Below are positions 1 through 64,000 of a DNA stretch of 64,000 bases, one piece after another. The translations under genes were made by a program, and so were the position numbers. The stretch spans positions 22,444,001 to 22,508,000 of the forward strand of contig NC_043001.1 of NCBI RefSeq assembly GCF_006345805.1, written 5' to 3'. This DNA comes from Octopus sinensis (Eukaryota). Each line of letters starts with the position of its first letter. The stretch's first letter is position 1. Under the pieces are notes generated by a model that searched no databases, was not told the origin of the DNA, and was given only the letters and a program-made list of their open reading frames with translations.

Positions 1-37
1 AATAGCACAAATTTACTTAAATATTCATAAATATGTA

Positions 38-137
38 AATGTTTATCATTACATCCTGGACTACATCAAATGTGTTCTGTCTTTGGCTACAAGGTCAGTT
101 ATTAATCTTGTAACGGGCCTCAACGTTTACAACATCA
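38..137 (+). pseudogene. 5'-truncated family A snoRNA-like copy
   Basis: Retains the 3' half of the first hairpin, ACATCA, the second hairpin and ACA. The 5' strand of hairpin 1 is missing. Confidence 0.5.
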
Positions 138-919
138 TGATGACAATATTTTAACCAATTCTATATCATATTACCATTTTTCTAATTAAGATACTTGTTT
201 CTTAATTAGTCAAGACTCCAGACTGGTTCTGTGAAACAACTTCAATATTTTATTGGTAAAATAGCACAAACGGAATGAGAGAAATAGGTGACAGTTTAAA
301 AGTGAGTGTGTCCACACAACAATAACAATCTATATACACTTGTGTGCTTTGTATTTCATGTTTATTACAAAGAAAATGTGTCCTAAAGTAGTTTGTCAGT
401 TTTCTATATTCTCAAACTTGTATATTGTTAGTTTCGTGATAATTGAATCTTGAAATTATTCATGCTTCTGTCCAGAGAAATGTTCACGTAAATATATTAG
501 AATACTCATGAAAACTTGAAGGGAATCAAATGTGCTGAAGCAGCTGGCAAGATATTCCTTTTGTCTGTATCTTGTTTGCTCACAGATGTCAACTGTAATA
601 TTGAGATAATTCAAACCAATATTGAAACTATCGGTGCATATCCATGCTGTGCACTAAATTGTGATAGCAAGGAAAGTGTTCTCACAATTTGTAATCTTCT
701 TTGGTGTGTAAATTAAGTTCCTGAAGCTATTTTGCATTGGTTTTCTTCACTCAGAACAGACGTGTATCATTAGCTTGGTGGTGATTGAGATTTCGTAGAG
801 AGTGTTGTCCATGTTTGTGTCCAGATCCATGCTATGACATTAAATATTAGAATGCTTATTATTTGGTGATAAATGTGTAAAATAATTTGTTGAATCCTGT
901 TGTAGGATATTTTGTTTCT

Positions 920-1049
920 GTCCATTTCCATGTGATGACATTATTAAGTATTGTTTATCATAACTACTTGGACTACATCAAATGTGTTCTGTCTTCGGTT
1001 GCAAGGTCAGTCATTAATCTTGTGACGGTCCTCAAAGTTCACAACATCA
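920..1049 (+). ncRNA. H/ACA snoRNA-like unit, family A, variant 2
   Basis: Hairpin (GTCCA/TGGAC) - H box ACATCA - hairpin (GTTGCAAG/CTTGTGAC, TGTG/CACA) - ACA+3 nt. Confidence 0.6.
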
Positions 1050-1178
1050 TAATAGCTATTTTTTAATAAACCATTCACACTGGTGTAACATCATCATCCT
1101 CATCGTTTAGCGTCAGGTATTGTATCTCCATGATGTCAGGTAGTTAATTGAAGGTTCACAGTATTATTCATATTCTTT

Positions 1179-1307
1179 GTCCAGTTCCATGTGATGGCAT
1201 TACTAGAATGTGTATCATAACATCCTGGGCTACATCAAATGTGTTCTGTCTTCGGCTACAAGGTCAGTCATTAATCTTGTAACGGTCCTCAATGTTCACA
1301 ACATCAT
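1179..1307 (+). ncRNA. H/ACA snoRNA-like unit, family A, variant 1
   Basis: GTCCA/TGGGC lower stem, GTGATG/TATCAT and GCATT/AATGT upper stems, H box ACATCA, 3' hairpin TACAAG/CTTGTA, ACA+3 nt; 129 nt. Confidence 0.65.
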
Positions 1308-1619
1308 AATAGCTATTTTTTAAAAAAAACATTCATACTGATGTAACAAGTACTGTATCTCCATGATGTTTTATGTTGTGGAAACGTTGAATATAGCATA
1401 AATATGGCAGTAGGTTGTATTGGAGTTTGTTGTTTGTAATAAAGAAAACAAATGTGCAGAGATGAGACATTTAAAGTTGCAAGTAAATAAAAGATAAAAC
1501 GAAATAAATTCGAAAATTATTTATACAATCTAATCATACCTTTCAGCGGTGGTGCCCCAGCATGGCCGCGGCCTTCGGGCTAAAACATTTTTAAGGATTT
1601 ATACCTATATACAATATTT

Positions 1620-2967
1620 CTATCATGGAAAGTTGTAAAAGATCCCACTGTACATACTGCAACCTTGCAGAATGCACATTGGAAAGACGTTTCAACCGGC
1701 TGTCCACTGGGAGTTTTTCTTTGTTGATAGACATTCACGGCACTGCTTTTTGTGACCCTTGAATTGTTTTCTAATTTATGGAGATTGACTGAACTCAGGG
1801 ATATCTCTCTGGCAGGCTTTGCTTTTTCTTCCTCTAGTTATTTTTTTGGAGGAATAGCCTGTCCTCAACTGCGTTGCTACATCTGCTTAGAACTGCAGAT
1901 GGTCACACCGCTATGCTCATGTTTACTATATATTACACCAGGTATCGCCATCATTTATTACTCGGTCTGCCAACCGGATAATAACTCTTCACCTGGTTCA
2001 ACCGATCCACACCATCCATGTACCTGTTATTATCAAGGTTCACAAACGGGGTGCCATTTTCATCAACACATGGTTGTGCTGTATTAGATGGGAAATTTAT
2101 GTCTCTTATCTCTGTATGTGGTTGCTAGCAGATTTCCTTTCTGCCATTGGATTATTTCATCTTTTCATTTTGCTTTTATTTATATCCAACAGCAGCCCTT
2201 TTCTACTAGCAATTACTGTAGGACATGTATACGTTGCCACAGCTTCTAACTCCACTGCAAGTTTGACTGAACTAAAAAAATTGGTCCAAAAATAATATAA
2301 GGTCCTGGTTATAGCATGGAATTGATAAATTCCACACCACATCGTACCCTAGGCCATGCTGACTAGCATTATTGTCTCTTCCCTGTATAAAAACTAAATC
2401 CACAGCAGTACTCACAAACTTTGATCTCCCATTTCATGGGCTTTCCTAGCATATACTGTTTTACATTCTGCATAATGGTTTGTTTCCGCAGTGATAGCTT
2501 TAAACAAGCATACTGGAAAAATAAGAAAATGAAGTCTAGCAGTTTCGCTTCCTAAGAAAGACTATGGGTTGACTCCGTTTCCCCAGAAAAGTTGTTGATA
2601 GAAGCATTTAAAAATTTTTTACTCCATTCCTATGTAAAATTGTCCTCTCTGTCGCTATTGCTGCTTTCAGTTTCTTCAGAATTGCTGGTTTCGGATACAG
2701 AAATATCCTATTCATTCTCATACACCACGTGCTTTTGTGCCTCATTCTTTTTCTCTATATCTCCATATCTTCCATTGAAAACCCTTCAAATTCAGAATCA
2801 CTGCTTGATAGCATGAAACTCCTATCCATTTTCAAAGTTGGAAAAAAAAAAAAAAAAAAATTGGTGCTGCAAAAATGTGGGGGAAAAGTGAAATCGTGTT
2901 TTCACGAATGTACTGAGATTTGTGTTCAAATTCACATTTAAATAACAATGGGTGCTCTACAGAAGGG
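1620..2967 (-). mobile_element. Degenerate, internally deleted piggyBac (PGBD-like) transposon
   Basis: TTAA|CCCT terminus at 2971-2964. Minus-strand remnants: MLSSSDSEFEGF (ATG 2814), FFPVCLFKAITAETNHYA, YMLGKPMKWEIKV, FLDQFFSSVKLA..TYTCPTVIASRKGL, and a C-terminal Cys-rich TSFQCAFCKVAVC. Many stops and frameshifts. Confidence 0.85.
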
Positions 2968-3072
2968 TTAATATTTTACCCAAACATACATTGTTACCAT
3001 GGTAAATCTGGATAAATCTTGAATAAATTGTAAGTAGTCGATAATTGAGTCTTCTCAGTATTCATATTCTTT

Positions 3073-3200
3073 GTCCAGTTCCATGTGATGGCATTATTAG
3101 AATGTTTATCATTACATCCTGGACTACATCAAATGTGTTCTGTCTTCGGCTACAAGGTCAGTCATTAATCTTGTAACGGTCCTCAATGTTCACAACATCA
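3073..3200 (+). ncRNA. H/ACA snoRNA-like unit, family A, variant 1
   Basis: Near-identical to 1179-1307 with the same boxes and stems. Confidence 0.65.
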
Positions 3201-3926
3201 TGATGACAATATTTTAACCAATTCTATATCATATTAGTATTTTTATAATTAAAATACTTGTTTCAACCAAATTCATGACTTTAGTCTTTTATGGGTAGAA
3301 AGACAGTCTTATAAAATTAAATAAAGTATCCTGAAATGAACCGCTCCTGCTTGGAGAGTAGTCATGAATTTCTTGAGCCGAATGCATATTTGAAAGTGGG
3401 TTCACTTAAATATTTATGACGTTACTCATATTTACTACATAAAAAGCTGATGTCTAATACTTGTCCTGCAAACTATTTTCACAGCTCATGAGCTGATTTA
3501 TACTACCCATGTAGCTGTTAAGTTAGAAGTTTATGGATGGTGTGTATCATTTAGATGCTGTTGGGCACAAGTGAATAGAGTATTCTATTTGCTCCTTTGT
3601 CCTGATGGGGTCGCTAGCCAAGTTCCTTCAATTAGTAGTACTTGATGTTAATTTCACAAATCTGCAGTAGTTTGATGTCCCATTTTGCTGGCTTGTTTGG
3701 CACATGCAGCTAGAATTATATCTTGTCATTTTATCTCGTCACCCCTAAGGCAATGGGCAGCCTGCTGGTCATGATATTGCAGATGTGAAGAGTTCACTTG
3801 TGTTCCATTGAGGCAGATTCTTAAAACTCATTCAATTTATAGCAAAGAGCTCTTGAAAATAAGAATCCGTGGTCTCTAGCTGTATCAATTTATTTTTTAC
3901 GTGATTACTGCAGTTATCTTCTAAAA

Positions 3927-4102
3927 CAGTGGTTCCCAAACTTTTTAGAGTCGCGACCCACTATTTATCACACCAGTTCATGACGGCCCATTTAGAAGTC
4001 TTGAGCTATCTCAACAGACAGCAGTTAAAGCTAATACGTAATTTTATAACTTTTTGCAACCCACTAAGATTCCGTTCGCAACTCATAGTTTGGGAACCAC
4101 TG
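3927..4102. mobile_element. hAT (Charlie-like) MITE
   Basis: TIR CAGTGGTTCCCAAACT / AGTTTGGGAACCACTG; 8-bp flanks TTCTAAAA / TTCTATAA. Confidence 0.85.
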
Positions 4103-4507
4103 TTCTATAATATTTTAGTAAATACTAGGTCAGTTTTCAGTTAGTAGGTGGATTGCACAAGGTCAGTATTTTTTAAGATTTTCACTTGTTCTGTTGCTTA
4201 CAATATTAGAAATTGAACAAGCAGTTATGCTTGTTGCATTTTTCTTCTGATTAAGCAGATCTACTGATTAAAAAGTAGTTGTTATGACATCAGTTTTTAT
4301 ATATTTGTTAGGGACTGCATTAAGGTGTACAGGTGTGTGTAATATATAAATGATGATATACAGATTTGTGTGTGTATGCCTGCTTGTATCCACTTTAAAA
4401 TGGTAACACCTTGTTATTTGTGATGCTGTTTAGTACAAAAGAAATGTCCTGAAACTATTTGCTTTCTTTTTTTTCATTTACAACATTTGTATAACATTCA
4501 TGTATCT

Positions 4508-4632
4508 GTCCAATTACCCGTGATGGCATTAAAATGTTAGAATGTTCATCATTAATCATGTGGACAACATCAAGTGTGGTCACTCGTTGCCTGCAAGATT
4601 CGTCGTCTTGATGATCTTGACCACAAACACTA
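4508..4632 (+). ncRNA. H/ACA snoRNA-like unit, divergent family A paralog
   Basis: GTCCA/TGGAC and TGATG/CATCA stems, H box ACATCA, TGTGGTCA/TGACCACA stem, ACA+3 nt. Pocket sequences differ from the other copies. Confidence 0.6.
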
Positions 4633-5452
4633 AAACTATAATATTGAATTAATTCAAACCAGTACATGAAACTGCCTGCTGTGCTCTAAATTGTTATAGC
4701 AAAAGAAATTGTTCTCACAACTTCTAATGCTTTTTGGTATGAAAAGTCAATTCCTGTAACTATTTTGCAATGGTTTTCAATCACAATAGTTCCTTGTTAG
4801 GTTGTTGATAACGGACTGGAGAATATTATGTTTGTGGCATTAAATATTGATAAACATGTCAAATTGTGTTTGATCCTCTCCTTGGCTACTGTTTTGTTTC
4901 TGCCTATATGATGACTATCATACAAATTGGAGCGTTATCATCTAAAATATTGCAGTGGGAAATAAATGATCTGTTTTCAGTCATCAGGTAGATTGCACTG
5001 GGTCAGTATCTGAAAAATCTTGTATAAGTTGTGCATCTCATGGTAGCTGGTAAAATGATGATGTTTGAGTGAAATAGTTATGTACATTAGGCAATGATTT
5101 TTGCATCCATTTAAATGTATGCAATGTTGATATGGTCATATGTTTTTCCAGTTCCCTCTTTGAAATGGCAAGAAAGTTCAGTTGCGTTTGACATTTCTTG
5201 GTTAAATCATCCATGCCAGCATGGAAGTCTGATATTCTATTAGTTCCTTTTGCTGGACTGCTAATTTACTGGCACTTAGATACACCAGCATTGGTTTTCA
5301 AGTAGTCGTGGTGGACAAAAGGACAGGCTTCATTCAGTTTCCATCTGCCAATTCCACTGACAAGACTGGTTGTCTCGAGGGCTGAGTGGAAGATACTTTC
5401 ACCAAGTGCCATACAGTGGGACAGATTGGACTGTCATTGGGAAGCTAACTTG

Positions 5453-5733
5453 GGTTACTACTAGCGAACACTGGTCCTGGTGTGCGCATCCGCCATAGCT
5501 AGTCGTAAGTGGTTGATCCTACAGCTACTTGTGCGTATGTTTAGTATTTCAGGGCTGAATACATGTCAAAGAAAATTAAATAATATTTTTCGAACAAAGT
5601 AAATAATTTTAAAACTTTATAAACAAACTAAGGTTAGAGTTAGGGTTAAATAAATAGGTTTAGGGTTAAAAAGTCGACTTAGGACTAGCTTGTGTGTGTG
5701 CATGCACTGGGACCACTGATCGCAAGTAGTACC
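5453..5733. mobile_element. MITE with GG..CC ends, 8-bp TSD and internal TTAGGG motifs (Merlin-like?)
   Basis: Imperfect TIR GGTTACTACTAGCGAACACTGGTCC / GGACCACTGATCGCAAGTAGTACC; perfect TSD CTAACTTG; inserted in an old SINE. Confidence 0.75.
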
Positions 5734-6112
5734 CTAACTTGTTACCACACCTGGTATACACGCATGTTCGAAGGAAATTTGTTTCTTTGTATACATGGTG
5801 AATGTTGCATAATTAATTCCAGAGTGAATATGATGTTGAGAAATTAGGTGGTTTTTAATAGGTCAGTGTTCTCACGATTTGTAATCTTCTTTGGTGTGTA
5901 AATTAAGTTCCTGAAGCTATTTTGCATTGGTTTTCTTCACTCAGAACAGACGTGTATCATTAGCTTGGTGGTGATTGAGATTTCGTAGAGAGTGTTGTCC
6001 ATGTTTGTGTCCAGATCCATACTATGACATTAAATATTAGAATGCTTATTATTTGGTGATAAATGTGTAAAATAATTTGTTGAATCCTGTTGTAGGATAT
6101 TGTTTTGTTTCT

Positions 6113-6242
6113 GTCCATTTCCATGTGATGACATTATTAAGTATTGTTTATCATAACTACTTGGACTACATCAAATGTGTTCTGTCTTCGGTTGCAAGGT
6201 CAGTCATTAATCTTGTGACGGTCCTCAAAGTTCACAACATCA
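6113..6242 (+). ncRNA. H/ACA snoRNA-like unit, family A, variant 2
   Basis: Copy of 920-1049 inside the 676-1310 / 5866-6505 duplication. Confidence 0.6.
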
Positions 6243-6374
6243 TAATAGCTATTTTTTAATAAACCATTCACACTGGTATAACATCATCATCATCATTGTT
6301 TAGCATCAGGTATTGTATCTCCATGATGTCAGGTAGTTGATAATTGAAGGTTCTCAGTATTATTCATATTCTTT

Positions 6375-6502
6375 GTCCAGTTCCATGTGATGGCATTACT
6401 AGAATGTTTATCATTACATCCTGGGCTACATCAAATGTGTTCTGTCTTCGGCTACAAGGTCAGTCATTAATCTTGTAACGGTCCTCAATGTTCACAACAT
6501 CA
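6375..6502 (+). ncRNA. H/ACA snoRNA-like unit, family A, variant 1
   Basis: Copy of 1179-1307 with boxes and stems intact. Confidence 0.65.
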
Positions 6503-7378
6503 TAACCGTAATGTTTTCATCTGTTCATCAGTACACTTATAACTGAAATACACACTATATTCAGGGCTTCAGATTAGTTCCGTAAAACAAGTTTTACATG
6601 ACAGATTACAATTGGCATTCTTGTAATGGTCCTCAACATTCACATCATAACAGTAGTATTTGAATCAATAATTCAAACTATTGTTGTAACTGGCACCTTC
6701 ATGTTGGAGGCTGCTGTTTGGCCACATGTCTGTCTCAATGAAACTTCGGTTTTCACATCCACTCTTCCATGCTTGTACAAATTTGCTAACTGACCTAAGC
6801 AAGGCAATATTCTTCTACAGCTAGACATGTTTTCATGAAGATTACAAACGAATGGCACTGCATGATTCATTCATTTACAATGTGATTTCCAGACGTACAT
6901 AGTGCTGCACACACCATCACTTAACGTCCCTCTTCCATGCTATCATGTTGGTTGGTTCAACAGGCACTGGTATGCCAGAGGACTGATCCTGTGCCAAGCT
7001 CCACCATCTGCTTTGGCATGGTTTTTATAGTTTGATGCCCTTCCAATCTCATTGATCACGTTAGAATATTAGAATGTTCTTCATGCAAGCATGGACAAAC
7101 ATCGTGGTCAACTGGAGCAAAATAGTCATTTTGTGTTAGTATCTTCACAAACATTGGAAAGGTAATATTGGAATAACTCAAACCAATATCGAAGCTGCCA
7201 TTGCATCCCCATGTGGGGGATTCAGCGCATGGTTACCCCAGTCAGCAAGAGAAGTGCTGGTGGTGTGCCAGAGAGTACTCTCAAGTTAAAAGGTGAATTA
7301 TTGATCCAGTGTTATTACCTGTGTTTTCAGCCTGATCATGGAATTCTTCAATGTCTTTTTTTTTCTTTTCTTTTCCAG

Positions 7379-7556
7379 CCATCCTGGATATTTTGGTAAA
7401 GTTGGTATGCGGCATTACCATTTATTAAAACACCATTATTATTGCCCAATCATCAATATAGACTCATTGTGGAATTTGGTCCCAGAAAACATCCGAACTA
7501 ATTATATGACACGTCGGCGTGACAAAAGAGCAGCAGTTATTGATTGTGTAAAACAT
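7379..7556 (+). CDS. RPL27A: 60S ribosomal protein L27a (uL15), penultimate exon
   Basis: Polypyrimidine tract + AG (7377-78), then C CAT CCT GGA = HPGYFGKVGMRHYHLLKHHYYCPIINIDSLWNLVPENIR...VIDCVKH, then GTAAGT donor at 7557. HPGYFGKVGMR is the diagnostic uL15 motif. The N-terminal exons were not found in the window. Confidence 0.95.
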
Positions 7557-8583
7557 GTAAGTTCCTACGTACAGTGTTCTTAACATGTCTCTCATATGCA
7601 TTACTTCTTAAAACTAATGCAAGTTTTTAACTTGTATATTATTATGTAATGCTACAGCAATATTGGGGAATATCCAAAGTAACTAAGTGAATTTATAGTT
7701 GCTATTTCAGCCTCAAACATATATTCATATTTGTCAACATTTTTGATATCAATCTGTTCAAGAGTGTTTATCCTACATTATCCACCTGATGTAAGGAGGT
7801 ATTTTCAAACTGGTAGAAATGCCACCTAATGGAGGAAGTAGAGCCATCAAGTTCTGAAATTACATGTTGATTGGAATTCACTATTTAAAATTATTTAGTA
7901 TGCTGTTTGTCATTTTGTGATACCAAAATGCTAGAGACTATCCAAATATAACCCTTTTGTTACTATATTTCTAACCAAGATACATCCCGTATGCGTTTCA
8001 ATCCAATTCAATTCTAAAATAATCGTAAATTTAGACAAGTTACAAAATACAACTTTTACTTAGCATGATTTTTGGATTACAATTGAAAAGCTTCCTGTTT
8101 GAAAGCAAATTTAATTACAGGTAAATTCAACAAAATATAAGATTAAAATTTTGTTTAAGCATCAACTTCGGAAATGAATTATTTGTTAATATTCAATGAG
8201 TACACAACAAAATTTTAATAGTGGAGAATTATGCAAATTATTGGATTATTGGATTATTTATCAGTTGAACCTCATACACTTAAGGCAGGTGTACCATAAA
8301 GGTAAAACGAAATACTAGGGTTTGTCTTATGAAACTACTCGACACCTAAATTTTTCTTTTTACTGATGCAACTGTCTTATTCCCAAGGATATCATGGTGA
8401 CAACTTTGGATCTCAAAATACAATAACCGAGATTAGTTCCAGTACTTCGTTAGTTCATCAATAATTTGTATTTTTAGTTGTTTCTGCAAGTAAATTTATG
8501 TTTTCAAATATTCTACACAAGTAATTTTCGTTTAGTTTTCTGTACCTAAATTTTTGTTAATTTTCATTTTGTTTTATTTGCAG

Positions 8584-8712
8584 GGTTATTTTAAAGTACT
8601 TGGTAAGGGAGAAATTCCTAAAGCCCCAGTTATTGTGAAAGCTAAGTTTTTCAGTAAACTAGCTGAACAGAAAATCAAGGCTGCTGGTGGAGCTTGTCTT
8701 CTTGTTCCATGA
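8584..8712 (+). CDS. RPL27A: 60S ribosomal protein L27a, last coding exon
   Basis: tttgcag acceptor, [42 protein letters not shown], in frame with the previous exon. AATAAA about 22 nt after the stop. Confidence 0.95.
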
Positions 8713-9659
8713 GCACTCAGTTTGAGTTCAGAGTAATAAATGTCTTAAAAAGTAGTTTTTGTCTTGTTTTGTTTTGTTTCTTAAAGTTATGAATCAGAAA
8801 AACTGTAGGACATGAGCTTATGTCTGGCTGGGCTCATTTAAAGATTTTTACAATTTCTTTTAAGATGTCTACTAGTTAGACCAATGGAGGGTTGATTGTT
8901 GTATGTTGGTGCAAAATTAATTTATGGAATATGTCTGTAAAGTTTCATGTATTTATTCAATGTAAGAGTACTTGCAATTGTTGCAATTCATAGGCTTTCC
9001 ATACAATGTAGCTTGCTGCAGTGCTCTGCAGACTGAACACAGGTCCATTACAACTAGGAGTTAAGATTGTAATATGCAAATTAAGTGTTATGGCTTGTGA
9101 GTTGGCTGTTATAATTAGCTCAACGAAAAAAGTCGCTGAAGTGTGTTTGTCAATTAGGTCAGGCATATTATGGCTTGGGTGTAACAGCCCACACTTCACA
9201 TAGTCAATAACAGCAATGATTATGAAAGGTAATCCCAAAATATGGCATATCTTTGACTTAAAATATATAGTAAAAGACTTGATTGTTTTCTTGCATTAAC
9301 ATAATTCTAACAATTACTCTGGTTTCTAGGATTTTTTCGTCACCAGTATTGCTGCACTGGTTTTTGTTAACTGATATGTGGCTGTGTTAAGGCATCATTT
9401 TCTAAGGTTTTATTTGATTGTATCGACTGATATTTATTGGGCTTATTCTAATGAAATCCTAGGTTACAGGATATAAAGGGGCACAATGTATAATGATGGG
9501 GTAGTTTTTAGAGTGGTATAAACATCAACACAGAAAGAAGAGTTTAGTGCTTTAACTGTTCAAATTACCAATAGGTACCTGTGTCTTATTACAAATTTCC
9601 TTTGTCTCTGAAATTTAAAATATACCTGGGGAGTGACAAGTGGTTAAGAGCAGCTGTAC

Positions 9660-10450
9660 AGGGATGCCATTAGTAAGGTATGGGTCGGTAATGAGTATAG
9701 CGAAGAATTCCTGGTAGAAGTAGGGGTTCACCAAGGATCTGTCCTCAGTCACCTCTTATTCATCATAGTCCTCCAGGCAGTAACAGAGGAATTCAAGACG
9801 GGCTGCTCTTGGGAGCTCCTCTGTGCTGATGACGATGCTCTCATAGCGGAATCCCTACCAAAACTAAAGAAATTTCAGCTGTGTGTCAATGTTGCAAAAA
9901 CCAAAGTCCTAGTAAGTGGGAGGGCAAACACATCACAAACCCCTTCAGGTAGATAGCCCTGCTCAATTTGTAGAAAAGGTGGAAACTCCATAAGATGTAC
10001 CCAGTATAAGCTATGGGTGCATAAGAGGTGTGTGTAGCAACATCAAAGGAAGATAGCTTTAATGTGTGGCAGATATTCAGAAAACTGATTCCATCACATG
10101 CCAGGGTTAGAAACTAAAAGTAGTTGTGGGCTTTCGTTAACTAGGTGACCTATTCTGTAGAGTGTCGCCATTAGAATAAGAATAGCCAGGGCAAAGTTCA
10201 GAAAGCTCCTACCTCTACTGGTGACTTGCTCGGGGTGAAAGGTATGTTGCATGTGTGCAAACTGTCATGCTACACTGCAGTGAAACATGGGCTGTGACTG
10301 CATAGGCTCGAAAGAAATGAAACTAGTATGATCTGCTCGATGTGTAATCAGTGTAAGTGCCCTGAGAGAAATGACTGCTGGTATGGTCATGGGCTACATA
10401 TGGATGAGGAGAGCTGTACGAAGAAGTGTCACTCCCTAACAGTGGAAGAG
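9660..10450 (+). mobile_element. RTE-clade LINE reverse transcriptase fragment
   Basis: VWVGNEYSEEFLVEVGVHQGSVLSHLLFIIVLQAVTEEFKTGCSWELLCADD (RT motifs); degenerate. Confidence 0.85.
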
Positions 10451-11049
10451 GGAGACACAGGATGAGGTGGTGGAGTGTGACCTTCGAATGTTGGGCCTCA
10501 TGGAGGCAATGATGAAAGACAGACCTGAAGATCTGCTGTGATGGAGAAAACCCAGCAAGGAAAGTGTAAAAACTTTTATAGATGAAGGCCGTTCTGTGCA
10601 CCACATCATCATCATTAACATGTTTTCCATGCTGTTATGGGTTGGACAGTTTGACTGGAGCTGGCCGAGCTCCATGCCTGATTTGTCATGGTTTCTATGG
10701 CTGAATGCCTTACTAACACCAACCACTTTAGAAAGTGTACTGGGTGCTTTTACGAAGCACCAGCATGGATGCATTTACATGGCACCAGAATGGGTGCTTT
10801 TTACATGCTACAAGATCAGGAATGCTCAGCTGGAGAAGGATACTGGGACAACTTTGATTTTATTTAGCTTGACGTGTCTTCTCAAGCACAGCAAACTCTA
10901 AGAGGTCTTGGACCCCTGTGAGGCACACCACATTTAGAGTGAACACAAGTTGTAATCTGTGTATGCAAATGGCCAACATTTTATCTGCTAAGGAAGCTCT
11001 AGGGGTTTTGACACCATGACTGCAACACCAGAGTTGCCCACAGCCAGTA

Positions 11050-11245
11050 GTGGAGGTGCAATGGCCCAGTGGTTAGGGCAGCGGACTTGTGGTCGTAAGA
11101 ACGTGGTTTCAATTCCCAGATTGGTCATTGTGAGTGTTTATAGAGCAAAAACACCTAAGCTCCACAAGGCTCTGGCAGGGGTGGGTGGTGAACCTCGCTG
11201 TACTCTTTCACCACAACTTTCTCTCTTTCTTCCTACTTCTACCAC
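11050..11245 (+). mobile_element. tRNA-headed SINE family S2, 5' part
   Basis: GGAGG(T/C)GCAATGGCCCAGTGGTTAGGGCAGCGGAC head shared with 28551, 49289 and 63361. Confidence 0.8.
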
Positions 11246-11730
11246 AAAGCAGAGGAACTATGGTGTGGTAAACTTTCAGACCCTAGTCTAGATTGCAAAT
11301 CCTCTGTACACAAGGATTGTTCAGCTCTCCACCCATTAAAAGCCACCGTTTACGGAATGAGGGTAACAACGTAGCTTTCAGGCCCGTACAACTGCCAATC
11401 TATCACTTGTGGTGGGTTGATCTTCAGGTTGCCACATGCATTCTTAGTAGCTTAGAGCAGGCTCAAATTAGAGATTATTCTTTGTGGCTAATGGCGTGAG
11501 TCCTGATTGGAAGAAAAGAACAGCAGCACAAACTTTGTTGAGTCAGATGCTGGGATTCTGGGCCAGTTGTTTGTCACCCTCAATTGAGAAATAAAGCTTG
11601 TTTGTACAATGGGCTTAGAGGCACTACATAATGGCTGTTGTAAGATTTAAGAATACGATTCCACAATACCTTGAAGCAAATGTGTTTGTTTCTCAAGTTT
11701 TATTTATCCATAACTGTTTCTCATTATATA

Positions 11731-12104
11731 CTCTTTTACTTGTTTCAGTCATTTGACTGTGGCCATGCTGGAGCACCACCTTTAGTTGACCAAATCGACC
11801 CCAGGACTTATTCTTTGTAAACCTGGTACTTATTCTATTGGTTTCTTTTGCCAAACCGCTAAGTTACGGGGACGTAAACACACCAGCATCGGTTGTCAAG
11901 CGACATTGGGGGACAAACACAGACACACAAACATATATATATATATATACACGATGGGCTTCATTCAGTTTCCGTCTACCAAATTCACTCACAAGGCTTG
12001 GTCGGCCTGAGGTTATAGTAGAAGACACTTGCCCAAAGTGGGACTGAACCCAGAACCATGTGTTTGGTAGGCAAGCTACTTACCACACAGCCACTCCTAC
12101 GCCT
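11731..12104 (-). mobile_element. SINE family S1
   Basis: GTGGCTGTGTGGTAAGTAGCTTGC head, internal microsatellite, GACTGAAACAAGTAAAAGAG tail. Other copies at about 15494-16032, 18764-18960, 30790-31154, 31540-31903, 36545-36712, 46346-46487, 54730-54950, 56330-56636 and 63905-64000. Confidence 0.85.
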
Positions 12105-14016
12105 ATATATATTTATTTTCTGTTAAAATGACATCTAAGTGGTTTTCCTTCCATGTTACTATTGGGTTGAAAAACTATAAAACGGAGGTAAGTATTCCAT
12201 AGGTTTGCAGGTTATCATGGGAGCAAAATAAAGGAAAGCAAGAAGGATTAAGAAATAGGAATGAAATAACAAAAAAGACATTTTATAAAAGATTATGATC
12301 TAGTATCATATATTTTTTTTATTTGAAGATATAAAAAATAGGTCAAAAATATTAGCAGTTAAAATAAAGTTAACAGAAAAATAAATAATGCCTGTTATTT
12401 ATTTATTTCTTTTTCCGTGGTAATTTAATTACACTGATTTAAATTTTGTGTTAAAATGAAAAAGGAATATTATGACATGAAGATGGAAATGTTAAATAAA
12501 TAACTGTGCAAAGAAACTTTTGAGAATTTTTTTTTCTTTCTTATGATCAAAGAATTTCAAAGAGAGAGAGAGAGCATCTTTGAAAATGTATGATGACAAC
12601 TAATGATAACTTGTTAAATGTGTAATACAGTACGAATACAATATGATTAAATATAAATTACATGGTTTTTTTGGGTTTTTTTTTACATATAAACAAATAT
12701 AAAGGTGTGGAGAATGTATCTGTGTAGCTCAAATGGAAAGGCGCTTATGGAAAACCAATTTAAATAATGTGATTTCCGAAGGTTCAACAAAGCTCTTTTT
12801 TTGTTTCAGATTGTAATTACTAATTAATTTACAGGAATATTCCACAAACTCTTAAATGGTAATACTATAAATATTTTTCTTCAATGAAACAGTTGTGGTA
12901 GGAAGGAAAAATGATGTATAAACTACTTAATCCATTTCAGAAAAAAAAAAAAAAGGTTATAGCTATATAGACATATAAAGGTATATGAAGATATATAAAA
13001 CTATAATATTGCAAGATTTTTTTAACCCTTTGCCTCTTATGTATCGTGATATACAGGACATTTCCTTGGTGTCCATGCATCATATATATGATACACATTC
13101 CTAATCTTCTTTCAACCACCAGAGCAACTTGGGACTTATGAAAGCTTTATATTACTGAGAAACCTACAAAACAACTACTAAAACCTACTACCTAAAAATC
13201 TTAAAACAAGCATCGATATTTAGTAAAAATTTATGAAAATACTTTAGTCATGCAAAGGGTTAACTTAAATTTCATTGGTTTAAAAATACAAAGTTTTATC
13301 ATTTTTCTATACTTATTATTGAATGCTATGAAATTAGATGGCAGGGGAAAAAACACAGAGGGAGCAGTTTTTTTTTTTTTTTTAAATTGAAAATTCTGTT
13401 GATAGAAGGCAAGGAGGCATACATTCACTCATTAATCATTCTGTAAAGACATAACTTGGTTTGAAGTTGATAATTATAATAAAGCATTTCACACAGGAGA
13501 ATGAATATCTGAAGGAAATTAAATAAATGTCAATAAATAAATGTATAAATATTGATGATAGTGATGATGACGATAATGACAACAACATAGCTAAGATGAG
13601 GAGGAAAAGAGTATATATATATATATATATAGGACATATATAAAGAATTTAAGGAAAGTCCACATTTAATTTTATACACAATTTGCTTGTAGAATCTCTC
13701 TATAAACATATTTAATTGTTTACAGTCTGGTAAATGTCTACATTGTATCATTTTTTTTTCAAGATATGATATGAATTCGAAAGGTTTTAAAATGCTACAT
13801 GATCTGGTTAATTAAGATATATCTAACAAACATTGTTTTTTTTTTTATATATATTATTACAGAGAAATTATTGAAGCTGCCATTAATTCTTGACTGTTAA
13901 GATGTTCTTTATTAAAAAATATGTAATTCTTAAACAGCCAATGTATAATAAAAAAGAATGTTACCTAGAAGAAGAAGAAAAACATAAAAAAATATAAAAA
14001 ATATATGTATTATATC

Positions 14017-14124
14017 TTAATTATATTTGGTGTCAGTGAGTGTAGATCCATTGGTAGAAAGGAAGTTGACAGATGCAAGATGAGTGTCACCTATGTCCAA
14101 CATACCACAAACCGGTGAATCATC
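14017..14124 (-). CDS. NFYA: NF-YA probable last coding exon
   Basis: ctttctttttctag acceptor, DDSPVCGMLDIGDTHLASVNFLSTNGSTLTDTKYN*, phase 0. Followed by about 1.9 kb of AT-rich putative 3'UTR with several AATAAA (e.g. about 12112). Confidence 0.75.
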   Translation of the reverse strand, partial: DDSPVCGMLDIGDTHLASVNFLSTNGSTLTDTKYN

Positions 14125-15045
14125 CTAGAAAAAGAAAGATTACAATTGCAATGATTTGAAATTCAGTATACACACATATATATATGTATAAACGCATAGG
14201 TGTATATGTGTACATATACATGCATATATATCATCATCATTTAACGTCCGCCTTCCATATTATTTGCAATACAGAACAATAATTTGTAGTCAAATAAATG
14301 GGTGTGTTTCTTTTTCCCTCCAAATTCTTGCTAAAATATGATCCTATCACAGTCAAGAAATAAAACAATTCTCTATGTCTTCTAGTGAGATATTCTTCAT
14401 CTACCATACTGACATTTACAAATCTTATATTTTACCCCCAACAATTTGAATTGAATATTATCTTTAATCAGTTTATCCAGTTGTTCTTATTCCACAATTC
14501 TCTTTTCTTGAACCCTAGCACTCATAGTGTTAGTTACCCAGTTTCCATGATGAATGAGTGACTGAGATTACAACATTCCCTCTGAATGGGATGAGGGTTC
14601 ATTGCAGGTTTGAAGGCCAGCAATTTTAAGGGGAGGGGGTCAAGTTAATTATATTAACTTCAGTACTCAACTGGTACTTTATTTTACCAACCACAAAGGA
14701 ATGAAGAGCAAAGTTGACCTCTGGATTTGAACTCAGAAGGTGGAAGAAATGCCATTGGGCACATTTTCTAAATGTGCCAATGATTTTGTCAGCTAGCTGC
14801 CTTATTCCACAATCTAGAAAGATTTAAAAAGTGGTGGATTTCTTCTCAGACTACAACAAAATATTTAGAAATCTTCCAGCAAGCACTTTAATAATTATAT
14901 ACATGTTTCCTCCTATCTGATACAAGTGTATACTAGAAGACATTTCTTCTAAATTCGTCAGTCAAATATGAATTCTGCTTTCACTAGTAGCTTCCCAAAA
15001 AGAAATAAAAAAACGATATTTTAGAATAATAAAAAATCTACTCAC

Positions 15046-15168
15046 CTCTTCATGTTTAGGTGAAAATTTAAACTCAGAAGGCCCGTCTTTCTTAATTGAA
15101 TAAAAACGACCACCATCGCCTCGTATCCGATTCATAGCATGTCGATGCCTCGATTCATGCAGGTATTT
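15046..15168 (-). CDS. NFYA: NF-YA coding exon 6 (CCAAT-binding helix)
   Basis: KYLHESRHRHAMNRIRGDGGRFYSIKKDGPSEFKFSPKHEE with AG and GTGAG boundaries. Confidence 0.97.
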
Positions 15169-16736
15169 CTGACACAAAGATGATGACAAATATATAAAAT
15201 GTCTCAATGTTTAGTTATAAACTATATCATTAAATTTGAATACTGAAATGAATTAAATGTGGCAGGTGGCGGAAAGGGAATAAATTTAACAATGGGTTAC
15301 TACTGAGATTATAAAAATGGAAATTTATTGAAAATATTCATTTATATGCATTAACCCACAAGAACAGAATAATAATAATAACCCAGAATCACTCATCATA
15401 TACAAAGAGCAACCAGACCAGAAAATGATGAGATTTTAGTAGCATTATGGTTTAATGTAGATGAAGATGAGGATGACAAGTTGAAAAAAAAAAGAGTAGG
15501 AGTGGCTTTGTGGTAAGTAGCTTGCTTACAAAACACATGGTTCCAGGTTCAGTCCCACTGCTTGGCACCTTGGGCAAGTGTCTTCTACTATAGCCTCGGG
15601 CCGACCAAAGCCTTGAGTGGATTTGGTAGATGGAAACTGAAAGAAGCCCGTTGTGTATATGTGTGTGTATATATATATGTGTGTGTGTGTATATGTTTGT
15701 GTGTCTGTGTTTGTCCCCCCAACATCGCTTGACAACCGATGTTTGTAAGTATACATACATACATACATACATACAGCCATGCACATACCCCGAAATCCGT
15801 CGAAACTACACCTGATTATATATACACTTTAGATGAGTTGTAGTGCACCTGAGCACTGTACACAATTATTATTATTATTATTATTTTACGTCCCAGTAAC
15901 TTAGCAGTTCGGCAGTAGAGTCCGATAGAAAAAGTACTAGGCTTCCAAAGAATAAGTCCTGGGGTTGATTTGGTTTTGACTAAAGGCAGTGCTCCAGCAT
16001 GGCCACAGTCAAATGACTGAAACAAGTAAAAGCGTATTGTCAACATTGTTTGTATTAATGCTAAATGGTTATATAATAGTTGTGAAATGTATCCTTGTAA
16101 TGAGATGTGTGTGAAATATAAAGGATAGTTAACTAGTGTGAAGAAGGCATGTGGCTAAGTGGATAGGGCATTTGGCTCATGATTGTAAGATCAGGAGTTC
16201 AATACTTGGCAGTGCATTGCATCCGTGAGCAAGACACTTTATTTCACATTGCACCAATCAACTCAGCTGGCAAAAGCGAGTTGTACCTGTATTTCAAAGG
16301 TTCAGCCTTGTCACATTCTGTGTCATGCTGAATTTCCCTGAGAAGTACATTAAGGGTGTGTGTGTCTGAGGAGTTGTCAGCCACTAGCACATTAATTTCA
16401 CAAGCAGGGTGTTCCATTAATCAGATCCACTGGAACCTTCATTGTCATAACCGACAGTGCTAGTTAACTGGCAGAGAGAGAATTGAGAAATATCTTATAA
16501 ATGTAAGCCAAATGGCATATAACCTTACGCTACAAATAAGAATGTTTCTCAAGAAAATTACCGAATTACAATCCGGAATTTTTATAAGCTTACAAAATCT
16601 TTCTTGAAGGTTCCTTATACATTTATGTGTGAAACCAAAACAGTTTCTTTATTATTTGTTGACACCTATCAAAACTAATATGCAATATGACAAGTATTTC
16701 TACAAAGATATCTAACCGATACTCTTATTTACTTAC

Positions 16737-16946
16737 TTTTCTTTCTTTTCTCAATTTTCCTTCAGCTTCAAGTTTTGCTCGAGCCTGTCGCCGTTTTAGT
16801 ATTCGATGATATTGTTTAGCATTAACATACAACGGTTCTTCCTCCATAAGATCTGAACCTGGAATCGGTATTCTTTGAATGGTTGTTGCACTGGAGATAG
16901 ATCCACTGTTAGAGTTTGTAGAGTTAGAACTTTCAGCAGGTACCAT
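16737..16946 (-). CDS. NFYA: NF-YA coding exon 5 (HAP2 subunit-association helix)
   Basis: MVPAESS...[36 protein letters not shown] with AG and GTAAGT boundaries. Confidence 0.97.
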
Positions 16947-17072
16947 CTATAACAACAGAAAATAGACATTAAAAATACAAAAAGAAAATAATAATAACAG
17001 TAATATTAATAGTAAGACTAATTGAATAGTTAAAGCCAAGTTAAATGCAAATTTTAGATTTCAAGGTATTAA

Positions 17073-17293
17073 CCCTTTTGTAATTGTATTTATTTTGAGA
17101 TGTTCTGTGTTTCTTTCAATTACTTTAAATTTAAACAAAGAATTTAGAAAAATAACTTAGTTATCATTCAGCTTGTGTTAGGAACATAAATTGTGACTAA
17201 GGTTTGGTGGAAGATATTAATTCAAAACTTATGAAAACAAGATATTTGTACTCAGAGCCAGAGCCAGTTTCAGCTGGGTTGGTAACGAAAGGT
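17073..17293. mobile_element. TTAA-flanked piggyBac-type MITE
   Basis: TTAA|CCCTTTTG ... AAAGGT|TTAA; an inverted copy lies at 22524-22746. Confidence 0.8.
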
Positions 17294-18030
17294 TTAAGCA
17301 GAAGAAAGATAAATTCCTCCCTGGAAATGATGCCAGTGTCTTGCAGAAGATTTAGACTTAATCCCCCAAACTAAATTGACTAATGACTGCACAATTTGGC
17401 ACAAGGTCAGCAATATTAGAGGAGGGGGTTAGTTGATTATATCAGCCCTAGTATTTGACTGGTACTTATTTTATCAACCTTGAATGTGGACCCCAGTTGA
17501 GAACCACTGGACTAAACCATTTAAGGTGGTGCTCTAGCATGGCTACAGTCCAATGACTGAAATAAGCAAAAGATAACAAAAGATTTTCATAGAATATGCA
17601 CTTTAATGTTGGATGCACTTCTTTGCACTAACCTGCATATTGTAAAATGGGATTTTGTAGTTAATTTGAGTTGAATAGGGACAACATACTGGCTTTTAGG
17701 GGACTTGGACTCATGATACAAAATATTGATTAGTTCAGCTGTACATTTTTGGCAATTAAAACCAATGATATCGCATAAATATCCTGCAAGAAACTAGGAA
17801 TTTAAAATATCTACCTGTTTTATGTTCAAACTGGCCTCCCATACCAACCCTACAATATCACTCTAAAAATTAACGGTTATCTCATCAAAATCTTGTAGCT
17901 ACAAGATAAATGCATGATTAATTCGAAACAATGTGAATAAGTAAGTAGTATTTTTGATAGAATAATGTGAATGTTTCGTTTTTGTATTTGGTTTGCAAGA
18001 TACTTTATATGAGTTCGTGTGTTGAAGCAT

Positions 18031-18257
18031 ATTCTGTTGTGTCTGGGGAGAGTCATTTTCTTTTTGTGCCTTATAATGTAACACACTCACCGGTAAAATT
18101 TCCACTTTTTTCTTATTTTTAGTGGACAATCAAAATTTCCACTTTTTTCTTATTTTTATAGGACAATAAAAATAAGAAAAAAGTGGAAATTTTACCAGTG
18201 AGTGTGTTATATTATAAGGCACAAAAAGAAAATGATTCTCCCCAGACAGAACAGAAT
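18031..18257. repeat. 91-bp-arm inverted repeat in NF-YA intron 4
   Basis: 18031-18121 versus reverse complement of 18167-18257: 4 mismatches. Confidence 0.9.
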
Positions 18258-18395
18258 GTGAATGTTAAAAGGTTAAACAACATATTATGATGGCTGATTC
18301 AACAAAGAATATCGATACATTTCAATAAATAAGTACAGTTAGAATCTTCATAGAAAAGAATTACAAAATTCATTAAAGAATAGAATATATTTTAC

Positions 18396-18670
18396 CATAA
18401 CTATGTTATTTACATTAGGAACGGTAGATAATGAAGAAATATCTGGAGATGAGCAGTCTGGTGGCATGGGTGATGTTATAGGTGGAGAATGATTATTATT
18501 ACTATTATTATTATTATTATTAGTACTATTGACAACTGAGTCTGACGTCATGGAAGATGCAATAGCTGTTGCCAGTTGACCAACTGTCTGTAATGATGTC
18601 ACGGGTTGAACAGCAGTTGGAGCTGGACTGGTACAGGCCAAGTTTAATCCATTATTTAACTGGACAATAC
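18396..18670 (-). CDS. NFYA: NF-YA coding exon 4 (S/T-rich, poly-Asn)
   Basis: ttttcag acceptor, phase 1, GIVQLNNGLNLACTSPAP...PNVNNIVM, then GT donor; 275 nt. Confidence 0.85.
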
Positions 18671-19499
18671 CTGAAAATATTGTAAGAAAGTACATACTTA
18701 GATTAACAATTTCAAATAGGCATTAAAGAGTAAAGTATTATTCTGTCATTGTACGCAAGCATGGCTGTGTGGTTAAGAAGTCTGCTTCCCAATCATTTGG
18801 CCTCAGGTTCAGTCCAACTGCATGGCTCCTTGGCAAGTGTTTTTACAATAGCCCAAGGGTGACCAAAGCCTTGTGAGTGGATTAAGCAGATAGAAACTGA
18901 AAGAAGTCTATCATACACACACACACAGATATATATATATATATATAACGGGAATATATATATACACAAAAACATGCACACAACTTTATTAATCAAAAAA
19001 GTGGAAGCTAAAGCCTTTGCCAAAAAGTTTAATATAGAGAGAACTGAATGTCTAGCTAAGAGGGAAACCTTTTATTTCCCTGACTTTTACAATAGACCAA
19101 AATGCTGACTAATTAATCCAACTAAGATAAATTTGGGTTTAGCAAGCAAAAAATTATTTTAAGGGATGAGGTCGTTGCCAGTGCCGCTGGACTGGCTCCT
19201 GTGCAGGTTGCACGTAAAAAAAGCACGATTTGAGCGTGGTCGTTGCCAGTACTGTCTGACTGGCCCTTATGCCGGTGGCACGTAAAAGCACCCACTACAC
19301 TCTTGGAGTGGTTGGCGTTAGGAAGGGCATCCAGATATAGAAACTCTGCCAGATCAAGATTGGAGCCGGTGCAGCCATCTGGTTCACCAGTCCTCAGTCA
19401 AATTGTCCAACCTATGCTAGCATGGAAAGCGGATGTTAAACGATGATGATGATAATGATTAATAATAATAAAATTAAGGAATCTTCCAGCCTGTTACTA

Positions 19500-20790
19500 T
19501 GGACCAATAGTTTTTCAGTGATATCTTGGCTCAAATCCATCCACAATAAAAGTAAAGCAAAATTCAGTTTGATATTGTGGGTTTCTACTCATCAATAACC
19601 AAATCCCTGCTGCATGATGCATTGGAATTTGCACATTAAACAATCCTGTTTCAAAATTCCTCAACCGCAGCAATGGTATATACTATATTGGCTGAGTCAC
19701 AAGATTGTGATGGCCATGTTATGGACTCCTTCAGAAAACAATTGATTTCAACTGTTAATTTTCCTGGACTTAGAATTTCTATTGTCACTAACCTAACATG
19801 GGATGACTTTTTAGATATTTCTTTAGACCTCAGTTCTAATTCCTATAAACCCTTCCACAAACCCAATAAAAATCTAAAATATATTACTAAAGACTCTTGC
19901 TACCCATCTACAATATTTAGGAACTTAATTCCTAATATTAGCCATAGAGTCACATGGCTTTCTTCATCTAGAGAAATATTTGAAAAGGCATCCTCATATT
20001 ATAACGACGATTTACAGGATAACAGCTTCAATGATAAAATCTATAACCCTCCACCTCCTCAACCACCTAGTCATAAGAATAGGTCCTGCAATATTTTATG
20101 GTTTGCCCTAAGACGGTGAGCTGGCAGAAACGTTAGCAAACCAGGTAAAACGCTTAGCAGTATTTCATCTGTCTTTACATTCTGAGTTCAAATTCCACCA
20201 AGGTCAACTTTGCCTCTCATCCTTTCGGGGTTGTAAATTAAGTACTACTTGCGTACTGGCATTGATCTTATCAACTGGTTCCCTCCCCTAAAATTTTGGG
20301 CCTTGTGTCTAGAATAGAAAAGAATATTTTATGGTTTGCCCTAACCTTCTCCCTAAATATTAGAACAATATAGGTAGACAATTCTTATTATATAATTACA
20401 TTTTCCCAGCAACCATAGGTATAGAAAGATATTTAATGGGCTCACAATAAAAATCACATATTCATACCCCACCTTATTTAAAGGCCTACATCAATAAACA
20501 ACTGATAACTCAGACCTGTCCTGCGATAAATTTAAATCTCCTCTAGGGCAAGCATATGATATATCCTCCATTGTTTATGATGCACAGATATCAGCAAACT
20601 ATGACAACAGACAAACAGAGACCAAACATATCAGATCCATGGAAGGCAAATTTAAATCCAGATACAACAATCATCTTTCAACCTTTAGACATTCCAAGAA
20701 AAGACATGAAACAACCCTCTTGGCATTAATTGTGAGACTTAAGGACAAGCACATCAACTACCAAAAAGACGTTCCATATGCTTGCTTGAA
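19500..20790 (+). mobile_element. Penelope-like element remnant (RT C-terminus + GIY-YIG region)
   Basis: SYKPFHKPNKNLKYITKDSCYPSTIFRNLIPNISHRV..LSSSREIFEKA..YYNDDL, and downstream EGKFKSRYNNH..TFRHSKKRHETTL; degenerate. Confidence 0.8.
20112..20322 (+). mobile_element. SINE family S3 with 22-bp TSD inside the Penelope-like element
   Basis: AATATTTTATGGTTTGCCCTAA at 20090-20111 and 20323-20344. Other family copies at about 29160-29345, 30480-30690, 33800-34006, 34925-35335, 36141-36352, 40495-40740, 42668-42843 and 53050-53430. Confidence 0.9.
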
Positions 20791-21066
20791 AAACTATACT
20801 TTTTAGAAGACTTAAGGATCTCTAGTGACAGTATAAATACTAAGAGAAAGATTTTTTTTCTTCGTGTCTGCATTTTACAAAATACATCTTAGTAGGTATT
20901 GGACACATCATAATGTATTCCAATGTTGATTTATGTAATTTTTGATATTCATAAAACACTGACTATACTTTCCTATACAGTTAATTATCTCCCCTTGATT
21001 CTTCGCTGTTTTTTTTTCTTTAGTTATATATCAAGCACAGTTGCTAAACTGTCTTGTTGTTTTCAC

Positions 21067-21123
21067 CAGCTTGATGACTGGCAAAATGAATTTATATTTC
21101 AGCCAAGAACCCCTGGGTAGCTG
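21067..21123 (+). ncRNA. Degenerate type I hammerhead ribozyme-like motif
   Basis: CAGC-tTGATGA-(c)TGGC..GCCA(a)-GAAc-CCC t GGG-TA-GCTG. Two core mismatches; about 300 nt 3' of the Penelope remnant. Confidence 0.4.
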
Positions 21124-21256
21124 CATTTTACAAGGCTTTTTGTGGGCTTTAAGCCACATGGTTCCAGAGCAAACTTCTTAACCACACATCCATGCCTGTG
21201 TGTGTGGATATAATATGGAAAATAAAACAAGAGTATGAATTATAATAGAAACTCAC

Positions 21257-21413
21257 CTGGACTCTGCTGTTGTTGGGTTTGTAAACGTTTTATCAAATCA
21301 TTAACAAAGGGCTGGCAAAGGATGAGTTGACCATCTTGAGTCTGAATGAGCTGGCCACCAGGAAGTTGTCCAGTAGGGATGAATGATTGATTAGGAGCAG
21401 GTTGAATCACAAA
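21257..21413 (-). CDS. NFYA: NF-YA coding exon 3 (absent from ORF track)
   Basis: Manual translation FVIQPAPNQSFIPTGQLPGGQLIQTQDGQLILCQPFVNDLIKRLQTQQQQSP+G. AG acceptor and GTGAGT donor; its phase-1 end matches the next exon. Resembles the NF-YA GQLIQTQDGQ-type activation region. Confidence 0.85.
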
Positions 21414-22523
21414 CTAAAAGAAATGAAAACAAAGTCCGAAAACTGTCAGCATATGCATAAACAATTCGTATTACACAAACTCTCCATACATACAATCCAC
21501 AAACTATCTATTTACACTGAGAGCAATTATTTCTTGAATAAATGTAAATGATAAATCAGCCTTTGAGTGATAGAATATACACTGATACAAGGTTCAGTTT
21601 CCATATGCTCAGACAACTGTAAGATGCAGGATTTCAAGAGAAGTTAAAGAAGGTCAAACATTATTCTTTATTTGGCACTCAGGCCACTAACACATAGGGG
21701 ACACTACAAGGACAGACACAGCACCACAGTGGGGACAAAAAACACAAAACGAATGAGTATGAATATTATATAATAATGAAAGACGAATGGCTGCATGGGC
21801 CCCACTCTTCATGCAGTACCATTTGAACGTTTGTATACACAGTCATTATCTGTTGTTTTTTTCTTAATTATCATTTTCTTCAAAACAAAACAAAAAAAAC
21901 AAAAAGAGCCAAACAAGCATCGGAAGTGTTGAACTAGGCAAGGATTTCAAATACAATAACAATTATAAGTAATTAAAGGAATCAGTATAAAATTGTCAGT
22001 AATAATAAAACTCAGTGCACATACACACAAGCACACGCATGCATGCACACAACATACGCATGCATGCATGCATGCACATAATGGTCTACAGGAGGCTATA
22101 AGTAATAATGGGATCTGGACAATTTCCAAAATGATTCTTATGTATTAGAATTTGCAGCCTTTTCCAGATGAATAAATGCTTCTCATTATGTTATACTACA
22201 TATTTGTTAGAATTGTGTGATATGACAATTATATTGAGGGTGATCGGTTTAGAGTAAATAAAAAATTCCTATTTTGTTAAATTATTTACTTTATAACACT
22301 GCAAAGAATTAGGTGCCAAATTCTGAAAGGATGAAAGCTTAAACCAAATCTAGAAATATCAAGGCAGCATGCTAATTAATTATGTTCCCATATTATGCCT
22401 AAAGTTGAAGGACTCACGCAGAAAGTCCTCTGTCATAAAATGATGTTCAACTACAAAATTACTGAATTTAATCATCATGATCATCATCATCATTTCACAA
22501 TCATCATGATCATCATCATTTAA

Positions 22524-22746
22524 CCCTTTTGATACCAACCCGGCTGAAACCGCCTCTGGCTTTGTAGTACAAATGTCTTGTTTTCAAAAGTTCTGAATTA
22601 AAATCTTCCAGCAAACCTTTAGTCACAATTTATGTTCCTAACACTAGTTTAATGATAACTAAGTTATTTTACTAAATTCTTTGTTATATTTAAAATTAAT
22701 TGAAAGAAACACAGAGCATCTCAAAAGAAATATAGTAACAAAAGGT
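22524..22746. mobile_element. TTAA-flanked piggyBac-type MITE
   Basis: Reverse-orientation relative of 17073-17293. Confidence 0.8.
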
Positions 22747-23309
22747 TTAATGTCCACTTTTCCATGCTTACATAGGTTAGATGACATTTGCTGAGGCAGA
22801 TTTTCTACAGCTGAATGCTCTTCCAGTTGCCGACCCTCAACTGTTTCCAAGCAAGGGAATATTTTCCCATGGCTAGACATGTTTTTCATAAAAGATTGGA
22901 GATGAACATCACTTATATGAAAATGATGCTTGTTTGCAAACATCATGTAATGTCAAAACAAGGACACACACACACATGACAAACTTCTTTGGCCCTAACT
23001 ATTTAATAGAAAGAGTTGAATTAATAATTGCTGCTGTGTTTACCTGCTGTGGTTGTAATGATTGGTTGGGAAACTGTTGGCCAGTGGAAAACATATCAAT
23101 CTGTAAGAAAATAAAACAAACAGTTAAAGAATATTCAGAAAATGATCCCTAAACCACTCTTTGTTTCCATGTAATAAATTCTGTTTGAAAGTGATCTAAA
23201 ATCTCCCTTCAAAATTTCATGTTAATTTATGTTCTAAACACCAGCTTAATAACACCAAAGTTATTTTAGTAAATTATTATTATTTTCAAAATTTATTGAA
23301 ACAAAGTCA

Positions 23310-23630
23310 GTGCGTCGTCGTTTAACGTCTGCTTTCCATGCAAGCATGGGTTGGATGGTTCGACCAGGGTCTAGGAAGCCAAGAGGCTGCACCAGGCTCC
23401 AGTCTGATCTGGCAGTGTTTCTGCAGCTGGATGCCCTTCCTAATGCCAACCACTCCGTGAGTGTAGTGGGTGCTTTTTACGTGCCAGGCGAAGCTGGCAA
23501 TGGCCACGATTGGTTGGTGGGTTGTTTATAACGTGCCACTGGCATGGAGGCCAGTCAAGGCGGCGCTGGCAACGGCCACGTTTGGATGGTTCTTTTACGT
23601 GCCACTGGCACTGGTATCACAACTACAATT
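23310..23630. repeat. RTE-tail-associated non-autonomous repeat
   Basis: TTTAACGTC..TTTCCATGC..GCTGGATGCCCTTCCTAATGCCAACCACTCC block. Also at about 6900-7035, 10600-10900, 19224-19460, 26540-26750, 32455-32700 and 36720-36960. Confidence 0.75.
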
Positions 23631-37405: not shown

Positions 37406-38666
37406 TCACGCATCTTTATTACTCAAACCTCACCACGTTTTATTGAGATGTTTTGACTAGTGACAAATACGATGTGTTGACGTTTCATTCAGTCTCTCTC
37501 CATCTCAGCAAGAATCCTCTTATCCTAAAGATGTTTACAAACGTAAATAAGGTCTACATATCAATCTAACGAACATTCCCAACAAAACTGGAATAATCGT
37601 TGTTATTATTTCCACTGTATCCTTCCTTTCATTTTCCACTCTTAATACTTCCTCTTTAAGAAAAGCAAAAGATTCTTAAATGTGAAAACACCGTCCAAAA
37701 GAAAACAAGTTAAAAATAATGAAGAACTTTATAATCTGTTTTGGAACGAATAGTATAACAGCTCGGCCTTTATTTATACAATAATAATATACTACCGCAT
37801 CAATATTAATGTGAGCTTTTTAACTAAACTGCCTTAAAAAGAAAGACAAAACTGTCTTCTTAGATATACTCTATTAGAAATAAATATGTGATGGTCACGG
37901 CTGGAATGTCGGTAATCATAGGTTTGCTAGACCAGAATAGGCTAAAATGTGACGAAAATGCATGTTTATATTTAAATAAACATACACATACAAACACTTT
38001 TTAAATGTTTTTGTATAGGTAATAATTTACAAACCTCCCACACATTCATATTTGTATTATGGTATTGGCATAAAGATTCTTCTGCACCGTAACGGAAGAT
38101 CTAATATTTCCTGATTAGTCTCACCAGCGAATGTGAAACTTTTATACATGTACGAGCTATTCATGCTGTGAAAATTAACGAATATTTTCATATTTGGAGG
38201 GATTTTTTTCCTGTAATTTATTGCTTTCACTTTCCTCTGATTTTGTGTTTTTTTTTAAATTCACGCTTGCCATTGACCATTGTGAGTAGAAAAATCAAAG
38301 TCTTGGAGAAAAACTGAATATGATAAATGTAAAAAAGTTTTTAATGTAATTTTATATTACGTAGGTTCATTAATGCTTGTTACAAACTGATGAATTATCT
38401 TTTTGCGACTTGAGTTATAGAAACAGACAGGTACGTGTTATGATAAATATCAGATATCGATCACGATTAGGAAATAAAATGATTATGAGATATAGAAAGG
38501 ATGGTCATATTTCTTTAAGTGCTGGGACAGCATCAGAGGTGTTAAAAGCTTTAATGATGAGAAATCAAACTCAAATTCCAAAGTCGGATAAACAGAGAGG
38601 CTCACCTCTATCCCACTGCGAATATAGTTAAATAAGTAATGGAACCAAACTTAAAGATTACGCAGG

Positions 38667-38724
<58 letters not shown>

Positions 38725-39369
38725 CCGTGGAGAAGAATTAGAATTTTTGTTTTTTTCGTCAGGTGAAAAAATCCTTAGAGAAAAAACCAAATTAAAAACT
38801 ACACTCCTCTTGGACAAGTTTCTTCAGGGAATATCCTCTTTGTTCTCTCATACTTTCCTTTGACTATCGTTCTCCTCACGTTACTTTCTTATGAATCTGT
38901 AAACAAATACTTCGGTGAGTTGGAAGAAAGAAAATCGAGAATAAATATGAACAGTAACATGCAAATATTTAAATTATATATTTAAAGAATATAGGTTAGT
39001 TTTGCAAACATGGAAGTTCCCTCTTCGCGTGGATAGGAAGCAGCTGAAGACAATGAACTTGGTTTATAAGCAACACACACCAGCCTTTATTAATATTTTA
39101 GTGTTTCGAATAAATATATTCAAAGTAGTTAAAGATGTTAATATTCATATTTACACGAAACCCTCCTGGATGACTACAGAGACCTTGTGTTTACATAAGA
39201 AACTATATATCTAATTAGCAGATGCATGTAAATAGATATCGGAGGAGATGCTAATTGCTGGAGTGTGTGTAGTCTACGTAGAGCTAGCGGTAGAATAAAG
39301 AATCGATATGCAAGGATATAGAAACATATATTCTAGACGTGGGCCATGACTGAGAAAAATAATCTAATT

Positions 39370-39850
39370 AAAAACCAATTAATAGATAAATCCAATTAGT
39401 AAATTCGAAATCGGAAAGTTCTTCCTTTGTTATCCAGAGAACCGAACTAAGAGAGAGGGCTGAATTAATAACACAAAAACAAACACCAAAACAATTACAG
39501 TTATAAGTAAATAAAGAAGCACTCAAGAGTTTTTTTTTCCGCTTCTTCGCTTTGTTAATGTATGTTTTTTTTTTTTTTTAAACGGGTTGTGTTTTCTATT
39601 AATTTTTCATTTCAGGTTCATCCCCTTTTATCTATAATTCACTGATTGAGGCAGAAAATCACCTTAACTAAAGTAGCATCAATAAAAAGATAATTTGAGG
39701 ACTTACATTGGGTTAAATTCACACTTATTCATGGTGATTGGCTATGGAAATCAACGGGCAATGGACAACGAATCATCAGTTAATGCACGAGCACTGCTGT
39801 TCCGCCATTGGTGCTGTTGAATGAACGGACTCCCTCCCGCCGCTCTGACG
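39370..39850. promoter_or_regulatory. Candidate CCAAT-rich promoter region (possibly NF-YA or bidirectional)
   Basis: CCAAT at about 39376 and 39393; ATTGG at 39707, 39737 (AGCCAATCA on the minus strand) and 39807; YY1-like CCGCCATT at 39802; locally GC-richer, unique sequence. Confidence 0.35.
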
Positions 39851-40795
39851 ACATTCCCTTTACACCAAATCATATAGCTTCATACAGTTTTAATAGACGT
39901 TAGCCAGGGACCGCTCCTTACACAAACATACATTCTCTATATCTAAAACGGACTTTGAAGCAGTTAATTAATAGATTTACCTTTTGATATATTCTATTTA
40001 CGTTATTGATTAAAGATCATGGATTATTTGTTAGTGCTGGTAGAATTATATAAGCTGAAGTATTACTAAACAGCAGTGATGTTTTTGTAATGGAATAACT
40101 TTGATAACCGCCCCCTTACATATCTCTGAAGATCTACCACCGCCCCAATCTACCAGCTCTGTGACTTAAATACTGTCTAGCAATAAATATACCAATACAT
40201 CCCTCCTATGCTATTTGTTTCATGTTTGAGAGGTGGTCCTCGCAGTCCATTCACATTTTTCGTTCATGCTAGCCTGGCTATTATATTAAAAGCAGTTTCT
40301 TAAAGGATTTTGAAAAAAATATCATTTTGAAGAGTAAATGTATTCATATAAATGTTTATTTTCCATCATGTAATTAGAAGTTTCTTGTGTAGCTCAATAA
40401 TATCTAATAATAATAATAATAATTAATAATGATTTATTCTTTTATTGGTCACAAGGGTTAATATAAATATACATAAAAGGACATGCAACAACAATAATGG
40501 TTTCAAATTTTGCCACAAGGGCAGCCATTTTTGGGAGTGGGGATGAGTCGATTACATCGATTGCCAGTGTTTTTCACTGGTACTTAATTTATCGACCCCA
40601 AAAGGATGAAAAGCAAAGTCGACCTCAGCGGAATTTGAACTCAGAACGTAGCGACAGACGAAATACTGCGAAGCATTTCGCCCAATGGTTTCAAATTTAG
40701 GCACAAGGCCAGCAAATTCAAGGAGGGGAGAAGTCGATTACATATAATAACAATAACAACAATGATAATTATAATAATAAATGTAAGAATATATG

Positions 40796-40889
<94 letters not shown>

Positions 40890-43800
40890 CGTCTGTCTGT
40901 CTATCTGTCTAATCTAATCTAATCTATGGACTCTAATTAGACACTCTCGCGTGCACACACATACTGATACACCTAGAGAAACATAATTATTAAACGTAAT
41001 CAAGAAAAGGGTTTCGATAAGTAATTACAAATGAAACAGCATCCCGTTATGTGAGATATTGAGTAAACCGGATAAACCGGACGATATCCGAGTTAACGGA
41101 GTGGCAGTCAGCAAGAGACTGACTGTCACCATCTTTGAGTACCGAAAGTGTGGGGGCGCTTATTCTAATTGTACTAGGTGACCGCGGCATACCAACATAA
41201 ATAGTAAATTCATCATAATGTCATGTTCACTCCATAGTATAATCACGGGTCTGAAACGATATGATGAAGATGACCCAGAGGCTACAAGTTGTTGAAGTCA
41301 GTATTTAATCATATATTTATTGTGATTGAAAGGAAAACCAGGCGCGTTCGTCCGATAGGGCAAAAAAAAAAAAAAAAAAGAACAAAAATAAATAAAGAAA
41401 GAAGGAAAAAACAGAAAGGAAAGTAAAACCGGTCCCATTTCATAATAGCATGTAAGAATTTTTCTGTGCGTGATTAATATTGATATACTAGTGTCGTTAG
41501 CTAGTGAAGCGTTCATATTTTGCTGACAATCATAGCAGAATCAGCCAAACGTATTTCCTTGAGAGAAATCCTGGTGGCCTTTTGGTGGAAGTATCAGGTT
41601 AGAGAAGGAATTTCATTCGCAAGCATGCATCGTTGCTCTCAATTATCTCTTAGCTTCTATTATCTTTACCTGCTAACATCATCTTGTTTCGGGTACCCGG
41701 TCGCTTCACACTGACCGGATCATGTTTGTCTCTGTGTTCATCTGACTCTGTTCCACTGTCTGATGTTCCCTACTCTTTTTATAAGCTGTGACTAGAATTA
41801 TCAAAGCTTCACTGATTTTCAGTCAACCATTTTTGGAGTCGTCAGAATTTTTGCTAACGCTTGTAGAAGAATTTGATATGTAGTTGTTGAGTGTCATTGA
41901 TCTGACTTTTCTTGATGTTATCACATCTGCGAGTTGTTTTGACCCGATTAAATATATTCGTAGAAAACCAACTGGCCAGATTTTTCGCTGACGTGGCAAA
42001 ATACCGATTACAACTTTCATGTTTGGAAACTTAAAACTTCCAAGTTCGAATTACAGTATAAATCTGCTACAAATCATAAGGAAATTAAATTTTATGTCAC
42101 TTATGAAATGTTGTGATTATTGTTTTGAGATAGCACTGCATACACTACAGCTAAGTGTATCATGATATGCACTAAATGGATGACAAGATAATGGATGAGT
42201 GATGGATATAAGGACCGACCGAATGCGAGCGACATTTTACATGTTTCTTACTACTCGCTTTTACATTGCTCACTAAGATATATATAATTTCTTTCCAGTA
42301 TTCCTTATTTCCTTCCAACTAATTAGCCCTTTAATTCGCCAACTATTCGAATTCATATATCCCTCTTCTCCTTACTTCCTTCTATCTGTATTCAAGCTGT
42401 AATTCATGCTAGAGTCATATTTTCTTATTCGCTTTCACACTCCCCTCTAAACACACTATGTATCCCAGATGAGAAATATGAATAAATCGTTGAAGTTTTA
42501 TTCAGTGGATCTGATTTTCTTTATAATAACTGGTATCATAATATAATCTGATCGAAAATTGCTTTCAAATCTATTAGGATGCTCTCATGAATAACTTAAA
42601 GTTTATATGCTTATCTTTTAAATAATACTTAAAAACCAGACAAGTAGACTCAACACCATAGCATCAAATACTTAGTGGTATTTCGTCTGTCTTTACGTTC
42701 TGAGTTCAAATTCCGCCGAGGTCGACTTTGCCTTTCATCCTTTCGGGGTTGATAAATTAAGTACTAGTTGCGTACTGGGGTCGATCTAATCGACTAGCCC
42801 ACTCCCCCAAAATTTCGAATCTTGTGCCTAGAGTAGAAAAGAATATTTATTTCTCTGATTCGACATCTTTTAGCTTTGCATTTTACGTTGTGGCTTCAGG
42901 AGAGAATAATAATCCAAAGAAGCATGTGATTATATTGGCGAACCAGAAACTGGAACTTATAGAAATTAGAGACTGGTTCTTCGGTGACAAGAGTTTGTGA
43001 AGAGTATCATGTTAACAAGCAAACAGTTTCAGTTATATATTGGACTAAATACCAACTGTTTAACTTTGAAATACATTGATGCAACCAGCTTATTTGCAGC
43101 TGCGTAGCTGAAACGCATTAAAGAATAAATTATAAATCATTCTCTATTGGTGGAAGGAAACATAAGGGATTTGCAAAATATATAGATTTAAAGTGGCAAT
43201 GACAAAAAGAGTTATCCATCAAGAATCCTGTGGTGACAATCTGTGGAGTAGAAATTCCATGTGTTGCTGCCTAGCAAGCTATATAAGCTTCAAAAAGTTT
43301 GAAGCCAGTGAAGATTATTTATGGCGATTTAGAATTCTTGACAGAATGATTAATAAAATTATAAATGGCAAAGCATGTAATGCACCGAATCGAATAAATC
43401 AAAACATCTTGGAAGGAATTGGATTACTTTATCCCCCAAATGTATAACAGACTGGAAATGGGATTATTGGCGGTTACTGGTTTCATTCTTGAAAGCTTGC
43501 TTTCATGAATGGAACCTTCATAGCTCGTCTTAAATTAAGCAAAGAATGTAATTTGGTGTTGTATTGTGCGAAAATCGATGGTATGCGCCCTATATAGCTG
43601 GCAGTCTTAAAGAAGTAACGTATCTAAGAGTTTTAAAGCATAATGCACCAGCTACCATTTCATTAATCATTATTACCATTTCATTAATCATGGCCCAACA
43701 TGCATATCCTTCATGAGTGCTTTTTCTCGCATTTCATTCTTGAAGCACGTAAGTAGCAGGAGGATATCTTCAAACAGCTTGCTGATGAGGTGAAAGCTCC

Positions 43801-44136
43801 ATAAAAATGAACCCGTTCACTCAGGTGACCACCAGCCCTCCAGTAACGATGGTAAAAATAGGGTGCATGTTCTCATCACTAAGTGTTACCTGCATGGTCC
43901 AGTCAATAAACCAATGTATAATTGTAGCTTACACCAAGTAAGATATTTCAGATGAAGTTCTCGTGGTAGCAGAGGAGCAAGATCTTAGGAAAGATACACA
44001 AAGGTAAAGCACTCTCAATGGTATCAAGAATTACATCCTTAAATATATAATATTTAATTCAGAGATTACAAAAATAGAAATATTACATTTCTAAATATCT
44101 CAGAGAGATATAAGCAGTAGTGGTACGATAGAATAG

Positions 44137-44400
44137 TTGTATACTGTCAACTTAATGTGACAGTCCCATGAAGGGAATCACACCACTGCTATTTAGCCCT
44201 AGGAAGCATCAACACTTCCTGTCGGCCTTGACATATTTCCTGTGTCCTTATGTTTACAAGGGGAGACAAGCACCTTCATCCAGCTAAGCCTGCATCCAGA
44301 GACTAGTTTCTGAGTCTTTGCTCGCCATCAGTCTGGAGTAGCATGGCCTAGTGGTGTGATTCCCTTCATGGGACTGTCACATTAAGTTGACAGTATACAA
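44137..44400 (-). mobile_element. 264-bp element with perfect 51-bp inverted arms and an internal hammerhead motif (Penelope pLTR-like)
   Basis: 44137-44187 is the exact reverse complement of 44350-44400; hammerhead-like motif at 44295-44337. Confidence 0.7.
44295..44337 (-). ncRNA. Minimal type I hammerhead ribozyme-like motif
   Basis: TCCAGA-CTGATGg-cGAG caaaga CTCa-GAAA-CTAG-TC-TCTGGA: 6-bp stem I, palindromic CTAG stem III, GUC cleavage triplet. A9 is replaced by G. Confidence 0.6.
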
Positions 44401-44773
44401 GTACTTTATTTAATTTAGTAATTTCGTAGAGGTCACTGAAGACTTTTACTCTCGACAATACTTAGAAGAAACGTCTGTACGATGAAGAGACAAAATACGA
44501 TTGGGAAAGATTCAAAGCAATGAATTTTCATTGTCAAAAGGTAAAAAAAAAAAAAAAAGACTTGGTCAGAAACTGACTACAAAACACAACGAGTGGTTGT
44601 AGATTCCGAGTGTTCATAGAAGAAATAGTGATTGAAGTTCTCGTTGGGGACAGCGAGGATGACGAACGCCAGTGAATCCCAAGTCTTTTTTATTTATGCC
44701 TCTCTCCTAGAATCTTTAATTTTTTTGTGACATTAATAGCGAAAAAAGTATCTAAATTTTGTAATGAATGGTA

Positions 44774-46041
44774 CGAGGGGCGTTCAATAAGTAAAGCCCC
44801 TGACCCACTTCCCATAGCAGTAGAGCAACGAAACTTGGCAAAGTTATTAGTCTTTTTCTACATAGGAACTACCCAGAGTTACGCATTTCTCCCATCGTTT
44901 GATGCAGCTCTGGATACCGTTTTTTGTAGAAGACCCCAGTTTGGTCCTCCAACCACGACGTGACTTCAGAAATCAAGGCTGCATCATCTGGGAAACGCTT
45001 TCCTTTCAAAAACAACTTCATGGCTGGGAAGAGGTGAAAATCAGAGGGTGCAAGGTCAGGAGAGTAGGGGGATGGGGGAGGAGTTCATAGCCGCACGCCT
45101 GTGCTTCTGATCTGGCGACAAGCGAGTTGTGGACCGGAGCGTTGTCCTGCAGGAGGAGGATGCCTTTGCCCCGCCTCTTGATTTTGATAGTTTCTCTTAA
45201 TTTCCTCAAAAGTGAAGCATAATAGGCTCCTGTAATTGTGGAACCCTTTGCCAGGAAATCTGTCATCACTACTCCGTCCTGGTCCCAGAAGACTGTGAGC
45301 ATGACCTTGCCATCGGAGGGCTGCACCCTTGCCTTCTTTGGAGGAGGTGAGTCACGGTGATTCCACTGCATTGACTGGGCTTTGGTCTCTGGATCATAGT
45401 GATGGACCCAGGTTTCATCCTGTGTAATCAGTCTTTTGAAAAATTTTGACTCATCTTCTTGGCACATCTCCAAATTCATCCTCAAGCACTCGACGCGTTC
45501 TTGCTTCTGGAAAGGTGTGAGCAACCTGGGAATCCATCTGGCAGACACCTTTTGCATATGCAAATGGTCATGAATGATAGTTTCCACAGACCTGGTACTA
45601 ATCTTGACCTCATGGGCTATTTGGCGAATAGTTATGCGTCGATCTTCCAAAATGGCAGCCTCAACTTGACGGACAGATGCCTCATCAATGGCAGAAGGGG
45701 GGCGACCAGATCTGGGAGCTGTTTCCACAGAGTTCCAACCATGTTTGAATCCACGATGCCATCGTTTTACAAGGTCATATGATGGGGCATCATCACCATA
45801 AGTTACTTTCATTTCATGAAAAGTCTCCTGTGATGTGCGTCCTTTCAAATACAAAAACCGGATCACTGCTCGACACTCAACAGGCTCCATTTCACACTTG
45901 ACTCAGTTCAAACACCTGTAAATCAGAAACCACAATTAGTTCAGAGCTGTAATTTGCCACTTAATCTATAGAGATATGAATAATTGCACATGCAAAATTT
46001 CAGCAAGTGGGTCAGGGGCATTACTTATTGAACGCCCCTCG
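44774..46041 (-). mobile_element. mariner DD34D transposon (irritans/Himar1-like), copy 1
   Basis: TIRs CGAGGGGCGTTCAATAAGTAA.., TA TSD. ORF from 45890 with RSGRP, WIPRLLT, ITQDETW and QDNA motifs; -1 frameshift at HPPYSPDLAP; 12-bp deletion relative to copy 2. Confidence 0.95.
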
Positions 46042-46484
46042 TATATGAAAAAAAAAACATGTTACTCTTGAAATAAAATTAAAAACATTTAGTCAAAATA
46101 AAAGTTGTAAAATCAATCAAATAATAATGAAATTTTAAATATTGCTTTAAATTAATTCTTTTATCGGGAAATTTATTTCAAAGGATATTTAAAAATTGAT
46201 AATTTGTAATGAAAATTTTTGAGCAAAATATTTATAAGAAACATTAAACAATTTTTCAAAGGTGATTTTAAAAATTAATAATGTAATAAACTCTATAAGA
46301 ATATCAATGCTCGTTAATTGTACATTTATTTTATATTATTCTATTCTTTTACTTTTTTACTTGTTTCAGTCATTTTACTGTGGCCATGCTGGAGCACCGC
46401 CTTTAGTCGAGCAAAGTGACCCCGGGACTTATTCTTTGTAAGCCTAGTACTTATTCTATCGGTCTCTTCTGTCGAACCGCTAAG

Positions 46485-46835
46485 TGACGAAATTCATTTC
46501 TAAGCGACTGCAAGCTTTTGACAGTCGGAAAGATACACGACTAAAGTCTGACTCAGCTGCGAAGGAAGTAGGAAAGGCAATGAAATATAATTCTATTCCT
46601 GCCAAACCAATGGGAATTTCACAGCATTTTCACTATTTGTCCATAAGTTATTGAGCCCATGATTAAATTCAGCTTGAGCAGTTTGATCACTGTGTGATTC
46701 AGTAAGACTTTCATTTAGTCTGACACCAACATCGGGTGCTCTTGTTCCAGATGGATCTACCACATAACTTGGAATGTTCATTTCCAGGAGATATTGGAAC
46801 ATAATATCCATATTATTGTACAGTTTTTTCAAATG
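46485..46835 (-). mobile_element. hAT (Buster/Charlie-like) transposase C-terminal fragment
   Basis: EHLKKLYNNMDIMFQYLLEMNIPSYVVDP..KFPLVWQE*..FIAFPTSFAAESDFSRV..LSKARSRLEM resembles the hAT dimerization region. Confidence 0.7.
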
Positions 46836-47600
46836 TTCTATCTATCTATCCGCTCAGTCGAAGTCGACTCTCGGTTACTCGATGGATCAATGTTCTTCAG
46901 CCAGTTCTATCCTGGGTCGCTTCTTTCAGATTGGCTATGGCCATTCCCGTGTCACTCTTCATGGTGTCGAGCCATCGGGCTCTTGGTCGGCCTCTTTCTC
47001 TCTTGCCACTGACCATTCCGAGCATGATGTCCTTCTCCGGGGATTTTCTCCGCATAATATGACCAAAATATGCTATCTATGATTGGTGATCCTAGCTTCT
47101 AGCGACAGTTTCGGGTTGATCTGGTTAAGAACTTCTCCATTGGTGAGCCTCGCTATCCATGGAATCCGTAAAAGTCTTCTCCAACACTAAAGCTCGACTG
47201 CATTAATTCTCTTCTGGTCAGCTTTCTTTAGTGTCCAGGTCTCGCATCCATATGTTGTTATTGGGAAGACAATTGCATTCACCAATCTGCATTTGGTAGC
47301 GAGGCTGATGTCTCTACTCTGCTCTTCCAGACCTTGCTCATGCTGACCATTGCCTCTCTGCCTAGTACTATCTGCCGCCTTATTTCTGGAGTGCAGTTAC
47401 CATCTCGATTTATTTTGGAGCCAAGGAAGATGAAATCATCAACCACTTCGATCTCTTCATTATCGATCTTGATGCTGATGTTTGTTGTGGCTGCCGTTGA
47501 CATGATCTTCGTTTTCTTGACATTGAGATACAGCCCAAATTTCTCACTCTCTTTCTTGACTGGCAGGATAAGATTCTCTAGATTCTTATTATGTTCAGTG
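46836..47600 (-). mobile_element. RTE/BovB-like LINE 3' fragment with (GATA)n tail
   Basis: ESEKFGLYLNVKKTKIM..IEVVDDFIFLGSKI..EIRRQI, YGCETWTLKKAD, GRPRARWLD. Another RTE scrap lies at about 49030-49240. Confidence 0.9.
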
Positions 47601-48014
47601 TACACTAAATAATCATCTTATTGCAGCTTCTCCTCAGTCGTGACAAATGTTTGAAAGTACATCGACTCCTTGCGCCTAATATTTACCCCGGATAGATTAA
47701 ATTTTTCAAATAAAGCAGTAGTAATCTCTCTTTAAATTAAATGGTTTATATTTTTATCTTGTTATTGTTTGTTCAGCAAATTTAGCTTTTCAAATATATC
47801 AGAACGGTAGAATATGACATATTTTGCAGCTAGGATTTCTTTTCGAAGCTGTTTAAGGAAACTCATTACTTTGAAACACTATCTGCAAGGTATACAACTG
47901 AAACTCAATTCATTGTCCAAGCCAATTCGTCCTAACCCTTTTCTAACTGCTAAACCTGCTGATGACATTGATAAGCAACCTGCTGTTGACTTGGTTCTTA
48001 ATCACTCCAGTGAT

Positions 48015-48328
48015 GGTGCGTGGCTTAGTGGTTAGGGTATTCGGCTCACGATAGTAAGGTCGTGAGTTCGATACCCACGGCGCGTTGTGTCCTCGAGCAA
48101 GACGTTTTATTTCACTTCGTTCCTGTTAACTCAGCTGGCAAAACATGGGTTGTATCTATAATTCAAAGAGTCAGCCTTGTCGCATTCTGTGTCACGCTGA
48201 ATCTCCCTGAGAACTAAGAGTACGCGGGTCTGTGGAGTGCTCAGCCACTTTCACGTTAATTTCACAAGCCGGCTCTTCCGTTGATCGGATCAACTGGGAC
48301 ACTCATCGTCGTAGCCGACGGAGTGCCA
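48015..48328 (+). mobile_element. SINE family S2b
   Basis: GCGTGGCTTAGTGGTTAGGGTATTCGGCTCACGA head and CGTCGTAACCGACGGAGTGCC tail. Also at about 16144-16460, 34105-34440, 35780-36088(-), 56951-57245 and 63194-63335. Confidence 0.8.
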
Positions 48329-49288
48329 GCTCTTTTCCTCAGTCTCGTCAGATTTCTTCGAGTGAGAGGGAAGGACAAGTGGAGCATCATATCGCTACTA
48401 ACCAATCAATAACTTCTACCTCACCAACATCACATCAAGGATACCTGTCGTTTAGCAATCAATTAGTAAATGAAATTAAGAATTTGTAGTTTTAATTTTG
48501 TAATTGTTACATTCTGTAATGCTAAATTTTGTTATGTCATGAGAGAGTTATTACGCCAATATTAATGAATTCAAATTCTGGCACAAGGCCGGCAATTTCG
48601 AGAGAGGGGCCAAGTCGATTACATTGATCCCAGTACTCATCTAAGGATCTTTACCTTTTGACCGACAGATTTAAAAAATAATTTTTTGTAACTAAACACT
48701 TTCAAACTTCGGATACTGGTAGGACGTGTCATATAAAATATCTTTTACTCTTAGCATTTTTGAGAAAAACTTATTTTTAGAAAGTTATTTCCCGTTAAAG
48801 TTGTCCTATTTCCGTAATTTCAACCAACCAATGACGTGTATTCAGTTGAATTCAGCTATGTTGTACTGCGTGCATACAAGCAGCCAAGCTCATGCTTCAA
48901 GTTCATTTTTTGATGTTGTTAGTCCACAAATGTCTTTAACGACCGCTTGCTCTCTTTCTCTCAACCCTTCCTGTCAGGGCGGTCTTAAGCAGTGACTTGT
49001 GGCATTGTATATCCAAAATAGGAAAACTTTGTACACTTGATTCTTGAGAATAGATGCCTTTGAACTTTCAGTTTTTCTAATACTACAACATTCATTACCC
49101 TGTATTTCTAGCTTAACCAGCCCAATCTGCAAAGGATTTACATCTCAAAGGCTTCTATGTTTTTCTACATAGCTGTGTACATTGTCCAAGTTTCTGCTCC
49201 GAGGAGAACAGTTTGCGTAATACAGCAGTTTGCTAATCTCAATTTTAGGTGCAATTTTGTCTTTTGAAATGAATTTATCTTAAATTCC

Positions 49289-49671
49289 GGAGGCGCAATG
49301 GCCCAGTGGTTAGGGCAGCGGACTCGCGGTCATAGGATCGCGGTTTCGATTCACAGACCGGGCGTTGTGAGTGTTTATTGAGCGAAAACACCTAAAGCTC
49401 CACGAGGCTCCGGCAGGGGATGGTGGTGATCCCTGCTGTACTCTTTCACCACAACTTTCTCTCACTCTTACTTCCTGTTTCTGTTGTTCCTGTATTTCAA
49501 AGGGCCGGCCTTGTCACTCTCTGTGTCACGCTGAATATCCCCGAGAACTACGTTAAGGGTACACGTGTCTGTGGAGTGCTCAGCCACTTACACGTTAATT
49601 TCACGAGCAGGCTGTTCCGTTAATTCGAATCAACCGGAACACTCATCGTCGTAACCGACGGAGTGCTTCCA
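49289..49671 (+). mobile_element. Full-length SINE family S2
   Basis: Near-identical to 63361-63751. Confidence 0.85.
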
Positions 49672-50647
49672 TCCATCTTAAATTCCAATATCCGAAAAAA
49701 AACTTTAAAATCCTCTGAATTCTTTCGAGAGGGAAGTTTGACGAACGAAAACATCCTGAATTCGCTTGAAAAAATTCTTTAAAAATGAATAAGGATGATT
49801 TAGCTAAGTATAAAGTGAAGGTTAGGCGTAGTTTCATGCGAACGGCGAACTGACATGAGCTATAATAGGTGCATTTCTATTAGTGAAAAGCAATACGCTC
49901 CTAAACTGAATTGTTTATATGTCAAGCAAAAGTGGACTAGCATCGAGACTTTTAGAGTATTATATTTAAATTGAATTATCAGTCGTAAACGGATAACATA
50001 TTTTAGGTTTGGGTCCCATGTATACTCTCGAATCCAAAGCATATTCGGTTCGAAAAATTTCGGATAACGAATCCTCAAATGTGTGTGTGTGTTGGTGTGT
50101 GTATGTGTGTGTTAACATTTATCTATTTATCGACATATATGTATGCATGTATTTTTTATATAATAAAGCAGAGTTTCTGTGTGTGTGTGTGTGTTTGTTT
50201 TTTGTGGATTCGAAAACTAAGTTACCGATTTTAACGTATGAGGTATCAAAAGATTCAGCAATCTTTCGGCTACTAAATAAAGTATGGTTTTTGCACAATT
50301 CTTTTTCTCGATAAAAATAACCTCGAAAACGAGGTCGGGTCGCACAATTTTGCGATCTTTAGCTAAGGGAGGCAACTCTGCCTGAACAATCTTAAAATGC
50401 ATAGATTTTTACCGTCAACTTTATTAGTATTATTTAGTAGATAATCTTTTAATGTGAAGTATGTTTGTCTGTGTTTTGTTTAGCACAGAGTTGCCTCTGA
50501 TGTAGCAGACCCATCGCATAGCTTTCTTCTTCCTGAAATACTGTAAATCCGTGTCTTTCTTTTGATGAAAGGGTGTATTTTAAGAGAGATTTTGCTGCTA
50601 TTTGTAGTAGCTCAAGCTCCTACAGTTTTATATCCTAGACAAACGAT

Positions 50648-50685
<38 letters not shown>

Positions 50686-50705
50686 CTAAATGGAGATAAT
50701 ATCAA

Positions 50706-51850
50706 TGTGTTCATACAACGTAATTCACGAGACTCCAAAACGCCTTGTCAACGACTCCTACCGACCTCTGTCTCAACCAATACTCTACTCTTTATAAGCG
50801 TTTGGCTAGTCTATTCTTCCAATCACCCAGGGTTGTTAATGACACTCGCCACAACATCTCCATATTTGAGATTGACTTCTGTTGGAAGTTAATATTATTA
50901 TTTCTATTTATCTTTTTTCTTTTACCACATCTCCCTTTTTGAGATTTTCCTCCTAGAGAAGTTTTATGTTTCTTCCGTTTAGTCGCTACTTCCACCCGTT
51001 TTGTTTGTTTCCTCTTTCTTGTGCTGCTAAGCCTAGGTTCGATTTCTCGTGGCGTTGGAACATCAAAGGTGTCATAGAACACTTCCATGGGTATCTCTTT
51101 TCATTTTTTTCTGTATGTCTATTTTTTAATTGGTTTAAATGTCTTTTGTGTTCCCATTTTTCGCCTCTCTTTTTTACGCATTCTTTTTGATACTATTCCG
51201 TCTTCCCAACCTTGTCTTCTATTTTTATATATTTTGAAAAACACCTTGTCACTGATATTAATAATATACCTTGTCGTACATTTAGTGTTTTCCCTATTTG
51301 TTTTCCTTACTGGTAACATCTTGTCGAAAATTGACTTTATTTTTCGAGCAAACATTAGTTCCACCAGCGACTTACCTGAAAAAGTGTTTGCGTTTAGTGT
51401 TATCCTATAAACCCTCAAGAACTGTGTCAATGCTGTGTCATTGATTTGCTCGTTTCTTGATTTCTTTAATGCTCTTTTAAATGTATCCACGAACCTTTCC
51501 GCTTGTCCGTTTCATCTTGGGTGATACGGAATAGTGATAAGTTCAATTGAGTACATCTTGCAAAATTTCTTAAATTCATTCTACGTGAATTGTTTACCGT
51601 TATCGGAGACTATGGTATCCAGGATATCATACCTAGAAATTCGGCTGTTACCGTGGATGTCGGTTTTCTAAATTTACACATTTCTGGCCATTTCGTAAAG
51701 CTATCTACCACTATAAGATAATTTGATCAGTTTCACTGTCCTGTGGAGTCTATGTGTAGTTTGAACCATGGAATATCAGTTTTGGGCCTAAGTTGAAATT
51801 TTATAGGTGATGATTTCGTTGCGACTTTATCCTAGAAATTCCTGGATGTC
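50706..51850 (-). mobile_element. Ty3/Gypsy LTR retrotransposon 3' remnant (integrase + 3' LTR)
   Basis: DTIVSDNGKQFT..YHPR*NGQAERFVDTFKRALKK..FLRVYRIT..ELMFARKIKSIFD. PPT AAAAAGGGAGA followed by a TG...CA LTR at about 50929-50706. Confidence 0.85.
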
Positions 51851-52073
51851 CAGTATGGAATTCATTTGGCATTCGACTTTGTAGTGAGGTAGGCATTACA
51901 ACCCTCTGTGCATACATAAGCACATTATTACCTATCGAATACAAATTCGAAACTATTACGTCCAACCACACTTATTGTTTTATTTGTTTCTTTTGATCTC
52001 ACTACTTTTTTCATTTTTATGATAAAACAGTCCGTCTAGTGTTCGGCAAGTCCATTCTTCCAATCCATGTGTG

Positions 52074-52152
<79 letters not shown>

Positions 52153-54629
52153 GTGCGTGTTTTGTTGAGGTGAAAAAACTACTTTTTCTCAGAATATTTT
52201 GCACAATAATTTTTAAAGAAATCTTGACATCTTTCTTACAGCTAACCATTCAACTTCAAATTACGATTGTTAATTGCTGGAATATGTATCTGCATGATCA
52301 CACACGGTTGCCTATATTTATGCATATACAAATTATTTAACGTATGCATACACATACCCAAATACTTAAAAACGCTCGTACATACAATTTTAAATCTGTA
52401 TACATATGGATACATAAAGATTGTGCGCTCCTTTTTGTACATAGCTTATGTACCACCATGGCATATAAAACGAATTTTTAAAAAATGCCTCGTTGACTCT
52501 GTTGATATATGAGAACGCAGTTTCAACGACTGACCAAATGATTTTGAAGTTATGGATGCTGCTGTCCTTCAGCTCCCAAATACACTTAGAGAGATGAGTG
52601 GCATTCCTTCCGTGAGCGTACAGATTAAATCCTATTTCAAAATATTTTTCTTTGTTTCTTTTCTTTTTGTAATATCATGTACATTGAGAAAAAGTCGAAG
52701 ATAGACTGATACAACCGAGCACTGCGGTTACAAACAGGCTGATATTCGAATACGCACATATACATATTAAAAAATATATACATATACGCACACTGCTATA
52801 GATATATATAGACATGTAGGGAGAAACCTTTACATGTAACAGAAAAACATGCTACGACATCGGGTCACGACTGATGCAGAATTATGGTGCTGCTTACAAT
52901 GTTGTGTCCTTTCTTCTTTTTGTTTTTTCATTGTCAAACTCTCTTACCAATCAGTTCTCGCCTTTAAAGCTTCGTAATTTGCCTCTCATTCTGATGAAAA
53001 TAATAGAAAATTCTCTCAAAGTACAACCTATTTCTTTACAAACCTCAGGGGGTTAAACACAGAGAGGACAAACAAGGACAGACAAACGGATTAAGTCGAT
53101 TACATTGACCCCAGTGCATAAATGGTACTTATTTAATCAACCCCGAAAGGATGAAAGGCAAAGTCGACCTCGGTGGAATTTGAACTCAGAACGAAGCAGC
53201 AGACGAGATACCGCTAAGCATTTCGCCTGGCGTGCTAACGATTCTGCCACCTCGCCGCCCTCTGACAAACGGAGTAAGTCGATTATATCGACTGGTACTT
53301 ATTTAATCGACCCCGAAAGGATGAAAGGCAAAGTCGACCTCGGCGGAATTTGAACTCAGAACGTAACGGCAGACGAAATACGTCTTCGCATTTCGCCCGG
53401 CATGCTAACGTTTCTGCCACCTCGCCGCCTTTCTCAAAGTACAACCTACTATCTTAGAAAATGATGCACTGGATAATTTGGTCAAAGGTTCCGCGTAGAA
53501 AGATAAATGACAGGATAGTCGAAGTAAAAGAAAACGATTTCCTTGAGTAACTGAATTGTTATAACTCCAGTTAGACGTTGTGGTAAGATTCAAGCGCTCA
53601 ATAAGTTTCATAGCAATAAATTATATTCGCAATTAGACACAATGGAAATTTTAAATTATAAGAAAAACACTTTTTACAAGCTCTGCCATGTGTGAGGGAG
53701 AGTTGTGAGACGTTGACATGATTCGATGATCAAATGCGGAATTTTAACTATTTTCAAGCAGATATTGCTCTGTATATACATAGGGTTTAAGATATCAGTT
53801 CAAGTGATGATTGGTTACTTAAAGACGTCTCTTGTTTTTGTCTGCGTCTGTTCTAGCGTTCTAGTTTGGTTGACTGTTTGGCGAGGTCATTTGTTTGTCG
53901 TCTGTTCGGGTCACTAGTTATTGTCCAACAGCAGTTTTCCTATTCGTTGATTATCTGTGAACATCATTTCTATATCAAATATCCATATCACTGGTTTTTG
54001 TCCGGCGTTCCAGTTGGATGGCTCCCTTAAGACGTCTCTTGTGTTTTCTTAAGTCATGGTCAGTTGAATCTTTAATAACATAATTTATTTTACTTTTTGT
54101 TCCCCCTAGAGTCCGGTTTTAACTAAAGACATAATCTACTGGGTCACTCCTTGGGTGACATCAGCAAATAATGCGGAAAAGTGTAATTATATAGAGATTT
54201 GAAGTCAGGCTATCGTATTCCAGAGGAATGTCGTTACTTCAGCTGAGTATATTACTAATCCTTGGACTAATCCAGAAACGCACACTGTATTAAATATACG
54301 GTTCATAATATACTTCGGCACACACGAGAGCAGATTCCGAGAGAAGTGAATCATAAATAAATGAATTAATAACAAACGATGGATGGTGTCAATTCACCGC
54401 ACCGCTTTCAACAAACCTTCAAAATGATCAATGGGTATACTATATCACTACAAAATGTCGCCCTCCAGATGAGCACTCGAACCACAATATTAGGAATATT
54501 TAAAAACATTTAATCATTTAAAAATGCATGGCAAGTGCATATTTAGTGATTCCACGACCTTCATTATTCCCAATACTATGGCTTGTGCATCCATCGCACG
54601 AAAACGGCTTTCTATGACACCATGTACAC

Positions 54630-54694
<65 letters not shown>

Positions 54695-54989
54695 TGTATG
54701 TATGTGTGTGTGTGAGTGTGCGTGTGTGTGAGTGTGCGTGTGTGTGTGTTTGTTCCCCCAACATCGCTTGACAACCGATGCTGGTGTGTTTACGTCTCCG
54801 TAACTTAGCGGTTCGACAAAAGAGACCGATAGAATAAGTACTAGGCTTACAAAGAATAAGTCCTGGGGTCGATTTGCTCGAACGACTAAAGGCGGTGCTC
54901 CAGCATGGCCACAGTCAAATGACTGAAATAAGTAAAAGAGTAAAGAGAGAGCGAGAGAGTACTAGTATTTCTTTTTAAAGACTGTCTTT

Positions 54990-56250
54990 TTTTTCTTATT
55001 TTCGAGTGTCTTTTTCATTCGTGGGTCGTTCATCAAAATGGAATATTCTGATGAATGATGTTTTATTCTGTATTTCTTGGATTGGATTGTATGTTGGTAT
55101 AGAAGATAGAGTATCGGGTATATCAGGCGTGTTTCTTGCTTTTCCTAATTCTTGGGTGTTTATCGTTTTACACGTTTTATTGATCAAGGTGATTCGGTAT
55201 TGTCTTTCGAGTAATATATTTGCAAGTTCTGTAAATTGTGTCTTCAAGATTGGATACAATTGAGCAGATTTTTCTTGCTTGGTTGAAAAGTATATTTATT
55301 TTCGTATGTTTTGAATGGCTGGAAGAAAATAAGATATTATTTTGAGCATCTTTGTTTGATGTAGATGTAAGCTTCAACGTTCGTATCTCTTTTTAAGTTA
55401 TCCCAAAAGGATGGTTGTTTTTGACTATATTCCTTTCTGATTTGGATACTGTAGTTTATGTTAGTAATTAGAGATTTAAAATCATAGAGTGGATCATTAC
55501 TCTGTGTATACAAGATAAAACAATAATCAAGGTAGCATTTCCAGTTGATAGATGGTTATTTATGTAAGTTATCGTTGAGCTTTAAGCCAAAGTGTTCGTA
55601 TATTTGGTCTTCTGAGTATGCCCTAATGAGATTACCATACGTGGGGGTTACTTTTGTGCCCACAAGAATCCCAGATATCTGTCTGTAGATGTTGAAATTG
55701 AAAAAATTATTTCGTAGGATGAACTTTAATAGTTCTTTAATTCGTTCAGATAGCCCTTTAGAAAATTGTTCAGCCGGAATTTTATAGCTTCTATTCTGTA
55801 TTCTTGTAGAATCATGGTATAGAAATTTGCTACCTCAAGTGAGATAAATAGAATATCTGTGTTAGTTTTATTCGGAAAATAATTTAGAATGTCTAAGTAA
55901 TCTCTTATGAAGCTCGGTAGGGATTTAAGAATAGGTTTTAGGAGTGTATCAATAAAGTTACTTAATATGTGTTTCACAAGACGGGCTTGCTCTGTTGGTT
56001 ATCTCTGAAGTCGTCATTACAGATCTTATTTCAAGTTCTACATTTGAAGACATTATTTACAGTTAACATAGATCAATTTGGCAGTTATTTGGATGTGTTA
56101 TTTCTTCATTGGTCGGTTTTCTGCATATCGTATTTCAGATCCTGCTTTCGTTTTCTTTGAATTGCTTATCCGTTCATCGTTTTCCATTGTGTGTTTTCCC
56201 TTGCGTATTTGTATCCTGTTTTACTGATTTATGACTTGCTTTAAGAGAAT
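54990..56250 (-). mobile_element. Penelope-like RT remnant
   Basis: SNFIDTLLKPILKSLPSFIRDYLDIL..LEVANFYT, and SSHSKHTKINILFNQARKICSIVS; degenerate. Confidence 0.8.
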
Positions 56251-57684
56251 TTCTTTGTTTATAACTCATCTATTAGTTGGTTCAGTAGGCATCATATAAC
56301 TGCCTGTTGATTACATAATTTATATAGGTGCAGGAGTGGCTGTGTGGTAAGTAGCTTGCTTACCAACCACATGGTTCCGGGTTCATTCCCACTGCATGGC
56401 ACCTTGGGCAAGTGTCTTCTACTATAGCCTCGTATGTATGTGTGTGTATATGTTTGTGTGTCTGTGTTTGTCCCCCCAACATCGCTTGACAACCGATGCT
56501 GGTGTGTTTACATCCCCGTAACTTAGTGGTTCGGCAAAAGAGATCGATAGAATAGGTACTAGGCTTACAAAGAATAAGTCCTGCTCCACTAAAGGCAGTC
56601 AAATGGCTGAAACAAGTAAAAGAGAGAGTAAAAGAGTGTTTTGTTAACGTTGTCTCTTTTATAAATTGCTTTGCATCCTGATTCACTAATGGTGATTTTT
56701 GTATATTCGGTTGTTATTTTGTATTTTCGTTGTTCTGCCTGTCATTATGTGAAATTCTTAGGTATTTTCTATTTGTTGCTGCTTCGCTGAGTGTGCATTT
56801 AATATATTCGTTGGAGTTTTGTTTTTTCGTCGGTTACCTTCGCTCTTGTTGATCCGTATGCCATTTTCAGATCCTGTACCTGGTTTTCTAAAGTCGTTTC
56901 CGATTAGTCAGTTCAAAAGTCGGTCTCTCACTGTTAGTCTGTCGTGCGAAGGCGCGTGGTTTAGTGGTTAGGGCATTCGGCTCACGATCTTGCGATCGTG
57001 ATTTCGATTCCTGGCAGCGCGTTGTGTTCTTGAACAAGACATTTTATTTCACGTTGTTCCAGTCCATTCAGCTGGCAAAAATGAGTTGTACCTGTAATTC
57101 AATGGTACACTCTATGTCACACTGAATCTCCCTCAGAAGTACGTTAAGAGTACGCGTGTTTGTGGACCGCTCAGCCACTTGCAACAGAATAGCCACAAGC
57201 AGGCTCGGACCAACTACCCTCGTCGTCGTAACCGACGGAGTGCCAGTTACTAGTCTGTTGTTTATTCGCGCTCCCTTTTCCCCAGATGTGTGCTATTTCG
57301 CTAGTATTGTTTATTGGTTTGTCACTTATTTCTTGGTTAGTAGTTTTATTCGTGTAGTACTGATTTCTCATGTGATTTCGGGCCATATTCCATCTGGAAT
57401 GATTTGAGATTGTACGAAAGAAATAAAATGTTTATCGGTATTTCGAAGAAAATTGTTTAAGATTCCAGAAGCATTTATTTGAAGAAAATATTACATTTGC
57501 TCAGCTTTGGTTTTTGTCAAAAATTCTAATGTCAAGTGTGCTGTTCTTTCTCTTTTCGTGATATTTTAAAAGGAAACTGCGACACCAGTGATCTTTATAA
57601 CGTTAGCTACTTATCTTTCTATTTCTATTATCATAGGAGTTATAGAACTAGATACCGTTTTCCATCATCATTTGAAGATTTTTT

Positions 57685-58096
57685 GGATCTTTTCTGTTTG
57701 AACGGCAGTTTTTTAAAAATAATTTCCACGTAACTAAACACTTTTAAACTTCGTATACTGGTAGAATGTGTTTATAAAACATCTTTTTCTCTTGGCTTTA
57801 TTGAGAAAATTCTAGAGTTTGCAAGATATTTGTTGTTTTTTTCTTCAATTTCTGAAATTTCAACCAATCAATGACGTCTATTGAGGTAAAAAAACATTCT
57901 GTGTCGTATGAATATGTCCCCCGTTTAAGAAACAGATTGGGTTTATTTACATTTGTGAAGAAAAAAGATACCCTTCCCCCCACCCCTAACCCTAAAAGAG
58001 ATTGAAATGCAATAGATCGATACTAGGGTCATAATTATGGGCGACAATTTCATATGACACCGCTAGAAAAAGCTGCCGTTCAAACCGAAAAGATCC
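57685..58096. mobile_element. MITE with GG..CC ends, about 29-bp TIR, 8-bp TSD and internal (TAACCC)2
   Basis: GGATCTTTTCTGTTTGAACGGCAG / CTGCCGTTCAAACCGAAAAGATCC; TSD GATTTTTT on both sides; truncated relative at about 48643-48830. Confidence 0.8.
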
Positions 58097-58165
58097 GATT
58101 TTTTTTTAATGAAATTATTCACAATAAGCTTTTGATTAGGCAATCATTTAATCATGTCGGGTACC

Positions 58166-59456
58166 TGTAGTTTGAAGGCACGTAAATAAAGTTGTTCTTA
58201 CCTCGATTTGCAATCGGGTACTACCGGCAGATTGTTCAGTTCTCAACACGTGTTAGCACGACCTCTCTATCGCCACGTCTCGCCTCTGTCGCAGATAGCA
58301 TAAAAAAGAGGGTAATTTTTCTTTTCATTCGTTATGTGACGGCATCTCTCCCCCTTCTGGTCTTCCTTCCACCACACCTTCCTTGATCCAAAGATCACTG
58401 CTCCCTGTTCTATCTCGTAATCATCTATCCACCTGGATGAGTGGGGGACGTTCCCTTAGAGATTTCCGTAGGGTCACGGGGCCGCCTTCCCCTTCCCCTT
58501 CGGCATCAGAAGAGGTAACCACCATTCGAATATCCAGGACGTGACGCGGCATTCCATCCACTGATACATTATTCAAAGTACTGATCGCGGTCACCTTTCC
58601 TTTCACCCACTGCGTTGTGCACCGAGCTCTCGGGGGCTTCACCCACACTTCATCTCCAACCTACACAAATGTAATCCCTTCTGCCTCTACCTTCTGCGGC
58701 ACCACGCTGGGGTGTCTCCAAGTGTACCTGAATATGGCCCTGTGCGGGACTGACTTTTCGGCTAGCCCTACCTGGGCGGCATGTTGTACCAGAAGACTGC
58801 CTCCATAGGAGAGATTTATCTCCTCTCGGCCATGGCTTTAATCGAATGGTGATGCCGTTCTGCAATCCCGTTTCCACCTGGCCTGTATGCAGCTCTGAAG
58901 AAGCGTCTTGTGATCCACCTTCCGAGCATCTATCTCAACTGCTCTGAGAGCTGTTATTCATCAATAGCTCGTCTACTGGCCTCCTTTCTAAGAACACCGC
59001 ATTCAGCACTTCTGCACTTCGGCAGGAGTCTCCACCCTTATTTCTCTCCATACAGCCATTCGCCCCAGTCCACAGTTGACCATAGAAAGATACACCTTTC
59101 CTCGATAGTGCGTCACGTCAATGGTTAGCCTCTTACAGTCTTCCACTACCTGAATCTCTCCCGATTCATGTGTGCTCGGGGTAGGATGGATCGATTGGCC
59201 CCTGTTACAATTCCCCACGATCCTCCGAATGCTCTCTCTGGTGACATCGGGGTCGGCCGTCCTAGCAAAAAACAACGTCCTGTCGGCCGCCATGCAGTGC
59301 ATGTTGTGTAGCCTCCTTAGTTCTGGGCCCTCCAGCCGACAAACCGTTACGAACCCACTCAGAACATCCTCTACTGTTTCCAACCAATACCTTTTCACTC
59401 TGGTTAGAACACCTGCCTTACTCTTTTCCGAAGGCACGAATACCACATGCAGCTCC
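58166..59456 (-). mobile_element. Gypsy-like LTR retrotransposon 3' remnant (RNase H end, integrase, 3' LTR)
   Basis: VFVPSEKSKAGVLTRV, HNMH..CNRGQS zinc-finger remnant, LTIDVTHYRGKVYLSMVNCG. PPT AGAAGGGGGAGAGA followed by TG at 58344. Confidence 0.8.
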
Positions 59457-60290
59457 ATGTATGTATATGCAGAGTTGTATGCTTTATGTATGTATTCTCG
59501 TGCATGTAGTTGCATATCTAGACATGCTCATATATATTTAAATGATAAACTTCTGGGAAGTTTTACAGATTTTACAGTTCCAGTGATGGATTGGATCTGT
59601 AGTCTTCGAATTAGCTTTTTTCTTTCTAATAATGAAAAGCCTAATTTCTCAAGATTGGTATTTAGGCAGTGTGTTACATATCTCAGGGCCCCAATAATTA
59701 CAGGTATAAACCTGAACTTGTAATCTGGATAGATTAACTGCAGATTTCTCAATAGTTCAGCATAAGTGTTCTCTTTTTCACTGATCTTCAGCTTTATGTT
59801 GACATTCGCTGGGCAACTAATTTCCACAACTGTGCACAGTTTCTCTTCTCTATCCCAAATCATTATATCAGGTCTGTTGTGCTTACATTTTATTGAGGTC
59901 TTCACTGGTACGTTCCACCAGTATTCCTTATCGTTATGAGTGGCTATGGCTTCTACCATATTGTGGGTTTTTATTTTTTGTCCTTGGGTTTATCCTTCCG
60001 ACGGATTTCATTATAGAGTATCCAAGCCACAACGTCATGTCTCATCGGTAGATAATACCGTGATGACCTTTTCGGATAACTGTTTATGATGTGGGCGATA
60101 TCTTCAGTGTGAACTCTACAAAGTCTGCATCGGTTGTCACACTTTGTGGCTTTACCTGCATCTCTATCCCTTTTGCGCATCAGGTACTTGGTTGATATTT
60201 CCTGTTCCTGGATTGCAAACGTATACCCTTCAAAGTGGGAGGTAGTAATCCGGCTATTGGTCCATGATAAAAGGTAATAATCCGTATGTA
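59457..60290 (-). mobile_element. R4/Dong-like non-LTR retrotransposon 3' fragment with restriction-like endonuclease
   Basis: CRLCRVHTEDIAHIINSYP..RHDVVA (CCHC remnant), then WWNVPVKT..HNRPDIMIWDREEKLCTVVEISCP..EKENTY..IPVIIGAL (PD-(D/E)xK RLE). Confidence 0.85.
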
Positions 60291-60568
60291 TGTATGTATG
60301 CATGCATGCAGGTCTGTGTGCGTGTGTGTGTATCCATGAATGTATGTATGCGTGTAAGTATGTGTTTACTCGCGACTGTCTCCGTATCGTTTTTACGTTG
60401 AAATCATTTGAAAAATCGAGGCTCTGTGCTTATGTCCTGTAACGATCAACCATTAGGAATCGATAAGTATCAGATGCAAAAATAGGTCTTGAGGGTCGAT
60501 ACAACCGACAAAAACTGTTCAAGGCTGTGCTCCAGTATGGCTGCAGTCCCATGACCGAAACAGTGTTC

Positions 60569-60654
<86 letters not shown>

Positions 60655-61151
60655 ACGCACGCGCGCGTGCCCACGCACATACAAAACCTGTTCATTACTA
60701 CTCTAATGCAACACCACGGATAAGTACAGTTATTTTTAACAACCGGTTACTTTACTGGGATTAAATGAAATATTGTCTCGTTAGTTAACAATTAATTGTA
60801 CGGCACACAAAATATTTCATTAAGGAAAATAAAAAGCAAACAGCATCCAAGTAATTTTCTTTCCTTCAAACAACGGCGTCGTTAATGCAATCATGCCATT
60901 AAGTCGTCAAATGACCCTTAAAATCAATATCTATAATCTTAGTATGAAAGAGAAATTGTTTAAAAAACTAAATAGATTTTCTTAAAACAAGCACAAAAAT
61001 TGCTGATAACAAAGAGCTTATTTACACATGAAATTCTTCATAAAAAACTAATCAATACTATTAAAAATAACTTACAAAAATAGGTAGCTACTGACAACGA
61101 ATTAAAGTGAAAGGTACTATAACGGTGCGTGACCCGTCTTTTCGTCTGATA

Positions 61152-62442
61152 CGAGGGGCGTTCAATAAGTAATGCCTCTGACCCACTTGCATTTGTTTGA
61201 TATAGCTGAAATTTTGCGTGTGCAATTATTTATATCTCTATAGAGTAGGTAGCAAATTACAGCTCTGAACTAATTGGGGTTTCTGATTTATAGGTGTTTG
61301 AACTGAGTCAAGTGTGAAATGGAGCCTGTTGAGTGTCGAGTAGTGATCCGGTTTTTGTATTTGAAAGGACGCACACCACGGAAGACTTTTGATGAAATGA
61401 AAGTAACTCGTGGTAATGATTCCCCATCATATGACCTTGTAAAACGCTGGCATCGTGAATTCAAACATGGTCGGAACTCGGTGGAAACAGCTCCCAGATC
61501 TGGTCGCCCCGCTTCTGCAATTGATGAGGCATCTGTCCGTCAAGTTGAGGCTGCCATTTTGGAAGATCGACGCATAACTATTCGCCAAATAGCCCACGAG
61601 GTCAAGATTAGTACCGGGTCTGTGGAAACTATCATTCATGACCATTTGCATATGCAAAAGGTGTCTGCCAGATGGATTCCCAGGTTGCTCACACCTTTCC
61701 AGAAGCAAGAACGCGTCGAATGCTCGAGGATGAATTTGGAGATGTGCTAAGAAGATGAGTCAAAATTTTTCAAAAGACTGATTACACAGGATGAAGCCTG
61801 GGTCCATCACTATGATCCAGAGACCAAAGCCCAGTCAATGCAGTGGAAGCACCGTGACTCACCTCCTCCAAAGAAGGCAAAGGTGCAGCCCTATGCTGGC
61901 ATGGTCATGCTCACAGTCTTCTGGGACCAGGACGGAGTAGTGATAACAGATTTCCTGGCAAAGAGTACCACGATTACAGGAGCCTATTATGCTTCACTTT
62001 TGAGGAAATTAAGAGAAGCTATCAAAATCAAGAGGCGGGGCAAGATCAGCAAAGACATCCTCCTCCTGCAGGACAACGCTCCGGTCCACAACTCGCTTGT
62101 CGCCAGATCAGAAGCACAGGCGTGCGGCTATGAACTCCTCCCCCACCCCCTACTCTCCTGACCTTGCACCCTCTGATTTTCACCTCTTCCCAGCCATGAA
62201 GTTGTTTTTGAAAGGAAAGCGTTTCCCAAATGATGCAGCCTTGATTTCTGAAGTCACGTCGTGGTTGGCGGACCAAGCTGGGGTCTTCTACAAAAACGGT
62301 CTCCAGAGCAGCATGAAACGATGGGAGAAATGCGTAACTCTGGGTGGTTCCTATGTAGAGAAAGACTAATAACTGTGCAAAGTTTCGTTGCTCTACTGCT
62401 ATGGGAAGTGGGTCAGGGGCATTACTTATTGAACGTCCCTCG
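61152..62442 (+). mobile_element. mariner DD34D transposon, copy 2
   Basis: Same TIRs and TA TSD as copy 1. ATG 61319, premature TAA at 61748-50, frameshift at HPPYSPDLAP, natural stop at 62367-69. Confidence 0.95.
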
Positions 62443-62518
62443 TACCACTTTGACTAACATCACTTTGTCCACGTCTTTTTGTCCGATATTTTTTTTTGTT
62501 CAATGACTTTTTGTCCAA

Positions 62519-62895
62519 TCTATATATATAAAGCTGAAGTTGTCTGTGTATGGCAGGTTTGGTAGCCTTCAACTAACACTATCTCCTCTGAGACCCTGCG
62601 GCGCAAGTTGACCAAAATTGATAGTATGAAAGAAGAAAGCTTGCTCTCTTCAAATCGGACCATGTTAACACCAAAAATTATTTCAATCAAAAGGTGCTTT
62701 TTTTCTATGAAAATCCCTATTTTTTTACGATTTTTTGACTGCTATGTCGCCATTTTATGGTGTATTTCAACCTGAAAAACGTTCACTTAAAGAAATTAAC
62801 AAGCTACATAATGCAAAATTTTTACTTTTCAAAAATTCCAATTCTAAAGGGTCGTAAAGAAAACAAGCCCGAGCAACGCCGGGTTATACTGCTAG
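62519..62895 (+). mobile_element. Non-autonomous Helitron
   Basis: A|TCTATATATATAAAG start, CCCGAGCAACGCCGGG hairpin, CTAG|T end. Confidence 0.8.
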
Positions 62896-63360
62896 TTTTA
62901 AATAAATTCTTTAGAAAACAAGGTGAACATCAAAATCAAATAATCATTGAGAATTTTATTGATAGGATTTGTCGTTGGACATAAAATTCATCGGACAAAA
63001 AGACGTCGTGCGAAAAGATGTGGACGAAAAGACGTTAGACGAAGTGACGTCGGACGAAAAGGCATAGCACCATAACGGTGTTGGAAATATGTGAAGCTGT
63101 TAATAATGTAGACTAAATTAGAAGAAATTTCAGAAGTTCTTCCATTTACTACGCAGATGTTAGACGATCTAAAAATACATCGTTTTAGTAGTGGAGGCGC
63201 GTGGCTTAGTGGTTAGGGTGTTAGCACCATGATCGTAAGATTGTGGTTTCAATTCCTGGACCGGGCGACGCATTGTGTTCTTGAGCAAAACACTTCATTT
63301 CACGTTGCTCCAGTTCACTCAGCAGGCAAAAATGAGTATATTATATGGACTTAACATTTA

Positions 63361-63751
63361 GTGGAGGCGCAATGGCCCAGTGGTTAGGGCAGCGGACTCG
63401 CGGTCATAGGATCGTGGTTTCGATTCCCAGACCGGGCGTTGTGAGTGTTTATTGAGCGAAAACACCTAAAAGCTCCACGAGGCTCCGGCAGGGGGTGGTG
63501 GTGATCCCTGCTGTACTCTTTCACCACAACTTTCTCTCACTCTCACTCTTACTTCCTGTTTCTGTTGTACCTGTATTTCAAAGGGCCGGCCTTGTCACTC
63601 TCTGTGTCACGTTGAATATCCCCGAGAACTACGTTAAGGGTGCACGTGCCTGTGGAGTGCTCAGCCACTTACACGTTAATTTCACGAGCAGGCTGTTCCG
63701 TTGATTCGGATCAACCGGAACCCTCATCGTCGTAACCGACGGAGTGCTTCC
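63361..63751 (+). mobile_element. Full-length SINE family S2
   Basis: Near-identical to 49289-49671. Confidence 0.85.
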
Positions 63752-64000
63752 ACATCGTTTTAGTTCATAATGTTGATTAAAAGCAATAAGACTACGTATG
63801 AGCGACTTCTTGACGAACTATCTAATACCAACAATATGCAATATATTGGGGTCTCCATATATATGTAACTCAAAATATAAACAATAACAAACCATAGAAT
63901 AAGGCGTAAGAGTGGCTGTGTGGTAAGTAGCTTGCTTAGGAACCACAAGGTTCCGGGTTCAGTCCCACTGCGTGGCACCTTGGGCAAGTGTCTTCTACTA

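What the first reader, a model, noticed from the sequence alone, without database searches (positions are those of the whole stretch)
38..7130. Tandemly amplified H/ACA snoRNA-like family filling the region upstream of the RPL27A exons
Seen: six full 125-130 nt units (920, 1179, 3073, 4508, 6113, 6375) with hairpin-ACATCA-hairpin-ACA+3 architecture. Partial or decayed relatives lie at about 38-137, 470-590, 819-870, 6009-6060, 6600-6650 and 7040-7130. Differences between variants preserve pairing: GCTACAAG/CTTGTAAC versus GTTGCAAG/CTTGTGAC, and TGGAC versus TGGGC against GTCCA. Known: ribosomal protein genes host intronic snoRNAs (vertebrate RPL27A hosts SNORA3-family RNAs), normally one per intron. 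Inference: a polycistronic intronic array of one snoRNA family, grown by local duplication inside a single intron of 7 kb or more, would be unusual for an animal. It would need endonucleolytic processing or hidden non-coding micro-exons; CAG|GTATTG and CAG|GTAGTT donor-like sites recur between units at about 1097/1140 and 6310/6332.
Basis: partly seen in the sequence, partly recalled or inferred. Interest (0 to 1): 0.75.

Follow-up and report, generated by a model that had tools for sequence, protein, structure and literature searches.

The report
Amplified H/ACA snoRNA genes in octopus RPL27A intron
The repeats are copies of a previously uncatalogued small nucleolar RNA gene, probably a guide for a conserved pseudouridine in 18S ribosomal RNA, that multiplied inside one intron of the Octopus ribosomal protein gene RPL27A; it is real and neat, but a known kind of gene in a known kind of arrangement.

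Summary
The window is Octopus sinensis. Positions 1-7378 are the 3' part of RPL27A intron 3. It carries five full 130-nt 'A' units (919, 1178, 3072, 6112, 6374), one variant 'B' unit (4507), one truncated A copy and several relics. All lie on the host strand and fold as hairpin-ACAUCA-hairpin-ACA.

O. vulgaris has 10 full A copies in the same intron and O. bimaculoides has 6. Argonauta hians has one A copy plus one related unit. Between Argonauta and Octopus, the only conserved non-exon sequences in the gene are the A unit, ending at its ACA box, and a separate SNORA14-like snoRNA in intron 4.

No Rfam family matches the A unit. Its invariant 3' pocket pairs 4+8 bp with 18S GAGG-UU-CGAAGACG, with the ACA box 14 nt away. 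This is the human Ψ1045/Ψ1046 site guided by SNORA57. The complementarity is no better than shuffled rRNA gives.

Covariation is weak, and no expression or processing data could be obtained.

Several snoRNAs in one intron are already known in flies and rice, so the "unusual for an animal" claim is overstated.

Verdict: a new H/ACA snoRNA family amplified by local duplication. Interest is moderate.

The parts
1..7378 (+). 3' part of RPL27A (uL15) intron 3 of Octopus sinensis. The intron starts about 2.2 kb upstream of the window (L004 ~7411) and is about 9.6 kb in all.
   Evidence: Window 1-372 is 100% identical to L004 9632-10003, and exons 2-3 map to L004 6868-6936 and 7331-7410. Exon 4 starts at 7379 after an AG acceptor.
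9..138 (+). Truncated A copy. Hairpin 1 lacks its 5' arm. The H box (63), the 3' hairpin and ACA (129/132) are present. Probable pseudogene.
   Evidence: (95 bits; the same copy seen whole in L004 9649-9774 scores 95 bits against 160-170 for intact copies).
469..600 (+). Decayed B-like relic with no H box.
   Evidence: Alignment only. It shares the downstream flank GTAATATTGA..AATTCAAACC with the units at 4507 and 7040 (D5). blastn and the model do not detect it.
675..1309 (+). 641-bp block holding two A copies; first copy of a duplication.
   Evidence: 97.7% identical to 5865-6505. There are 2/262 differences inside the units against 13/379 outside.
818..863 (+). Relic of a 5' hairpin only.
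   Evidence: blastn 78% over 46 nt, E 8e-5; no H or ACA box.
919..1050 (+). Full A unit, variant with GUUGCAAG/CUUGUGAC upper stem. H box at 975, ACA at 1044.
   Evidence: (160.6 bits).
1178..1307 (+). Full A unit. H box at 1232, ACA at 1301.
   Evidence: (168.8 bits).
3072..3201 (+). Full A unit. H box at 3126, ACA at 3195.
   Evidence: (168.7 bits).
4507..4634 (+). B unit: 5' hairpin homologous to A, unrelated 3' hairpin. H box ACAUCA at 4567 (or ACAACA at 4564); ACA at 4627. Present in O. vulgaris (L003 16052) but not found in O. bimaculoides.
   Evidence: z -2.0; 55 bits.
5865..6505 (+). Second copy of the 641-bp two-unit block.
6008..6053 (+). Relic of a 5' hairpin only (duplicate of 818-863).
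6112..6243 (+). Full A unit, identical to 919-1050 over the unit. H box at 6168, ACA at 6237.
   Evidence: (160.6 bits).
6374..6503 (+). Full A unit. H box at 6428, ACA at 6497.
   Evidence: (168.9 bits).
6537..6653 (+). Decayed copy; only the 3' end (6619-6648) is recognisable.
   Evidence: blastn 87% over 30 nt; model 16 bits, E 0.27.
7040..7165 (+). B-like relic about 215 nt upstream of exon 4, with no ANANNA box. Orthologous by flank to L001 ~26380.
7379..7556 (+). RPL27A exon 4 (HPGYFGK...DCVKH).
   Evidence: (98% to O. bimaculoides uL15).
8584..8709 (+). RPL27A exon 5 with stop codon.

Best explanation
The units are genes for a box H/ACA small nucleolar RNA of about 130 nt, hosted on the sense strand of intron 3 of the ribosomal protein gene RPL27A (uL15) of Octopus sinensis.

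Shown:
- Each unit has the H/ACA architecture.
- All copies lie on the host strand and only in this one intron.
- The unit is the only conserved island of the intron between Argonauta and Octopus.
- One A copy is present in Argonauta, 6 in O. bimaculoides and 10 or more full copies in O. vulgaris.
- The copies arose by DNA-level duplication together with their flanks. One set is an ~870-bp-period tandem array. Another is a 641-bp two-copy block duplicated 5.2 kb away.

Inferred:
- The intron is transcribed with the host pre-mRNA.
- Dyskerin, NOP10, NHP2 and GAR1 assemble on each unit.
- After splicing and debranching, exonucleases trim the RNA to the protected particles.
- The 3' pocket then pairs with 18S rRNA. 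The 5' strand UGUCUUCG pairs with CGAAGACG and the 3' strand CCUC pairs with GAGG. This leaves UU unpaired 14 nt from the ACA box. The U equivalent to human U1045, and perhaps U1046, would be converted to pseudouridine. In human this job is done by the 3' hairpin of SNORA57.
- Internal copies need either an endonucleolytic cut between units or they stay joined.
- Some copies are decaying: the truncated and relic copies in the window, and three O. bimaculoides copies with a shortened ACA spacing.
For: Architecture:
- Two hairpins, ACAUCA hinge and terminal ACA are present in all full copies.
- 98.7% of stem cells pair across 19 distinct copies, and 13 pairs vary on one side only and stay paired.

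Host and strand:
- Exons and introns were mapped in four octopods.
- All model hits lie on the + strand and within intron 3.

Conservation:
- In a whole-gene blastn of Argonauta against Octopus, only the exons, the A unit (L002 8633-8761, ending at the ACA box) and a SNORA14-like element in intron 4 align.
- The H box, the lower-stem 5' strand and the 5' guide strand (CUACAUCAAnUGUGUUCUGUCUUC) are almost invariant, against 24% overall divergence of the unit.
- Units are better conserved than their flanks. Between O. sinensis and O. bimaculoides the figures are 86.7% against 53%. In the O. vulgaris array they are 97.5% against 93.9%. In the window duplicate, differences are 2/262 against 13/379.

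Target:
- GAGG-UU-CGAAGACG ranks first or second by energy in two metazoan-type rDNA units.
- The segment is present in 27 of 31 rDNA loci.
- The spacing to the ACA box is 14 nt in both Octopus and Argonauta.
- C-to-U changes in the Argonauta 3' strand (CCUC to UUUU) keep pairing with the target Gs.
- The site lies 79 nt downstream of the site predicted for the neighbouring SNORA14-like RNA. Vertebrate SNORA14 guides 18S-966 (PMC6984369), so the A site is 1045.
- Ψ1045 and Ψ1046 exist in human 18S and depend on the SNORA57 3' hairpin (PMC8763049, PMC6984369, PMC6182160).
Against: - No RNA evidence of any kind was available: no ~130-nt transcript, no mapped 3' end, no dyskerin association.
- No Rfam family, including SNORA57, matches even at E 10 on a 151-nt query.
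- Single-sequence folds are only mildly better than shuffles (z -1.0 to -2.7).
- Only two pairs show a change on both sides.
- The rRNA complementarity is not better than chance. 75 of 200 shuffled rRNAs give an equal or better best site. The SNORA14-like positive control does not beat shuffles either (27/100).
- The pairing leaves three guide nucleotides unpaired under the upper stem. Many copies have A instead of G at the position facing C1047.
- The lower stem of the 3' hairpin is only 4 bp in the O. sinensis/vulgaris copies, against 6-7 bp in Argonauta and O. bimaculoides.
- The Octopus 18S sequence itself was not available.
- The 5' pocket is not conserved and has no convincing target.
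- The unit was not found in RPL27A of Patella, Lottia or Liolophura.
Confidence: 0.7

Rival explanations
1. Only one or a few copies are working snoRNA genes. The rest are neutral by-products of segmental duplication and unequal crossing-over in a long, repeat-prone intron, and are on their way to becoming pseudogenes.
For: - The window holds a truncated copy and at least five relics.
- Three of six O. bimaculoides copies have lost one ACA, so the spacing falls to 11 nt.
- Argonauta manages with one A copy.
- The 870-bp array has 2 copies in the O. sinensis assembly and 4 in O. vulgaris, as expected for unstable repeats.
Against: - Five window copies and ten O. vulgaris copies keep both boxes and both stems.
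- Units diverge less than their spacers, although gene conversion could also produce this.
- This reading overlaps with the main explanation rather than excluding it.
Confidence: 0.35
2. Because several snoRNP-forming units sit in one intron, exonucleolytic trimming stops at the outermost particles. The main products would then be long intron-derived RNAs capped at both ends by H/ACA units (sno-lncRNAs), with or without some monomeric snoRNA.
For: Two snoRNAs in one intron give sno-lncRNAs in mammals, and SLERT is an H/ACA-ended example (PMC11028025). The window has unit pairs 130 nt to several kb apart in a single intron.
Against: There are no RNA data. Flies and plants process several snoRNAs from one intron into monomers. 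The spacers are poorly conserved between species, so a sequence-dependent lncRNA function is not indicated.
Confidence: 0.2
3. The 'intron' contains unannotated non-coding micro-exons, so that each unit really sits in its own small intron, as in snoRNA host genes with repeated exons.
For: CAGGTA donor-like sites lie downstream of units at 1114/1137 and 6307/6330. One (CAGGTATTG) is also present after the orthologous O. bimaculoides copy at L001 24755.
Against: - The window sites are the same sequence counted twice within a duplicated block.
- CAGGTA also occurs elsewhere in the intron (1939, 4985).
- The protein models held for four species (149 aa, plus a 160-aa O. sinensis isoform that differs only in exon 1) map to the same exons with nothing inside intron 3.
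- Nothing but the unit is conserved with Argonauta.
Confidence: 0.07
4. The units are not RNA genes at all. They would be a hairpin-rich satellite or a mobile element (for example a retroposed snoRNA-like SINE) that happens to sit in this intron.
For: The family has no Rfam match, and folding z-scores are modest. A genome-wide survey could not be run.
Against: - The unit keeps its position, strand and boundaries between Argonauta and Octopus while the rest of the intron is unalignable.
- Copies duplicate together with their flanks, without poly(A) tails.
- No copy occurs outside intron 3 in about 150 kb of octopod sequence.
- The H and ACA boxes are invariant.
Confidence: 0.05

Closest known systems
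Human/vertebrate SNORA57 (ACA57, Rfam RF00191)
   Same: It is a box H/ACA snoRNA. The 3' hairpin of SNORA57 guides 18S Ψ1045 and Ψ1046, through a loosely structured distal stem and alternative pairings (PMC8763049). The octopus A unit's 3' pocket is complementary to the same 18S segment with canonical 14-nt spacing. The lower part of its upper stem is also interrupted by mismatches.
   Different: There is no detectable sequence or structure similarity to the Rfam model. The 5' hairpin of the A unit shows no complementarity to the 18S-1004 site that the SNORA57 5' hairpin guides. In Argonauta a separate unit may cover that site with its 3' hairpin. Whether the host gene differs was not checked here.
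Intronic snoRNA gene clusters of rice and Drosophila
   Same: Several snoRNA genes, often isoforms of one snoRNA, lie in the same orientation within a single intron of a host gene (PMC2780460, PMC6619189).
   Different: Here up to 10 or more near-identical H/ACA copies lie in one intron of a ribosomal protein gene of a mollusc, spread over 10-15 kb and interleaved with relics. Processing in cephalopods is unstudied, and the literature search found no study of octopus snoRNAs.
sno-lncRNAs, including the H/ACA-ended SLERT
   Same: The genomic precondition is met: two or more snoRNP-forming units within one excised intron (PMC11028025).
   Different: No RNA evidence here. SLERT arises by exon skipping between two snoRNA-bearing introns. 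The spacers here are not conserved.
Vertebrate RPL27A-hosted SNORA3/SNORA45
   Same: Same host gene family and same snoRNA class.
   Different: No Rfam hit to these or any other H/ACA family on the units, even at E 10. No evidence of orthology.
SNORA14 (Rfam RF00397)
   Same: This is the neighbour of the array, not the array itself. A single canonical H/ACA RNA in intron 4 (window 7596-7722) matches this family and is predicted to pair with the 18S-966 site.
   Different: It is single copy, one per intron and unrelated in sequence to the A/B units. It shows what the ordinary arrangement looks like in the same gene.

Membership tests
Box H/ACA snoRNA | Hairpin-hinge-hairpin-tail fold with an H box (ANANNA) in the hinge | tested here: met
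   All five A copies and B fold this way. ACAUCA is invariant in all but one of 23 copies from four species (ACAUAA in one O. vulgaris copy, which still fits ANANNA).
Box H/ACA snoRNA | ACA box directly after the 3' hairpin, 3 nt from the mature 3' end | tested here: inconclusive
   ACA follows the 3' stem in all full window copies and in Argonauta, and homology with Argonauta ends at it. The mature 3' end cannot be known without RNA data.
Box H/ACA snoRNA | Internal pocket that pairs with a target on both sides of an unpaired UN, 14-16 nt upstream of the H or ACA box | tested here: met
   The 3' pocket pairs CCUC/GAGG and UGUCUUCG/CGAAGACG around UU, 14 nt from ACA in Octopus and Argonauta. 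For the 5' pocket the result is inconclusive: it is small, variable, and has no conserved target.
Box H/ACA snoRNA | Target is a known pseudouridine in rRNA or snRNA | tested here: inconclusive
   The predicted site equals human 18S Ψ1045/1046. However, the complementarity is not above shuffled controls, and neither Octopus 18S nor its modifications were available.
Box H/ACA snoRNA | Structure supported by covariation | tested here: inconclusive
   98.7% of cells are paired, 13 pairs vary on one side and 2 on both. 19-29 of 500 shuffles reach the observed values. The copies are too similar to give power.
Box H/ACA snoRNA | Stable ~130-nt RNA bound by dyskerin/NOP10/NHP2/GAR1 | not testable with these tools
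   No expression data were accessible.
Rfam SNORA57 (RF00191) | Score at or above the family's gathering threshold | tested here: not met
   No hit at gathering threshold, nor at E up to 10 on 7.5 kb or on a single 151-nt unit.
Rfam SNORA3/SNORA45 (vertebrate RPL27A residents) | Score against the family models | tested here: not met
   No hit at E up to 10.
Intronic snoRNA gene cluster | Two or more snoRNA genes, sense to the host, inside one intron with no intervening annotated exon | tested here: met
   Exon mapping in O. bimaculoides, O. vulgaris, O. sinensis and Argonauta places all units between exon 3 and exon 4. Unannotated exons cannot be excluded.
sno-lncRNA | Stable non-polyadenylated RNA with snoRNA ends spanning the spacer | not testable with these tools
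   Only the genomic precondition is met.
scaRNA (Cajal-body H/ACA) | CAB box (UGAG) in a terminal loop | tested here: not met
   The terminal loops read AUUAG/ACUAG and CAGUCAUUA in the A copies, with no UGAG (sequence).
Retroposed snoRNA / SINE-like dispersed repeat | Dispersed copies with poly(A) tail and target-site duplications, independent of flanks | tested here: not met
   Copies share extended flanks (870-bp and 641-bp units). None occurs outside intron 3 in about 150 kb searched. A genome-wide search was not possible.

The most novel reading that the evidence does not exclude
In Octopus, a highly expressed ribosomal protein gene carries ten or so H/ACA snoRNPs on a single intron. One possibility is that cephalopods have an endonucleolytic pathway that frees intronic snoRNAs from polycistronic introns. 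The other is that the intron yields a family of H/ACA-capped long nuclear RNAs. The amplification is specific to Octopus and absent in Argonauta. It might be selected for dosage, or for new guide specificities carried by the variable 5' pockets and the B unit.
Probability: 0.2. Interest if true: 0.6.

Novelty: new member of a known kind. Interest (0 to 1): 0.4.

Why it matters
- It adds an unannotated H/ACA snoRNA family to a group, the cephalopods, whose snoRNAs have not been catalogued. Homology-based annotation misses this family because it has no Rfam match.
- If the target assignment is right, the 18S Ψ1045/1046 pair is guided in molluscs by an RNA with no recognisable similarity to vertebrate SNORA57. 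That bears on how guide functions are kept while the guides turn over.
- The series from one A copy in Argonauta to 6-10 or more in Octopus is a clean natural case of how snoRNA genes multiply inside a host intron.
- It is also a ready test of what animal cells make from an intron that carries many snoRNPs: monomers or sno-lncRNAs.

Tried and rejected
- Rfam at gathering and at E up to 10, on the window, the 7.5-kb region, a single unit and four octopod loci, gave no hit on the units. The SNORA3/SNORA45 idea was therefore dropped.
- Tandem Repeats Finder found nothing, because the periods exceed 500. Self-blast was used instead.
- The first target scan timed out.
- The 5' pocket of A gave only 'UAGUG-UU-GCAUGGAA', found in two of three rDNAs. 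The pocket is not conserved among copies or in Argonauta, so this was not adopted.
- The 3' pocket of B has no conserved rRNA site.
- The 5' pocket of B pairs 6+8 bp with 18S UGGUGA-UA-ACGGGUAA. This puts the U 18 nt from ACAUCA, or 15 nt if ACAACA is the box. It was left open.
- The model search in RPL27A loci of Patella, Lottia and Liolophura gave only noise (E 0.28 or worse, and not in the intron), and Rfam found nothing there.
- The Drosophila source paper (Huang 2005) is not held. Secondary sources were cited instead.
- ARAGORN finds no tRNA, so the Rfam tRNA hit at 34027-34085 is only a fragment.
- Decapodiform cephalopod loci could not be fetched. The only candidates were short Logan contigs, and the 112-aa product of the one examined reads straight across the exon junctions.

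Full report
**Where the window comes from**

The two RPL27A (uL15) exons in the window are 7379-7556 and 8584-8709 on the + strand. Joined, they are 98% identical to Octopus bimaculoides uL15. Window 1-372 is 100% identical to the end of a locus fetched from the Octopus sinensis assembly GCA_006345805.1 (L004). The O. vulgaris locus L003 is 98.6% identical over 12 kb. The window is therefore O. sinensis.

Mapping the annotated proteins gives the same five-exon gene in four octopods. Everything in window 1-7378 is the 3' part of intron 3. Intron 3 is about 9.6 kb in O. sinensis, 11.3 kb in O. vulgaris, 15 kb in O. bimaculoides and 2.2 kb in Argonauta hians.

**The observation**

Full units start at 919, 1178, 3072, 6112 and 6374 (type A), and at 4507 (type B). 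B has a homologous 5' hairpin and an unrelated 3' hairpin.

Each unit folds into two hairpins separated by ACAUCA and followed by ACA. The minus strand folds no better than shuffled sequence.

A covariance model built from 23 copies of four species gave these results:
- The window A copies score 160-169 bits.
- B scores 55 bits.
- The truncated copy at the window start scores 95 bits.
- No hit lies on the minus strand.
- No hit lies outside intron 3 in 152 kb of octopod sequence.

The word 'tandem' needs qualifying:
- Tandem Repeats Finder finds no array with a period up to 500.
- The window holds a 641-bp block with two A copies, present twice 5.19 kb apart (675-1309 = 5865-6505, 97.7%), plus single copies.
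- The true head-to-tail array has a period of about 870 bp and lies upstream of the window. It has 4 copies in O. vulgaris and 2 in the O. sinensis assembly.

The donor-like CAGGTA sites (1114/1137 and 6307/6330) recur because they lie inside the duplicated block.

**Is it a functional RNA gene?**

The strongest evidence is comparative.

*Copy numbers.* O. bimaculoides has six A copies and O. vulgaris has ten full A copies plus a truncated one and a B. In both species all lie in intron 3 on the sense strand. Argonauta has one A copy (L002 8634-8761, 76% identical). It also has a second H/ACA-like unit (7689-7832) with a related 5' hairpin and a different 3' hairpin.

*Conserved islands.* In a sensitive blastn of the whole Argonauta gene against the Octopus genes, only three things align:
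- the exons;
- the A unit, with homology ending exactly at the ACA box;
- a stretch just downstream of exon 4.

*Conservation within the unit.* The H box, the 5' strand of the lower stem and the 5' strand of the 3' pocket are almost invariant, against 24% overall divergence. The 5' pocket differs on both strands.

*Units against flanks*:
- O. sinensis against O. bimaculoides: units 86.7% identical, flanks about 53%.
- O. vulgaris array: units 97.5%, spacers 93.9%.
- Window duplicate: 2/262 differences in units, 13/379 outside.

*Covariation.* This is weak, as expected for young paralogues. 98.7% of stem cells pair and 13 pairs vary on one side only while staying paired. Only 2 pairs change on both sides, and 19-29 of 500 shuffles do as well.

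**What it probably does**

No Rfam family matches the units, even at E 10 on a single 151-nt unit.

To predict targets I fetched metazoan-type rDNA units from metagenome contigs using a 5.8S motif. I then scanned 18S-5.8S-28S for sites of the form arm-UN-arm.

*The A 3' pocket.* The site GAGG-UU-CGAAGACG in 18S is the best-scoring site in one rDNA and the second best in another (4+8 bp, one G-U). The segment occurs in 27 of 31 rDNA loci. The first pairing nucleotide is 14 nt from the second ACA in both Octopus and Argonauta. That is the canonical spacing, and it also identifies the second ACA as the box. The Argonauta 3' strand reads UUUU where Octopus reads CCUC, so its changes keep pairing with the target Gs.

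*Positive control and ruler.* I used the other conserved element, a single canonical H/ACA RNA in intron 4 (window 7596-7722). It matches Rfam SNORA14 at 35.7 bits in Argonauta (gathering score 36) and 21 bits in the window. Its 3' pocket picks UGAAAU-UC-UUGGAU as its top site. Vertebrate SNORA14 guides 18S-966 (PMC6984369).

*Numbering.* The A site lies exactly 79 nt downstream of the SNORA14-like site, so it corresponds to human U1045. My own count on the human 18S sequence as I remember it gives the same number.

*The human equivalent.* Ψ1045 and Ψ1046 are near-stoichiometric in human 18S (PMC6182160). Both depend on the 3' hairpin of SNORA57, which uses alternative pairings under a loosely structured distal stem (PMC8763049; PMC6984369).

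*Limits of the assignment:*
- 75 of 200 shuffled rRNAs give an equal or better best site. The control RNA does no better (27/100), so this statistic has little power either way.
- Three guide nucleotides stay unpaired under the upper stem.
- Many copies have A instead of G opposite C1047. This would favour the U1046 register with a one-nucleotide bulge.
- Octopus 18S itself was not available.

I put the target assignment at roughly even odds, and the H/ACA snoRNA identity at about 0.8.

**How the copies could be made into RNA**

None of what follows is shown; all of it is inferred from established snoRNA biology. H/ACA proteins assemble on the nascent intron. After splicing and debranching, exonucleases trim the RNA to the protected particles.

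With several particles on one intron, two outcomes are possible. The inner spacers may be cut by an endonuclease, as must happen in the intronic clusters of rice and Drosophila (PMC2780460, PMC6619189). Otherwise the products are long RNAs with snoRNA ends, that is sno-lncRNAs, including the H/ACA-ended SLERT (PMC11028025).

Hidden exons are a third possibility but have nothing specific in their favour.

Not all copies are likely to work:
- The window has a truncated copy and several relics.
- Three of six O. bimaculoides copies have lost one ACA, leaving 11-nt spacing.
- The lower stem of the 3' hairpin is only 4 bp in the O. sinensis/vulgaris copies, against 6-7 bp in Argonauta and O. bimaculoides.

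**Comparison with what is known, and novelty**

In function the A unit resembles the 3' half of SNORA57.

In organisation it is an intronic snoRNA gene cluster, which is known from rice and Drosophila. It also meets the genomic precondition for sno-lncRNAs.

It was not found in RPL27A of a limpet, an owl limpet or a chiton, so its position may be specific to octopods. The model, built from close relatives, is not very sensitive.

A literature search found no study of octopus snoRNAs.

I rate it a new member of a known kind. The points of interest are the scale of same-intron amplification in a ribosomal protein gene, the one-to-many series across octopods, and the possible replacement of a conserved guide function by an unrelated-looking RNA.

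**What could not be done**

- A genome-wide copy count. About 100 kb of non-intron-3 sequence is too little to exclude a moderately dispersed family.
- Any expression or processing evidence.
- Any direct pseudouridine mapping.
- Any squid, cuttlefish or Nautilus locus.

Noticed in passing
window 7596-7722 (+), RPL27A intron 4; L002 9552-9675: A single canonical H/ACA snoRNA lies about 40 nt after the exon 4 donor: hairpin, ACAGCA, hairpin, ACA + UAU. It matches Rfam SNORA14 at 35.7 bits in Argonauta (gathering 36) and 21.3 bits in the window. It is conserved between Argonauta and Octopus. Its 3' pocket picks the 18S-966-equivalent site as its best target.
   Followed up: yes
L002 7689-7832 (+), Argonauta hians RPL27A intron 3: A second H/ACA-like unit lies 945 nt upstream of the A copy, with H box ACAUUA and ACA + AAC. 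Its 5' hairpin is related to A/B. Its 3' pocket pairs with 18S AGCAU-UU-GCCAA, which brackets the U1002-1004 run. Human Ψ1004 is guided there by the 5' hairpin of SNORA57. The spacing to ACA is only about 12 nt. The Octopus relics at window 7040-7165 and L001 ~26380 look like its decayed orthologues.
   Followed up: partly
L003 8728-11608 versus L004 8538-9527: The ~870-bp-period tandem array at the 5' side of intron 3 has four copies in the O. vulgaris assembly and two in O. sinensis. This is either real copy-number variation or assembly collapse.
   Followed up: no
window 4507-4566 (5' hairpin of unit B): The 5' pocket of B pairs 6+8 bp, the 8 all Watson-Crick, with 18S UGGUGA-UA-ACGGGUAA in two of three rDNAs. 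The spacing is 18 nt from ACAUCA, or 15 nt if ACAACA is the H box. It is unclear whether this is a new guide specificity or chance.
   Followed up: partly
window 45018-45890 (-): A 290-aa open reading frame carries a Mos1-type HTH domain (PF17906) and the mariner transposase DDE part (PF01359, E 1e-23): a mariner-like transposon remnant.
   Followed up: partly
window 34027-34085 (-): Rfam scores a tRNA-like fragment here at 38.6 bits (model positions 7-64 of 71), but ARAGORN calls no tRNA. It is possibly the head of a tRNA-derived SINE or a truncated pseudogene.
   Followed up: partly
window 2838-2860 and the surrounding 2127-2958: A run of about 21 A sits inside a block that aligns at 78% with O. 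bimaculoides L001 17598-18355, just upstream of an A copy in both species. It may be an old retroposon insertion that was carried along with the duplications.
   Followed up: no
L001 33358-38048 (-): The gene downstream of RPL27A in O. bimaculoides encodes an NF-YA-type protein (PF02045), on the opposite strand.
   Followed up: no
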